In this document: one piece after another, positions 1 through 64,000 of the stretch
Layout: each line of letters opens with the position of its first letter
Position numbering within the stretch: position 1 is the stretch's first letter
Assembly (NCBI GenBank): GCA_025594325.1
Contig: JANHCV010000001.1
Coordinates: forward strand, 2,790,001-2,854,000
Reading direction: 5' to 3'
Length of the DNA stretch: 64,000 bases
From: Blastocladiella emersonii ATCC 22665
Taxonomy: Eukaryota; Fungi; Blastocladiomycota
The notes under the pieces: generated by a model
Told to the model about the DNA's origin: nothing
Database searches by the model: none
The model's input: only the letters and a program-made list of their open reading frames with translations
Program-made: the position numbers and the translations under genes

Positions 1-904
1 CAAGACGCGCTCGGCTGCCGGTACGGCCGCTCGAATCGGCCACGGAAGCTCTGTCTTGCCCCTCCGGCGCGTCGCTCGGTATCCTGCGGTCTACGAACGC
101 GCTTCGTGGGCGGCAAGCCGGACAGCGTGGCAGTGCGGTGGCTTCCGCTCAGTCGGGCCATGGTGCCTGACCCGCCGGCGAGCGCGCCGCCGTCGTTCCG
201 TTCCGTGTAGGCATCTCGTTCAAGTCGCAGCTGCTGTACCTGATCGTGTTCCTGACGCGGTATCTGGACCTGTTCTACGCGTTCGTGTCCGTGTACAACT
301 CGGTGATGAAGATCACCTTCATTGGGTGCACGGCCTACGTCCTGTACCTCATGAAGACCAAGCTGCGCGCGACGTGGGACCCGGCGCTCGACACGTTCAA
401 GGTCGAGTACCTGCTGGGCGGGTCCGCCGTCATGGCCCTGGTCTTCCACTTCAAGTTCACCCTCTCCGAGGTGCGCCGCTCACGTGTCGTGGTTTCTCGA
501 GCGATCCGCTGCTAACCGTGCCCACGAACGCGAACGCGCGTGTATAGCTGCTCTGGAGCTTCTCGATCTGGCTCGAGGCCGTGGCCATCCTGCCGCAGCT
601 GTTCCAGCTGTCGCGCACGGGCCAGGCCGAGACCATCACGACGCACTACCTGTTCGCGCTCGGCGGGTACCGCGGCCTGTACCTCTTCAACTGGATCTGG
701 CGCTACTTCACCGAGGGCCACTGGGAATGGCTGCAGTTTGTCGCCGGCATGATCCAGACCGTCCTCTACGCCGACTTCTTCTACATCTACTTTACGCGGT
801 ACGTCGATCTGTTCCTCATCGTGGCCACGGTTGACTGACGGATGACCCATCGCACGCACGCCTCCAGGGTACTCCGTGGCAAGAAGTTCGAGCTTCCTCT
901 GTAA
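1..904 (+). CDS. ERD2: ER lumen protein-retaining (HDEL/KDEL) receptor, 5' end outside window
   Basis: Spliced exons 1-20, 211-470, 548-798 and 868-904 give [28 protein letters not shown]...[17 protein letters not shown]...[12 protein letters not shown]...GKKFELPL*. All introns are GT-AG. Confidence 0.95.
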
Positions 905-1140
905 CGAGGCCCTCGCCATCGAGTCGCTGCCGATCTCGGTTGGCCCATCCTGCACCACCTGGCATCACGAATGAATCATTTTTTCTCTTGGTTGACGCTG
1001 GGCCTGAGCCACTCGGGGCTGCGTCGTGTTTGGCTCGCTCGACGCTCCTGAAGCCAGCGAGCGACCTTCTCGCTTCCCCCTGCTTCGACATCCCATGTAA
1101 ACTGCCACGACACACAACGTAAACTACATGCAACGCAACC

Positions 1141-2937
1141 ATGATGCTGCGGACACTCGCCCGCGCCGGTCTCCGCCGATTCTCGACTTCATCGCTGGTC
1201 GCTACTGCTGCTGGGCCACGACGACCACCACCACCGGGCCGTGACAACAAGAAGGACTGGGCCGTTGCCCCTGTAGCCATCAAGCGAGAGAACTTTGACC
1301 CGCAAACGATCATCGACCGAAGGTTCCTCGCTGCCGTATCGGCGGGCTCGCTCGGCCTCGGCCTCCGTGCGCGAGAAGGAGAACCTGACGACCAGACCCT
1401 GTGCAACTTCATCGAGGTCCTCCTGAAGCCGAGCGCCACGACCAAGCAGCGCGACCTGCTGTGGCAAATGTACACGGACATCCGCGCCAGCAGCCCCCGG
1501 GGTGTCCTGGTGCAGCTCATCCCGCTCATTCCGCGGTTCCTCTCGCACCTGTCGTGCTCGTACCTCATCACCGACCAGGAGCGCATCCTGTCCATCTGCG
1601 ACGACGTCAAGGCCGCGCTGCGGCAGATGGACGGAAACTGCGTGTGCAGCCAATCCGCGGTCCTCGGCGACGCGCACAACCGCGAGATCCTCGCCAAACA
1701 CTGGATCTGCCGGGCACGAACGGACAAAACGCAAGTCAAAAAAACGAGAGGCCTGGTTGAGCGGCCGCGGTGCACCATCGCATCCGGGCACCTCACCCAG
1801 CGGGTCTTCGGGTACCGCATCGTGGCGCTCGCGCGGCTCGGGCGGCCCGACGACGCGCTGGCCGAGCTCGACGCGCACCTTGGCGTGAACCCGCGGATGC
1901 GCGAGTTCTCGGAGCACCACCTGTGCACGGTCATGGACGCGTTCGCGGCGCAGGGCCGCACCGAGCACGTCGTGAGCATGTACGAGCGGTACGCGGCGTG
2001 GCTCAACCGCAGCGCGCGCGCCGCCAACCTCGTGCTCGCGGCGCTCGTCCGCCGCAGCGACTTTGACACGGCCGTCGACGTGTTCGGCAAGCTCGACCCG
2101 GACCGCGTGCTCAATGCGACCCACGTCACGACACTCGCGTCGGGTCTCGTCGACGCCGGACACCCGCACGCCGCGCTGCAGCTGTACCAGTCGTTCCACA
2201 CGTCGCCCGTCGACTTTAAGACGGGCAGGACGGTCGGTCCGCCCAAGTTCATCCCCGACACGGCCGCCGTCACGGTCGCGATCCAGGCGTACGCGGCGCA
2301 GGGCAACATCGACGCCGCGCTGCACGTGTTCCGGTCCATGTTCCACTTCATGGCCCTGACCCAAAACCTGGCCGCCGCGACCGCGCTCCCCGTCACGGGC
2401 CCCGCGGTCCCCGAGTGGACGCACCTGCTGCCGACGGCGCGCACCTACGCCGCCGTCATCAAGGCGCTGCTCGCGGCCGGCCGCGTCGCCGACGCCGCCG
2501 CGATGCACCACGAGATGACCCGCGGCGAGGGCATGGTCGCGATCCCGACCACCACGAGCGTCATCCAGCACCTCCTGCGCGCGCTGCCGCCGGACGACGT
2601 CGAGGACGCGGTCGCGCAGGTCCTCGTCGACGCGATCCACGCCGGCGGCGTCCCCGACGCGCGCCTGACCGGGTGTCTCGCGGCCGCCGCGGGCCGCGGC
2701 CAGATCTCGCACGACGTAGTCAACGAGCTGCTCGGCGAGCACCGCGATATCGCGGCGCACCCCGTGGCTCAAGCAAAGCTCGACGCCACCAACGTGCACG
2801 AGCGCGCGTGGTCGCCGCTGCGCGGGTACGGGTCGAACTCCGCCAAGCAGCGGCGGCTGATCCGCGTCAAGCGGCGGCGCGCGCCGTTTGCGGTCTCGGC
2901 CGTGTTCAGGGCTCTCCCGGACTACGAGGGAGAATAG
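1141..2937 (+). CDS. Pentatricopeptide-repeat (PPR) protein, probably mitochondrial
   Basis: Arg/Ser-rich N-terminus resembling a mitochondrial presequence (MMLRTLARAGLRRFSTSS). PPR-like 35-mers such as TAAVTVAIQAYAAQGNIDAALHVFRSM and TARTYAAVIKALLAAGRVADAAAMHHEM. Confidence 0.75.
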   Translation: MMLRTLARAGLRRFSTSSLVATAAGPRRPPPPGRDNKKDWAVAPVAIKRENFDPQTIIDRRFLAAVSAGSLGLGLRAREGEPDDQTLCNFIEVLLKPSATTKQRDLLWQMYTDIRASSPRGVLVQLIPLIPRFLSHLSCSYLITDQERILSICDDVKAALRQMDGNCVCSQSAVLGDAHNREILAKHWICRARTDKTQVKKTRGLVERPRCTIASGHLTQRVFGYRIVALARLGRPDDALAELDAHLGVNPRMREFSEHHLCTVMDAFAAQGRTEHVVSMYERYAAWLNRSARAANLVLAALVRRSDFDTAVDVFGKLDPDRVLNATHVTTLASGLVDAGHPHAALQLYQSFHTSPVDFKTGRTVGPPKFIPDTAAVTVAIQAYAAQGNIDAALHVFRSMFHFMALTQNLAAATALPVTGPAVPEWTHLLPTARTYAAVIKALLAAGRVADAAAMHHEMTRGEGMVAIPTTTSVIQHLLRALPPDDVEDAVAQVLVDAIHAGGVPDARLTGCLAAAAGRGQISHDVVNELLGEHRDIAAHPVAQAKLDATNVHERAWSPLRGYGSNSAKQRRLIRVKRRRAPFAVSAVFRALPDYEGE

Positions 2938-2959
2938 TTTGACTAAATTATTGATTATA

Positions 2960-4516
2960 CTACTCCTGCCGCTCGTCGTCGTCCTCGCTCGCCTCGTCGT
3001 TCAGGAGATACCCACGAATCATGTCGAGCGCGGGGAACGCGACCTCGCGCGTCGCGAGCCCGCGCTTATCCTTGCGCTGCAACTCGCGCGTCATGGTCGC
3101 GCACCCGTGGCACACAGGGCGGCCGTCCTCGCGCGGCGCCCCCGCGCACATCCCGCACGCGTCGGCGCGCGTGCGCGACCACTCGCCCGCGACCGACTTG
3201 GTCTCGAGCCGCGCTGCCGTCCGGTACACGGCCGACGCGGTGCCCTCCTTGGACCGCTCGAGCGTGGCGAGGAACGTGTGCGTCAGCTGGTGGATCCCGA
3301 CCTTGAGGCCCGGCGGGCGGCTAGACGTCAGCGTCGGTAGCGGGATCACGTCCAGGCGCGCAAAGTGGCACCACAGCGCAAGCTCTTTGGTCGCGAACTG
3401 CGACATGGGCTGCAGGACCATCACTACATCGCGGAGTTCGGGTGAGGATGGGACTGCGCGTTCGTGCCGCGAGAGCAGCAAGCACCTTCGCCGGATGAGG
3501 TCGAGATCGTGTCAGCACCACGGAGCAGCAGCGGGATCCCAGCGCCGCGGCCCGCCACGGTTGCCGTGAGGACCGAGTGTGCGAGCGTAGACGTCGACGT
3601 GCCGAGGACGAGGTACTTGAACCCGCGGCGCGCCGCGACCTCAATGAGGAGCCGCCGGCGCAGGATCCGCAGCAGGTCTTCCTTGGCCGACACGGACGGT
3701 GTGCCGTTGAAGAGGTCGGCGAGGAGCTCCTCGGCAGAGGTCCCGTTCGGTCGCTCTGAATGATTTTACGTCAGTACGCCGGTTTGGGAGGGTTCACGCG
3801 GAGAGCGCACCAGTAACCGACACGTCGAGTCCAGCGGCGACGCAGATCTCGGTCGGGCTCGCGTAGTCAAAGATGGCGGAGAGCTTGACGGTGGTGAGCG
3901 GCAGCGAGTACGACGCGACCGCCGCGGCTATCCGCTCGTCAAACGACTACACGCGAGGACAGTGTGAGTTCTCGACACGGCGGGATCGACTGACCCGCAA
4001 AACCGTACCGGATCGTGCGGAATCACCTCAGACTCGTCAATACAGACGACCTCGCCCGTCGTGAACATGCGCGGCTTACGCGGGTCGGTTGTGACGGCGA
4101 GGCGGGCAGCCATCAGGTCGAGCATCGTCCTACACCCGCCCCAATCGTCAGCCGTCGGCTCTCACGCGCTACAGCATCGAGTCAGCGTACCGTGAGGCAG
4201 TCCCGCCCGAGAACGCCATGAGCACACGCCCCTCGCCGCCGGGCGGGACCATGGGCAGGCGCAGGCGCACGACCGAGTCGGCAAACTTCTCGCCCGTGAT
4301 GGCCATGAAGCAGTCGCGGCAGTACACGGCCTGGCGCACCGCGAGCGTCGCCTTGCCCGTCTTGCACTTCTTGCAGAAGCCCGGCTCGGCCTCGGCGACG
4401 CGGGGCGCGCCGCCGCCGCCCCCGTTGCCCTTGGCCGGCCGCTTCCCCCGGCTGTTGTTGGTCTCTGCCGGCGAGCTCGGCATCGGCTCGGAATCGTCTT
4501 GCATGCGGTCGCACAT
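2960..4516 (-). CDS. CTU2: Cytoplasmic tRNA 2-thiolation protein 2 (multi-exon)
   Basis: N-terminal CxxC...CxxC (CKKC, YCRDC), VLMAFSGGTASR, KEDLLRILRRRLL...LVLGTSTSTLAHSVL...GRG, and C-terminal CGMC / CHGC. Introns near 4126-4188, 3950-4015 and 3763-3822. Confidence 0.88.
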
Positions 4517-4638
4517 GGTGGTTCAGTCGTGATGCATGGGGCGATCCATTCGGGTGCGGAGAGCGACGACCGCGCGAAGATCAAACCGGAGGGCGAGTCG
4601 GGTTCCCAAGTTCAAACAGTTCCCTCTGCGTCGATCTA

Positions 4639-6615
4639 TTATTCCACAGACAGCATATCGAGCGGGGCCGACAGTCGCGCCTCGACCGAGCTTGTGATAG
4701 TGTCGTCAGCGCGCTTCTCGTGGCTGGCGGCCGTGTCCTTGAGCCCGAGGTAGGTGGCGGCCTGCGCCAGGAACAGCTGGGCCTTGGTCTGGTGGACGGC
4801 GGCCTGGGTGAGCGGCGTGAGCGGCGACGTCGACTTGAGCAGGATCTGGCCGAGGCGCGTCGAGTACGCCGCGAGGTTGGCGTCGAGCGCGATGCGCACG
4901 GCCGGCAGCGGCTCGCGCACGTACGGGTCCTCCTCGTCGGGGCTCTCGTACTCGGGCTCCGACTCGGGCTCCGACTCGGACGACGACTCCTCGGACTCGC
5001 TGCCGCCCTGCGACGTGGCCGCGTCGTCCACGTCCATGTCGTCGTCGCCCTCGCCCTCGTCCTCCTCGTCGCTCGACGGGCCGCCGAGCACGCTGTACAT
5101 GGTCTTGGTGTACGGCTTGGGCGGGACGGGCAGCCGTGGCGGCGGCCGCACCTTGCTCTTGCTGCCCTTGGCCGAGCCCTGCAGGCTGTCGTCCTCGCTG
5201 ACCTCCACCTCGACCTCCGACTTGGGCTCGGGGGTGAGGGCGCGCGCGGCGTCGTCGGACGGCGCAGCGGGGGTTGGTGCGCGTGCAGACACGGGCGCGG
5301 GTTTCACGGCGGCAGGCGACGGCGCGCGCACGGCCTCGGCGACCTTGGCGGGCTTCACGGGGGACGCGGCCTTGGACTTGGCGGCGTCCGACAGGTTCTC
5401 CCAGTCCGAGTCAGCGCCGGGCGTTGGGGCGCGCACGGCGGCGGCGGCAGCGGCCTTGGCGACCGATGGCGCGAGCGGGAGGTCGGCGACGGCCGAGAAC
5501 TCTGGTGCGGGGGTGAATCCGGGCGACGGCGGCGGGAAGTAGTCGGGGCGCGGGAGGTTATTGAGCCGGCGTTCCTCGGGCGCGTCGCACGACCGCGCCG
5601 GGTGGTCGGGCGACCCGCACGCGTAGCACGCCGTGTCGCCGAACCGCGTCAGGAACACGGCGTACTCGGCGACGCGGATGTGGTCGGCGGCAGCGAGCGC
5701 CTCGGTCACGGCGTTGGGCGTCTTGAAGATGACGCGTGCCGTGCGCAGAGGTACCGCCGGGTCGAACGGCGCGTCGACGTAGTTGCCGTACAGCGCCGGG
5801 TGCGCGCCGCCGAGCAGGCTGAGCAGGTCCCGGATCGGCGTCTTGTCGGGGACCGCGTGCAGCAGCAGCGTGGCGTCGCGCTCGTCGCGCAGCGCCTGGT
5901 CGATGTTGGTCGTCATGGGCCATGCGCGCAGGGTGCAGCTCTTGGTGTCGACGGTCATGCCCGGGTCGGCGGCGACCGAATCGGCGTACCCGACGCGGTC
6001 GACGACCACAGACAGCACCGTGCGCTCGTCGTCGCCCGGGCGCTTGGCCATGCTGACGATGGCGGCAAAGTTGTTGAACATGGCATTGAGGTCGGCGAGG
6101 ATCACGTCGCGCGGGAGCGCGCCCGTCGGGCCCGTCAGGTACAGCTCGGCGATGCCGTTCTCGCGCTCGGGGTCGGTCACATCGACGACGGGGACGTAGG
6201 TGGAGCGGAACGCGAACCCGCGCAACCGCAGCGTCGAGTCAAGGTCGCGGTCGACCGACAGCACCACGACGGGGCGGCCGAACACGGACCGGATCGTCGC
6301 CTTACTCGACTTGTGCGTCATATGGCGCAGCGCCTCGGTCAGCACGTTGGCGCGCTCCGACGGCTTGGTGGGCAGCCCGCGCAGGAACAGGAGGTTGGCC
6401 GCGTACGAGTTGCACCGCGACGGCCACCCGCGCGACAGCATGTCGGCGGGCCGGTTGCTGGGCGGCGCGCTCGGCGCCACGGGCGGCAGGGGCATGGCGG
6501 GCATGGCGGGCATGGCGTACGGGGCGGCCGGCATCGACGGCGGCGCGACCTGGGCAACGTCGGCCCACGACGCGGGCGCCGCCCTCCACTGGCCCGTGGG
6601 TGCGGTCGAGTACAT
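4639..6615 (-). CDS. Intronless RRM-like x3 + CCHC zinc-knuckle protein (retroelement ORF1/Gag-like) with Pro/Ala-rich and acidic tail
   Basis: ORF 4639..6735; likely ATG at 6615 (MYSTAP). CYACGSPDHPARSC = CX2CX4HX4C at 5588-5629. RRM-like segments: LLFLRGLP, ELYLTGPT, LLLHAVP...ARVIFKT. Confidence 0.65.
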   Translation of the reverse strand: MYSTAPTGQWRAAPASWADVAQVAPPSMPAAPYAMPAMPAMPLPPVAPSAPPSNRPADMLSRGWPSRCNSYAANLLFLRGLPTKPSERANVLTEALRHMTHKSSKATIRSVFGRPVVVLSVDRDLDSTLRLRGFAFRSTYVPVVDVTDPERENGIAELYLTGPTGALPRDVILADLNAMFNNFAAIVSMAKRPGDDERTVLSVVVDRVGYADSVAADPGMTVDTKSCTLRAWPMTTNIDQALRDERDATLLLHAVPDKTPIRDLLSLLGGAHPALYGNYVDAPFDPAVPLRTARVIFKTPNAVTEALAAADHIRVAEYAVFLTRFGDTACYACGSPDHPARSCDAPEERRLNNLPRPDYFPPPSPGFTPAPEFSAVADLPLAPSVAKAAAAAAVRAPTPGADSDWENLSDAAKSKAASPVKPAKVAEAVRAPSPAAVKPAPVSARAPTPAAPSDDAARALTPEPKSEVEVEVSEDDSLQGSAKGSKSKVRPPPRLPVPPKPYTKTMYSVLGGPSSDEEDEGEGDDDMDVDDAATSQGGSESEESSSESEPESEPEYESPDEEDPYVREPLPAVRIALDANLAAYSTRLGQILLKSTSPLTPLTQAAVHQTKAQLFLAQAATYLGLKDTAASHEKRADDTITSSVEARLSAPLDMLSVE

Positions 6616-6831
6616 TGCAACAAGTGGGCGGCGGCGGCAGCTGCGGCGGGGTGCGCGGGGCCTTGGTGTTGAGCGAGAGCGGCGCGGCGCGGTGGTGGCT
6701 GGCTGCCGGCTGTGCGATGCGACTGCCGCCGACATGCACTCGCTGCGGCGGAGCCGACCCCGCCCGCGTCTATCATGGTGTGCTCGCCATTATGAGACAT
6801 GGAACACATATACTCTGGAATACCATCAAAC

Positions 6832-9800
6832 TCATCGCGCGTCGCGCGCCATGGCCAGATCCGCGCGCTCCTCGTAAAAGTCGCCGCCGCGGAGCATGCC
6901 CGGGTCGCCGTTCTGCTCGAGGTACGCGCGGAGTCCGCGCTCGCAGAGCTCCTGGGCGACCTCGGCCGCATCCCCCTCGACCTCGATGCGCTTGAGCAAG
7001 TAGTGGATGTCGAGGACCAGCTGCGTGACGCTGCTGACGTGGATCGCCGCCGCGGGCACGCCCGTGGCCGCGCCCGCCGACAGCACGCGGTGCACGAGGG
7101 CCTCGGTCGGGTGCGACGCCACGAACCGCCGCACCGCGCGCGACGGCAGCATCGTGCCGAGGTTCGGGTCCGACGGCGACCGCGCCAGCCGCCCGAGGTG
7201 GAACAGCGACGCGTAGTCGGCGAAGGGGGACCGCGACCGCGGCCGCGAGATGGACCCCGACGACCCGCCCGACGGCGACAGCTGGCTGTGGCTCCCGCTC
7301 GCGCTGCGCGACATGCCGTGTTGTGGGCTCGACCGCCCGCTGCCGTGGTGGCTCCCGCCCGCGCTGCCCCCGCCGCCGCCGCCGCCGCTTGCCGCGAGGT
7401 TCGGCACCGACCCGGCCGATGCCGCCTCGAACCGCGCCGCGGCGCGCGCGACCGCCGACTGCATCTCCGGGTTGGACCGGTCGCGCGTGGGCCGGCGCGG
7501 GCGGCGGCCGGGCTCGGCGTTGACGGACGGCGACGGCGGCGCGTCGCTGAACCCGCCGTTGCTGCTGGGCACGCGCGCGTGGCTGCTGCGCCCACCTCCG
7601 CCGCCGCTGCTGGCTGCTGAGGGCCGGCGCGGGAGGTCCGCGTCGGAGGGCGGTGGTGCGTTGCCCGTATTGCGGGGCGACGTGGGGCTCATGGCCGCGC
7701 CCGACGGCGACCGCGAGAGGGGCGCCGACGACGGCGGCGTGAACCCGGGCACCGAGCCGGCCTCGCGGACCGCGTTCGAGAGCTGCGTGCGCAGCGCGGC
7801 GAGCGCGGGGACCTTGGCCTTGTACTGCTTCTCGACCTGGTTGACCACCTTGGCCAGGAACAGCTGGATCGTGAACTTGAGGTTGGCTACCACCGCCGCC
7901 TTCTGCGCCGGCTCGAGCGGCTTCTCGCGGAATACCTGAAGCTGCCAGTTGACGAACGCCTCGAACAGGCCCGATATGCAGCCCGTGATCTGCGACTGGA
8001 ACTAGAGGTGTGGCCATCGGGCGTCAGCGAGCGCGCTAGTGGGTGAAGGTCGCCACGGTCAAGCACGTACCGCCTGCAGCCCGTGGAAGAACTTGGTGTG
8101 GGTCAAAAAGTCGAGCATCGTCTTGCAGAACTGCATCATGGACCGCGTGATGCCGTCGTTGTAGTCTACCGACCGGCCACGGTCGCAGAGTCAGTCGACC
8201 GCCCTCGCCAGCTGCCCAGAACACCGTACCGTTCTTGATCGGGTCGAACGTGTCCTCGATGATAGACCGTGCCACGAGCTCGGCGCACTGGCGCTCAAAC
8301 ACCTCGATAGCCTTGGCGACGTTTTCCTGGACGCCGTTCCAGAACACAAACTCGAGGTCGAGCCCGATCGCGCGGAGGGTGCGGATATGGTCGACGCTGG
8401 CCTCGAGACACGCGATGATGACGGCGAGCGACTCGTCGCCGACCTGGCGGACGCACGCGCGCGCGAGCTCGTGGAGCTGGTCCTTGGCCCACTGCGCGAG
8501 GAAACTGGCCATAGCGGGCTCCGGGATCGCCTCGCGGTACCACTCGGCCGTGGTGTGGATCCCGGCGACGACAACGTGCCCGAGCTCGCGCACGTACGCC
8601 GCGAGGTCGCCCTGGAACCGGATCGCGCGCCCGGCGTCGCGGATCACGGTCCCGCGCACCGCCAGGAACGCGTCGCGCGCCTGCGCCGTCTGGCCCAGCT
8701 GAATCAGCCGGTGCAGCGTCTTGAGCACGGGCCGCTTCGACCCGGACCCGCCGTTCAGCGTCAGGTCCCGCAGCAGCGCCGTCGACAGGAGCTGGACGCG
8801 CGGCGGGAGGTGTGCGGGCGCCGTGCTCTTGAGCGCGCGCACCAGGTCGAGCGCGCGGTCAAAGTCGCGGCTGGCGATGTACACGTCGAGGTCGTCGAGC
8901 TGGTCCTGGACCTTAGCGTCGAGCTCCTTGGCGTTGAGCTGCCGCGGCGGGCGTGTCGGCGACGCGGGCCCGCGCGACGTACGGTCGACGGCGCTGCCGA
9001 CCTCGGACCCCGTCCCATCCTGCTGGCCGGCCTGGCCCGACGCGAGCCGCGCCGCGGCCCCGCTCGCACCGCCGCCACCGCCGCTGCCACCGCCGCCCCA
9101 GTCCTCGATCTGGCGCTTGATCAGCTGCAGCCACATCTTCTTGTCTGCGTGGGCGTCGCACCGGAACACGAACTGCGTCGCGTTGCGGACGACCTTGAAC
9201 GCGCACGACACGTCGGGGGTGTCGCGGACGTCGAGCACCGTGATCTCGTTGAGCGACCAGCACTTGTCGGCGACGAACTTGGACTTGATCCCACGGCGGC
9301 GCTTGGCCGCGACGAACAAAAAGTCGTTGAGCAGGTACACCTGAACCGACGACTTGAACCGGAACTGCGCGTCGAGCTCGATGAGCGACCCGGTATGCAC
9401 GAGGATGCGGTTCGCGTTGGCCGGCATGGCCTTGGCCGCGTTCTCGACCGTGTCGTACATGAGCTGGAGCTGCTCGCGCTGGCCGGCGCCGCCCGCGCGC
9501 GCGGCCTCGCTCACGGGGATCGCCGAGTTGAGCTGCATCTGCGAAGACGCCAGGTTCTCGCTCGACCCGTTGCCGTCCTCGCCGCCGATCCCCGTCGCAA
9601 CGCGAAAATTCTCGTGCACCGACCGCATGTCCGACAGTAGCCCGCACAGCACCAGCATGTCGGTCTCGAGCTGCGAGATCTCCTTGGAGATGACGACAAA
9701 CTCCGAGTAGTTCTTGTACACGTTGGCCTTGAGGTCGTTGGCCGCGCCGTCGCGCGCATCGACCAGCCGACGGTAGAAGTTGCGCACGCCCTCCTCGGTG

Positions 9801-10354
9801 TTGCTGTGCAGCGCCGACAGGATGTCTACGCCCGAGACATTAGCGTACGGTTCACGCCCACGCGCATGCCAGTCCGTACACTCGTTGGGATCAAATGCCT
9901 CGTCGAGAAACCGCTGCTGGTCAATCTCGACAAACGCGCCGCCGCTGGGCCCGCGGGACCGGCTTCCGTCGCCGGCGCCGAGCGAGAACTTGCGCAGGCC
10001 CGCGACCATGCCCTCGGCCGGCCCGCCGCGCCGATCCGACCCGCCGCCGTTGTTCGTCGGACTCGCCTCGCTGCCACCTCCACTCCCGCCGCCCGTCGTC
10101 AGCGACTTCCAGTTTCCACTCCCAAACTTGGCCGCCCACGACTTATCGCGCTTGTGCCCGGGCGCGCCAGCGGCGGCACGCCGCGCGTCCGACTTCTTGG
10201 GCGGCGTAGCGGGCGAAGAACCTGGCGCGGGCGAGTTGGTTGTCGACGAGCCGGCAGCCCCTGCAAGCGCAGCACGCGCTTCGGCGACACCGGCGCCGCG
10301 CGCACGGTCGCGGTCGCGGCGCGGGACCGTGGGCGACGGCGAGGTATCGGCCAT
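6832..10354 (-). CDS. EXO84: Exocyst complex component Exo84 (multi-exon)
   Basis: Vps51-like segment (FLDEAFDPNE...DLKANVYKNYSEFVVISKEISQLE), PH domain (VYLLNDFLFVA...FVFRCDAHADKKMWL), helical C-terminus ending QLVLDIHYL. Joined across introns near 9826-9879, 8167-8225 and 8003-8069. Confidence 0.9.
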
Positions 10355-10785
10355 GAATGGATGTCACTCGCTCGGTTCAGTTGCATGGAGCGCGGGATGC
10401 GCTGCGATGGAATCCGCGGCGAGCAGGGGAGGCGAGCGAAGGCGGCGCGAAGTGGCGCAGGCCGCGGGACGCGTCGCTGGCCACTCGACCCACGTGAACC
10501 TGACCACCGCGCCTCACCGCTTCCTTCGCCGACGCGAGCCGTCCGGGGTCAAGAAAAAAGTGTAATCCGTGTATGCTGGAACGTCAAAACAACAAAACGA
10601 GAGGATGGCAGGGGTAGACAAAATAAGAATAGAGAGGGGGGAAGGGGAGGGGAGGAGGTGTAGGTTGGTGGTGGGGGGTAATCACGGCACTCTTACGCGC
10701 GCGCGCCGTCGCGTCGCCGCGTCGGTTCGGTCTTGTCCTACTCGGTGTACTGTACTCTGGTGGTGGTCGTGGTGGTCGTGGTCAT

Positions 10786-13700
10786 CTACGCGTCGCCGTA
10801 GTTGGAGCCCGCGTTGGACGCGGCCAGTTTCGGCGACGGCGAGTGGCCCGCCCCGCGGTGAGGCGGCTGCTGCTGCTGCTGGTAGTGCTGCTGCGACTGC
10901 TGGTAGTGCTGCTGCTGCGGCTGGTACTGCTGCGACTGGTACTGCTGCTGCGCCTGCGGCTGGTGGTAGTGCTGCTGCTGCTGCTGCGAGTAATGGTGCT
11001 GCTGCGAGTACCCGCCGCCGCCGCCGCCGAGCGTGTGCGGGCCAGGACCCGTGGGCGAACCCGCGGGCGACTGCTGGTGGAACGGCTGGTGCTGGCTCGG
11101 GGCGTAGTGGGTGCCGGGGGCGGGCATCTGGTGGTGCGCGGCGAGGGCGGCCATCTCGAGCGCCGGGTCAGGGATACCGCTGGCGTGCGTGGGCGACATG
11201 CCGCCGCCAAAGTGGCCGGCGTACGGCGCCTTGTGGATCGCCGACACGGCGCACATCCAGATGCGCGTCTTGTAGATCTTGAACAGGTCGCGGACGAGCT
11301 CGCGGAAGTCGATGCGGCGGTCGGCGAGGAAAAAGTAGGTGAGCTTGCGGCGGTCCCACTGGTACTCGGCGTCGACGACCTGCATCGGCAGCTTCTTCTG
11401 CCGCACCTTGGTCTGGCACACGGCGAGCGCCTTGGACTCGTCCTGCATCTTGGTCATGAGGATCTGCACCTCGTGCGGCTCGGCCAGCCGGTAGATGCGC
11501 TTCGGGTGGATCTCGCGGTTGACGCGGTGCAGCTCGGCCAGCGCGTCCGACTGCTGCGCCTGCAGCATGTGGATCTGGTGCGGCGTGATCGAGTTGTTGA
11601 CCACCTTGCCGAGGTCCTTGCCGCGGTCCGCCTCGACGATCACCAGGTCACCCTTGTTGATCGGGACCCCCGTGTTGGCCTCGTCGACGAAATAGTAGAT
11701 GTCGGACCGGCCCGCCTTGAACTCGACAATGTACAGCGTCGTCGTCGACGGCAGCACGTGCAGCGGGATCCCGCGCCCGACCTCGTTGAACGTGGCCGTG
11801 GGCGGCGACGTGGTGGGGCTGAGCCCGAGCTGCTGCGCGTGCGCGTGGCTGGTGCTGGCGCGGCGGCTCATGTTGCCCGGGCCGGGGAGCGGACCGAACC
11901 CGGGGGACGCGCCGTGGTGGTGGTTGTTGCCGTGGTGGTGGTTGTTGCCGTGGTGCGGGTGGTGCGACGCGCCGCCGCTCGGGCTGCCGAGGTGCTGCGC
12001 GTCCTGGCGCGCGTAGTAGTCGTCGAGGTCGTGCAGCATGCCGTTGTACCCGGCGGCCTCGACCGCCGCGTCCTGCTCGTCAATCGACAGCGACGCAAGC
12101 GCCTCGGACAGGTACCGGCCGGGCGGGTGGTACGCGCCAGCGACCGAGTGGCGACGCGGGCTCATGTGGTCGAGAGCGATCGGGCGGCTACACGGTGGTG
12201 ATGCGAGTGAGACACGGCCGCTCAATGAGACACGAGCAGAGTTCAAGCCGTACCGGTGGATCGGAGCAGCGACGTGCTCGTAGTCGCCGGCCGACATGGT
12301 GGGCGAGACCGAGAACCGGCGCTGGTTGCACAGGCGGTCGATGCGGTCGGGCGACGAGGGGAGCGACGTGTAGGGCATCGGGCCGGGCCCGCCGGGCTGA
12401 TGCATGTGGCCCATGAGGTGGTGCATGCCTGGGTGCGACTGGGGCGACGCGTCGCCGGTTGAGCCCCACGGCGGCGTCGGGTACGAGAAGGTCGACGAGC
12501 GGCGGTGCGGGAGCATGGACGCGGGCGAGCCGGGACCCGAGGTGGCGGCCGAGCCGGGCATGCTCATGTGCGGGTGCATCCCGCCGCCGTTGTGGTACTG
12601 CTGCTGCTGCTGGTGGTGGTGCATCGGACCGGGGCCGTACTGGTGCGACTGCTGCGCCTGTTGCGCCTGCTGCTGCTGTTGCTGCGACGACTGCTGGCCG
12701 GCCTGGACGCGGCCCCAGATGGACGAGATGTCTCCGGGCTCCTCGGGGGCGTGGTACTCGCGCACCTTCTGCAGGACGGGGTCGTAGGTCGAGATGGACT
12801 TTGAGCGGCCGCGGAGCTTGGACGGCACGGCGAACTGGTCGTACTCCTCATCCTCGCCCTCGGGGCCGGCGGGGTACTCGCCCTGCTCAGCCTGCTGCTG
12901 CTGCTGCTGGGCTTGCTGCTGCTGCTGCATGGACGGCTGCGGGTACTGGAAGCGGTGGACGGCGTGCTGCTGGGCGTGGTGCATGGCGGCGACGCGCTCC
13001 TCCTCCTTGTGGGCCATCTTGCGGGCGGCAATGTTCATGAGCTCGGCGGCGTGCGACGACATGTAGCTGGCGCGGCGCGGGCCGGCGCCGGCGCCGGCGC
13101 CCGAGGGCGGGCCGACGAGGGGCTGGTGGTCGGGCGAGTTGCCGCCCGTGGTGCGGTCGATGAAGACGCCGCCGGCGGCGCTGGGCGGGCCCGAGTGGGC
13201 CGTCTCGGGGGACCACGTCGGCGGGTTCGAGTGCAGGCTGGCGGCGGATCCGCGGCGCACGCGCGAGCTGCTCGACGCGTGCCACGCCATGCCGAGGGCC
13301 GAAGTCGGGCTCGGCGGGGCGAGGGCGCCCGGACCGGCGGCGTACGCGAGGCGCGGCGAGGTGCCGGTGCCGACGGCGGCGGCGTGCGACTGGTGGGCGC
13401 CGGCCGAGGGCGGCGACGCGGCGCGGGTCGCGGGCATGGCAACCACCTCGTCGTTTACGTTGGAGACGGAGACGCGGCTGCGGTTGGGGCTGTTGGAGCT
13501 GGACCGCGCGCGGGAGCGGGAGCGCGAGCGACTATGACTGCGCGAGCGGCTCGTACTACGGCCGGCGGCGGCGGCGGCGGCGGGCGCCGATCCGTTGTCG
13601 TTGGCGTCGCCAGCGCCGTTGGCGGCGGCAGCGACAGTCGTCGGGGCGGTCATGGGCTTGGTGCTGGGGGACGCGACGGGCGTCGACTTGGCCGAGGTCT

Positions 13701-13830
13701 TGATGATGGCGACGGCGCGCTTGGGCGGGGCGTTGGCGTTGTCGGCCGCGGCAGCAGCGAGAGCGGCAGCGGCGGCGGCGGCGTAGCTCCCACGACGGCC
13801 GGTCGGGCCAGCGGGCGGTGGTGCCGACAT
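10786..13830 (-). CDS. PSP1 C-terminal domain protein with long disordered poly-Q/H regions
   Basis: IVEFKAGR...GDLVIVEADRGKDLGKV...KLPMQVVDAEYQWDRRKLTYFFLADRRIDFRELVRDLFKIYKTRIWMC, typical of fungal PSP1/YLR177W-like proteins. One 66-nt intron at 12188-12253. Confidence 0.88.
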   Translation of the reverse strand: MSAPPPAGPTGRRGSYAAAAAAALAAAAADNANAPPKRAVAIIKTSAKSTPVASPSTKPMTAPTTVAAAANGAGDANDNGSAPAAAAAAGRSTSRSRSHSRSRSRSRARSSSNSPNRSRVSVSNVNDEVVAMPATRAASPPSAGAHQSHAAAVGTGTSPRLAYAAGPGALAPPSPTSALGMAWHASSSSRVRRGSAASLHSNPPTWSPETAHSGPPSAAGGVFIDRTTGGNSPDHQPLVGPPSGAGAGAGPRRASYMSSHAAELMNIAARKMAHKEEERVAAMHHAQQHAVHRFQYPQPSMQQQQQAQQQQQQAEQGEYPAGPEGEDEEYDQFAVPSKLRGRSKSISTYDPVLQKVREYHAPEEPGDISSIWGRVQAGQQSSQQQQQQAQQAQQSHQYGPGPMHHHQQQQQYHNGGGMHPHMSMPGSAATSGPGSPASMLPHRRSSTFSYPTPPWGSTGDASPQSHPGMHHLMGHMHQPGGPGPMPYTSLPSSPDRIDRLCNQRRFSVSPTMSAGDYEHVAAPIHRYGLNSARVSLSGRVSLASPPCSRPIALDHMSPRRHSVAGAYHPPGRYLSEALASLSIDEQDAAVEAAGYNGMLHDLDDYYARQDAQHLGSPSGGASHHPHHGNNHHHGNNHHHGASPGFGPLPGPGNMSRRASTSHAHAQQLGLSPTTSPPTATFNEVGRGIPLHVLPSTTTLYIVEFKAGRSDIYYFVDEANTGVPINKGDLVIVEADRGKDLGKVVNNSITPHQIHMLQAQQSDALAELHRVNREIHPKRIYRLAEPHEVQILMTKMQDESKALAVCQTKVRQKKLPMQVVDAEYQWDRRKLTYFFLADRRIDFRELVRDLFKIYKTRIWMCAVSAIHKAPYAGHFGGGMSPTHASGIPDPALEMAALAAHHQMPAPGTHYAPSQHQPFHQQSPAGSPTGPGPHTLGGGGGGYSQQHHYSQQQQQHYHQPQAQQQYQSQQYQPQQQHYQQSQQHYQQQQQPPHRGAGHSPSPKLAASNAGSNYGDA

Positions 13831-14687
13831 GGCGCGTCAGCACAGGGGCGGTTGGAGCAGCTGCGCCAGCGGGCGGGTTCCAGAGATCAGAGGAGGGCGG
13901 GCGCGGTTGGGTCGGTCGGCAGTGCAAGCCACGCGTCGCTGACGTGTCGCCGCGTGTCGCGAGGATGGAGTCGGGCTAGCGGGCGCCTTGGCGGAGCGGC
14001 GGCGGGACGGCGGTCTACACGCGGGCGAGGTCGGCGGCGGAGTGAGCAGGGAGGGCGTGCACAGCAGCAGGTCGGGTCGCCTGCCGATCGCGTCGCGGGC
14101 GCGTGGAGCGGGTCGGGCGGTGGATGGCGGTGCATCCCTGGGCCGGACGCGCCGGACGCCTGCCCAACGACGCCCCACGCGCTGCATCATCGCGGCCGGT
14201 CGGCACCGTGCGGGAAGGAGGATGGCGTACGCTGTGAGTTGCACCAAGTCGCGGCTCGCGGGGATCGGGTCGACGCGACGCTGCAGGAGAGGGCAGCGGA
14301 GCGGGCGAGCGCAGCAAGGTTTCTGCGCGCGGGCGCTCGTCGGGTCGGGTCCGTGTGATACGTGGCGCGGATCAAAGCGAACAGCCGTTGCTGTACTTCT
14401 TGACGGAACGGATTAGCAGTCTGTGCTGTGCTGGGGGAGAGAGGGAGCCGGGCGCGAGAGCGGAGGCCGGTGGGAACGGCGGGGCAGGCGGCTGTGAACG
14501 TCGCGACCGCCGGCGTGCTCCTTCTCTCTCCGCCGCCGCCGCCGCTGTATCGTATCGCATTTGCGCGGCTTAGAATGTTGAAGAATGTGACTATGAATAG
14601 AATAAGCTCTCTTGCTCCTATATATGTTCGACCTCTACATCGTGCTCGGCCACGGCCCTCAGCCGCCGGCGTACACGGCCGCTCGTA

Positions 14688-17600
14688 TCACAGCTGGTCG
14701 GCGATGCTGCGCCGGAGCTCGGCCACGGACCCGGGCGTGCCGTCCCCGGGCGGGGCGCCCTCGGGCGCAGGGCCCGACCGCCGCCCGCCCGTCTGCAGCA
14801 TCCACACCGAGTGGTAGAAGCGCGAGATGAGCGAGGAGATGGTCACCTGCCGCTGGGCCACGTCGACGCCCTCGAGCAGGAACTCGAGCTTGTCCATCCA
14901 CCGCTCGGCCACGCGCGGCGCCACCCCGCGCCGGTACGCCAGCCGGCACGCCAGCGCGTCTGAATGCGGCGACACCTCGACCGCCGTCAGATCCAGGTCC
15001 GGGTAGCTGTAGTCGGTGCTCGACGACCACTCCTTGACCAGGTGCGGGTCGCCCGCGCTCATGATGTTGCTCGGCTCGGGTACCGCGGGAGCGGGCGTCG
15101 TCGGTGAGGATGCAGTTGCAGCGTCAGGTGCTGCTGAGCCGTCAGAGGCCGCGCCGTCCGTCGAGGACGCCGCGTTGTCACCTTGACCCACGGCCTGGAT
15201 CGCCGGCTGCGGCGACGGCTGCTGGAGCGCCGACGGTGGGATCAGCGCGTCGAGCGGGTCCTGCTCGAGGAGCACCGCGGGCCCGACGCCGTGGCCGGCG
15301 AGGAACTTGGCGTGCGCGTGGCTCACGTACTCGAACACCACCATGGGCCGGTACGCGTTGCCCTGCACCCAGTCGCCGTCGAGCTCGCGCGCGTCCTGCT
15401 TCTCGGCCACGTCGCGGTCAATCTGCGCGTACAGGGCCTCGTCGCTCACGTACTGCGCGCGCTCGTCGGCCGCGCGCGCCTCCTTGGCCACGCGCGCCAC
15501 AAAGACGTGCAGCGGGCACGCGAGGTCGCGCAGGTCCATGCGCAGCGGCACCGTGACCGTGAGCCCGGGCCCGACCGCCACGCCCTTGGCGACGCGCGCG
15601 TGCCGCAGGCTGACGCGGTACCCGATCACAAACACGTCCATGCCCGTGACGTGCTTGACCAGGATCGCGAACATGGCCAGCAGCACGTGGCCCGTCTTGT
15701 CGTCGTCGTCGTCGTCGCCCTTCTCGCGGCAGTACTCGCGCGCGTACCGCGCCAGCGCCTGCACGATGCCGCGCCGCGGCGTGAAGGGGAGCGACAGCGG
15801 GAGCGGGACCGACGCCCACAGGTCTGTCATGGACGAGTACGGCGTGCGGCCGTCGCCGAGCCGCGCGTCGAGGCACGCGCTCGGTGTCAGCGTGAAGACG
15901 AGCGGCGGGTGCACCAGGTTCTTGTACTGCAGGTGAACATGGGCGAGCCGGTCGACGTCGGCCATGCTCGACTTGAGCAGCGCGCGCTGCGTCGTGACCT
16001 CGCGCCGCAGCCGCAGCGTCTTCTTCTCGAGGTCGTACTTGAGCTTGGCGTGCTCCTGGATCCCGTCCTTGATGCGGTTGCGCACGTGCTCGATGAGCGC
16101 CAGCACCTTGCGCTTCTCGCGGCCGACGATCCCGTACGCCTGCATCACCTCGGACTCGGTCAGCTCGGCAAACACCTCGATGGCGAGCGCCTCGAGCTTG
16201 ACCGAGACGGTCGGGTCGACGCCCTGCCGGTCGAGCAGCCCGCGCAGGCCCGCCACGGGGACCCCCGACCCGCCGTCGCTCAGGATGCTGCGGTACACGG
16301 TCTCGCGGACCTCCTCGGTCATCTCGAGCACGCCGCCGTGGTCGTCGCGGATCACCGTCACCTTGCCCGACGCCGCCGCCACGGACGCTGCCGCCGCGAG
16401 CTTGGCGTGCGCGGCCTCGACCTGCGACAGGTCCATTTCGAGCCCAGCGATCCGCGTGATGATCGACTGGATCTGCCGCTCCTTGGCGCGCCGCTCGCCC
16501 TCGAGCCGCGCCATCTCCTTCTCGAGGTGCGCCTTGCGCGACAGGTCGACGTACTCCTGGCGCGACTCGAACACCTGCGCCTTGAACCCGACAATGGCCG
16601 CGTCGCGCTTGGCCGCGCCCGAGCTCGTCGACAGCGCCGCGGCCTCGTCCTCGGCGAAATCAACAAAGTCCATGCTCGGCCGCGCGCACACCACGGGGAA
16701 CTCGCGCTCGCACGCCCACCGCTTGGCTTCGCTCATGCCCGTGATGGCCGTCGGCGGGATCGCCGCCCACGACGCGGCCGCGAACCCGCGCGTCACTGCC
16801 ATGGTGTAGGTGCGCCAGCCGAGCGCGACGAGGAGGTCGGCCGACCGCGCGTCGCCGATGAGCGGCGACACCACGGCGTACACGCGCGTCTCGCCCGGCT
16901 GCTGCGAGTGCAGGAACACGCGCCAGCCCTGGCCGATCTGCGCGCGCGCCGGCCCGCCGCTCGAGGACATGCCCGACGCCGCGTCCTGCACTATGACCAG
17001 CGCGTCGTCCGGGTCGAGCCCCGTCGGCAGCACGCGGACCTGCGGGTCGTTGCGCGTGATGGCCGCGGCCGAGGCCACGGCGCCCGCAGCCTGCAGCGGC
17101 GGCGGCACCTGCACGCACGCGTCCACATCGGCGTCGACGATACGCGAGTTGCGGTCGAGCGCGCTGTGGAAGATGCGGTGCGCGCGCGCCGCGCGGCCCA
17201 GGGAGGACGCCAGCAGCTCCATGTGGATCGTCGGGCTCGTGATCCGGAACGCCGCGATGTGCACGGGCAGCGCGCGGCCCGTCGGGTTCGGGTGGTTCTC
17301 GTCGGCCGCGGGGAACTGGCACGAGTACAGGTACTGCTGGTGGAACGTCGGCGGGTACACGACCCGGTCGTACATGTCGGGCGGGTCGTCGCGCGCGCCC
17401 AGCGGGTACGGCGAGTCGTCGTGCTCGAGCTGCTCGACCGACGGCTTCTTGGTCAGGGCGGCCGGAGCCGCCGGTGCACCAGTGGTCGAGCTGCCGTCGC
17501 CGGGTGTGGTCGGACTCGCACCAGAATCTTGAGCGCTTGAAGGCTCCGCGGCGACGGCGCTCATCGAGGCGCCAGCGTTCCCCGCCGACGCTGGACGAGA

Positions 17601-19329
17601 GGACGTTTCGAGACCGAGAGCCGTGGCCGCGACCGCTGTGCCGTCGGCCTGCTGTATCCCGCCGTGCTCGGACCCGACGTGCTCTTGATCGTGGGACTGA
17701 ATACAATGCAATCGTCAGCAGACAGTCGATCCACGCTCGCAAAAGTAAACGTACGAGTAGACCGCTCTGGCTTCCGCCGAGGAACCGAACCGACTTGGAC
17801 ATCTGGCCCGTCGACCCACCGCCCCCACCCTCGCCATCCACGGGCGACTTGGTGCCCGACTTGCCCGGCGAGGCCACCGAGTCGAGCGACTTGGTCACGA
17901 ACGGGACAATCGGCGATCCCTCGCGCTTGACCGACCCGCGACGCTGCCGGCCGCCGTCTGCCCCCGTTCCCGGCGCCTTGAGCGACGACCGCCGGCTACG
18001 CGATCCCGTCACCACGAGGCTGGACATGGACGTCGCCGAGCGACTGCTCGAAGTCGGCTGCGGCGTCTTGTTGTTGTTGCTCCGCGCCCGCGCATCGCCC
18101 GGCTGCGGGAGCACCGCGTGCGCGTTGCGCGTGATCGGCGCGGCGCTCACGGCGTGGACCGACGACGACGACGGCGGGCGCACGGGCAGCGGGCTCTGGT
18201 CGCCGAGCATCGCGCGCGTGTTGGCCGGGTGCGGGAGCAGCTTGACCGTGGTCGCGACGGGCGTCAGGAACCCGCTGCGGCCGCGCCCGCGGTCCTCGTC
18301 CGTGTCGCTCCCGCCGTCACCGTCCCGCCCGCTGCGGCTCGAGCTGCTGTCGTTGCTCCCGTGCCGCTGGTGCTGGTGCTGGTGCAGCCGCTGCTGCTGT
18401 TGCTGGACGTGCGCGGCGACCGCGGCGCGCAGCTGGTCCTCGACGAGCGCCGAGGTGGCCGCCGCAACGAGCCGCTGCGGGAGCGCCGACTCGTGGCTGC
18501 TGTGGACCTCGTGCCGGGAGCCCGCCGGCGGGACGGCGTGCAGGCTCGACCCCGCGACGGCCATGGCGACCTCGCGGTCGAGCTCGACGAGCTGTGCGTC
18601 GTCCATGGCCGAGTCCGGGTCGCCGATCCGGTCGCCCGGCGACCACCCGAGCGGCCGCGTCACGCTGCCGCGCCGGCTCCGGTTCGGCGTGACCGCCGAG
18701 TGGTGGTGCGTCGTCGGCGTTTTGGTCCCGGCACTGCGTTTCGCGTCCGGGACAATCGACGCGCGCCGCGGGGCTCCGCTAGCCGCACCGCCGCCGACCC
18801 GCGTCGCCGTGAGCGCGTCGAGACTACGCGCGAGCGACGGCTGCATGCGGCGCGCCTGGCGCACGCTGTCTGGGAGGTTGCTGGACGGCGGCGCCTGCGC
18901 GACGGGCGGGAGCGACTCGCCGGGGAGCGGCGCCGGGAGCTCGTGCGACGCCGACTCGGGGCGGTGGTGGTGGTGGTAGCCGTGGCCCGCGACGGGCGGG
19001 GACGAGATGCTCGCACGGTGATACCGGCCGCCGCCGCCGCCGTGCGCGGACACGGGCGGGACGACGGGGCGCCGCGGACCGACTTGATTGGAGCCGACGG
19101 CGACCGAGCCCAGGCTGCGCCGGATGTCGCCGCGCTCCTCGGCGCCCTTGGGCAGGCCCTTCCAGAACGGCTGGGCCTGCTGCGGCGGCGGCGCGGGCCG
19201 GTTCGGGTCGTCGAGCCGGTGCAGCGACGTGAGCGACTGGTGGACCTTGGTGCGCTGCGTCGTGAGCCCGTCGCGGTACCGCTGGCCGCCGACGGGGGCG
19301 CCCGTGTGGGCGTTGTGGTGTGAGCTCAT
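14688..19329 (-). CDS. Large protein (~1500 aa): disordered N-terminus + degenerate NRPS condensation-like domain interrupted by a coiled-coil/SAM-like insert
   Basis: ATG at 19329 (MSSHHNAH). A 58-nt intron at 17697-17754 joins two ORFs in frame. C-domain-like motifs: YPPTFHQQYLY, ARAHRIFHS, SPLIGDARS, FVDFAEDE, LLAMFAILVKHVTGMDVFVIG, TVTVPLRMDL, LAYRRG. Confidence 0.7.
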
Positions 19330-19576
19330 TGCATGGGTGCGCGAGTGCTGGTTGTGGATTTCGACAAGTTGAAGTCTGCGGTTTCGACCAGGGAGGTTAC
19401 ATGATGCGGATAGCAAGACGAGACGCGTTGGTGGACCCCTGAAACGCAGCGACGCGTCGCGTCGTGTCGCGGCGGTGCGAGACACGCGTCGCGAAATCAG
19501 CTGAGACGTCACGCGGATATGAACTTCGAAAAATGGACAAATATACGCAAACTATGACATCTGACACAAATGTAGC

Positions 19577-21127
19577 TTACTTGGGGATGGCGTGCTTGGC
19601 CTTGTGCATCAGCCAGATAGCCGACGACAGCAGGGCGAGGGAGCCGCCCTGGTGCGCGGCGGCCAGCTCGATCGGGATAAAGTAGAGGAGCGTGGTGATG
19701 CCGAGCGTGGCCTGGGCCAGGGCGAAACCCATGACGCCGTGCGCGGCGAGCTGGACCGGCTTGGGCAGCGGGAGGCGGCGGCTCGCGACCCACATGGCCG
19801 ACACGCTGGCCAGCGTGGTGTAGGCGAGGAGGCGGTGGTCGAGCTGCACCGTCACGGGGTTCTCGAAGATGTTCTTCCACCGCTGGTCCTGGAACAGCAT
19901 CAGCGGGGTCACCGTCTCGTTGGGGTCGACGGGCGCCATGGTCGCGTTGCCGTTGATGGACGTCTTCTGGATGCGGCGGAACAGCTCCGACGACGGCGGG
20001 ATGAACGAGTCGCCCACCAGCGGCCACGTGTTGTAGACGAGACCCGCGTCGAGGCCGGCGACAAAGGCGCCCGACAGCGCCGTGATGAAGACGAGGCCAG
20101 CGACGCCGTGGACGCTGCGCGCAAACTTGCGGCACTTGGCGAGGATCTCGGGGGCGAGCTGCGACACGGCGGCGCGCTCCGCGTTGACGCCGTTGTTGGT
20201 GATGCCCGTGTTCCACTTGCCGAGGACCTGGAGGCCGTTCCAGAGCGAGATGACGTAGATGACAAAGGCCGAGCCGAGGTGCGCGGCGAGGCGGTACTGC
20301 GAGACGCGCGGGGTCGCGTTGGCGTGGTCGAGAATGTCGTTCTCGAGCCCAGACTTGACCATGTACCAGCCGAGCGCGCCCTGGAAGCCGACGAGGACGC
20401 AGCAGGTCCAGGCGGCCTTGGTCACGCCGGGCGACATCCAGCGCGCGGCGACGGCCGGGTTGGCGGTCGAGGTGCCGAGGGCCTTGGCGATGCGGGCCGC
20501 CGAGGGACGGGTGAACGTGAAGTAGAGCGCGGGGACCAGGAAGACCATGCCGATGGTGCGGCCGAGGTTGCGGTGCAGCCACTCCCAGTAGAAGATGTTC
20601 TTGAACTCGCCGAGCGTGATCGAGTGGTTGAGCAGCTTGTACTCGGGCGACTCCTTGTACTTGTTGAACTCGACCTCCCATGCCTCGGCCGACGACGGCC
20701 ACGCCATGCCGCGAACCACGTTCCACTCGGTGATGGACAGCCCGCTCTCGGTCAGCCGCGTGATGCCGCCGACCACCACGATGGTGAAGACCAGTGACGA
20801 CGAGAACAGAAACCACTTGCCGATGATCGGGTGGCTCAGCGGCTCGACGGCAGCCGCCGACTCGCCCGCGGTGGAGGCGGTCCCCGACGAGAACCGGGCA
20901 CGCTGGCCCCAGCGCTGGGCAAACTGGCGCATGCGGCTGGCCGCGCCGGCGCGCATGGACGAGAAGGACGCGGCAGCGGCCGTCGCCTTGGTCGACATGC
21001 GAGTGGCGGGGGCCGCGGTAGTGGGGGCCGAGCGCAGGGCAACCTTGATGGCCGGGCGGGCCGTGGCCGCGGCGTGGCGGAGGCACCGCGCGCCCGTTGC
21101 CCCGACGGGCAGGGCGAAGCGTAGCAT
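19577..21127 (-). CDS. COX15: Heme A synthase
   Basis: VVGGITRLTESGLSITEW, FYWEWLHR, SQYRLAAHL, GAFVAGLDAG, QLDHR and AAAHQ; the four heme-related His are present. Mitochondrial presequence; intronless. Confidence 0.96.
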   Translation of the reverse strand: MLRFALPVGATGARCLRHAAATARPAIKVALRSAPTTAAPATRMSTKATAAAASFSSMRAGAASRMRQFAQRWGQRARFSSGTASTAGESAAAVEPLSHPIIGKWFLFSSSLVFTIVVVGGITRLTESGLSITEWNVVRGMAWPSSAEAWEVEFNKYKESPEYKLLNHSITLGEFKNIFYWEWLHRNLGRTIGMVFLVPALYFTFTRPSAARIAKALGTSTANPAVAARWMSPGVTKAAWTCCVLVGFQGALGWYMVKSGLENDILDHANATPRVSQYRLAAHLGSAFVIYVISLWNGLQVLGKWNTGITNNGVNAERAAVSQLAPEILAKCRKFARSVHGVAGLVFITALSGAFVAGLDAGLVYNTWPLVGDSFIPPSSELFRRIQKTSINGNATMAPVDPNETVTPLMLFQDQRWKNIFENPVTVQLDHRLLAYTTLASVSAMWVASRRLPLPKPVQLAAHGVMGFALAQATLGITTLLYFIPIELAAAHQGGSLALLSSAIWLMHKAKHAIPK

Positions 21128-21340
21128 GGTGTTGATACGTGGAGGGCCGCGCGATGGGCTTCTGTGGAGAGAGAGAGGATGTTGTTGATCTGGCAGAAAA
21201 CTTAAGCTCGGTCAGGACGCCGATCGCTCGGCGCCGGCGTCGAGGCGAGCTTGAGCCGCACGCACGTGCGAGTCTCTCGCGTCCCTTCGCGCCCACCTCC
21301 CATGAAAGCTGTTGCTTGAGCACGGAACCTACTTGCTGCA

Positions 21341-22071
21341 ATGTCAAACAAGGCCTCCTCCAAGTCGAACCCCGTCGTCTTCCTCGACGTTTCGATCGGT
21401 GGCCAGGCCGTCGGCCGGATGAAGTTTGAGCTGTTCGCCGAGACTGTATGACCATCATTGTTTCCACGGCACGGAGTTCACGAGTGCTTACATGGCCGCG
21501 CATTCGACCAGTGCCCACGGACGGCAGAGAACTTCCGCCAGTTTTGCACCGGCGAGCATCGGTAAGTGACTCTCGTACCGCGAACCACGCGCGAGCTCTC
21601 ACTGATGCGATCCGTGGAGGTAGACGTGACGGACAGCCGATTGGGTACAAGGGCGCGACGTTCCATCGGTACGATCTCCCACCGCGACCGCTATTCCTTC
21701 GTAGCACGCTCACGGTGACCCCTGCCTTTAGAATCATCAAGGATTTCATGGTCCAGGGCGGCGACTTTGTCAAGGGCGACGGCACCGGGCGCACCTGCAT
21801 CTACCAGGGCGATGTGTTCGAGGACGAGAACTTCATCCACAAGCACGACGGCCCCGGCCTCCTGTCCATGGCTAACTCGGGCGCCAACACGAACGGCTGC
21901 CAGTTCTTCATCACCTGCTCCAGCGGCGCCGAGTTCTTGGACGGCAAGCACGTCGTGTTCGGCAAGCTCATCGACGGTCTGCTGACGCTGCGCAAAATCG
22001 AGGATGTCGTGACTGGGCCCAACAACCGCCCCCGGCTGCCCGTCGTGATCACCGAGTGCGGAGAAATGTAA
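21341..22071 (+). CDS. PPIH: Cyclophilin H-type peptidyl-prolyl isomerase
   Basis: [12 protein letters not shown]...[15 protein letters not shown]...[32 protein letters not shown]...ITECGEM. Three GT-AG introns. Confidence 0.9.
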
Positions 22072-22124
22072 GCGGTGAGTGGATTATTCTATAAGCTACT
22101 GTACATGGTTCACACGACCTCCGC

Positions 22125-23325
22125 CTACTTGTGGTGCGCCCTTGGTGGCGCGGGAACCGTGAAGCCGTTTCCTGGCGACGCGGGCGCGGGCAAGATCCGA
22201 CTCGACGAGAGCGCGGCCATCGGGATACTGGACCCGCTGCGGTGCGCTGGGACGTGGTACTCCTCGAGCATGCTCGAGACGTTGGGCGCGGGCCGATGGA
22301 CCACGAGCGCGACCGTCGACACGAGAAAGTCGAGACCGAGCGCGGCGTAGATCCGCGTGTACACGGCAGCGAGGTCGGAGACGACCAGGTTGCCGCGGGC
22401 CGACAAGTACGCGATGGCGAGCACGAGCGCGAGCAAGAGCGCGATGCCCTGGCTCAGAGCGATTCGGCGCGACTTGTGCGACGACCACGAGTTCCACGAA
22501 CGGCTCGCGTGCCAGAGTGGGGCGAGGAGCATCGACTGCGGCCGTTTGGCGTCGACTGCCGCACTAGCCGGCTCGGTCGCGGCCGTGGAGCGGAGCGGAG
22601 TCAGGTCGCGCCGCGCCGCGCGCCACGTGTGGTAGTACGCGAGGTCGACCGAATTGGGCGCCTCGATGTGAACTTCGGGCGCCGACGAGCGCTGGAATGA
22701 ATCGAAGCGGACGCGAATGCCGGAGAAGTCGCGGTCCAGCCGCGAGAGCGAGTAGATGAGGATGACCGAGAGCGTAGCATCGAGTACAAGACTAGGAGCG
22801 CGTTGTGTGATGCGTGAGTGATGGACAGAGTCGCGGAGAGCGGTAAGCATGAGCGTACCCCCAAACGAACGGAATCGACTTGAGAATGCGCGCCGTCGAA
22901 CGGCGCAGGACGACCTCGTCGACGATGCGGAAGCAGAGGAATCCAGTGAACAGGACGACCGTGGCCACCATCAGCGCGCGCGGAATCCACCGCGGCCATG
23001 ACGGATATAAGCAGGCGAAAACTTGCAACTTGTACAGGCTGAGGCAGGAATACAGCATGACGCCGATCTGTGTCATCAAAAACATGAATAGCGTGACATA
23101 ATCGAGGTAATTTTGCTTGTTGCGGACGAGGAGCAGCCCAACCCACACGCCGATGTCGCCCGCGACGAAGGCAATCCACTGCAGGAGGACGAGGAGATAG
23201 AAGAGCGTCCGGCGCTCCTTGTACTTGATGGCCGAGAAGACGAGGCCGCCGAGGCTCACGACGAAACCGGGGCTCAGCACGAGCAGCGTGCGGCCAACGT
23301 CCTGTACCCAGTTGACGAGGACCAT
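22125..23325 (-). CDS. Orphan seven-transmembrane (GPCR-like) protein, ~377 aa
   Basis: ATG at 23325 (MVLVNWVQ); one intron at 22792-22858. Seven hydrophobic segments with a long polar loop between TM5 and TM6. Confidence 0.6.
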
Positions 23326-23677
23326 CGGGCTCGGTCCAGCCGAGTCGAGGGGGGTGGAGATGATGATGGCCGGGAGGATACGGCAGGAGCACGGGCTCTC
23401 TATGAATCTATGAGGTCTAGGCGTTGCAGGGAGTACGGCCTCACTGCGCTTGCATTTGCTACGTTTGTGCTCCGCGATGCGGGGAAAGCAGTTTGAGATG
23501 AGAGGAAACAACAGTTGTCGGTGGACAAACAAGGCCGGTCGAGCTAAGCCACCACCAGCCACCATGGTAGCCACATGCGCGTGAGCGGGCGCGTCGCGTC
23601 TCAGCGGTCGCGTCGCGTCACTCGCTTTGTTCGACTCTCTTGCTCTGCTCCCGCAAATAACGCATATTATTATGGTG

Positions 23678-26256
23678 TCATGCAGTGCCACTTGTGCCGC
23701 TTGATGACCCAGCAACTGCTGAGGCCGCCGCCACCGTTTGCGCCTTGGCCTTCTCCGCCCAGATCTCGCGGTTCGTCGCGAGGGTCGCGAGAATCGGTTG
23801 CACGGCCGTGTACGAGTTGAAGGCCGTGAAGAGCGGACTAACGACGTAGTCAATGAAACCGAGCTGGCTACTCGCGAGGTTGACCTTCTCGCGGTCCTGT
23901 GTGGGCGCGACAAGTCAGTTGTCATCGCAATGACGGCGAAGAGCAGAGGCAACGTACCATAAACGGCGAAACGTCCAGGCCCATCTTGCGCTCCGTGTCG
24001 CCTTGCCGGAAGAACTCGGCAATGATGAGCTTGTACCACTTCTCGTACAGCGACCAGTGCTTGGTCGGGTTGCCAACGTCCGCGCACTTCATCATCATCT
24101 TGAACAGCGTGACGCGGTCCTCGCGGTTGGTCTCCGGGTCGAGCGTGCCCTGCGTCGCGCGGTTCTTGAACAGCGAGATGATGGGCAGGTGTTGCGCGAG
24201 GTCCGTCGCGAGCACCATCTCGATGACAATCTCGCGGAAGTTCTTGAAGTCAGACTTGGGGAGACCCTCGAGGAAGTTGCACTCGGGGCGGCGAAGAATG
24301 TTGAACGAGGACGCGAGGTGATGGTTCTCGAGGACGGCGCGGTCGTTGTACAGGATGGAGCGCGGATCCTGCGTGTTGATCAGGAACAGGTTGTTGAATC
24401 CCGGGTGGTCATAGTCGTGGATCGCTACACAAGAGTTGTAGAAGAGTCAGTTGTCGCGATCGGCCACGCGGTGATCGTGAAAGCGAACCGGCAGCAACAA
24501 AGATGGCCATGAGCTCGACGTCGCCGAGCACCTTGCTGATCTCGGGCAGCTGCGTGAACACGGAAATGCTGTGCAGTACGTCGGCGGCGTGAAGACGGTT
24601 GTGGTAGGGCAGGTCCGAGTGGTAGCCGTTTTCGATGGTCACGGCGAACGACCAAAAGCGGTTGCCGGGAATCGCGAACGCGGCAAACAAGTTATGCCGC
24701 TTGAAGAGTTGGAAGAGCATGCACGAGAGCGGCTGGTTCGTCGTCGCGTCCGCGTACTCAAACACCGGGAAGTTGTAGTCGGGAAGCAGCATCGCGTAGT
24801 GTTCGAGGGTGGCGGGACCGAGGTCAGGCTGCGAGCGGCCCTCCTGCGTGGAACTCGTGTCGAGCGACGAGGTGATGGAGCGCGACACCCCACCGATCTC
24901 GGGCGTACCGGGGACCGGCAGCGACTGCCGGCGGCTCGGTACAGGCTCGGGTGTCGACGGCGGATGTTGCGGGATCTGGGAGGAGCCCATGGAGCCCGTT
25001 ATACTGGCGACGGCGACCACGTTGCTGCCGCGCCGGCGGGTACTCGAGCCACGGCCGCGAATCTCACCGCGGCGGCGAGCAATCTCGGAGAAGAGCCACG
25101 CCTCCTGCTCGTTGTCCATGCGGACGCCGCGCTCGGACAGGTCCTTTTCGAAATCAGGCGTGAGCAGGTTACTCGATGTAAGCAGAGTCAGGATGTGGCC
25201 GAGTTTCATGGTGACGTGAGGCGAGAGCGCGGTCTCCGCCATGCAGCTCCTGACGAGGTCGATGCTGCGCTCCAGTGGAGAGTCGAACTCCTTGTGGCTG
25301 AGCTGGGCCGTCTTCTGGATGCTCTTGAGTTGGTGATTCAGGCGTTGGTTCGCGCGCTCCATGTTGCGCTGCGAGCGGAACTGCATACGCTGGAACACCT
25401 CGAGCTCGTACGACGTGATGGCGATGACGATGGTTGAAGCGATCAGGAGCGCGGCGAAGAGAAAGAGCGGAAAGAAGTTGTCCGAGACGGACAAGTTCGA
25501 GTTGAAGTTGATCGCGATCTGAATCCCGTTGATCACGATGAACGAGACGACGATGACGGTACACGCCACGGTCGCATAAACGAAGCGGATGCGCATGGAG
25601 ATGAAGTAGGCGAAGATGAAGCCCGTCTGGATCATGCACGAGACGAGAACCTGGGCCGACGGCTCCATGACGAAAAAGCGAACGGCGAGGCCGAATACGG
25701 CGCCGATGACCACGACTGCACTCGAGATGGCGTGGAGCCAGCGCGAGAACTGGGACGCCGGGAAGCGCCGCGAGGCGTAGAGTGCAGCGGATCCTGGGAT
25801 CAGAACGAACGCGAGATAGAAGAGTAGGTCTTTCCAGACGTCGTAAGACTCGGTGCAGCCCGAGGGCAGACATGTCGAGCAAAAGTAGCCGAGGGGACAG
25901 TGCTGTGCGAGCTCTGTGGCCGGAAACTGGCGCGTGGAGCGGAACTCGGCGAGGCGCGCCACGTCGGCGGGCGTTTTCGCCATCGAATAGAGATAGAGGG
26001 CCGAGCAGGCCACGAGCACGGCCGTCAACCCGTTCCGCCAGCGGTAAATGTTGCGCTCGTAAAAATACTTTTCATAGTCGCGCTCCTCGGCAGCGTCGTG
26101 AAACGACAAGCTGAACTTGCGCATGAGCGAGGGCGGCTGCGCCTGGCCCTGGCTCTTGGACACGTCGGACATGGAGAAGGAGACCGGGGCCTGGTCCGTA
26201 GACCTAGGCTGCTTCGAGTGATCAAGCTTCTTCGACTTCATGGTGACATGTTTCAT
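23678..26256 (-). CDS. Membrane-bound class I 3',5'-cyclic nucleotide phosphodiesterase (~6 TM N-terminus)
   Basis: Catalytic motifs YHNRLHAADV, HDYDHPG, LENHH, TDL, KCADVGNP, EFFRQGD.E and SQLGFIDY are all intact. Hydrophobic N-terminal module. Introns near 24429-24480 and 23897-23958. Confidence 0.9.
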
Positions 26257-26535
26257 CGGTTTGTCATGGGTTGAAGGTGGTTGAATCGGCTGCAAGAAGC
26301 TGAAGCTAATCGCGAGCTCCGGCCAAGCATTGCCTCGACTCCAGACGCTTCCCAGCGCCGTCTTGCATGCGAAACATTGACGAGAAGTTCCACAGCTCGG
26401 ACAAAACGCGTGAGAAACGCGTCGACCCGCGCGTGAGACACCGAGTGCGAGACATCACGTGATGGTTTCACAGGATTCGTCGCGCGCGCCGATCTTCTCC
26501 CCGTCTCCGCGGCCTTGGATGCAGACGCCGCAAAA

Positions 26536-28744
26536 ATGACGAGAAAGCGCATGGACTACTCGCAAGAGCTTCTGGGGCCCGAGGTGGTCGACCGGCTTCG
26601 CCGTGCTCGCGTCCTCATGGTGGGCGCGGGCGGCATCGGGTGTGAGCTGCTCAAGAACCTCGCCCTCACGGGGTTCGGCCACATTGAGATCGTACGGCGA
26701 CTCTCCACTCTCGCTCAAGGCAGATGAGTCCTCACCTGCACTCTTTTTTTCGCAAGGTCGACCTCGACACGATCGACGTGACCAACCTCAACCGCCAGTT
26801 CCTGTTCCAGCGGCAGCACGTCTCCAAGAGCAAGGCCCACGTCGCGCGCCAGACAGCGTCCAAGTTCAACGACCAGGTCACCATCGTGTCGCACCACGGC
26901 AACATTAAGGACCCGCAGTTCGACCTCGCGTGGTTCAAGTCGTTTGACATGGTCTTTAACGCTCTCGACAACCTTGGTGCGTGATCCTTGGAACGGGGGC
27001 ATCCTGTTCGCGTGAGCTGACGCTGCGCCCGCGTATAGAGGCTCGGCGCCACGTCAACCTGCTGTGCGTCGCGGGCGGCGTCCCGCTCATTGACGCTGGT
27101 ACCGGCGGCTACCAGGGCCAGTCTACGATCATTGTCCCCGGCCTGACCGAGTGCTACGACTGCCACCCGAAGCCGACGCCCAAGACGTTCCCCGTGTGCA
27201 CGATTCGGAGCACGCCCTCGGCGCCGATCCACTGCATCGTGTGGGCCAAGAACTTCCTCTTCCCGTACAGTTTCGTGTCGAGCCGATCAGCTGCATGGGT
27301 GCTCACCGCGTATCGATGTTTGTGTAGGCTGCTGTTCAACACCGAATCCGAGGACAACGGGTCGGCTTCGATGCACGACGACACAGAGAATGGTACGCTC
27401 ATGCGAATTCGACGAGCGCCACCCGGTCTCACTCCCGTCCTTCTCGATCCGCGTAGCCAACCAGGTCGAGGAGCTCGCACGCGAGGCCGAGACCCTCAAG
27501 CGCCTGCAGGCGGCCGCCAACACGCCCGAGTACGCGTCCATGGTGCTCAAGAAGCTGTACCAGACCGACATTCTTCGCCTGCTCGACGCCAAGGACATGT
27601 GGAAGGTGCGCGTGCCGCCGACCCCGCTCGACGTCGACCACCTCGCTGGCGCCGTTCGCGCGGCTACCGCTGGACTCGCGCTCGAGCCTGTCCGCGACCG
27701 GAACCAGCGCGTGCTGTCGACCGAGGAGGCTATCGCGCTCTTCCTGACAAGGTACGATCGCTCCTCAGCCAAAATCTCAGTGGTAGGACAGCTGCTGACG
27801 GATACTACCACTCCATAGCACCGCCCGCCTCGGCGCCCGGTTCGCCAAGGACGGCAGCCAGCACTTTGACAAGGACGACACCGATGCCATGGAGTTTGTC
27901 GCTGCGGCCGCGATCCTGCGCAGCATCGTGTACCACATCAAGCCCATCAAGTCGGTGTTCGAGATCAAGTCCATGGCGGGCAACATCGTCCCGATCGTCG
28001 GGACCACCAACGCCATCATTGCCGGGTGCATGGTCCACCACGGCATGCAGGTCCTGCAGGGCCACGTCACCAAGGATCTGGCGCCCAACGGCCGCCCGAA
28101 CCTCAAGGCGCGGCTGCCGCCGTCGACCATGACGCTCGTGTCCCGCCCGACCAACATCCTGTCGCGCGCCAACCTGTCGCCGCCCGTGCCCGAGTGCGGC
28201 GTGTGCTCGTCGCAGTACCTTCACGTCGCCCTCGACGTGACCAAGACGACGATCGGCGAGCTGCTCGAGATGGTCGCCGAGAACTGCGCGGCCCTCCCCG
28301 TCGACAACGTGTCCCTGGTGCACGACGGCCGGTACGTCCACTTTCCTCGACGCATCGTGTGATCCCGAGACTCATGAGCTGTCGCACTACCTCCTTTGTA
28401 GCGGCCTGTACGACCCCGACGACGACGACATGCTTGAGCGCACCCTGGCCAGCGTCAGCGTCCCTCCGCACCACGCGTTCCTGCGGATCACGGCCTACGA
28501 CCAGGACGACCTGATCGTGCAGCCGCTGATCGTGTACCTCGAGGCCAGCCAGGGCAAGCCTGGCATCGAGCTCAAGGGCAAGTTTCCGACGCTCCAGACG
28601 CACAAGCCGGTCCCCAAGCCGGCCGCGCCCAAGGCCACGGTCGACGTCGAGGACGACGACGACGAACTCTTGATCGTTGACACGTCCAACTCGACGGGCG
28701 CGGTCCAGGTCGACGACGATGACGACATCATCATGGTCGACTGA
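26536..28744 (+). CDS. UBA2: SUMO-activating enzyme subunit 2
   Basis: [39 protein letters not shown], catalytic [33 protein letters not shown], and C-terminal SIM-like DDELLIVD / DDDIIMVD. Multi-exon. Confidence 0.95.
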
Positions 28745-28908
28745 TAGCTTTTGTTATTTCATGGTTGTGTGCGGCCCGTGAGGACGAGAAGAAATGCAGT
28801 TGTTCACCGAGCCGCGTCGCCCTGTTTGCTGCTCCTCACCCCTCGCCGATCCTGCTACGAATCAACACTACCTCCAGCAATCACTTGCTGCAAGGGCACT
28901 GAGCGACC

Positions 28909-30626
28909 ATGAGTGTCCTCCTGGAAACCTCGCTCGGCGACATCGTTGTCGACCTGCTGGTTGACGAGTGTCCGCGGACGTGCACCAACTTCCTGAAGCT
29001 GTGCAAGATCAAGTACTACAACTTCAACCTCTTCTTCAACGTGCAGCGCGACCTGCTGATCCAGACGGGCGATCCCGAGGGCTCCGGGTCCGGCGGCCAG
29101 TCCGTGTGGGGCGTGATCGAGTCCGGGTCGCGGTCCCTCCGCGACAAGGACGCCGCCAAGAAGGTGAAGTCGCCCGCGGCCTACTTCCCCGCCGAGGTGC
29201 ACCCGAGCCGCAAGCACACGGAGCGCGGGCTCCTGTCCATGGCCATCGCGGGCGCCGACCCGACCACGGGCCGCGGGTACTGCGGGTCGCAGTTCATCCT
29301 GACCACGGGCGACAAGTGCAGCTACCTCGACGGCCGCGCCGCCGTGTTCGGCAGGGTCGCCGAGGGCATGGACGTGATCGACAAGATCAACAACGTGTTT
29401 GTCGACGAGAAGGGACGCCCGTTCCAAGACGTGCGGTACGTTCCGGGTCCGCCGCATGCGCGACATGTGGAACCGCTCACTGACGCGTTTTGCTGCGTAG
29501 GATCAAGCACACGATCATCCTCGACGACCCGTTCCCGGACCCCGACGGCCTCGAGGTGCCGGACCGCTCGCCCGATCCGCCGCGCGAGGCGCTCGAGGGC
29601 GTGCGTCTCGCCGAGGACGAGGTGCTCGGCGAGGACGAGGACCCGGCCGCGGTCGAGGAGCGGCGGCGCAAGCAGGAGGCGTCGAGCCACGCGCTGACGC
29701 TGGAGATGATGGGCGACCTGCCGTTTGCCGAGATCAAGCCGCCCGAGAACATCCTGTTCGTGTGCAAGCTGAACCCGGTAACGCGCGACGAGGACCTCGA
29801 GCTGATCTTCTCGCGGTTTGGCAAGATCAACAGCTGCGAGGTGGTGCGCGCCAAGGACACGGGCGAGTCGCTGTCGTACGCCTTCATCGAGTTCGACGAC
29901 CGCAAGGCGTGCGAGGCCGCGTACTTCAAGATGGACAACGTCCTGATCGACGACCGCCGCATCAAGGTCGACTTCTCGCAGTCCGTGTCCAAGCTGCACC
30001 GCGACTGGCTCGCCGGCCGCAAGCGCCGCATGGCCGGGTTTGGCGGGTTCTCAAACCTCCAGCGTCGCACCCAGTACCGCGAGGAGGACGGCATCGGCGG
30101 CAGCGGTAGCAGTGGGCCCAACACCCTCATCTTCGAGCACGACTCGGACCTGCGCGCTGGCCTCGAGGTCCCCAAGGACGGCGAGCACGAGGTCGAAGGC
30201 ATTCCGCTGAGCCCGCGCTCGCGGACGCTCTCGATCACGTCGGTCCCGCCCCCGCCGCCCCCGGCGGCTGTGCGGCCGCACGCGCCGTCGAGCCGGTCCA
30301 GCTCGCGCCACGACATGCATGACCGCCGCTCGTCGCGCGACCGCAGCAGCCACGCGGCGGACCGCTCGCGCGCGTACGACGACCGCGACCGGCCGCGCGA
30401 CCGGGACCGTGACCGCGATGCTGGTCGCCCCCGCGGCGACGGCCACGGGCGGCGTGACGGCGAGCGGGACCGACACGAGCGCCGCCATGACCGCGACCGC
30501 GACCGCGACCGCGACCATCGCGACGGAGACCGGGACCGGGACTACCGCAGCGACCGTCACGGCCGGGATCGGGATCGTGACCGCAGTCACGACCGGAGCA
30601 GCAGGCGAGAGTACAGCCGCCGCTAG
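28909..30626 (+). CDS. PPIL4: Cyclophilin-RRM protein (PPIL4/Cyp6/Rct1) with RD-rich tail
   Basis: [16 protein letters not shown]...[11 protein letters not shown]; RRM segment [28 protein letters not shown]...YAFIEF...[18 protein letters not shown]. Intron ~29435-29500. Confidence 0.95.
30489..30516 (+). repeat. (GACCGC)n hexamer encoding RD dipeptides in the PPIL4 tail
   Basis: gaccgcgaccgcgaccgcgaccgcgacc read directly. Confidence 0.85.
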
Positions 30627-30727
30627 AACAATACATGTCCACTGACTGGCAAACCAAAGCATGGAGCGAGGCAAGACAAAACTGGAATCACAACCAAGAT
30701 AGAAATAACAAACAATAACAACATCCT

Positions 30728-33187
30728 CTACCCGCTGCACATGACGCACTCGTCGCGGTTGTCGATGGAGCACGTCATCTGGGCCATCTTCTCCTCGACG
30801 TCGGCGACGGGGTCGGCCGTCTCCTGCTTCTTGAGGGCCTGCTGGTCGACCGTGAACTTGATAGCGTCGGCAGCGGGGCGGGACCGGAGGTAGTACATGC
30901 CGGTCTTGAGGCCCGAGCGCCACCCGTGGAAGTGCATGCCCGTGAGCTTGCCAAAGTTGGGGTCGGCAATGTGGATGTTGAGCGACTGCGACTGGTCAAT
31001 GTAGGCGCCGCGGTCGGCGGCCATGTCGATGATGGCGCGCTGTGGGATCTCCCACACGGTGCGGTAGATCTTCTTGAGCTCGGCGGGGATCTCGGGCACG
31101 TTGGCCACGGACCCGTTGTCGGCGATGATGCGGTTCTTGATGGCGTCGGTCCACAGGCCGAGCTCGACGAGGTCGTGCAGCAGGTGCGGGTTGACGACCT
31201 GGAACTCGCCCGCGAGCACGCGCCGCGTGTACAGGTTGGACGTGTACGGCTCGAAGCACTCGTTGTTGCCGAGGATCTGCGACGTAGACGCCGTCGGCAT
31301 GGGCGCCATGAGCAGCGAGTTGCGCACGCCGTGCCGCTTGACCTTGGCCCGCAGCGCGTCCCAGTCCCACAGGCCCGAGTCGGGCGTCACGCCCCACATG
31401 TCGAACTGCAGCTGCCCGCGTGACACGGGCGAGCCCTCGTACGTCGAGTACGGGCCCTCGATGGCCGCGAGCTCGGCCGACGCCTCGAGCGCCGCGTGGT
31501 ACATGGTCTCGAAAATGTGCTTGTTGAGGGTGCGGGCGCGGTCGTCGTCGAACGACATGCGCATCTTGATGAACACGTCGGCGAGCCCCTGCACGCCGAG
31601 GCCGACGGGGCGGTGGCGGAAGTTGGAGTTGGACGCCTCGACGACCGGGTAGTAGTTGATGTCGATGATGCGGTTGAGGTTGCGGGTCATGACCTTGGTC
31701 ACGTCGTGCAGCTTCTTGAAGTTGAACGAGTCCTTGCCCTCGACAAAGGCCGGGAGCGAGACCGACGCGAGGTTGCACACGGCCACCTCGTCGGGCGCCG
31801 TGTACTCGACAATCTCCGTGCACAGGTTGCTGCACCGGATCGTGCCGAGGTTCTGCTGGTTCGACTTGCGGTTGCACGCGTCCTTGTACAGCATATAGGG
31901 CGTGCCCGTCTCGACCTGCGACTCGAGGATCGCAAACCACAGCTTCTGGGCGGGGATCGTCTTGCGGGCGCGGCCCTCGCGCTCGTACCGCTCGAACAGG
32001 GCGACAAACTCGTCGCCCCACACGTCGGCGAGGCCGGGCGCCTCGGCGGGGCAGAAGAGCGACCAGTCGCCGTTGGCCTCGACGCGCTGCATGAACAGGT
32101 CGGGGATCCACAGCGAGAAGAAGAGGTCGCGGGCGCGGGCCTCCTCCTTGCCCGTGTTCTTCTTGAGGTCCAGGAACTCGAAGATGTCGGCGTGCCACGG
32201 CTCGAGGTAGACGGCAAAGGCGCCGGGCCGCTTGTTGCCGCCCTGGTCGACGTAGCGGGCCGTGTTGTTGAAGACGCGCAGCATGGGGACGAGGCCGTTG
32301 GACACGCCGTTGGTGCCGGCAATGTACGAGCCCGAGGCGCGGATGTTGTGCACGTTGAGGCCGATGCCGCCGGCCGACTTGGAGATCATGGCGCACGTCT
32401 TGAGCGTCTCGTAGATGCCCTCGATCGAGTCGTCCTTCATGGCGACGAGGAAGCACGACGAGAGCTGCGGGCGCGGGGTGCCCGAGTTGAAGAGGGTGGG
32501 CGAGGCGTGGGTGAAGAACTTGAGCGACATGAGGTTGTACGTCTCGATGGCGAGGTCGATGTTGGCGCCGTGGATGCCGATGGCGACGCGCATCAGCATG
32601 TGCTGCGGGCGCTCGGCGACCTTGCCGCTGACCTTGAGCAGGTACGAGCGCTCGAGCGTCTTGAACCCAAAGTAGTTGTAGCCGTAGTCGCGCTCGTAGT
32701 CGATGGCGGCGTTGAGGCGGTCGGCGTTGGCCATGATGACCTTGTACGTCTCCTCGGAGAGCATGGGCGAGGGCTTCTGGTTGATGGGGTTGACGTAGTT
32801 GAAGAGGTCGGTCATGACGTCGGTGAAGACGGGCTTGGTCTCCTTGTGCAGGTTGGACACGACGATGCGGGCGGCGAGCGACGAGAAGTCCGGGTGGGTG
32901 GTGGTCATGTAGGCGGCGGTCTCGGCGGCGAGGTTGTCGAGCTGGACCGTGGTCACGCCATTGTAGACGCCCGAGATGACCTTCTGGGCCACGGCGGCGG
33001 GGTCGACAAAGTCCTTGTTGAGGCCGTAGCACAGCTTGGCGATGCGGGCCGTGATCTTGTCGAAGGCGACCTCCTCCTTGCGCCCGTCTACGTAACAGGA
33101 GAGAGATGGCGGTCAGTTCCGCGAGTCGAGCGAGGGAACGCATGCGAGAAACCGGTGCGTACCGCGCTTGACGACAAACATGGTCAT
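30728..33187 (-). CDS. RNR1: Class Ia ribonucleotide reductase large subunit
   Basis: MFVVKR ATP-cone start, [48 protein letters not shown] and C-terminal CVMCSG. One intron near 33089-33162. Confidence 0.98.
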
Positions 33188-34344
33188 GGTTGGAGCGAAT
33201 TCGGGGACAGAGGTCGGCGGGTCGGTGGTCGAGCAAGCGAGTTCGGTCGTCGGAGGTAGCGGAGCGCGAATCGGATAGCTGGCGCGCAATCGAGCGGGTC
33301 AGTTCTGATTTTCCATGGCGTTTGGGAGACAGTCCATGTCCCGAGGCCGCGCGACCATGGTCCGCGGCGGACGCCCGCGATTCGCGCGGCTGCCGGTCAG
33401 AGGCGTTCATGAGCATGCATACCCGAGCGGAGTGGGTTGCAGGCAGTCTAGAGACAGCTACGTGGTGGCTCAGGGCGGCCGGGTCGGGTGTCCGCAGAGG
33501 GTGGCAGCGGCGCGGTTTTGAAGGGCGCGGCCGCGTGGGACGAGGCGCGCGGCCGCTCGGTCAGCGACCGCTGGGACGCACTCGGCCGCGCGCGAATGAG
33601 GTGGGAACTGGCCACGTGAGCCACACCTGAGTGGCGGAGCGGGTCGCTGCCCGTGCTTTGCTCTCGTCAGCCTAGTGGTGGCGCAGCCGGCGAGCCCAAC
33701 CCTTCGCTGACTCAGTGGTCGGCAGCCGGCGCCGCCGCCGTCGGGATGACGAGCGCGGGACTCTGCCCTCGTGGCACGAGCCCGCGTGTGGGACTTCTCG
33801 ACCCTGAGACAGGTCCGCGCGAGCCTCACGGCCACGGGCACCAGGATGAGGTGCGGCCACCGTGGTCTTGTCCGGCGAAAGCGCGCAAGCGACTTTGCTC
33901 GAGGGGCGAGACAAACGCGTCTCGCACAAGGGGCGCGTGAGCGGCGTGATCTCAGCCGACCGCTTGACCACGCGCGCTACCTTCCCTCGCGGCGAAGCGC
34001 AGGCGCGGCGCGTCCAAGTCAGCGCGCCTCGGGTGAAACAGGCCCCCTCTCCCCGCACGCTGCGCTCCATCGCCGCGGCAACTTGCAGCAACCGCCCCAC
34101 CGCGTCGCGAACCGCCTCGTCGACCCGTGCGGCCCGCGCGTCCCTGCCCCTCGCCGCCGTGTCCGCGCCGTATCCGACCCGCACACCGCACCGCTTCATC
34201 CCGTCGCGCGACTCGTCGGACGCCCGAACCGTACGCCCTGTTGTGCTGCACCCGTCCCGCCACGCGTCGCTGACGCGCGGAGCCCGTGTAGTAAGCAGGT
34301 CCACTCGGCGGTCTCAGGTCGTCGACCATCCGCTACCTGTCACC

Positions 34345-35804
34345 ATGGAGGGCAACCCGCCGCCGACTTCCCCATCCTCGGCGTCCATGCCGGTGGTGCC
34401 GCTGCCGCAGCCGCCGGTCCCGCCGCAGCCGGGCGCGCAGGACGGCGCCAGCTCGGGCTCGGGCAACACCGGCATCAACGAGTCGACGCTGCGGCGCCAG
34501 ATCCTCGCCATCCAGCAGGACAAGTCGCTGCCCGACTCGGAAAAGGCGCGCCGCATCCAGCAGCTCATGTCGGGCAGCTTCGGCCAGAAGCACTGCAAGC
34601 CCGGCGGCGGGCCCAAGGCCATCCCCGTCTTCAACGAGCCCGGCCAGATCCGCGCCGAGGAGCGCGCCCCCATGTACCACGACGAGGAGAACGCCGTGTA
34701 CGGGTGCAAGCACTACATGCGCTCGGTCAAGCTGCAGTCGCACTGCTGCGGCAAGTGGGTCGTGTGCCGCTTCTGCCACGACGAGGTCTCGGACCACGCC
34801 ATCATCCGGTACGCTTCCTTTCTACGGTGCTCGCTCGGCCGACCGCTGACACCCACGACCGCGCCCGCAGCCAGAAGACCAAGCTCATGATGTGCATGCG
34901 GTGCTACCACATCCAGCCGTGCTCGCAGTTCTGCAGCAACGAGGTGTGCGGCGTCAAGGTGTCGCGCTACTACTGCAACGAGTGCAAGCTGTGGGACGAC
35001 GACCCCAAGAAGAACATCTACCACTGCTACGACTGCGGCATCTGCCGCATCGGCAAGGGGCTCGGCCACGACTACTTCCACTGCAAAAAGTGCAACGTGT
35101 GCATGGCCATTGGCCTCAAGGACCGCCACAAGTGCATCGAGCGCAACCTCGAGAGCGACTGCCCGATCTGCGGCGAGTACATGTTCACGTCGACCACGAC
35201 CGTGATCTTCATGGTTCGTTCCCCTCTCCCTCCTCGCGCGCGTGGTTACCCGACCGACTAGCTCACTCACTGTCCACTCTCTCGCCTGTAGCCGTGCGGC
35301 CACTGCATCCACCACAAGTGCTACCAGGAGCACATCCAGACGAGCTACACGTGCCCGACGTGCTGCAAGTCGCTCGGCAACATGTCCGAGTACTTTTCGC
35401 GCATCGAGCAGGCGCTCAAGCAGCACCAGATGCCGCCCGAGTACGCCAACCACGCCAGCCTCGTCTTCTGCAACGACTGCGAGGCCCGGTCGGTCGCTCC
35501 GTACCACTTCATGTACCACAAGTGCGGCGGGTCGATTGAGGTGGCCGAGCAGGTCGTCAACCAGACCACGGGCCAGCCCGAGACCCGCAAGGTCGCGCAC
35601 CCGTGCGGCTCCTACAACACCAAGGTGCTGCAGACTTACGTGCGCGGCACCGCCGACGAGGCCAGCGTCATGCTCCAGCTCGAGGCCGCCAACGCCGCCG
35701 GCGCCGCCACGCCCGTCCTCTCGTCCTCGCCAGCACCGAGCGCTACCACCTTTAACAACAACGGCGGCGGCGCCGCCCCGGTCAACGGCAACACTGGCTC
35801 GTGA
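34345..35804 (+). CDS. RCHY1: CHY zinc finger / RING E3 ligase (Pirh2-like)
   Basis: YGCKHYMR...CCGKWVVCRFCHDE, YYCNECKLWDDD, RING segment CPICGEYMFTS...PCGHCIHHKC...CPTC, zinc ribbon FCNDC. Two introns. Confidence 0.93.
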
Positions 35805-36302
35805 GCCGTCTTCTCCCCCACGCACACCACCCCTCAGCTCGACTTGCTCTCCCCCCTCCCCATACTCCCTCCCACACTACACTCTCCTCCCTCCATCCTC
35901 AACACACGCGTGATCCACGTTCCCCCTCCCCCTCGGTTACCCATGATCTCCCGCTGCTGCTCGCCTAATCCATTCCTATCGCCCCCTCGTCGCCGCCCGC
36001 CTCCGTCTTGTCCCGCCCCACTCTCGCTCCCGTCTGTTGTCCTCGTCGTCGTCTTCCAGTCCATGTTTTTGATATATTCATTCTCTAAGGTCCCCCTCTC
36101 GCTGGTGGCACTCGGTGAGCAGCGCGGCGCGACGACGCGTCCAGGCCAGGAATAGCCGTGGGGCCAATCGACGCGTCGTTGGGCGGGGTGCGCCACACGC
36201 GAGCGCTTCGCCACTTCGCCGCGCCGGCCGCCCTCCCTCTCTCCCGCTGAACGAAAAGGGACCACCCACCACCACGCTCGCCACGAGCTAGACCACCAAT
36301 CC

Positions 36303-39300
36303 ATGCATCAACTGCCGTGGCGATCCGGAGCACCCTACATTCCGCGCCGCGCTCCCCCTGCCGCCAACAGCAGCAGCACCAACGCGTCGTCGTCGACGCG
36401 CTCCCCACCCGCAGCTGCCGCCACCGTGGGCGCCTCGCTGTCATCGACGCCCGCCGAACCCGCGGACTCGCTGCCCCGGCCCTCGTCCGACTCCCAAGAG
36501 ATGGCCTCCTCGCCCGTGTCGCCGACCGTCGCGGGCACGCCGTCGTCGCCGTCGGCGGTCGCGCCGCCGCGCTCCTCGTCGCCCGGAGCGCCCGGGTTCG
36601 CGCCGCCCGGGACCAGCGCTATGGCCAACTGGCCGCTGCTCAACCTGCGCGAGTGCCTGCCCGACCCGCCGCTGCACCGCAAGGCCATCGAGGACGCCGA
36701 GGCCGGGCTCGCGCAGTTCGAGGGGCTCATGAAGTCGCTCATCAAGTCGGTCCGGTCGAGTCTCGATGCGGCTCGGAGTACACTCGCGTGTCGTGTGTGT
36801 GGTGGGCGCGGGGCTAACGGCTCGTGTGCGTGTGTGTAGCCATGAACGAGAAGCAGCAGAGCATGGTCAGTGAGCTCGCCCGCGTCACGCGCGCCGTGTC
36901 CGACGGCGACGCTCAGTTTGACCCCTTCATTGACCGCCTCGAGACGGAGCTGTCGATGCTCAACGAGCGGCACGCGTCCATGGTACGCGTTCATCGTGGC
37001 AGTATGCGCGGGTGGGGCCACTCCCGCTGACTTGTTCCTCGTTGACATGTAGGTCAACCTGACGCAGCAGATCTTCCTCGAGGAGATCGAGCACTTCCTC
37101 GCCAACGACGTGAGCTCGCTCAAGGTACACCGCGCACCCGAGGTCGGCCCACCGCCGCGAAACTCACCCCGTGCACCAACGCGTAGGACGTGCGCAAAAA
37201 GTTCAACAACGCGAGCGACGCGCTGGACTCGGCGCTCGACAAGTACCTGAGCAAGAAGGCGCACGACGCGAGCATCCCCGAGTCGGCGCGCGACGTGGCC
37301 GATGCGCGCAAGGCGTTCCACGAGGCGTCGCTCGCGTACTGCACGCGGCTCAACGCGGTGCGCGCGACGCGCAAGACGGACCTGATGCGCCGCGTCATCG
37401 ACATGGTCCTGCTGACCAACGCCTACCACAACCAGGCCTACGACCTGCTCAAGGGGTTCATGCAGCGCGTCCACACCTTCGGCGAGGCCGCGCGCCCGCT
37501 CGAGGACGAGGCTCGCACCCAGAACGCTGCCATGGACCGCCTGCGCACGCGTCTCCTCGAGTCGCAGGCCAACACGTACAACCCGATGAACAAGGGGATC
37601 TTCGACAGCTTCAAGAGCACCGGCCAGCCCGCGCCGCCCACGCCCGCGAGCCAGCCCGACCCCGACGACGCGGGGAACCACGACTGGGCGTTTGTTGATC
37701 AGGAGCCCACGCTCAAGGCCGGGTACCTGCTCAAGAAGAACCAGGCGCAGCGCATGCGCGTCACCTGGAGCCGCCGCTACTTTGCGATCCGCGGCGAGCT
37801 GCTCGTCTACTCGCAGCGCGACAAGGATATCGAGCCCGTCGTCGCTGTCAACCTCCGTACGTCGCACTCGCGCTGTACGACTCGTTTGCTTCGCTGACCC
37901 GAGCTCGATGGTGTCCAGGTCTCTCGACGGTCAAGCCGTGTGATGAGCGGCGCTACACGTTCCAGATCATCTCGTCGCAAAAGTACGTCGGCGCCGTCGC
38001 TACAGCTCCCGCGCGTGCTCACCATCATTCCCCCGTAGGACGTACACGCTGCAGGCCGAGAACGACGAGGACATGAACAGCTGGATCGAGGCGCTGCAAA
38101 AGGGGATCGGCAACGCGCTGCACTCGGCGGGCCCTCCGTCGCCGCACGGCACGTCGCGCACGTCGGGCGGCAAGAAGGAGGTGCTGGGCAAGCAGCAGCT
38201 GCAGGCCGAGGAGGTGTCGCCGCAGATCCTCGAGGCGAACCGCGCCATGGAGGAGCAGAAGCAGGTCGTGGCGCGGATCCGCGCCGTCGATGGCAACAAC
38301 GCGTGCTGCGACTGCGGCGCCGAGGACCCCGAGTGGGCCGCCATCAACTTGGGGGTCGTCGTCTGCATCGAGTGCTCGGGCATCCACCGCAGCCTCGGCG
38401 TGCACATCAGCAAGGTGCGGTCGCTGATCCTCGACAAGTGGGAGCCAGACAACGTCGAGGTGATGCTGCGCATGGGCAACGCCAAGGTCAACGCCGTGTT
38501 CCTGCGGCTCGCCAAGACGAGCGGCGCCGAGTACGCGGCGCTCGCGCCCACGGCCGACCGGCCCACGCGCGTCAAGCACATTTCATCCAAGTACGTGGCC
38601 AAGGAGTGGATCGCGCGCGACAGCGTGCTCGCGCAGCTCGAGGGCGCGTCGTCGGCCGTGACGCCCGGGTCGCCGCCGTCCCTGCACGAGGCGTTCTGGG
38701 ACGCGGTGCGCCACGGCGACCTGGCGCGCGCGCTGGCCCTGCTCGCCGTCGGCGCCAGCGTCGACTGGCAGCACCCGGCGCACCAGTACCGGTCGCCGCT
38801 GCACCAGGCGCTGCGCGAGGGCGACAACGTCGCGGCCGAGTTCCTCCTGCAGTGGCAGTGCAACGTCAACCTCCAGGACAAGGACGGGTGGACCGCGCTC
38901 CACTACGCGGCCGACGCCAAGAACAACCAGATGGCGCACCGCCTCGTGCGCCGGTGCGGCGCCGCATGGGACGTCAAGGACGCCATGAAGCGCACCCCGC
39001 TCGATATCGCCACGGCCAAGGAGGACCCGCTCATCACCACCATGCTGCGCCTCATCGCCCTCGAGCCGTCGCACGGGTCGTCCAAGTTCGGCATCAACGA
39101 GGCGCTCAGCGACACCAACGCCAAGGGCGCGGGCGGCGCTGCGCCGCTGAGCGGGGCCGGGTCGACCACGTCGAGCTCGATTGCGCGCAAGCCCGTCCCG
39201 TCGGCGGCCACGGCCCCCGCCTTTGCCGCGCCTGCGCAGGAGGAAGCGTTTGCGACCGCGTGGAACGACAACGCGTTCGCCGCGCCCACGGGCCCCGTCG

Positions 39301-39515
39301 GCAGCGGCGCTTCCGCGAACATGGCCGGATCCATGTCGGCGTCGTCGTCGTACTTTGCCACCAGCGCCAGCATGGAGCCGAGCGGGTTCGAGACGTCGGT
39401 CCCCTCGGCTGCCTCGCCGTCGCCCAGCGCCTTTGCGCGGCCAGCCGCGGGTGCGAGTCCGGTGCCCAAGACAACGGCAGCCGCGGCTGTGCTGGAGGAG
39501 AACCCGTGGGGTTGA
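36303..39515 (+). CDS. BAR-PH-ArfGAP-ankyrin protein (ACAP / centaurin-beta type)
   Basis: DPPLHRKAI BAR start; PH domain KAGYLLKK...WSRRYF; ArfGAP CCDCGAEDPEWAAINLGVVVCIECSGIHRSLG...SKVRSL; ankyrin repeats SPLHQA, TALHYA, TPLDIA. Confidence 0.93.
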
Positions 39516-39888
39516 TTGATACCGTCCCTTTGAGGGTCACTTGCTATAATAACGTACATTGTTTCTTTGTTCGTTCGCTCGCTGGATGCGCCTCGGAATG
39601 TGTCGCTCGGAATGTCTCGCGCCTTGAAACGCGACGCGTCTCAAAACACGTCTCGCAGCGGAAACGTGACCGCGTGTCGTGTCTCGCATTTTCCCTCGTC
39701 TCTCAGCGGCCCGCTGCCCTTCAACCGAGGACTGCAACCCCAAGCCAGATCCGCGCATACCTCCAACTCCATGGGCGACTTGGCTTTCCGCTGCTCTCGC
39801 GCATTCCGCGAGCTCTCTCCACTACATGCTATGCAACTTGCTCGCGCATCTACGAAACTAGTCAACGCTTGACGCACACAACTACGCC

Positions 39889-41556
39889 ATGTCGGACAAC
39901 ACAGTCCAGCGCCGCATTTTCAACAGCGGCAGCGCGGCCACCGACGACTCGGGCGGCGGCGGCGGCGGCGGGAGCGGTAACGCGTTGGCCAACGCGCCGG
40001 GCGAGCCGGCCAAGTTCGGCCTCCTGCGCGCGGCGCGCCGCGAGTGTCGGCGCATTGTGCCGCCCATCCCGCTCGCGCTCGTGCTGGCCGTCTTCATCGG
40101 GTCGGTGCAGGTGCTCGTCGGCCTGCTGGCGTGGAACTTCACGTACACGTCGGGGCAGCGGACGACGCTCAACTTCTCGACGGACCTGCAGCGCGAGCTG
40201 CTGGCGCACGCCGTCAGCAAGCTGCGGCTCAACATCAACACGGCCGAGCGGCTCGTGACCGTCCAGCGCGCCATGTGGGCGTCGCGGTCGTTTGGCGTGA
40301 CGAGCGCCGCGCTCAAGAACCAGACCATGACCGAGCTGCTGTCGACGCTGGTCCAGTACAAGGACATGGTGGCCTCGCAGACGTTCACGACGGCGGCCGG
40401 CGGGCTCAACGGGTACTACGTGTCCAAGGACGCGGTCAAGGGGGTTTACGAGTACACGCAGTGGTCGACCGACGCGCAGGGCAACTACGTCCAGGCGACC
40501 ATCAACCCGGACCGCCCCGGCACGCCGCTCGCCATCACCGACTCGATGGCCGGGTACAACGCGACGGGCGAGCTGTGGGTCACGCAGGTCCAGCCGCCGC
40601 GCGTGCGGTCGCCCGCGGTTTGGTCCAACGCGTACGGGTGGCAGAATATCCTCTGGTTGACGTTGTCGCTCGCGCTCTTCGACTCGGACGGGTCGACGTA
40701 TCTCGGCGTCGGGTGCACGGACCTCGACCTCGGGTTCATCTCGGGCATCCTCAAGGACATTCTCGCCAAGAGCACCATCAAGTCGGCCACCAACGCCACG
40801 TCGAGCCAGACCGCCGCCATGTACGTCTTCGAGGCCGCCACCGACGCCATCATCGGGACCTCGGTCACGGGCCAGATGCTCCTCACCACGGACTCGACGG
40901 GCGTCGACCGGTCCCTGACGCTCGCCGAGCTCGGGTCCGTCGACACGCGGCTCTCGGCCATCAACAGCTTCGTGCGGTCCAAGAACATGCGCCTCGGCGA
41001 CCAGGACCGCTGGTCGTTCACGATCCCGGGGTACTACGTCGAGACGTCGATTGTGACTTCGTGTACGTGTTTCGCTCCTCGGCACCCGCGTCCGTTGCTG
41101 ACCTCCCCGCGCGTTCGTGTAGCCAACCCGGCGAGCAACGTGCGCTGGGTGATCGTGCAAGCTCTGCCGGACGACACGATCCTGGGCGTGATCCGCGCGG
41201 GGACGAGCCAGACGGCGGCGACGGCGGGCGCGCTGGTGGGCGTCGGGATCATCCTGTCGACGGCGTTTGCGCTCATGGTGGCGCGCAGCCTGCGGCGCAT
41301 CTCCGAGGACCTCGACAAGCTGGCGCGGTTCGAGTTCAACGCCGTGATCAGCAACAAGGCCGAGCTGCGCAACACGTCCATGATCGGCGAGGTGTTCGAC
41401 ATCCAGGCCGCTTTCTTCGAGATGGTCCGTGCCTTCTCGCGCGACATGCGCGATAGTCGCCGCACCTCGGGCGACCGCACGTCCATGACGGGCGGCGGCG
41501 GCGCGACCACGACGCAGACGGGGACCAACTATAACGGAACCCGGACGACGCATTGA
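39889..41556 (+). CDS. TM-dCache_1-TM-HAMP sensor-like membrane protein lacking a catalytic output domain
   Basis: TM1 IPLALVLAVFIGSVQVLVGLLAW; dCache-like YNATGELW...WSNAY...LGVGCTDLDLGFIS; TM2 GALVGVGIILSTAFALMV; HAMP-like RSLRRISEDLDKLARFEF...IGEVFDIQAAFFEM. 60-nt intron at 41063-41122. Confidence 0.7.
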   Translation: MSDNTVQRRIFNSGSAATDDSGGGGGGGSGNALANAPGEPAKFGLLRAARRECRRIVPPIPLALVLAVFIGSVQVLVGLLAWNFTYTSGQRTTLNFSTDLQRELLAHAVSKLRLNINTAERLVTVQRAMWASRSFGVTSAALKNQTMTELLSTLVQYKDMVASQTFTTAAGGLNGYYVSKDAVKGVYEYTQWSTDAQGNYVQATINPDRPGTPLAITDSMAGYNATGELWVTQVQPPRVRSPAVWSNAYGWQNILWLTLSLALFDSDGSTYLGVGCTDLDLGFISGILKDILAKSTIKSATNATSSQTAAMYVFEAATDAIIGTSVTGQMLLTTDSTGVDRSLTLAELGSVDTRLSAINSFVRSKNMRLGDQDRWSFTIPGYYVETSIVTSCTCFAPRHPRPLLTSPRVRVANPASNVRWVIVQALPDDTILGVIRAGTSQTAATAGALVGVGIILSTAFALMVARSLRRISEDLDKLARFEFNAVISNKAELRNTSMIGEVFDIQAAFFEMVRAFSRDMRDSRRTSGDRTSMTGGGGATTTQTGTNYNGTRTTH

Positions 41557-41646
41557 ACTGGTAGTTGTGGCCGTCGTGACGAGCGAGGACGATACCAAGA
41601 CTCTTTAGAGAGAAAATACACGATTGCGATTGATAACTACTACATG

Positions 41647-44130
41647 TCATCGTCCAGCGCGGTGTGCGCTCGGCCTCCTGTCCTGCGCGGAGCCCGTCCT
41701 GACAGGCGATGGCGGCGCTTGCGCCGGGGCTGCAGGTGAAGCCGCCTCGACGATGACGGCGTCGGCGACCGTGGCCAGTGCGATCACGTCACGGACCGGG
41801 TGGAACGCGATGGCGGTCGCGCGGCCGGGCTCGCCCGTGTCAAACGTGAGGAACGCGGTTCGGGTCGACGTACGCAGTCCGAGCGTCGTGAGCACCCAGC
41901 TACGAAGCACGCGAAAATGAAGTCAGTCGTAATTCAAACCGTCAAGATGAGCGACGCGTACATGGACCCGTCGTCGAGCGGCAACAGGACGTGCGACGTG
42001 CAGATCGAGACGCACGGGCGGCACGCGACGCTGGCGCGGCCGGGTACGCTGAACTCCTGGAGCTTGCGGTACAGGTAGTCGAACATGACGATACGGCGGC
42101 GGCCGACGACCACGATGCGCTTGGATTTGGACAGTGTGGCCACGAGCAGCACGGCGCCCTCCTGTAGCGCGCAAACGGGATCAGCAATGGACCGACGCGA
42201 GACTGCTCGAAATTCGTACCATGACCCCCTCGAGAACCTTGAGACACTCGAGCCGCGCGCCGACCGCCAGCACGCTCTGCGTCGCGCGCGTGAGCCCGTT
42301 GCTGTTGGACAGGCCGGGCGAGAACTCGCTGGCGACGGACGGGGACTGGACCATGGACTCGGCCCCGCTCGCGTTGCCGCCGCCGAGGCCGCTGAAGGCC
42401 CAGATGACGACGTTGCCGAGCGCGTCGGCCGAGAAGACGCGGCGGCCGTCGCGGTCCCACGACACCTCCACGATGGGCGCGACGTGGACCGTGGCCCGCT
42501 CACGCGGTTTGCTTGACGCCGTGGCCGGCAGAGACCAGCGGCGCAGGATGCCGTCTTTGCCGCCCGTGAGAATCTGACTACACGTCGCGGGTAGCGTTAG
42601 CGGAGGAGCTGGGGATGTGGAGCGAATGCTCGTACCGGCTGTCTTGACCGACGTCGGGCCGAACGGCGAGCACGTTCACGGCGCACGGGTGGATGAGGAT
42701 GGTGCGCACGGTGGTCGAGTCGGCAAAGTTCCACACCATCATCGAGCAGTCGGATGAGACCGAGTACAGCTCGCTAGACGTTCCACGGTAAGCGCCGCGC
42801 CCATCAAGTCTCGTGACCTCGCGTACCTCGAGTCAGCGCTCCACGCGAGCTGGTTGATGACGTCCTGGTGTCCGACGAGCTCGATCTCGACGCGGTCCAT
42901 GTTAGCGAGCTCGTAGACGCGAATCACATGCTGTCCCGCCGCGGCGCCGAGCAGGGTCGACGCCGTGTGGACGGCGCACGCGAGGTAGAGGCCGTTGGTC
43001 GAGAAGGCCACGGCGGTGCACTGGCGCTCGATGGCCACGCGCTGGCGCGGGACGGTCGGGAGGCGACACGGCAGGAGCGGGTCGCGGCGGGTCGTCGTCA
43101 CGTCCTATCAGGGTCGAATGTGAGTTGAGAGAGGGATGTGGGAGCGCACAAGTGAGGTACCGGAGCTGCGAGGTTGAGCACGCTGTTGCGGAGCAGGTTC
43201 ACGGACGAGGTCGGCGCAATGCGCTTCTTGCTGAGGCGGAGCGTCGCGGCGAGCTGCTCGTAGGTGAAGCGCGGGGCTTCGATCTCAAAGTCGGTCTCGG
43301 GGCGGCGCAGGACGCGCACGGGTTCGGGTCGGTCGACTTGCGCAATCTGGATTGCCCTACGCGGAACGTAGTCAGCGTTGAGTCAGGCACGGAGGCGGTA
43401 GGGCGAGTACAATGTGACATCGTGCGGCTTCTTTGCCCTCGCAGCAAGCTCAAACGCGGCCGGTGCAGCGGGAAACGCCTCACTCGACGACGCACGGCGA
43501 AACGGCAGCTTGAGCGGGGGCGAGTAGAACTGGAGGTTGACCCACGGCGAGCCAGCTGCCGCGTCTGGCGAGGGCGGCGTGTAGCGAGCGACGGCCACGA
43601 GCCGCATGCCAGACTCGACGCAGGCCGCCGACTCGAGTTCCAGCAGCTCGACCAGCAGCGTGGTGCCGGCCTCGCAGCGGGCGAGGTCGTCTTCGACGGC
43701 GTCAAAAAGCAGGTCCTCGTCCCAGCGCAGGCGGTACGAGTCGCGCTCAATCTGCTGCACGCGGGTGAGCTGCGGCGCGAGGAACGATGGCGGCTGGGAG
43801 TCGCGGTCGGCCGCGAGGTAGCGGCGAGTCGCATTGTCTACTTTGTCGAGAAGTTCAGCTCTCCGGAACAGCGGTGCTCGCAGCTCGCGCGACCGCACCG
43901 ATCCAGTGCACCTTGAGCAGGTACCGGCCCGCGACGCTCAGCTTGGACGTCGAGGTGCAGACAATGGGGGACGTCTCACCGACGCGGACAGCATAAATCC
44001 TTGCAACAGGTCGCTCATCCGCCACAGGATCCGCGACGACCTCGGCCGGTACGGGCTCTTCCTGGGTGGCATCGGGAACGGGCAGGCCGCCGTTCCGGAA
44101 GGCGGCGCGGGCCAGCAGGGTCTTGAGCAT
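41647..44130 (-). CDS. AHI1: Jouberin/AHI1-like ciliary transition-zone protein (C2-like + WD40), no SH3 detected
   Basis: YLLKVHW, RWDEDLLF...LLVELLEL, VNLQFYSPP, then CRLPT...AFSTNGLYLACA...IRVYEL...LVGHQDVINQLAWS..., resembling AHI1 as recalled. Several introns; start codon uncertain. Confidence 0.7.
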
Positions 44131-44420
44131 GGCGTTGCGCAGAGTCGCGCGGCGTTACATGGCGTGCACTGGCTGGGTTGCGGACTCGAGAAAAGCGCGG
44201 GGATGAACGACGCGAAGTCGCGTTTCAGCCCACGTGGCGTCACGCCGCCGTGTTCGGCGGGCGCGCGTCGCCGGGTTTTGCTTTCTTCGGAGAGGGGCGG
44301 CGCGGCCGCGCGCGCGACGCGTTGCTCGTCCGTGTCGGCCGCCATCGCTCACGACCTGCACCCCGCCAGCTCGCGCAACTGGGCGAACACCACGTATCGA
44401 CACCCCGTATACACGCAACC

Positions 44421-46083
44421 ATGCCGCACGGAGGCTCGCCCCCGATCAACGACCCGCGCATCTCGGCCGCCGAGGCGTTCGCGCTGCACGCCGCCGCCGT
44501 GACGCGCGACTACACGCTCAAGCCGCGCCTCGGTACGCTTGCGTGCTGCCGTGTCCCTGCGCATGGCAACGACTGACGTCCCCTTAAACTGTCCAGACTA
44601 CCGCACCGTGTCGGGCGTCAACGGCCCGCTCGTCATCCTCGACAACGTCAAGTTCCCCAAGTTCAACGAGATTGTCGAGCTGACGCTGCCCGACGGCACC
44701 AAGCGCAGCGGCCAGGTGCTCGAGGTGAGCGGCAAGAAGGCCGTGGTGCAGGTCTTCGAGGGCACGTCGGGCGTCGACGCCAAGGCCACCCACGTCGAGT
44801 TCACGGGCGACACCATGAAGATGCCCGTGTCCGAGGACATGCTGGGCCGCGTCTTCAACGGCTCGGGCAAGCCCATCGACAAGGGGCCCAAGGTCTTTGC
44901 CGACGACTACCTCGACATCATGGGCCAGCCCATCAACCCCTCGTCGCGCGTCTACCCCGAGGAGATGATCCAGACGGGCATCTCGGCCATCGACACCATG
45001 AACTCGATCGCCCGCGGCCAGAAGATCCCCATCTTCTCCGCCGCCGGCCTGCCGCACAACGAGATCGCCGCCCAAATCTGCCGCCAGGCCGGCCTCGTGC
45101 GCAAGAACGACCTCAGCAAGGGCGTGCTCGACGACCACGAGGACAACTTTGCCATCGTGTTCGGCGCCATGGGCGTCAACATGGAGACGGCCCGCTTCTT
45201 CAAGCAGGAGTTCGAGGAGTCGGGCTCGACCGTGTCGCTGTTCATGAACCTCGGCAACGACCCGACCATCGAGCGCATCATCACCCCGCGCCTCGCCCTC
45301 ACCACCGCCGAGTACTTTGCGTACCAGCTCGAGAAGCACGTGCTCGTCATCCTCACGGACATGTCGAGTTACGCCGACGCGCTGCGCGAGGTGTCGGCCG
45401 CGCGCGAGGAGGTGCCCGGCCGCCGCGGGTACCCCGGTTACATGTACACGGATCTGTCGACCATTTACGAGCGCGCGGGCCGTGTCGAGGGCCGCAACGG
45501 GTCCATCACGCAGATCCCGATTCTCACCATGCCCAACGACGACATCACCCACCCGATCCCGGACCTGACGGGGTACATCACCGAGGGCCAGATCTTCATT
45601 GACCGCCAGCTGCACAACCGCCAGATCTACCCGCCCATCAACGTGCTGCCCTCGCTGTCGCGGCTCATGAAGTCGGCCATTGGCGAGGGCATGACGCGCC
45701 GCGACCACGGCGACGTGTCCAACCAGCTGTACGCCAAGTACGCGATTGGCCGCGACGCGGCCGCCATGAAGGCCGTGGTCGGCGAGGAGGCGCTCAACAA
45801 CGAGGACAAGCTGTCGCTCGAGTTCCTCGACAAGTTCGAGAAGCAGTTCATTGCCCAGGGCTACTACGAGTCGCGCACCATCTACGAGTCGCTCGACCTC
45901 GCCTGGTCGCTCCTCCGCGTCTTCCCCAAGGAGCTGCTCAACCGTATCTCGCCAAAGTACATCCAGGAGTTTTACTCGCGCGAGCGCAACCGCGCCGCCA
46001 CCGCCGCCGCCAACCCGCAGCTCCAGCAGCAGTCGGCGCAGCAGCAGCAGCAGCAGCCCGCGGCGCCCGCGGCCTCGAGCTAA
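44421..46083 (+). CDS. VMA2: V-type H+-ATPase subunit B
   Basis: [69 protein letters not shown]. One intron ~44533-44597. Short poly-Q C-terminal tail. Confidence 0.98.
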
Positions 46084-46407
46084 GTTTCTCGTGTCTCGCA
46101 GTCCTTCTCCGTGTCCCTCTCGCGGTCGCGTGTTCGTGTCGTTGATGCCATACATTTCATTCAATACCAGTTCTGTGCAATATCTCCTCGTCATAGTCTC
46201 GCGGCCGACCCGCGGCCGACCCACACACCCGTCCACGGCCTGCAGTCTTCTCGCGGCCAGACGTGGTTTTCCCTGCCCTTGCCGACCGACCGACCGCGGG
46301 CCACGCACGTCCTGCTCGACGGTCGGGTCGGTCGGTCGCGCTGGGAAAACCACATCAGGCCGTTAAAAGTCGGCAGGCCGTGGCCGGGCCCCATTCCCCC
46401 GCGAAGG

Positions 46408-48253
46408 TCATCCCCGCACGATCCCGCGGACATCCACGCCGGTGCGGAAATCCCACTCGAGGAGCGCGGGTTCGTGGAGCGCGGCGTAGACGCGGCCGGC
46501 GACCCACTGGACGTTGAAGACGCGTGCGCCCGCCGGGTTGGGCGTCTGGGTGGACGGCGGCGGCGCGGTACGCAGCGTCGCGAGGCGGTCACCCGACGAC
46601 ATGGACCACACGCCGACGGTGGTGTCGTAGCTGCCCGAGACGAGCACGTTGTCGGCGGCCGAGAACTGCACGGTCCGGACGAGGTCCGAGTGGCCGTCGA
46701 TGGCGCGCACCAGGCCCGCGGAGCGCGCTTCGTCGCGGGTAAAGGAGCGCGTGGTGGGTGCGGTTCCGCCGGTGGCGGCGGGTGGTGCAGACAGCTGCAT
46801 GCGGCGGAGGTCCCAGATGCGGATCGACTTGTCGGACGACCCGGTGACGATATACCGTCCGTCGAAGGCGATACACGCGATCCCACGTCCGTGGCCGTCG
46901 ACGGCGGCGATGCACGCGCGGTCCGAGGGGAGGCGGAGGTCCCAGACGCGGAAACTGCGGTCGCCCGAGGCGGAGACGAGGAGGTCGCGGTGGAGCTGGA
47001 CGGCGTTGACGGCGGCAATGTGGCCGACGAGCTCGTCGACGCACTCGCCCGACGTCGCGTCCCACATGCGGATCGTGTTGTCCTTGGAGCACGAGATGAT
47101 GTGGTTGCGCCGCGTGTCCATGCGCAGGTTGAGGACGGCCTCCGTGTGGCCCGCGAGCGTGCACACGGACGTGATCTCGCCCGAGGGCAGCCCGTTGGCG
47201 TCGGGTGGCGGGACTGACCACACGCGGATGGTGCGGTCCGACGACCCCGAGATGAGGTGCGCGCCCGTCTGCTCGAGGCACAGCACCGAGCCCGTGTGGC
47301 CCTGCAGAACTTGTGGGGATTCGCGGTTCTTGATGTCCCAGAGCCGGATCGTGTCTAAACGACGAGCACCGTAACGTTAGATTTGGGCGGACGCGCACGG
47401 TGAATCCACAAAGCGTACTGTCGCGGGATCCCGAGTACATGACGTTTTCGCGAGCCTGGATGCAGTAGATGCCCTCGGCGTGTGCGGCGAAGCGGGTGGC
47501 GACGGGCTGCGGGTCGGCGGCGAGGTTCCGCTCGAGGGCGTGCCGCTGGCGGTAAAAGTACTTCCATGGCAAATTGTCGTGGGTCAGGAGGACACCGCCT
47601 TCATCACCGCCACCCGGTGCTGCTGCTGTTGGTGGTGAGCGGGCGGCGGCGACGGTCGGGGTGGAGGGCACCGATGCGGCGACGAGCTCGCGCATGGTGC
47701 CGCCGCACTCGGGGCGCGGGGCAAAGCGCGTGTGGATCAGGTCGGGCACGTTGAGCTGCCAGTGGCTGCGGTGGTAGAGCTGGCCCCACAGCGACGAGGC
47801 CGAGATGATGCGGTTCCACGTGGTCGAGACGCGCGCGGCGCGGGCGAGGTCCGCCGGGTCGAGCAGCACGAGGATCTGGTGCGCGACCTCGATGGGCAGC
47901 AGCGAGACCACGTCGCACATGAGGCGGCGGCGGCCGTGCTGCACGACGCGCGTGAGCTGCTGGGCCGGGAGCAGGCTAATGTGCGGTGGCGGGGGCGTTA
48001 GTGCGGGCGTGGTACGGGGACAAGCGATAGGCGTACTTGAGGAGCTCGACGAGGACGTCTGGAGGGAACGACGGGCCGAGGTCAGCGGGCGTTTGCAGGG
48101 AGTCGCGGCAGCAGTCGTACCTGCTAGCGCGGTCGGATCAAGCTCCTTTGCGAGCCCGGCAAGGTGGGCGGCGGGTGGTGGCAGGCCGCCGGGGCCGTGA
48201 GACACGGCGGGCGAGGTCGCCGAGGCCGAGTCGAGCGAGTCGGCGTTCCACAT
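46408..48253 (-). CDS. F-box/WD40 protein (beta-TrCP / FWD-1 / FBXW type)
   Basis: F-box LLPIEVAHQILVLLDPADLARAARVSTTWNRII. Seven WD repeats (IYCIQ...YSGSRD, GHTGSVLCL...ISGSSDRTIRVW, LVSGSYDTTVGVW). Confidence 0.88.
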
Positions 48254-50212
48254 GGCGGCGGGTGCGGTGGCGCTGGGTCGATTGCGGGTGCACGGCTATC
48301 CAGAGCGGCCAGGGGCGAGAGCGGGCAGGTGTCGATACGTTGCGTAGAGTGGCGGTGCGTTGCCCGCGGGTGGCGAGCGTGCGATCGGCGGCGGCGGGGC
48401 GCGCGCGGGGCGGGCGGAGCGAAGAGCGAGCGAGCGCGGCGGCGAGCGACGCGACCGGCGAGGCGCGCATCACCTGACCGTACGCCGCGCGTGCATGAGG
48501 CGCGTTGCCTTGCGTGGCGCGGGCCGCACACGCCGCTGGCCATGGCCGCGGGGGGAGGCGGCGTAGGCTCGGGCTCTCTTGCACTCGATGCAACGGGCTC
48601 CAATTCAGCTACAGCAGGCGTAGGTCCGGTCGCCGATGCCGGCGCGTCACGGCACGCCCGACCGCGGCCGCCGCGAGCGCGATGCAGGCGTGGCTGCGCC
48701 ACCACGTGTGGGCTGCGCCCGCGTTCCCGCCGCCTGCGCCCAACGCGCAGCAGCGAGCGTAGCGGCACAACGCGCACAGGTATGTGCACAGGCTTCAGCG
48801 GGCGGCTGGGCGGTGCTGGCCGCGCCGCGGGTGGGCCACGCCGATTGGCCATGACGCCCGAACACGTCACCGGCATGGGGTCCCCGGGGCGCCTGTGCGT
48901 GGGAACGACCGCGATGCCTCCCTCGCCGTGGCCGACGCGACGGGCGGGCGGGCGCGTTCGATCATGGCGCCGGCAGCGCACACAGCGCCCGATCGCGACC
49001 GGCTTGCGCAGCGGGAGCAGCAGTGGCGATCGGCCGGACCGCGGTGGTCGGCGGTCGGCGGTCGGCGCCGGAGAGGAGGTCGGTGGTCAGCGGTGACGCA
49101 CCGGTGACATCACCGCCCGGCCTGCTCCACCGCGCTGCCCCGCTCCGCGCACGCACAGTCGGCCGCGGCCAACGTCGCCGCGCAACACGCTCCCGCGCGC
49201 TGCCGCGCCCCGACCGCTAATACGATGACGTCGCGACCGCCCGCGGCCGCCCTTGCCTGCCGCACTTGAGCCCAGATTCGACGCTGCTTCTAGTCTCCCG
49301 GGCTGCTGCCATCCAACCTCTCCCCTGCCTGCCGCGACGCCTATAACGGCCCTCAAGCTCTCTCGTCACCCACCGCTGCGTCCCTGCAACTCTACGACCC
49401 GCTGCCGCGACCCCCCTCCACCGCTGTTGCCGCCTTCCTCACCGTCTGCTGCTGCTGCGCTGTGGCACCGACTGCTGTGCCACCATCGCCCCGCCACCGC
49501 CCGGTCCGCGCCCCCGCCCCGCGTGGGACCGACTTCATCGCCGCGTGCGCCGGCTTCGCTCGCCGCGCGCCCCGAGGACCGCGCGTGCCGTGGTCGAGCG
49601 GCCGTCCCCGCCGCCCCCGCCGCCCGCGCCGCGGTCCAGAACCGAGTGCCCCGGACTGCGCCGCCGTGGCCGATCGCCCCGTGCCCGCCACGCCCCGCTG
49701 CCCGCCTGCCTCCCACCGCTGCTCCCGCCCCGCCGCGGCCCTCCCGCCTGCCCTGCTGCCGCCCGCCGCTGCCCGCCGCGCGGCCCGACATCCGCGCCCG
49801 GCGCTCCCCCGGCGCATCAGCTTCCCACTCCCCGCATCCCACGCGCGGCACGCACACGCGCCCTCGCGCCCCTCGGCTGCGCTCGCCGCCCGCGCGACGA
49901 CGCTCGCTCGCTCGCCCGCCGATCATCGCGCACGACGCTTCGCCTATCGGGGCTCCCTGCGCAATCGCCTGCCCTGCCCGGAGCCCTTCAAATACCGGGC
50001 TTCCCCCCCCGCTGCGCGTCCCTGCTCCTAACCCGTCCTCTCCCGTCCGCCCCCGCGCATCGTCCTCTTGCGTGTGCGCACGCGTACCCTCAATCAATCG
50101 GCCCATCACCCATACGCGTCGTCCCTCGCGTCCCACGCTACAACGAATCCATCCCTCCATTGCGTCGGCCGCCGACCACCGACCACCGACCACCGTCTGC
50201 TCGAACCCGTTT

Positions 50213-50247
50213 CCCACCCCACCCCACCCCACCCCACCCCACCCACC
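50213..50247. repeat. (CACCC)n pentanucleotide tract upstream of the PTP gene
   Basis: cccaccccaccccaccccaccccaccccaccca read directly. Confidence 0.85.
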
Positions 50248-50319
50248 TCCTTCCCACCCTGGACGCGTCGCACCGCGCCGCGCCACCCACCTCCTCCCAC
50301 GCTCCCCCGCAGTGCGACC

Positions 50320-53300
50320 ATGCCCGTTGCCCTCATGGCCTCGCCCAACGTCTCGCGATCGCCCTACCACGCCGCGGCCACGGCTACGGCCGCTGATGGC
50401 CATGGCCACCACGCCCTCGGTCACGTCGGCCACGGCCACGGCCACGCCGGCCACCTGCCCTCGCGGTCGCCGCCCATCCCCGACTACCGCCTGCCCAGCA
50501 CCCTCGCCACCCCGACCGGCCCGATCCCCGAGATGCAGCCCGACGTGCTCGCCGCCCTGCTCTCGGCCAGACCGCGGTCCTACCCGGGCGCCCTCGAGCT
50601 GCCGCCCTCGGAGCGGTACCCGGTCCTCGTCCTCGACCTGCGCCCGCACTCGGCCTTTCTCGCCGGCCACATTGTCGGCGCCGTCAACCTGTGGTACGCT
50701 TTCTCTCATTGATCGACCACGGTCATGGCCACCGACTCACCCTTGCCCCTCCTCCCCCGAACCCGCTAGCCTGCCGACCACGCTGCTCCGCCGCAAGGGC
50801 TACGACATGGACAAGGTGATCGCCGGCGCGCCCGACGCCGACCGCGCCTCGCTCGCGCGCTGGGACCGCGTCCGCCACATTGTCCTGTACGACGCGACGT
50901 GCCCGCTCGCTGCCACCACCGCCGCGGCCGTGCGCGCCCCCGTCAAGGGCCTCGCCGAGTCGCCCATCCCGCACGTCGCCGCAAAGCTGCACGCCTCGCC
51001 CGCCACGGTCCACTGCCTGTACGGCGGCTACGACGCCTTTGCCCGCGCCTACCCGAAGCTCGCCGTGTGCCCGTCGCCGCCCGCGCCACCAGAAGCCGAC
51101 GCCGCGGTCGCGGCCGCTGCGGCCGACGAGGATGCGGGTGGACCCGTCATTGACGGTCCCGTCACGGCCGCCATCACGCGGCCATCACAGCCACCACGGT
51201 CCACGTCCGTGCCGTCGCTCCAGCTCGGCGGCTCCCTGGCCGCGGCTGCGCGTGGACCAGGACCACCAGCAGCAGCAGCGCACTCGGCGTCGCCCGTGTT
51301 CGCTCGCCGCGACAGCGGCATCCCGCCGCTCACGCTGCCGCCCGGTCTCGGCATCGCCACGGTCCGCCGCGCCATTAACTTCGGCGGCGCGCCGACGTCT
51401 ACCTCGTCGCACATCGTCGCGCCCGGTGGCGCGTCCCCCTCGACGCCCTCGACGGGATCGTCGTCGTCGAGCTCGGGGCTCGGGTCGCCCGCCAAGAGCG
51501 TCCTGAGAATGATGCTGCCGCACCACTCGGTCCACCGCGAGCAGATCCACCCGCACCACCCGCACCACCACCACCACCATCACCACCAGCTCGCCCACCA
51601 GCGCCTGACCGGTGCCGCGCCAGGAGCGCCACCAGCGGCGCCCGTGCCCGCGTCATCGGCCGCGCCGTCGTTTGCGCCCAGCTGCCTCAACGGGCCCATT
51701 GCCCTCCCGCCAAGCGCGGCCCCGGCGCCCACCCAGCAACAGCAGCCACCACAGCAGCAGCAGCAGCAGCCACCACGGCAGCAGCAGTCGTGGCCCGTGC
51801 AGCCCGAGCAGCCCGCGGCGGTGGCGTGTACCGCGGCCGCGGCTCCGCCATCCGGTCCGGGCTTCCTCGCCAAGCGACGACCCGGGACCGCGCCCGTCGC
51901 CACGGGACTCGCCGCGCGCCGCGGGCCGGTGCTGCGGCTCAACCTGGCGCAGGTGAACGCGGCGTGTCCGCCGGTCTTCTCGTTCAAGACGCGGTTCCAG
52001 CTGCTGTCGTCGGTGACGCCGCGCGAGCTGTCGGCGCACGCGCCGCGGTGGCTGCGCGACCTGTTTGCGACGGGCGGGATCATCTCGGAGCTGCAGTCCA
52101 AGTTCCTGAACATCAAGCTGTCGGAGCCGCCGCCGCCGACCAACCTCGTCACGGCCAAGAACCGCTACTACAACGTGTTCCCGTACGAGCACAACCGCGT
52201 GCGGCTCGCGGGCCGGCCGCGCGACCTGAGCCCGGCCGACCAGCGGTCCGACTACATCAACGCCTCGCTCATCACCCCGCCCTACACCACCGACACGTTC
52301 ATCGCCACGCAGGCCCCGCTGCCCGACACCATGGGCGACTTCTGGACCATGGTGTACGGCGAGGACGTGGGCGTCGTCATCAACCTCGCGCCCGAGTCCG
52401 AGATCGCCGCCGACAAGGCCATCAAGTACTGGCCCGAGGCCGGCGAGGTCCAGGTCCTCGACGCCATGCAGGTCCACCACGTGCCCGGCGCGCGCGAGGA
52501 GCGGTTCGAGTACGGCATCATCCGCCGCCACCTCGCCGTGACCCCGCTCGCCGGCTCGGCTGCCGCTGCCGCCGGTGCCGACGCAAGCGCTGCGGCGCCC
52601 GCCAAGCGCGTCGTGCACATCAGCTTCGAGGACTGGGACGACGGCGAGGCGCCGTCCGTCGACAGCGTGCTGTACCTGCTGCGGCTCGTCAACTCGATGC
52701 GGCCCGCCGGGTCGGCGTCGGCGCCGCTCCCGCCCGTCGTCGTGCACTGCTCGGCCGGGTGCGGCCGCACCGGCACCTACATTGCCCTGCACGCCCTGCT
52801 GCAGCTCCTGTCGGGTGCGGCCGCGGGCGCCCGCACGTTCCTGACGCCGCCGACGCTCGCGCGGTCGCCGCCCAGCTGGAGCGGTGCGCCGGCGTCGACT
52901 GGTAGCAGTCCGACCGAGGCCATGGACGTGGACGTGGACCCGTCGGCCGTGGCGCTGGCCGCGCAGCTCGTGGTCGAGGACCCGATCCCGCACCTCGTGC
53001 GCCAGCTCCGCATCCAGCGCATGATGATGGTCCAGAACACCAAGCAGTTCATGTTCATCTACGAGGCGCTGGTCCACCTCGTCCAGACGGCCATGCCCCG
53101 CTGCGTGTTCCCGCCCGCCATCGGACGCGCCGCCGGGTGCGCCGCGTGTATCGACGACGCGGCGGCTGCGGCCGCGGTTGTCGCGCCGCCGCGGTCCTCG
53201 TCGGCCTCGGGGTCGCCCATGACGGGCATCTCGCCCGCCGCCGCCGCCGCGACAATCGAGCCGCCAGCAGCAGCGCCTGCGCCAGCGCTGGTCCCGCCAC

Positions 53301-53695
53301 GGCTCGTCCGCGCCCCGTCCGCCACCACGACGCCTCGGCCGAGCGGCGAGTCGTCCAGCCCGCCAACGACGACGTTCCACCGTCCCGCGCGGCCACCACT
53401 CCGGCTCCCGCCCACGTCGTCGACGGCCAACTCGGCCGCCCTCGCCGCCGCCGCCTCGGTCGCGGCCGGGATCCCGCCCGGGTGGACGACGCACGCGCAC
53501 ATGGGCAGCCACCTGGTGCGGTCGCGGTCGCCGACGCGCGGGATGCTCGGGGAGCCGAGTCCCGGGGCTTCGAGTCCGGCCGCCGCGGCGTGCAGCCCAA
53601 GCGCCGCCGCGACGGTCCGGCCCATGTCCCCGCCGTGCCACCGGCGGCGCGGGTCCAGCCAGCCCATGTTCGTCGCGCTCGTGTCGTCGACGTGA
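50320..53695 (+). CDS. Rhodanese-like + classical protein tyrosine phosphatase (Ptp2/Ptp3/Pyp1-like)
   Basis: VLVLDLRPHSAFLAGHIVGAVNL rhodanese; KNRYYNVFPYEHNRV, DYINAS, IATQAP, VHCSAGCGRTG and QRMMMVQNTKQF. ATG at 50320; intron ~50694-50770. Confidence 0.92.
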
Positions 53696-54181
53696 CGGGT
53701 TCGCGGGTGTGGCGCGGCGCGGGTCGCCGCCGAGTGCACGCGTGTGCAGTGTGGGCCGCCGCCGATGGGGTGGTGCCCAGAGCTCATCTACCCTCCCCCC
53801 TCCCCTTCTACCTATATATCCATGTCTCCCCCTCCTTGCTTGTGTCGACACGCTGGCGGTGGTGGTGCATGGAAGAGGCGAGGCGAGGCGAGGACGCGCG
53901 CGACGCGTTGTGTATACAATAGACTCTCATGAATGGGAAACAATCTTGCGCAAGCGACAGTGATGAATGAAGGACAGAGATACTGCGTGTGTAATTAAGG
54001 GCAAGATAGGCTCATACAGAGTGTTGACGATGATGTGGGGGATATCAAGACACGGAGCGACGCGCGCGCGAGCGAGCGAGTGAACCGCCCGCCGCTTCCA
54101 CGGCAGGAAAGCGAAGGCGCACACCGCACACGGCACGCACGCGCGCGGGCTCCCAAACTTGGAGTCTCGTTGGTGCTGCTT

Positions 54182-55126
54182 TTACTCCTCCTTGGCGGCG
54201 ACGGCCTCGGTGGTCGAGGTGGTGGTGGTGGTGGTCGTGGTGGTCGTCGACGACTCGGAGCTGGACTCGGTGGCAACAGCGGCCGAGGCGCCGGTAGCCG
54301 ACTCGACCTTGGCGTTGATGGTGGCGCGGATCGAGCGGGTCTGCTCGAGGACGAGGCCGAGCTTCTGGTTGGCGACCTCGGCGAGGATGGCGCGCTGGGT
54401 GTCGACGAGCTCGCGGTTGCGGTCGTAGGCGACGGGGACGGCGAAGGCGAGGACGAGGGCGATCAGGACGAGCGTCGACGTCGACAGGTACGTGGCCATG
54501 GTCCAGGCAAAGTACAGGGCGATGAGGGCGAGCGCCGACTGGGCAATGTCCTCGACGAGGACCAGCGCCGCGGCCGTCTTGAGCCCGCGGTTGGCGACCG
54601 TCACGGCGACCGTCGACACGTGGCGGACCTGGTCCTCGGTGATCTCGACGCGCGCCTTGGGCAGCAGCGCGCGCGACGCCGACGGCAGCGGCGCCGCCGT
54701 GCCCATGGCTTTGGCCACCACCTTGGACACGAGCGCGTACGCGAGGTTGAGCAGCACGGCGCCGAAGGCGAGGCCCAGGAAGATGCGCAGCAGGTCGCCC
54801 GAGTAGTAGCGCGCCACCAGCACGCCGACCACGGACCCGGCAAACACGCCGCCCGAGATGACGGGCTTGCGCCACAGCGTCAGGTCGCGCGCCGTCTCGT
54901 AGTAGGGGTTGAGGAGGGTCTCGTCCTCTGCGAGTGCGGAGCAGGCGAGTGCGTTAGCGTCATGCTCTCGATCCAACAAGCGCGCGCGCAGCAACGCGGC
55001 GCAGCGACAACGGAGCGTACCCTTGATGGCGTTCTTCTTGAGCAGGTCGGTGAAGAGGTTGCGGTCCTTGACGGGCTCGTCGGCGGCGACGGCGGGCGCG
55101 GGGGTGTCGTTGATCGTCTCAGCCAT
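54182..55126 (-). CDS. RTN1: Reticulon-like protein
   Basis: DLTLWRKPVISGGVF, two long hydrophobic hairpins, FAVPVAYDRNRELVD. 93-nt intron at 54928-55020. Confidence 0.88.
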   Translation of the reverse strand: MAETINDTPAPAVAADEPVKDRNLFTDLLKKNAIKGTLRCRCAALLRARLLDREHDANALACSALAEDETLLNPYYETARDLTLWRKPVISGGVFAGSVVGVLVARYYSGDLLRIFLGLAFGAVLLNLAYALVSKVVAKAMGTAAPLPSASRALLPKARVEITEDQVRHVSTVAVTVANRGLKTAAALVLVEDIAQSALALIALYFAWTMATYLSTSTLVLIALVLAFAVPVAYDRNRELVDTQRAILAEVANQKLGLVLEQTRSIRATINAKVESATGASAAVATESSSESSTTTTTTTTTTSTTEAVAAKEE

Positions 55127-55739
55127 GGTTGATGCTGTGCGCTTGTGCTACGTTAGATCCGTATGACGAAGCTCTGTTGTTGGCGGCCGGGGAGAGAGAG
55201 AACGGGCGGGCGGGCGAGTGCCACCGACACCGACGCCCACGCGGCCCGCCCGGGGCCAGGAAGCGAGAGCGGCGGCGACTGCGCAGAACGCGGCGGCTTC
55301 CAAACGAGGAACGAGTTTTTCACGCGAACGCGACCTCGCCACCTCTCGTTCCACACGACGGCCTCGCGCGACGCCACGCTGGCAGGGCTTGCAAAACGGG
55401 CGGAACCGATGGCGTCACGCACCGGGTTTAGCTTTTGGCAAGGGTTCTTAGAACCCCTGCTTTTGGGAGCTAAACTCGTTTCATGTCCGACGGCGCCGCG
55501 AGGATCGCGCTAGGAGGATGGTAGACGGGAAACGGGTTTATATATCTTGGCACACCGAAGGTGGGATGGGTAGCGTGGGTGGGTGGGTGAGGGGGTGGGG
55601 TGCGTGTATCGTGAGGGAGGGGAGAGAGGAGGGAAAACTCGGGAGGAGAGGGGGGTAACGGCGACGCGCAACACACGCGTCCTGGAGGGGGAGGGGATAT
55701 ACAAGGCGGATGAGGGAGGGAGAGAGGACGCGCGCGCGG

Positions 55740-57503
55740 TTACTGCGCCGAGGGGAGCGGGGGCACGCCGTATGAGTAGTCGCACTGCGAGGACGCCGAC
55801 GTCGACCATGCCGCCACCGGCGCGTCGTGCTGCGTCGCGGCCGCCGTCGGGGCAAAGTACCCCGCGGCAGACGTGGCCGACGAGGACGTGGCGATCGACG
55901 ACGACGCCATGGTCCACGCCGGCGCCACCGAGTACGCGGCCGCGTCTGTCGAGGCGCTCGACATGCCGATGGCCGACGCCGTCACCGCGCCGCTGAACTG
56001 GTGGTGCTGGTGGTACCCCGCGGCGGCCGTCGCGTACATGGGGAACGACTGCGGCTGCTGCGACTGCTGGACGGGCTGGAACTGGTACGCGGCCGTCGAG
56101 TACGCGTGCTGCTGCTGGGGCGCGTACATGGCCGACGACGACGACGGGAGCATGAACGTGTAGATGCCCTGCTGCTGCTGCTGCCACGCCTGCTGCTGCT
56201 GGTACTGGTACTGGAGCTGCTGCTGCTGGGCGATCTGCTGCGTGTACTGCTGCTGCGAGCCGACCATGGAATGCGCCGGCTGGACCATGGACGCGTACAC
56301 GGGCACAGAACGCTGCTGCTGCATCTGGACGGCACCAAAGTCGGCGACGCGGTGGTGATGGGCAACCATGCCGAGGGCCGACGCGTCGGGCGCCGACATG
56401 AGGGACGTGAGCGCCGTGTCGTTGCCCGTGAGCGACAGCTGCGCCTGCGACGCGAGCATCTGGAGCACCATGGACGGAATGTTGCTGCACGTGCGCGGCC
56501 GGGGGCGGGACGGGCGCGACGACCGCGACACGGAGGCGGCCGTGATCGAGGACCGATCCTGCGGCGGCGTCGGCAGCGAACCGCGCGCGGGCACGGCGGC
56601 AGTGGGGGCAGCAGCGGCCGAGACGGGCGCGACATAGGGCACGTCAAACGAGCCGGGGAGGACGACGGGAGCGGGGGCCTGGACCGACGGCTGCTGCTGG
56701 TCGATGGCGGCGCGGGCCGGGACCGACGCCGCGGCAGGCGCGAACACGAGCGCGGCGGCAGCAGCGAGGGTGCCGAGCCAAGCGGCGAACTGGGCGGCCG
56801 TGACGGACAGGTCCCACTGGAGGAGCGCGAGGTACTCGAACTCCATGACACCGAGGTCGCGCGCCGACATGCCCGAGACGAGCGCCCACGACGCGTTGGC
56901 GTACGTGTTGTCCTCGAGCCACTTGGCCGCCAGGATCAGCGCCACGGTCAGCACGCGCAGCTCGCTGCCCGCCGCCTGCACCGCGTGCCGCATGAGCCCG
57001 CGCAGGCGCGCCACGTACAGCGTGGCCACGAGGATCACGGCGGGCGACAGCCGCGTCGCCGCGAGCATGGTGCGCACCACCGTCACGCCGTCCGTGTACG
57101 CGCGGTCGGCGGCCGCGTCGTGCGCCGCGTCGCCCGTCGACGGGATCGGGACCGGCGCGCCCGCGGCGCGGCCCTGGCGGTGCGCGCGGTGGAGCCGGTC
57201 GAGCGGGTGCTCCGGGACCGAGTGCCACACGGACGAGGCCACGGCCGACGCGAGCGACGCCATCGAGTCGGACGACAGATCGGCAAACTCGCGCGGCACG
57301 CTGACCGTGTTGAGCGTCGGGGTCGCGTCGCTGGCGGCCACGGCCACGACCGAGAGGCGAGCCGGCCGTGGGGTGGGGGTTGGGGCGAGCGAGGACGAGG
57401 TTGGTGGGGTGCCGGCGGGGAACTGCCACCGCGGGCCGGATGTTGTTGTTGATGTGGTGGTGGTGGTGGTGGTGGTGGTGGTGGTGGTGATGGTGGTCGA
57501 CAT
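55740..57503 (-). CDS. Pho85-type (Pcl/Clg1-like) cyclin with poly-Thr N-terminus and Q-rich tail
   Basis: Cyclin box TRLSPAVILVATLYVARL...RVLTVALILAAKWLEDNTYANASWALVSGMSARDLGVMEFEYLALLQWDLSV. Confidence 0.9.
   Translation of the reverse strand: MSTTITTTTTTTTTTTTSTTTSGPRWQFPAGTPPTSSSLAPTPTPRPARLSVVAVAASDATPTLNTVSVPREFADLSSDSMASLASAVASSVWHSVPEHPLDRLHRAHRQGRAAGAPVPIPSTGDAAHDAAADRAYTDGVTVVRTMLAATRLSPAVILVATLYVARLRGLMRHAVQAAGSELRVLTVALILAAKWLEDNTYANASWALVSGMSARDLGVMEFEYLALLQWDLSVTAAQFAAWLGTLAAAAALVFAPAAASVPARAAIDQQQPSVQAPAPVVLPGSFDVPYVAPVSAAAAPTAAVPARGSLPTPPQDRSSITAASVSRSSRPSRPRPRTCSNIPSMVLQMLASQAQLSLTGNDTALTSLMSAPDASALGMVAHHHRVADFGAVQMQQQRSVPVYASMVQPAHSMVGSQQQYTQQIAQQQQLQYQYQQQQAWQQQQQGIYTFMLPSSSSAMYAPQQQHAYSTAAYQFQPVQQSQQPQSFPMYATAAAGYHQHHQFSGAVTASAIGMSSASTDAAAYSVAPAWTMASSSIATSSSATSAAGYFAPTAAATQHDAPVAAWSTSASSQCDYSYGVPPLPSAQ
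57454..57497. repeat. (GGT)n microsatellite encoding the N-terminal poly-Thr of the cyclin
   Basis: GTGGTGGTG... tract read directly, with one interruption. Confidence 0.9.
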
Positions 57504-57608
57504 GGTGGTAAGGTGATGGTGTGATCGGGCAAGTGATCTGAGGCAGACGGGCATGTGGGTGATGGTCAGGCCAGGAACGTTTCAGCGGACCGGGCCGACC
57601 GGGGGGAC

Positions 57609-57624
57609 GCCGGGGGTACTTATA
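57609..57624 (-). promoter_or_regulatory. Proximal TATA-like element TATAAGTACCCCCGGC upstream of the cyclin
   Basis: Exact 16-bp copy also at 58367-58382; lies ~105-120 bp upstream of the ATG. Confidence 0.45.
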
Positions 57625-58366
57625 CGGGACGAAGGCGGGGGACGTACGCAAGGGGGCAATCTAGCGAGAAGGCAGGGTGCAAGGGTGCGGATCAAGCAAA
57701 GCGCGTCTGCGCCCCCAAGATGTGATTTGTCACCGCGGACGGTCGCGAGGACACCGCGAAGAACCGCTTTCCTTCCTTGCGCGGGTGGGCGACGAGGGTG
57801 GGAGCGCGAGGGGGGCTTGGCCTGCGCAGCCGACGGGCGGCGGGGACGCGGCACGCGGATATCCGGCGCGAGGAGCGACAAGGACGCGAGGGGCCGTGGG
57901 CCGCGGTGCGAGACAAGCGCGCGGCGGTGTGCGCAGAGGGGCGATCGGGAAGGCACGATCGGATCGAGTCGACGTGGCACGCCGGGGTGAGGTGGCGGCT
58001 GGTCAACGGCGACGACGACGTGGGCTACGGCCGAAATGCCAACGAGGGAGGGGAGGAAGAGGGGAGGAAGCGGCGCGAATTCGACGGACGAATGAGTCGC
58101 AGGTGCTGCGGTTGGTGGGCGCAGGGGCGTGCGCGCGCGCAGGAAATTGCGTGGGAGCCGCAGGATCGCGGGCGTGCGGTGGGAACGGGAACGGAGGAAG
58201 GCGCCGGCCGCTGCGGCGATCGAGGCAGGCGAGCGAAAGATTGGTGGCCGACGGCTATGGTCGCCGTTGAAAGTAGTGGAGAGGGGGTGCGAGCGGACCC
58301 GACGAGGGCCCGGGCGAGGAGTTGACGAGAGGGAATGAAGTGCTCCTCTCGTCTTCGAAGCGGGGG

Positions 58367-58382
58367 GCCGGGGGTACTTATA
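58367..58382 (-). promoter_or_regulatory. Distal TATA-like element TATAAGTACCCCCGGC upstream of the cyclin
   Basis: Identical to 57609-57624. Confidence 0.4.
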
Positions 58383-59036
58383 AAATTCGAGCCGAACGGA
58401 TACCTCGTGGTCGCGGCCCGAGAACAAGGGGAGGCGTGCTGCGGCAAGTCTGAAGGGAAATGTGAAACTCTGGGTTGCTTGCCGCCACGCGACGACCGGA
58501 CCAATCACGGCGGCCCACCGCAGTCGCCGATAAAATCTCCCGAACCATCATCCGGTGCGCTTACTCCAGTGTCTGCTCCTGCCTGCAGGCGGGTTTGCCT
58601 CGCACGTTCTCACTTCGCGGCCAAACTCTGCTCGGGATCTCGGTCTAGGCCTCGATCCTCATGCAGGACTCCGTTGTCGCACCTTCAACTTGGCGTGGCT
58701 TCGCACGAAGGCGGCTCGCCGGATCTCGATGAGATGAGGGACGCGTCCAAAATACCTGGCGAGGCGCGACGCGTGCGCGACGTGGCTTTGCTCGACATGA
58801 TTCGAGAAGCCCTAACGACCTAACGAGGGGCGTGGTGATTGGTCGCGCAGCGCGCTCGAGTGGGGGTTGCTGCGTGGGCGTGAGCTCAGCTCCGCTGCGG
58901 CCCGTGTGATGGCTGCGGTGATGCCGCGTCAAGCGCGTCCACGCGCGCCGATTCATGAGTCGCAAAATGGGATTGGATTTTGATGTAAGGCAACAGGAAC
59001 ATGGGAGCTACGCAGGAATGCAGTGGGGCGACTTGA

Positions 59037-62000
59037 CTACTTCTGCTTGTCGCGGTTGAGGAGCTTGAGGCCGAGGAACGCGAGCACGAGCCACCCGCAC
59101 GCAATGTAGAAGATGGACGCGAGGTCCTTGTCCTCCATGGTGATCGAGTACCCGAACCCGGCGCCAAAGTCGGGCTTGCTCGAGTCGTCGAACCCGCGCG
59201 CCGTCACCTCGCGCAGGTACAGCGCCTCGATCGCGTACCGCGGCGCCGACACGTTCCACATGAACGAGAAGCCAGAGTACACGCTGTTGGGCTCGTACAC
59301 GTCCTTGAGACTCGGCGTCACGCCGCCGAATACGAGCGCCCACCCGAGCGCGAAACCCGTACCGACGAGACCGACCGACTCGCTACGCGCGTTCGGCGAG
59401 CGTCAGTGAGGCCGCATGGTCGCGCGAGAGGACAAGGGTGAGCGTACCGAGACACGAACGTCGACAGGAAGTAGCCCATGGCGAAAGCGGCAAAATAGAG
59501 GAACAGGATGATGACGAACAGCGACAGGAACTATAAGAACGCGTCGAGTTGATGATTAGCCTCGCGACCATGTAGTGCCACGAGATGCACGAGAGGTGCG
59601 TACCTGCGAGCGGTAAGGCCAGAAGAGAATGAGCGACAGCGAGAACATGACGGCGGCCACGAACACGCGCGGGATGCTACAGGGACGCGGCGTCGGGCGT
59701 CAGCTTGGGCCTCGCGGAGCCGAGGTCGAGAAACGCGCGAAACGTACTCGACAATAACCTTGGCGAGGAAGTACGGGAGCGTGGGCATACCGGCCGCCGT
59801 GTCGCGCCAGAACACGACGCGCTCGTTGCCGAACGTCTGCGTGCCGACCGAGATACCTGCGAACAGGACGCCGAGCGACATGAAGATGCCGACCTCGCGA
59901 ATGTGGTCGATGGGCTGCGAGCAGAAGTAGCGGAGCGCGATGGGCGTGAACTGGCACACGCCCTCGGGCTGGCGGCCGAGGTAGTCCATCTGCTGCGACG
60001 CGATCGAGATGAAGGCGCCGCACCCGAGGTGCAGGATCTGGTCGCCGAGGAACCCGTACAGCGAGCGGTACACCTGGAGACCAGCGCGCTTGGCGCACAG
60101 GGCGAAGATGCGGAATGGGTTGGGCGTCTGGCGGACCGGGTCGTGGCGACACGCGACAATCGAGAAGAGCCACGTCACAAACTCCTGCACCACCTCGAAG
60201 GTCGTCGTGAAGAAGTCGTGGATCGACTCCCAAATGCTCATGGCGAACTCGACGATGGGGTTCTTGGACTCCTTGGCGTGGGCGGCGGCCTGCTTCTTGC
60301 GGCCGGCGGCGCCCGACTCGGGGGCGGCGGTGATGGGCTCGCCGCGCACGTGCTTGGCCCAGTACTCGGGCAGCATGTCGATGGTGAACTCGGGATCGAA
60401 CGACGACACGACGGCACCCGTCAGCACGTCCATGTAGTGGTCGGACTCGGAGACGCCCTCGGGGACCTTGAAGCCGATTGACGCAAAGTAGGCGGGAGCC
60501 TCCTCGCGGGGACCACAGTACCCCATGCGGCCGCCCTTGACGAGCAGGATGAGGTCGTGGAACTGCGCGAACGTGGCGGGCGACGGCGAGTGGATGATGG
60601 CGGCGATGGTCATGTTCTGCGTCTCGGCGATCTTGCGGAGCTGCGCGCACACGTCGAGCGAGGTAGACGAGTCGAGACCAGACGTGGGCTACAGATGATG
60701 GTTTTGGTGAGCTTTGGCCACATTGGCGCGCGTGATGAACGTCGTACCTCGTCGAGGAGCAGAACCGACGGGTCGGCGACCATCTCCATGCCGATGTTGA
60801 CACGCTTGCGCTGGCCACCCGAGACACCACGCTCGGCCTCGTTGCCGATGATCGAGTCAGAAACGTGAGCGAGCCCGAGGAAGTCGATGATGCCGGCCAC
60901 CTTGGTGCTGACGACGTCGCGCGCCAGGTTGGCGTCGAGACGCATGTGTGCGGAGTGGTTGAGGATGTCGGACACGGTCAGCTCGCGGAGCATGATGTCC
61001 TCCTGCGGCACGTAACCTTTGCGGGACGAACTCAGTCAGTACACCCGCAAACCATGATCAACGCGCAGCGTACCGATGAGCTTCGAGTAGTGCGAAAGCT
61101 CCTCCTCCTTCTTGCCGATGCGAACCGTGCCCGTGGTGCGCGGCGCCTTGCCCGTGATCAGCGAGAACAGGCTACAAACGTCCGACCAAGTCAGCTCGGC
61201 GACGCGGAACGCTTCAAATGCGGAATCCGCTACGTTGATTTGCCGGCGCCCGACCCACCCATAACGGCCGCAGAACGACCAGCGCGAAGGCGGCCCGAGA
61301 CGTCCTTCATGATGTAGCGTCCGTTGGGGAGCATGCGCGAGATGTTGTCGAACTCGATGTCGAAGGACTTGCGCTCGGCGGCCGCGTCACCGCCCGAGAC
61401 GACGCCGTAGCCGGCGTGGGCCTGCTGGAGCAGGAGCTCCTTGCTGGCGCGGCGGCGGGCGTCGACCTTGGTCTTGAAGTAGAAGACGTAGGAGGCGAGG
61501 ATGGCGAAGCCGATGACGAAGCCGAAGATACCGAAGCGCGTGGGCTTGTCGGTGCCCGAGTCGCAGCGGGCAAAGAAGTGGCACTTGGACGGCTGTGACG
61601 AGCCGAAGGGGCAGTAGAAGCCGGCGGGGCACTCGTAGATGGTGCCCGGGTCGGGGCAGTACAGGCCCGAGGCGCAGTAGCTCGGCTGCGTCGTGTTGGT
61701 CGGGCAGAAGAAACCCGAGGGGCACGGCTGCGTCTCGCTGTTCGGGAACATGCGGAACGAGCCCTTGGGGATGGTGCCCCAGTCGTAGCCGCGGTCGCGC
61801 GCCGTCTGCTCGCTGAACGACGCGAACCGGACCGACTTGCGGATGGTGGGTTCATGGCCGGCGGGGTCCTTGGGGACCTAGACGTGGAGAAACGTGGTGA
61901 TGGTCCATGGTCAGGGACCGTGGCCGCCACCCATGAGCCGCGAGCAAGCCGACCGTACCGTGTACATACGGAACTCGTACATGGCCTCAAAGTCGCGGCC

Positions 62001-62069
62001 CGTGAACTGCGCATTGTTGGGCAGCTTGCCCGGGATGGGCCCGTTCGGGACCTGGTTGGTGGTCGACAT
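59037..62069 (-). CDS. ABCG half-transporter with N-terminal Cys-rich domain + TM, NBD and TMD (5' end uncertain)
   Basis: CPSGFFCP...CPAGFYCP repeats; Walker A GGSGAGKST; signature VSGGQRKRV; Walker B LLLDEP; TMD with FGNERVVFWRDTAAG. At least five introns. Confidence 0.9.
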
Positions 62070-62389
62070 GGCGGCGAGAAGCGCCTGGCGAGAGTAGTGG
62101 CGGCGGTGGCGTTCGCAGCGCTAAGGGTCGCGATGGGAAGGTCGGGAAGGGCAGATGCTGTTGTTGTTGTTGCTGCTAGTCTAGCTCGACAATGAAGGAG
62201 CTTATCGAGAGTGCATGGAAGGGCGAGGGGAGAAGGGAGAGCAGAAGGCGGCGAGGTCGCTGTTCAAGAGGGCGAGAGCGCGTGGGGCTTGCAACTGACC
62301 AGCTGCGGTAAAGTGTCTCCCAGCCACCCAGTCCCTGATCGAGACCCTATAGAACACACTACGTAATTTATCGAGGTACGAGGATAATG

Positions 62390-63395
62390 TTACATAAAGT
62401 CGTCCTCGTCAAAGTCCTTGTTGGTGGTCATGGCGTCCTCCTCGAACAGCGAGTCGTAGGAGGACTGGGCCTTCTTGTTCTTCCACTCCTGCTTCTGCCG
62501 CTCCTCCTCGACGCGCTACAGGGCGGGGAGCAATGGTTAGAGTTGCACGAAGCCGTTCGGAAGGGTAGAGGGAGGGAACGTACGCGCTTGCGCTCCTCGG
62601 CCTTGACCTCGGCGCGCTTGGCCTTCTCGTACTCGAGCTTCTCCTGGGCGAGGTCGGGGTTGCGCTCGACCTTGGTCTTGTTGAGGCGGTTGATGATCTC
62701 GTTGCTGCGGGTCTGGACGTAGACGCGCTTGACGAGCTTGTTCGAGTGGAAGGACACGGCGCCCGTGGCCATGTCGCCCGTCTTCTTGAGGTTCGACGCG
62801 GGCTACTCGACAAGTCATGGTGAGCGATGGCCTCATGCTACTCGAAAAGCGACCGTACCGTGTAGATGATGGTCTGGTTGTCCTTCTTGTTGCCCTCGAT
62901 ACTGTTGGCCTTGGTCAGCTGGCCGAGCTCCTGCAGCAGGACCTCGGGAATGTCGTCCCACGAGGTGCAGTAGACGTGGTCGTCGACGGGCGCCGCCTCG
63001 TTCTTGGGCGGCGTGTAGAACTTGCCCTTGCGGCCGGCCGGCGCGGACGGAGCCGCGGCCTCCTCGGGAGCGGGCGCGGGGACCACCTTGCACGGCTGCA
63101 GGCGCAGGTAGATGTGGGCACTCGACAGCTTGTCGACGTGGAACCACACGTCCGAGTCCCACGAGTGCTTGATGAGCTCCTCGTCTAGTCGCACGGGGAC
63201 TCGGTGAGCTCGTGCCGCGGCCGCCCACTGACCGCAACAAACGTACTCTCAAACTTGTCCCGGCCCATGTAGATGATGGCTGGGGGCTCCACGACTAGGA
63301 GGGCGGGGAAGGTCCTCAGTCAGCCGAGGTCGGTCGCATGCCGCCATTTCATGAGATACATGTTGCTTACCGTTCGAGGTAAAGTAGAGGACCAT
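62390..63395 (-). CDS. CCDC25: CCDC25/Jlp2-like NFACT-R protein
   Basis: MVLYFTS...IIYMGRDKFEN...WFHVDKLSSAHIYLRL...QLTKANSIEGNKKDN...NLKKTGDMATGAVSFH...NEIINRLNKTK...DFDEDDFM*. Confidence 0.92.
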
Positions 63396-64000
63396 TTTGA
63401 CGCAGTTGCACCAAGTCAAGGCGTTGCGCTCTATTCGCAGCGAGGAGCAGGAGAGCGGAGAAGTTGCCGATGGCCAGCGAGCAGAGGAAAGCGGCTGCAG
63501 ATCGTGGCGTGAATGCACGTGAGGTCTGAGCCACGCGATCCACGACGCGTCTCCCGCCTGGCGACCCCGGCGGAGCGCTCCCCCGTATCAGCCTGCTTGT
63601 TACCGGGTGCAGTCGCGCCAGTCGCACGCCAGCGCCGTGCACCCGAGACCATGACGGATCGTGACCAGCTCCCGGTAACAAGTCGCCGCCGCGGCGGGTG
63701 GGCGACGAACAAGCAAGGGTCACCCGGGCTCGCGCGTGATTGGGCCCTTTTGTGTGTGTGCGCGCGCTCTGGCAGGCGGCCGGAAGGTGGATCACCCTTG
63801 TGTACGGGCGCAGGCGAGCGGGACGGAGGAGGCCGTGCTCGCGAGCACGCGTTGGGCGCGAGTCCCCCCGCCGCTTTCCAATTTTTGTTTTTGAACTTGT
63901 GGGGGCGCGCCGGCGGAACCTGCCTGTTTGTGGAGTAGGCGTCCTTTCCCCACGCGTCGCGTCGCGTCGCGCGCGCGTGGCCCCTTCCCCTCTTGACCCT

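Follow-up and report, generated by a model that had tools for sequence, protein, structure and literature searches.

Positions 14688 to 19329 of the window, the 64,000-nucleotide stretch of Blastocladiella emersonii DNA that was analyzed, were occupied on the minus strand by a single two-exon gene with a predicted product of 1,527 amino acids (aa). Exon 1 (19329 to 17755) and exon 2 (17696 to 14691, with the stop codon at 14690 to 14688) were separated by a 58-nt intron (17754 to 17697) with GTACGT...CAG borders. The reading frame that encodes the stalk described below (17714 to 14691) was unbroken over 3 kb and joined exon 1 across this intron. The translation was equal in length to the NCBI hypothetical protein H9P43_001043 (Blastocladiella emersonii) and 100% identical to it over aa 620 to 1527, the region searched. 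Plus-strand translation yielded only Arg/Ala/Pro-rich antisense ORFs, and a plus-strand reading was rejected. The peptides quoted in an initial annotation were recovered on the minus strand, with a helix beginning HLEKEMARLE... from 16529, a unit spanning LRGLLDRQ...IEHVR at 16247 to 16080, and a second helix, IQEHAKLKY...ADVDRL, at 16061 to 15945. All features below lie on this strand.

The product consists of a low-complexity N-terminal region of ~620 aa (17394 to 19329, intron included), followed by the N-lobe of a condensation-like fold, an insert of ~215 residues, and the C-lobe. The N-terminal region matched no Pfam family and is probably disordered; the whole-domain structural model had a pLDDT of <50 at its start. 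A short motif in this region, GGQRYRD, was common to other Blastocladiomycota in the alignment. A Pfam scan of the 1,527-aa protein found no carrier, adenylation, or thioesterase domain and no domain of any kind besides the condensation domain, PF00668.

Helical stalk and SAM-like tip of the insert

The insert lies at the lobe junction, between a C4-like motif, FVDFAEDE, and the C-lobe. The initial annotation had proposed a stalk-SAM-stalk insert between the two lobes of a condensation fold, and this arrangement stood: both flanks matched condensation (C) domains, and the pattern was conserved in about 60 representatives. An AlphaFold2 model of the insert, built with 56 homologues (pLDDT, 94.3; pTM, 0.79), contained a first long helix (59 residues) and a last one (70 residues), with a β-hairpin plus helix and then four short helices between them. 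The helix, globular unit, and second helix expected from the initial annotation were thus borne out, although it had missed the conserved β-hairpin and helix in the tip, and the first heptad helix, which it had placed directly after FVDFAEDE, was present but separated from that motif by ~40 residues that include the canonical post-C4 helix.

The ascending side of the stalk begins with a β-strand at its base (aa 901 to 904, 16560 to 16571; model strand 3 to 6) and continues as stalk helix 1 (aa 910 to 968, 16368 to 16544; model helix 12 to 70), which was identified by the model, its hydrophobic period, and structural superpositions. The tip comprises the β-hairpin and a 13-residue helix (aa 972 to 998, 16278 to 16358; model strands 74 to 77 and 83 to 86 and helix 88 to 100), the helix being of fixed length in 56 of 56 relatives, and a SAM-like five-helix unit (aa 1009 to 1068, 16068 to 16247; model helices 111 to 117, 122 to 128, 133 to 137, 141 to 146, and 153 onward). 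Helix 5 of this unit continues as the descending stalk helix 2 (aa 1069 to 1120, 15912 to 16067); the modelled helix that contains both (153 to 222, 70 residues) had exactly the same length in all 56 relatives. A second β-strand at the stalk base (aa 1125 to 1128, 15888 to 15899; model strand 227 to 230) follows a conserved HPP motif, in which P1122 was invariant across the 56 sequences.

The five helices proposed for the central unit were recovered in the model as four short helices and the start of the long helix, with a pLDDT above 90 (~94). When a tip profile of 66 sequences was compared with 177,635 PDB sequences, the top five matches were all SAM domains (E = 0.0016 to 0.18), with SASH3 the best (E = 0.0016). 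The alignments ran end to end (residues ~4 to 60 of 65 to 71), and the same SAM matches recurred when the profile was built from 6 sequences or covered the whole domain. Across these profiles, matches were to the SAM domains of SASH3, ANKS6, BICC1, and SAMSN1. These SAM domains share with the tip a length of about 65 residues, five helices, end-to-end profile similarity, and a helix 5 that starts with G-x-[KR]-x-[KR]-[KR]-K-[IV]-L-x-L. Unlike them, the tip has an extra β-hairpin and helix upstream and a helix 5 prolonged by 50 residues into a coiled-coil strand, and its similarity to them is remote and below Pfam thresholds.

Solved SAM domains headed the profile list, and the Pfam SAM gathering threshold was reached by the tips of 0 of the 66 members. 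Weak contacts with Pfam families named SAM were made by 7 of the 66 as single sequences (best single-member E-values, 0.006 to 0.05). The tip might alternatively be no SAM homologue but a small helical bundle whose SAM-like helix pattern and few shared residues arose by convergence. The missed Pfam thresholds are compatible with such a bundle, as are Foldseek matches to SAM domains (SARM1, liprin, Ph/Scm, and Scm), obtained with the tip as part of the larger model, that had probabilities of 0.6 to 0.9 but E-values of 0.3 to 0.7 and TM scores by target of ≤0.49, and an atlas feature search of the tip, a lead only, in which scores were 0.80 or lower and families mixed. Convergence is nevertheless considered unlikely, given the exclusive SAM identity of the top five PDB matches, their end-to-end alignment, their return with the two other profiles, and the modelled five helices, the fifth of them long. 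The tip is best described as a divergent SAM-like domain with remote predicted similarity to SAM. Its charge is split in a conserved manner, with helix 5 basic (seven conserved basic positions) and helices 1 to 4 acidic. Single-sequence Pfam matches of the insert and tip to Striatin (E about 1e-3), Tropomyosin, and a stray SecDF were rejected as compositional.

Both stalk helices showed heptad-like periodicity in the 56-sequence family profile, the strongest hydrophobic periods being 3.5 (helix 1) and 3.55 (helix 2). In VIA-align searches, ~100 to 120 residues spanning model residues ~9 to 228 superposed on two-helix antiparallel hairpins at 1.6 to 3.8 Å with Z-scores of about 11 to 12, although helical hairpins in general often reach a Z-score of about 12. 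Examples included IpaB (Z = 12.2, 1.6 Å over 102 residues) and a dynein stalk (Z = 11.0), as well as p85 iSH2 and SMC. The antiparallel pairing that had been proposed for the long helices is therefore present in the model, and the pTM of 0.79 and the superpositions, SMC arms and dynein stalks among them, suggest that the helices pair within one chain. From ~52 residue pairs, the stalk would be roughly 8 nm long.

Pairing of the long helices between two chains, as a four-helix bundle or swapped dimer that would make the insert mainly a dimerization device, is judged about as improbable as a convergent tip. Long amphipathic helices often oligomerize, several of the VIA-align matches belong to dimers or larger bundles, and the modelling covered the monomer only; against this, both ends of the insert have to meet again at a single site in the condensation fold, the helix lengths are matched and conserved, short β-strands were modelled at both base ends, and the monomer model is confident.

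The intrachain stalk resembles the dynein stalk with its microtubule-binding domain, the SMC/Rad50 arms, and p85 iSH2 in having long out-and-back helices that carry a small domain distally (Z about 11 to 12). The likeness is one of shape only: the arm described here is ~8 nm long and is set in an enzyme fold rather than an ATPase, and no sequence relationship of the stalk to the dynein, SMC, or p85 arms was found. The CC-SAM module of KSR1 (5vyk), a weak Foldseek match (probability, 0.20), likewise has a coiled coil fused straight to SAM, but that module is N-terminal in KSR1 and the one described here is an insert. An atlas fold search with the insert model returned no match with a TM score of 0.5 or above and no similar module among cluster representatives.

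Condensation-fold body

Both lobes had sequence or profile similarity to known C domains. The N-lobe (aa ~627 to 905, 16557 to 17393) was assigned by comparison of its family profile with the PDB, in which it matched C/E domains exclusively (BacC, E = 1.8e-6; McyA, E = 2.6e-4), and by Foldseek. The C-lobe (aa ~1157 to 1527, 14691 to 15803), which contains a long disordered loop, was assigned by PF00668 and by its family profile against solved C domains in the PDB (E = 3.3e-7). For this protein taken by itself the PF00668 match fell below the Pfam cut-off (E = 0.008), and the PF00668 gathering score was exceeded in relatives (53.4, 48.3, and 43.7 bits). A whole-domain AlphaFold model, built with 6 sequences only and poor (pLDDT, 51.9), was used solely for a Foldseek family check, in which the best 50 matches were all members of the C family (E = 1.7e-3 or weaker). 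Because of the low depth and pLDDT of this model, the exit of the stalk from the C fold is modelled with low confidence. The C4-like motif FVDFAEDE (aa 869 to 876, 16644 to 16667) was located by peptide position and family alignment, and that alignment sets the profile stretch containing it against the Y-x-D-Y-x-x-W (C4) segment of BacC.

At the position of the catalytic HHxxxDGxS (C3) motif, the protein carries a degenerate SPLIGDARS (aa 802 to 810, 16842 to 16868), as placed by HMMER alignment to the HHxxxDG of solved C domains. In 35 of 35 aligned relatives the HHxxxDG position reads S-[T/P]-x-x-x-D, with His absent at both positions and Asp invariant; here it is SPLIGDA. Carrier and adenylation domains, the partners of a nonribosomal peptide synthetase (NRPS) C domain, were absent within the 1,527-aa protein. 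Because some C-family enzymes stay active after losing the second His, we infer rather than observe that the condensation fold is catalytically dead.

The protein might still be an enzyme: as a member of the CoA-dependent acyltransferase superfamily, it could rely on a different catalytic base, and the stalk would then regulate or localize it. In keeping with such activity, the second His is dispensable in some C-family enzymes, the structural Asp of the motif is invariant, and so are many residues of the C-lobe, including a new His in LLKH. The absence of both HHxxxDG His residues from 35 of 35 relatives, the lack of carrier, adenylation, and thioesterase domains in the protein, and the presence of a noncatalytic X-domain (4tx2, E = 3.6e-7) among the best C-lobe profile matches argue against it, and retained catalysis is given a low probability, somewhat below that of the two alternatives for the insert.

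Relative to NRPS condensation domains (PF00668; VibH, SrfA-C, and CDA-C1), the putatively dead body has a predicted two-lobed fold like theirs and a recognizable C1-C5-like motif order, and the profile and Foldseek matches of the body fall exclusively in that family. Unlike them, it has no HHxxxDG His and no carrier or adenylation partner, it has gained a 215-residue stalk and tip, and the named members of its family are confined to zoosporic fungi. The X-domain is a condensation fold that serves without catalysis as a docking platform. That of glycopeptide NRPSs (4tx2/4tx3) resembled this protein in the C-lobe profile match and in Foldseek, but it belongs to a bacterial NRPS module, recruits P450s, and has no coiled-coil or SAM insert. 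By analogy with the X-domain, a scaffold role may be proposed for the present protein, in which His loss was found and partner recruitment is putative.

Family range and proposed role

An exhaustive HMMER search retrieved 84 representatives, all of which, except one NRPS, had this architecture or fragments of it. About 60 of them, from independent genomes, combined the N-lobe, insert, and C-lobe, in that order, within a single polypeptide, so that the position of the insert is conserved among homologues as had been anticipated. The entire module was conserved in six Blastocladiomycota homologues, and the fragmentary matches were pieces in the same order. Among 30 representatives looked up, all 22 that were named belonged to zoosporic fungi, Rozella included. 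Insert-bearing members occur in Rozella, Chytridiomycota, and Blastocladiomycota, so the insert module is probably old in fungi; a quick family tree was roughly congruent with taxonomy.

Read from sequence, the N-lobe, insert, and C-lobe belong to one gene and not two, in agreement with the initial annotation. An annotation or assembly artefact fusing unrelated genes was considered and rejected as having almost no chance of being correct, given the unbroken 3-kb frame, the recurrence of the same order across independent genomes (about 60 representatives), and its retention in the fragmentary matches. The statement that no described protein has this architecture also held, since a full-text literature search found no paper on the architecture or the protein family. 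The feature had been put forward as a candidate new system; it is instead a protein family and not a multigene system.

Together, these features are probably those of a single gene encoding a dead C-fold with a stalk at the lobe junction and a SAM-like tip, acting as a pseudoenzyme scaffold. The C-fold body of this scaffold would retain a binding role, like the X-domain of glycopeptide NRPSs, and the rigid arm of fixed length, in which the last SAM-like helix runs directly into the descending stalk helix, would position the tip at a defined distance. Protein-protein contacts of the tip may take the form of head-to-tail self-association or of docking, with the basic side of helix 5 facing an acidic surface, for instance that of helices 1 to 4. 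The polymerization and the RNA or protein binding suggested in the initial annotation are putative activities. A more specific proposal, regarded as speculative and rather unlikely, is that the family is an ancestral fungal stalked, SAM-tipped adaptor or polymer with a dead C fold as its body, that it builds or anchors a structure specific to swimming spores (for example, the flagellar apparatus or an organelle complex of the zoospore), and that terrestrial fungi lost it along with this stage.

Condensation domains are familiar as the catalytic units of peptide-assembly lines. Here, the catalytic His residues have been lost from the fold throughout a eukaryotic protein family, and with a fixed-length arm and an interaction tip gained, an enzyme fold would have been converted to a structural or adaptor role. 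All of the named members looked up, from Rozella to Blastocladiella, have swimming spores, which makes the protein a candidate both as a marker and as a component of the poorly understood zoosporic stage. The confident model of the insert gives exact construct boundaries for experiments.

Coding strand and gene organization

On the minus strand of the window (G+C content, approximately 70%), part of the described genome of Blastocladiella emersonii ATCC 22665 (PMC9730499), a single open frame (17714..14691) contained all peptides quoted in the initial annotation, namely FVDFAEDE (16667..16644), the HLEKEMARLE helix (from 16529), the LRGLLDRQ...IEHVR unit (16247..16080), and the IQEHAKLKY...ADVDRL helix (16061..15945). 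The peptides were real, but their coding strand was opposite to the one implied by the coordinates; translation of positions 15940 to 16600 of the plus strand gave Arg/Ala/Pro-rich strings only. Plus-strand ORFs overlapping the gene (15183..17540 [785 aa] and others) were antisense frames with the Arg/Ala/Pro-rich composition expected over a coding region of 70% G+C and were rejected as genes. A 58-nt intron (17754..17697, minus strand; GTACGT 5′ end, CTGAC branch-like site, and CAG 3′ end), the only one in the 4.6-kb gene, links the open frame to an upstream exon starting at 19329. The 1,527-aa product had the same length as NCBI hypothetical protein H9P43_001043 and was 100% identical to it over the searched region. 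By eye, the upstream neighboring ORF (19580..21211, minus strand) resembles a COX15/heme A synthase-type membrane protein, and the downstream neighbor (10789..13836, minus strand) encodes a Q/H/S-rich protein.

Probable SAM-like tip and modeled helical arm of the insert

N-lobe matches to solved nonribosomal peptide synthetase (NRPS) condensation (C) domains extended as far as the C4-like motif FVDFAEDE, and the PF00668 (condensation family) match in relatives restarted at model positions 205 to 253 of 456, directly after the insert. The insert therefore sits in the middle of the domain, after the post-C4 helix and ahead of the first elements of the C-lobe (aa ~905 to 1120 in H9P43_001043). 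Folding of aa 899 to 1133 with 56 aligned homologous inserts gave a model with a mean pLDDT of 94.3 and a pTM of 0.79. This model comprised a short base strand (model residues 3 to 6), helix 1 (59 residues; 12 to 70), a β-hairpin (74 to 77 and 83 to 86), a helix (88 to 100), four short helices (111 to 117, 122 to 128, 133 to 137, and 141 to 146), helix 2 (70 residues; 153 to 222), and another short base strand (227 to 230). The β-hairpin and following helix (aa 972 to 998), overlooked in the initial annotation, were conserved and form part of the tip.

A SAM domain had been proposed at the tip. Single-sequence Pfam scans matched no SAM family, and none of 66 members reached a Pfam SAM threshold, which would be consistent with a less likely alternative, a non-SAM helical tip. 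However, the top five matches of a 66-sequence tip profile among 177,635 PDB sequences were all SAM domains (SASH3 in two entries, E = 0.0016 and 0.0019; ANKS6, E = 0.009; BICC1, E = 0.045; SAMSN1, E = 0.18), with residues ~4 to 60 of 65 to 71 covered. SASH3 SAM was also the first PDB match of a 6-sequence profile of the unit (E = 0.0068), the whole-domain profile recovered the same SAM domains, and Foldseek with the insert model placed SARM1, liprin, Ph/Scm, and Scm SAM domains among coiled-coil matches (probability, 0.6 to 0.9; E = 0.3 to 0.7). Individually, 7 of 66 members touched SAM-named Pfam families (SAM_1, SAM_3, SAM_TNK, and mS41 SAM), all weakly. The tip is probably a divergent SAM-like domain, the last helix of which runs unbroken into the descending stalk helix.

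In SAM-like helix 5 (16121..16068, minus strand; aa 1051 to 1068), seven positions (R1051, K1053, R1054, K1055, R1064, R1066, and K1068) were 82 to 98% Lys/Arg across 56 family representatives, and the surrounding motif YVRNRIKE was the best-conserved stretch of the insert; SAM-like helices 1 to 4 were net acidic. SAM domains usually make head-to-tail contacts between the basic start of helix 5 and an acidic mid-loop surface, and Smaug/Vts1 bind RNA through a basic patch at the same location. By analogy, the helix 5 patch could serve either function, the data being compatible with both.

The proposed antiparallel coiled-coil arm was supported by the model. Helices 1 and 2 pair antiparallel in the model, as judged from its pTM and from VIA-align superpositions (48,161 chains), which matched two-helix antiparallel hairpins spanning residues ~9 to 228. 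These included IpaB (Z = 12.2; 1.6 Å over 102 residues), p85 iSH2 (Z = 12.0), SMC arms (Z = 11.9), and an inner-arm dynein stalk (Z = 11.0), as well as Rad50, moesin, and prefoldin; because Z values of ~11 to 12 are common for helical hairpins, they indicate shape and not kinship. The hydrophobic period in the family profile was strongest at 3.5 residues in both long helices. Pairing of these helices between chains is a less likely alternative, and the confident monomer model argues for pairing within one chain. Helix 2 was exactly 70 residues long in all 56 sequences, and length variation in helix 1 was confined to the tip end. From ~52 paired residues, the modeled arm would be roughly 8 nm long.

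Condensation fold and catalytic motif

A Pfam scan of the protein found PF00668 in the C-lobe only, below threshold (E = 0.008), and 59 of the 60 nearest clusters in a language-model atlas were PF00668. In the C-lobe, the Pfam gathering score was exceeded by the Rozella protein (53.4 bits) and by two further relatives (48.3 and 43.7 bits). A 35-sequence family profile matched solved C domains (McyB, Txo1, and the teicoplanin X-domain; E = 3.3e-7), and an N-lobe-only profile matched exclusively C/E domains (BacC, E = 1.8e-6; McyA, E = 2.6e-4). A whole-domain model built from 6 sequences was of low quality (pLDDT 51.9), yet its top 50 Foldseek matches were all C family (E ≥ 1.7e-3).

HMMER aligned the family S-T-x-x-x-D-E-x-S opposite HHxxxDGxS of solved C domains. 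Among the 35 aligned sequences, the Asp of this motif was invariant, the first His position was Ser in 30, and the second varied (Thr, Pro, Ser, or Arg, among others); neither position was ever His. The alignments point to insert flanks that form a condensation fold without the catalytic histidines, and residual enzyme activity is an unlikely alternative. At the site of a six-Asp run in a C-lobe loop (~15720..15700, minus strand; aa ~1185 to 1190), each of the six homologues from Blastocladiomycota was D/E rich, suggesting that an acidic patch or loop is conserved there.

Family distribution and proposed role

A word-based search recovered five relatives, all Blastocladiomycota or unnamed. When the family profile was run exhaustively with HMMER against 1.84 billion representatives, it matched 84 proteins at E ≤ 0.001 (54 at E ≤ 1e-30), approximately 60 of which contained N-lobe, insert, and C-lobe in order; inspected short matches were fragments of this order, and one match was a true NRPS (5,663 aa) matched in its C-lobe only. 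Taxonomy was looked up for 30 representatives, and all 22 with species names were from zoosporic fungi. Members included Blastocladiomycota (Coelomomyces, Sorochytrium, and Paraphysoderma), many orders of Chytridiomycota (Phlyctochytrium, Spizellomyces, Borealophlyctis, Entophlyctis, Fimicolochytrium, Nowakowskiella, Synchytrium, Lobulomyces, Chytridium, Chytriomyces, Kappamyces, and Caulochytrium), Gonapodya, and Rozella allomycis, whose protein carries the degenerate C3 (HHxxxDG) motif, the SAM-like unit, and helix 2, with a helix 1 of reduced length. In a quick maximum likelihood tree, indicative only, five of six Blastocladiomycota grouped as expected, as did Spizellomycetales. No Dikarya name occurred among the 30 representatives, and the total was only 84 clusters although the source data include Dikarya genomes by the thousands, which argues, short of proof, for rarity or absence of the family in Dikarya.

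Full-text literature searches found neither a condensation domain carrying a SAM or coiled-coil insert nor any account of the family, whose proteins are labeled "hypothetical" or, automatically, "Condensation domain-containing." The component folds are known; as far as could be checked, the combination, insertion site, and family are new. A fusion artifact could produce such a combination but is very unlikely given the recurrence of the ordered segments. Alignments and modeling together place in one gene a C fold without catalytic His, a mid-domain antiparallel arm of fixed length, and a SAM-like tip, in a protein conserved across early-diverging fungi.

The protein is probably a pseudoenzyme scaffold. 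Its C-fold body might retain a binding role, by analogy with the X-domain in glycopeptide NRPSs; the arm would fix a distance of ~8 nm, and the tip would contact protein via self-association or docking. A connection to the zoospore stage may be proposed as a phylogenetic-profile argument only. The N-terminal ~620 aa (19329..17394, minus strand) were low complexity and matched no Pfam family; this probably disordered region could have a role in regulation or targeting, and a short motif near its N terminus, GGQRYR[DE], was common to Blastocladiella and Allomyces homologues.

Follow-up and report, generated by a model that had tools for sequence, protein, structure and literature searches.

In a Blastocladiella emersonii protein, the N-terminal 300 residues are remotely homologous to one hexahelical membrane half of an animal-type adenylyl cyclase (AC) with its helical stalk, and they are joined in one chain to an intact class I phosphodiesterase (PDE). 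The gene (23678..26256 of the 64,000-nucleotide window, the whole stretch of DNA analysed; this gene and all features located below lie on the minus strand) has three exons, as judged from open reading frames, three-frame translations and exon mapping of the public protein KAI9189613.1 (P0001), whose first 803 residues are identical to the three-exon product. Translation starts at the ATG at 26256 or 26241 and stops at the TGA at 23680-23678, giving a product of ~810 residues in which a six-transmembrane (6TM) module is followed by a putative coiled-coil stalk, then by a conserved linker and finally by an intact PDE4-like catalytic domain; the N- and C-terminus are both predicted to be cytosolic. 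An earlier note on this DNA had proposed the fusion of an animal-AC-type 6TM module and helical linker to an intact class I PDE from the span 25330-26120 (residues 59-322 of the ORF 24409-26295), and both the profile searches and the structure comparisons described here support that proposal. The three peptides that it quoted are all present on the minus strand in this ORF, as residues 61-97 (FSLSFHDAAEERDYEKYFYERNIYRWRNGLTAVLVAC), 228-245 (FAYFISMRIRFVYATVAC) and 294-306 (TSYELEVFQRMQF).

Exon 1 (24489..26241) encodes the N-terminus, the six TM helices, stalk, linker, a low-complexity tether and the first 39 residues of the PDE domain. Intron 1 (24425..24488; 64 nt, GT..AG, branch-like site CTGAC) separates it from exon 2 (23958..24424), which carries the PDE catalytic core (Pfam PDEase_I, E 6.9e-57), while intron 2 (23897..23957; 61 nt, GT..AG) precedes exon 3 (23678..23896), which completes the PDE domain and adds a short tail before the stop codon. 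The splice sites were placed by keeping the frame continuous between GT..AG boundaries and by reference to the public gene model. Pfam was run on the exons individually, and the other analyses used P0001.

Hydropathy places the six TM segments at residues ~87-106, 156-175, 186-210, 214-234, 237-262 and 274-297 of the ORF 24409-26295, in line with six long helices in the AlphaFold model, and the cytosolic loops are basic, giving a positive-inside pattern. Ahead of TM1 (25978..26037; hydropathy and model) the family alignments define a cytosolic helix (26038..26115) with the motif L-x-F-x-D-x3-E-x2-Y-x3-F..W, in which F47, E53 and W68 (P0001 numbering) are nearly invariant across the family; the helix aligns to AC5 residues 220-245 and also to the pre-TM7 segment of AC5 (734-760). 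TM1 is connected to TM2 by an extracellular loop of ~50 residues that contains four Cys (25834..25977). Exactly four Cys are found in this loop in 20 of 45 family members, and in a second subfamily the loop is 9-19 residues long and has no Cys. Within the segment TM2-TM6 (25405..25833; hydropathy, model and family alignment), TM4 and TM5 are joined by a conserved cytosolic R-x-R-F loop (25582-25593) that aligns to AC5. The post-TM6 motif Y-E-x-E-x3-R-x-Q-F (25378..25410; family alignment) contains E281 and R285 (P0001), which are 98% conserved and align to AC5 E401 and R405 as well as to the motif that follows TM12 in AC5 and AC8.

The TM6 helix extends into the cytosol to form a putative parallel coiled-coil stalk (25294..25404), assigned from its heptads and from the AlphaFold model, in which helix 220-283 is unbroken. 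The hydrophobic fraction is 0.57 at the a/d positions vs 0.22 at the remaining positions, and one core position is an Asn that is 85% conserved. Across the N-terminal half, conservation peaks in the stalk, in the linker and in the cytosolic motifs on either side of the bundle, and the TM helices and ectoloops are weakly conserved across the family. The linker (25078..25284) is family-specific, reading DSPLE(K/R) .. ADP .. LLTPD .. EQEAWLFSEIA in the family alignment. Neither a single-sequence nor a profile query found a relative of it in the PDB, and its profile is unrelated to UCR1-UCR2 of vertebrate PDE4 (hhalign probability 0.25%); modelled in isolation, it is helical and not compact (pLDDT 77, pTM 0.40). 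Between the stalk/linker and the catalytic domain lies a Ser/Pro/Arg-rich tether of ~90 disordered residues (~24811-25077) within which RRRGS (25024..25038) forms a consensus site for basophilic kinases of the PKA/PKG type. Of 58 members, 41 have the pattern [RK][RK]x[ST] no more than 60 residues past the linker, vs 13.9 expected from shuffles. A tether of this length speaks against a direct coupling through helices such as cyclases employ.

The PDE4-like class I catalytic domain (23795..24606; Pfam and PDE4B match) is split by the two introns. PDEase_I (PF00233) scores 279 bits at P0001 546-774, above threshold, and PDE4B (3d3p) is matched at E 5e-75, with a catalytic-domain identity of ~43-50%. 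The HNxxH, HDxxH, ATD and CAD..NP motifs and the invariant Gln are conserved in the PDE4B alignment, so that the PDE motifs are intact, as the earlier note had stated. Because the Gln, Asn and Tyr residues that PDE4 uses for cAMP are conserved, the substrate is, judging from sequence, probably cAMP. UCR (PF18100) is absent from the precomputed Pfam annotation, which gives only PF00233, and the protein has neither a cyclase domain nor a cyclase-transducer element.

Profiles of the fungal family searched against 177,635 distinct PDB sequences link the module to the membrane halves of animal ACs, with AC5 and AC8 the only proteins to reach E<0.01. The 45-member family profile placed AC5 (E 4.8e-7) and AC8 (E 5.9e-4) at the top, no other PDB entry falling below E 0.1, and an 84-member profile gave 8.3e-7 and 2.4e-5 for the same two proteins. 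Of two disjoint subfamily profiles, A4 found AC5 at E 4.4e-3, and A5 found it at E 1e-8 in one unbroken alignment of profile positions 13-226 to AC5 220-416; A5 also matched AC8 (E 1.3e-4, residues 162-365), and both M2 halves were aligned too. AC5 was therefore recovered by all four profiles (E 1e-8 to 4.4e-3) and AC8 by three of the four (E 2.4e-5 to 5.9e-4). The alignments are colinear from the pre-TM1 motif through the post-TM6 motif and cover the second AC half as well, with the pre-TM1 helix, the TM4-TM5 RxRF loop and the post-TM6 E..R..F as the cytosolic elements that match AC5 and AC8 in either half. The AC motifs that the earlier note had given for mammalian ACs proved real: those of human AC5, including HYPAEVSQRQAF, appear in the HMMER output, each aligned at the matching fungal position. 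AC_N is the best Pfam match to the module (17.1-18.8 bits, E 0.001-0.003), but it does not reach the gathering threshold of 30.9 bits, spans only TM5-TM6 and the post-TM6 region, and was obtained for only one of 45 family members, the B. emersonii protein itself. Single-sequence phmmer of the module against the PDB returned noise only, and AC9, Rv1625c and ImcA had no significant sequence match to the family profiles in the PDB. In a search on language-model features, AC_N is carried by each of the three best-ranked named clusters.

For the structure comparisons the fungal side was a predicted model, the AlphaFold model of the module (pLDDT 92.1, pTM 0.87). With VIA-align the best structural match was ImcA (Z 17.3), with AC5 at Z 16.2 (229 residues, 3.2 Å, chain 215-447), AC9 at Z 16.0 and AC8 at Z 12.7 (M1-plus-stalk); the next unrelated chain scored Z 8.6-9.4, and GPCRs and rhodopsins 5.9 or less. 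The earlier note had staked its reading on profile or structural similarity to AC membrane domains; the former is found in AC5 and AC8 and the latter in AC5, AC9 and AC8 (Z 12.7-16.2). The structural and sequence registers are consistent at both ends of the module: model residue 8 corresponds to AC5 215 and profile position 13 to AC5 220, and E248 falls, by extrapolation, on AC5 E401. In the Foldseek comparison that had been suggested, ACs filled the upper ranks of the PDB matches, although no E-value was 0.001 or lower; it took the VIA aligner to bring the match out. An ESM Atlas shape search aligned the module (TM 0.69-0.70 over 227-237 residues, rmsd 2.5-3.1 Å) to clusters in which MASE8 precedes a cyclase, GGDEF, HD-GYP or kinase output. 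Pfam MASE8 (PF20968) was not listed as a match to the module at E up to 10, and the sequence match to ImcA/MASE8-type modules is not significant (E 0.7-2.7).

The family comprises 90 or more members, drawn from chytrids (including Batrachochytrium), Blastocladiomycota and Rozella, and appears to be confined to zoosporic and early-diverging fungi. Exhaustive phmmer over 1.84 billion representatives recovered 69 proteins related to the module; in all 69 Guanylate_cyc is absent and PDEase_I is present instead, and all 30 of the 69 for which the source name was looked up come from zoosporic fungi. A word-indexed homologue search of the module had given no matches, missing relatives of 30% identity that the exhaustive search later found. 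No description of an AC-module-PDE family was found in the literature searched. The assignment implies a change of annotation for the whole family, whose members now carry the label 'PDE4D/PDE7A-like' or are listed as hypothetical.

The module shares with M1/M2 of animal transmembrane ACs (AC5, 8sl3/8sl4; AC8, 8buz; AC9, 6r3q/7pd4) six helices with cytosolic ends, the pre-TM1 F..(D)..LE..Y..F, the TM4-TM5 RxR loop, the post-TM6 E...R..F and the continuation of TM6 as a cytosolic helix. Unlike these enzymes, the fungal protein has one 6TM unit per chain rather than two and a PDE rather than a class III cyclase as output, lacks the cyclase-transducer element, carries a 50-residue four-Cys ectoloop after TM1, interposes a family-specific linker and disordered tether before the catalytic domain, and scores under the Pfam AC_N (PF16214) threshold. 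A single 6TM unit per chain is also found in Pseudomonas aeruginosa ImcA (8wcn), a 6TM-GGDEF homodimer, and the fungal protein is predicted to dimerise in the same manner. Mycobacterium tuberculosis Rv1625c/Cya, which works as a homodimer forming 12 TM helices, likewise combines a single 6TM unit with a helical stalk, but its structural match to the fungal module is weak (Z 7.4-7.5) and a sequence match is absent. Modules of the MASE8/ImcA type are single 6TM units that form homodimers and enter promiscuous fusions, with cyclase, GGDEF, HD-GYP or kinase domains as the output (PMC10904736). The AC-type module is thus not an exclusively animal feature and resembles this broader group of bacterial sensors. 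We know of no bacterial MASE8-type module fused to a class I PDE.

On the output side, mammalian PDE4 shares the catalytic domain with its metal- and nucleotide-binding residues and a basophilic kinase site upstream of it, whereas the fungal enzyme, lacking UCR1/UCR2, is integral to the membrane. Choanoflagellate Rh-PDE also places a polytopic membrane domain upstream of a class I PDE. In Rh-PDE a membrane sensor, a helical linker and a dimeric class I PDE are combined so that the receptor controls the PDE directly, with no G protein; its sensor, however, is an 8TM retinal rhodopsin, and the fungal module matches rhodopsins and GPCRs weakly, rhodopsins giving Foldseek E-values of at least 1.5 and TM scores of 0.15-0.17, without a rhodopsin fold.

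Three independent profiles each put AC5 first of 177,635 sequences and leave thousands of other PDB membrane proteins at E>0.05, a colinear match extends over three motifs and recurs on M2, and the structural matches, at Z 15-17, lie 6-8 units over the next unrelated chain. These observations make it most improbable that the module is just any six-helix bundle whose motifs agree by chance and which shares no ancestry with cyclase membrane domains, even though pairwise identity is only 11-18%, AC_N stays below threshold and helical bundles can, by the aligner's own note, give Z ~13 by arrangement alone. PDE3 (NHR1) and most apicomplexan PDEs also have six predicted TM helices ahead of a catalytic domain that belongs to one broad clade with that of PDE4 (PMC10865986); the literature consulted treats these helices as undefined regulatory or anchoring regions and not as cyclase-type modules. 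The fungal module could be an anchor of this kind, closer to those than to the cyclases and perhaps descended with them from one ancestral membrane PDE; a search of 1.84 billion representatives that returned 69 relatives, of which all 30 with a looked-up source name are from zoosporic fungi, speaks against this, and we consider it unlikely.

With moderate confidence we favour an explanation in which the homologous AC-type module senses a membrane signal and gates the PDE through the stalk and linker. Two copies of the protein would associate into a homodimer, giving 12 membrane helices in the manner of the single-6TM cyclases Rv1625c and ImcA, and their TM6 extensions would wind into a parallel coiled coil. 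A signal received within the bilayer or by the disulfide-bonded ectoloop (candidates are a lipid or small ligand, the state of the membrane or a partner protein) would alter the stalk, and this alteration would reposition the linker between DSPLEK and WLF and so gate the catalytic domains. Because the ~90-residue disordered tether comes after it, the linker is more likely to be a docking or autoinhibitory element than a rigid lever, and the RRxS site in the tether may add PKA/PKG-type feedback. We infer that the PDE may be regulated by a ligand or lipid. The module could instead be AC-homologous but passive, an anchor, dimerisation or targeting device that places the PDE, for example, at the plasma or flagellar membrane beside cyclases and leaves regulation to tether phosphorylation only. 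Such a role would suit the long disordered tether with its conserved RRxS between module and catalytic domain, the poorly conserved TM helices and ectoloops and a whole subfamily without the Cys loop, and anchoring has long been the default view of AC membrane domains (PMC12414865). A simple anchor, however, would need none of the bundle-flanking cytosolic elements, stalk and linker in which conservation is highest; in addition, AC5 and AC8 retain the same motifs in M1 as well as in M2, and related bacterial modules precede many signalling outputs, a pattern typical of sensors. A passive role is accordingly possible, but we would not expect it.

The membrane domains of ACs make up ~35% of the protein, and their function has been an open question since 1989. 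Lipids have been proposed as their ligands only recently (PMC11606603, PMC12414865), and a receptor role is debated even for the ACs (PMC12414865). That the module is a true ligand or lipid receptor, an interchangeable input that zoosporic fungi place on 12-TM cyclases, cyclase-less anchors and PDE, and by extension with the PDE3 and apicomplexan anchors as diverged copies, seems to us rather doubtful; if it were so, one membrane signal could raise cAMP synthesis and alter cAMP breakdown directly, without G proteins.

Under the sensing and gating explanation, the module is a candidate sensor shared with cAMP-making enzymes and apparently wired to the opposite output, cAMP breakdown. A natural protein with an AC-homologous module on the opposite enzyme offers an orthogonal read-out for chimera experiments, for which cyclases provide a precedent (PMC4821796), and the family provides a simpler, probably homodimeric version of the AC membrane module, in which a comparison of ~90 sequences shows constraint on the cytosolic motifs and stalk, not on the helices. 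Zoospores of flagellated fungi use cyclic nucleotides for taxis, and the architecture described here suggests direct receptor-to-PDE signalling in these organisms.

The N-terminal six-helix module of the B. emersonii phosphodiesterase (three exons, window 23678-26256, minus strand) is, we conclude, remotely homologous to the AC_N/MASE8-type hexahelical domain. Hydropathy delineates six TM segments whose cytosolic loops are basic, which places both termini in the cytosol, as a cytosolic PDE domain requires. The ectoloop after TM1 (25834-25977, minus strand) spans 50 aa and holds four Cys. In an AlphaFold model built from the family alignment only, with no templates (module pLDDT 92.1, pTM 0.87), TM6 and its extension form a single 64-residue helix, and the extension shows heptad periodicity with a conserved core Asn. 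It is followed by a strongly conserved linker (DSPLEK..ADP..LLTPD..EQEAWLFSEIA), a Ser/Pro/Arg-rich tether of ~90 aa that contains a basophilic-kinase consensus RRxS (25024-25038, minus strand), and a PDE4-like catalytic domain (Pfam PDEase_I, 279 bits). The earlier note had read the class I PDE motifs as intact, and the match to PDE4B (E 5e-75) with conserved catalytic residues bears this out.

The module's match to AC_N in Pfam is sub-threshold, and a single-sequence search of the PDB returns no match. When a 45-member family profile is compared with 177,635 PDB sequences, human AC5 (E 4.8e-7) and AC8 (E 5.9e-4) rank first and no other entry falls below E 0.1. The alignments to AC5 are colinear, pairing the pre-TM1 motif with AC5 220-265 and TM2 through the post-TM6 motif with AC5 272-414, while both module ends also align to the second AC5 half (734-780 and 911-1021). 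Two disjoint subfamily profiles recover AC5 at E 4.4e-3 (A4) and, from A5, which lacks the B. emersonii protein, at E 1e-8 in one continuous alignment (AC8, E 1.3e-4); an 84-member profile gives AC5 at E 8.3e-7 and AC8 at E 2.4e-5. Judged by sequence, the module is closest to animal-type cyclases.

With the predicted model as query, a VIA all-against-representatives comparison is led by ImcA (Z 17.3), AC5 (15.1) and AC9 (14.8), the next chain scoring 9.4. A second VIA comparison with this model gives AC5 (Z 16.2; 229 residues, 3.2 Å, chain 215-447), AC9 (16.0) and AC8 (12.7), with unrelated chains at 8.6, Rv1625c at 7.5 and GPCRs at 5.9 or less. The aligned AC ranges comprise M1 and the first helical domain, with end points that match the HMM alignment register. 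Foldseek alone gives no significant E-value with the module model. An ESM Atlas shape search finds bacterial MASE8 clusters (TM 0.70) whose fusion partners are cyclase, GGDEF, HD-GYP or kinase domains. Language-model features place three AC_N clusters first (scores 0.85-0.87), a ranking to be taken as no more than a lead. The proposal that the PDE carries an AC-type membrane module is thus upheld by the colinear AC5/AC8 profile matches together with the structural match to AC5, AC9 and AC8.

An exhaustive phmmer search with the module against 1.84 billion representatives yields 69 relatives, 21 with PDEase_I and none with a cyclase domain by Pfam; several short relatives stem from gene models that split a longer PDE. 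A catalytic-domain search adds 117 new proteins, 48 of them with the module, which it finds in no vertebrate PDE4. Named sources include many Chytridiomycota (Batrachochytrium and Spizellomyces among them), Blastocladiomycota (Catenaria, Allomyces, Sorochytrium), Rozella and Paraphelidium. Family members are named 'hypothetical' or 'PDE4/PDE7-like', and their precomputed Pfam annotation is PF00233 only. More distant module-bearing PDEs (P0111, P0114, P0145, P0121 and P0110; module E 2e-15 to 7e-11), one from the aphelid Paraphelidium, one from the EukProt transcriptome 'PLAT9195' and the others from further assemblies, may widen the family's range past the classical zoosporic fungi.

The three peptides quoted in the earlier note all lie inside the minus-strand ORF 24409-26295. 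Three-frame translation and the DNA define two short GT..AG introns (24488-24425 and 23957-23897, minus strand) and a stop codon at 23680-23678. Exon mapping shows that residues 1-803 of the public protein KAI9189613.1 (P0001; 'hypothetical protein H9P43_001046', Blastocladiella emersonii ATCC 22665) are exactly the three exons; exon translations were searched one by one, and P0001 served as query in the remaining analyses. P0001 extends to 1181 aa: past residue 803 a 379-nt intron (23707-23329) removes the in-frame stop, and the C-terminal part derives from the adjoining downstream 7TM-like gene (merged region 22128-23707, minus strand). Since the other introns are 61-64 nt, against 379 nt for the joining intron, and the closest homologue, a Sorochytrium protein of 775 aa, terminates directly after the PDE domain, this fusion looks like an annotation merge. 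Many chytrid models, including P0002, P0009, P0010, P0026, P0027, P0033, P0034 and P0036, end just past the linker motif ..EQE with V and a few odd residues, which points to gene callers reading through an intron conserved at this codon; the B. emersonii gene has no intron there.

Architecture and conservation pattern are established by these data. The positions that hardly vary across the family lie in the cytosol: F47, E53, W68, E281 and R285 (P0001 numbering), residues of the stalk, and SPLE. Family alignment A2 separates into two groups by ectoloop: in 20 of 45 members, the B. emersonii PDE among them, the loop has 41-61 aa and exactly four Cys, and in a second group it has 9-19 aa and no Cys. 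By comparison with ImcA (PMC10904736) and Rv1625c, single-6TM enzymes that form homodimers with 12 TM helices, the PDE protein would likewise be a 12-helix homodimer whose two stalks pair as a parallel coiled coil, and the stalk would relay signals to the conserved linker from the bundle or the ectoloop. In the main rival explanation the module serves passively to anchor, dimerise or target the enzyme. Within the signalling model, a disordered tether speaks against a rigid connection, and we therefore prefer a linker that docks or autoinhibits, combined with feedback by a basophilic kinase. The tether motif [RK][RK]x[ST] occurs 15-30 residues past WLFSEIA in 41 of 58 members (13.9 expected from shuffles) and, by analogy to PDE4 long forms, may act as a site of PKA/PKG feedback.

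Phosphodiesterases go unmentioned in the B. emersonii genome paper (PMC9730499), which reports diversified cyclases and TM-domain fusions. Neither the reviews of AC membrane domains (PMC12414865) nor those of apicomplexan PDEs (PMC10865986) refer to a PDE bearing a cyclase-type module, and full-text literature searches turned up no fusion of this kind. In the ESM Atlas, the six-helix N-terminal fold is also predicted for a 398-member cluster of oomycete protein kinases (TM 0.74) and for a haptophyte cluster (TM 0.65), so other eukaryotes may couple the module to further outputs.
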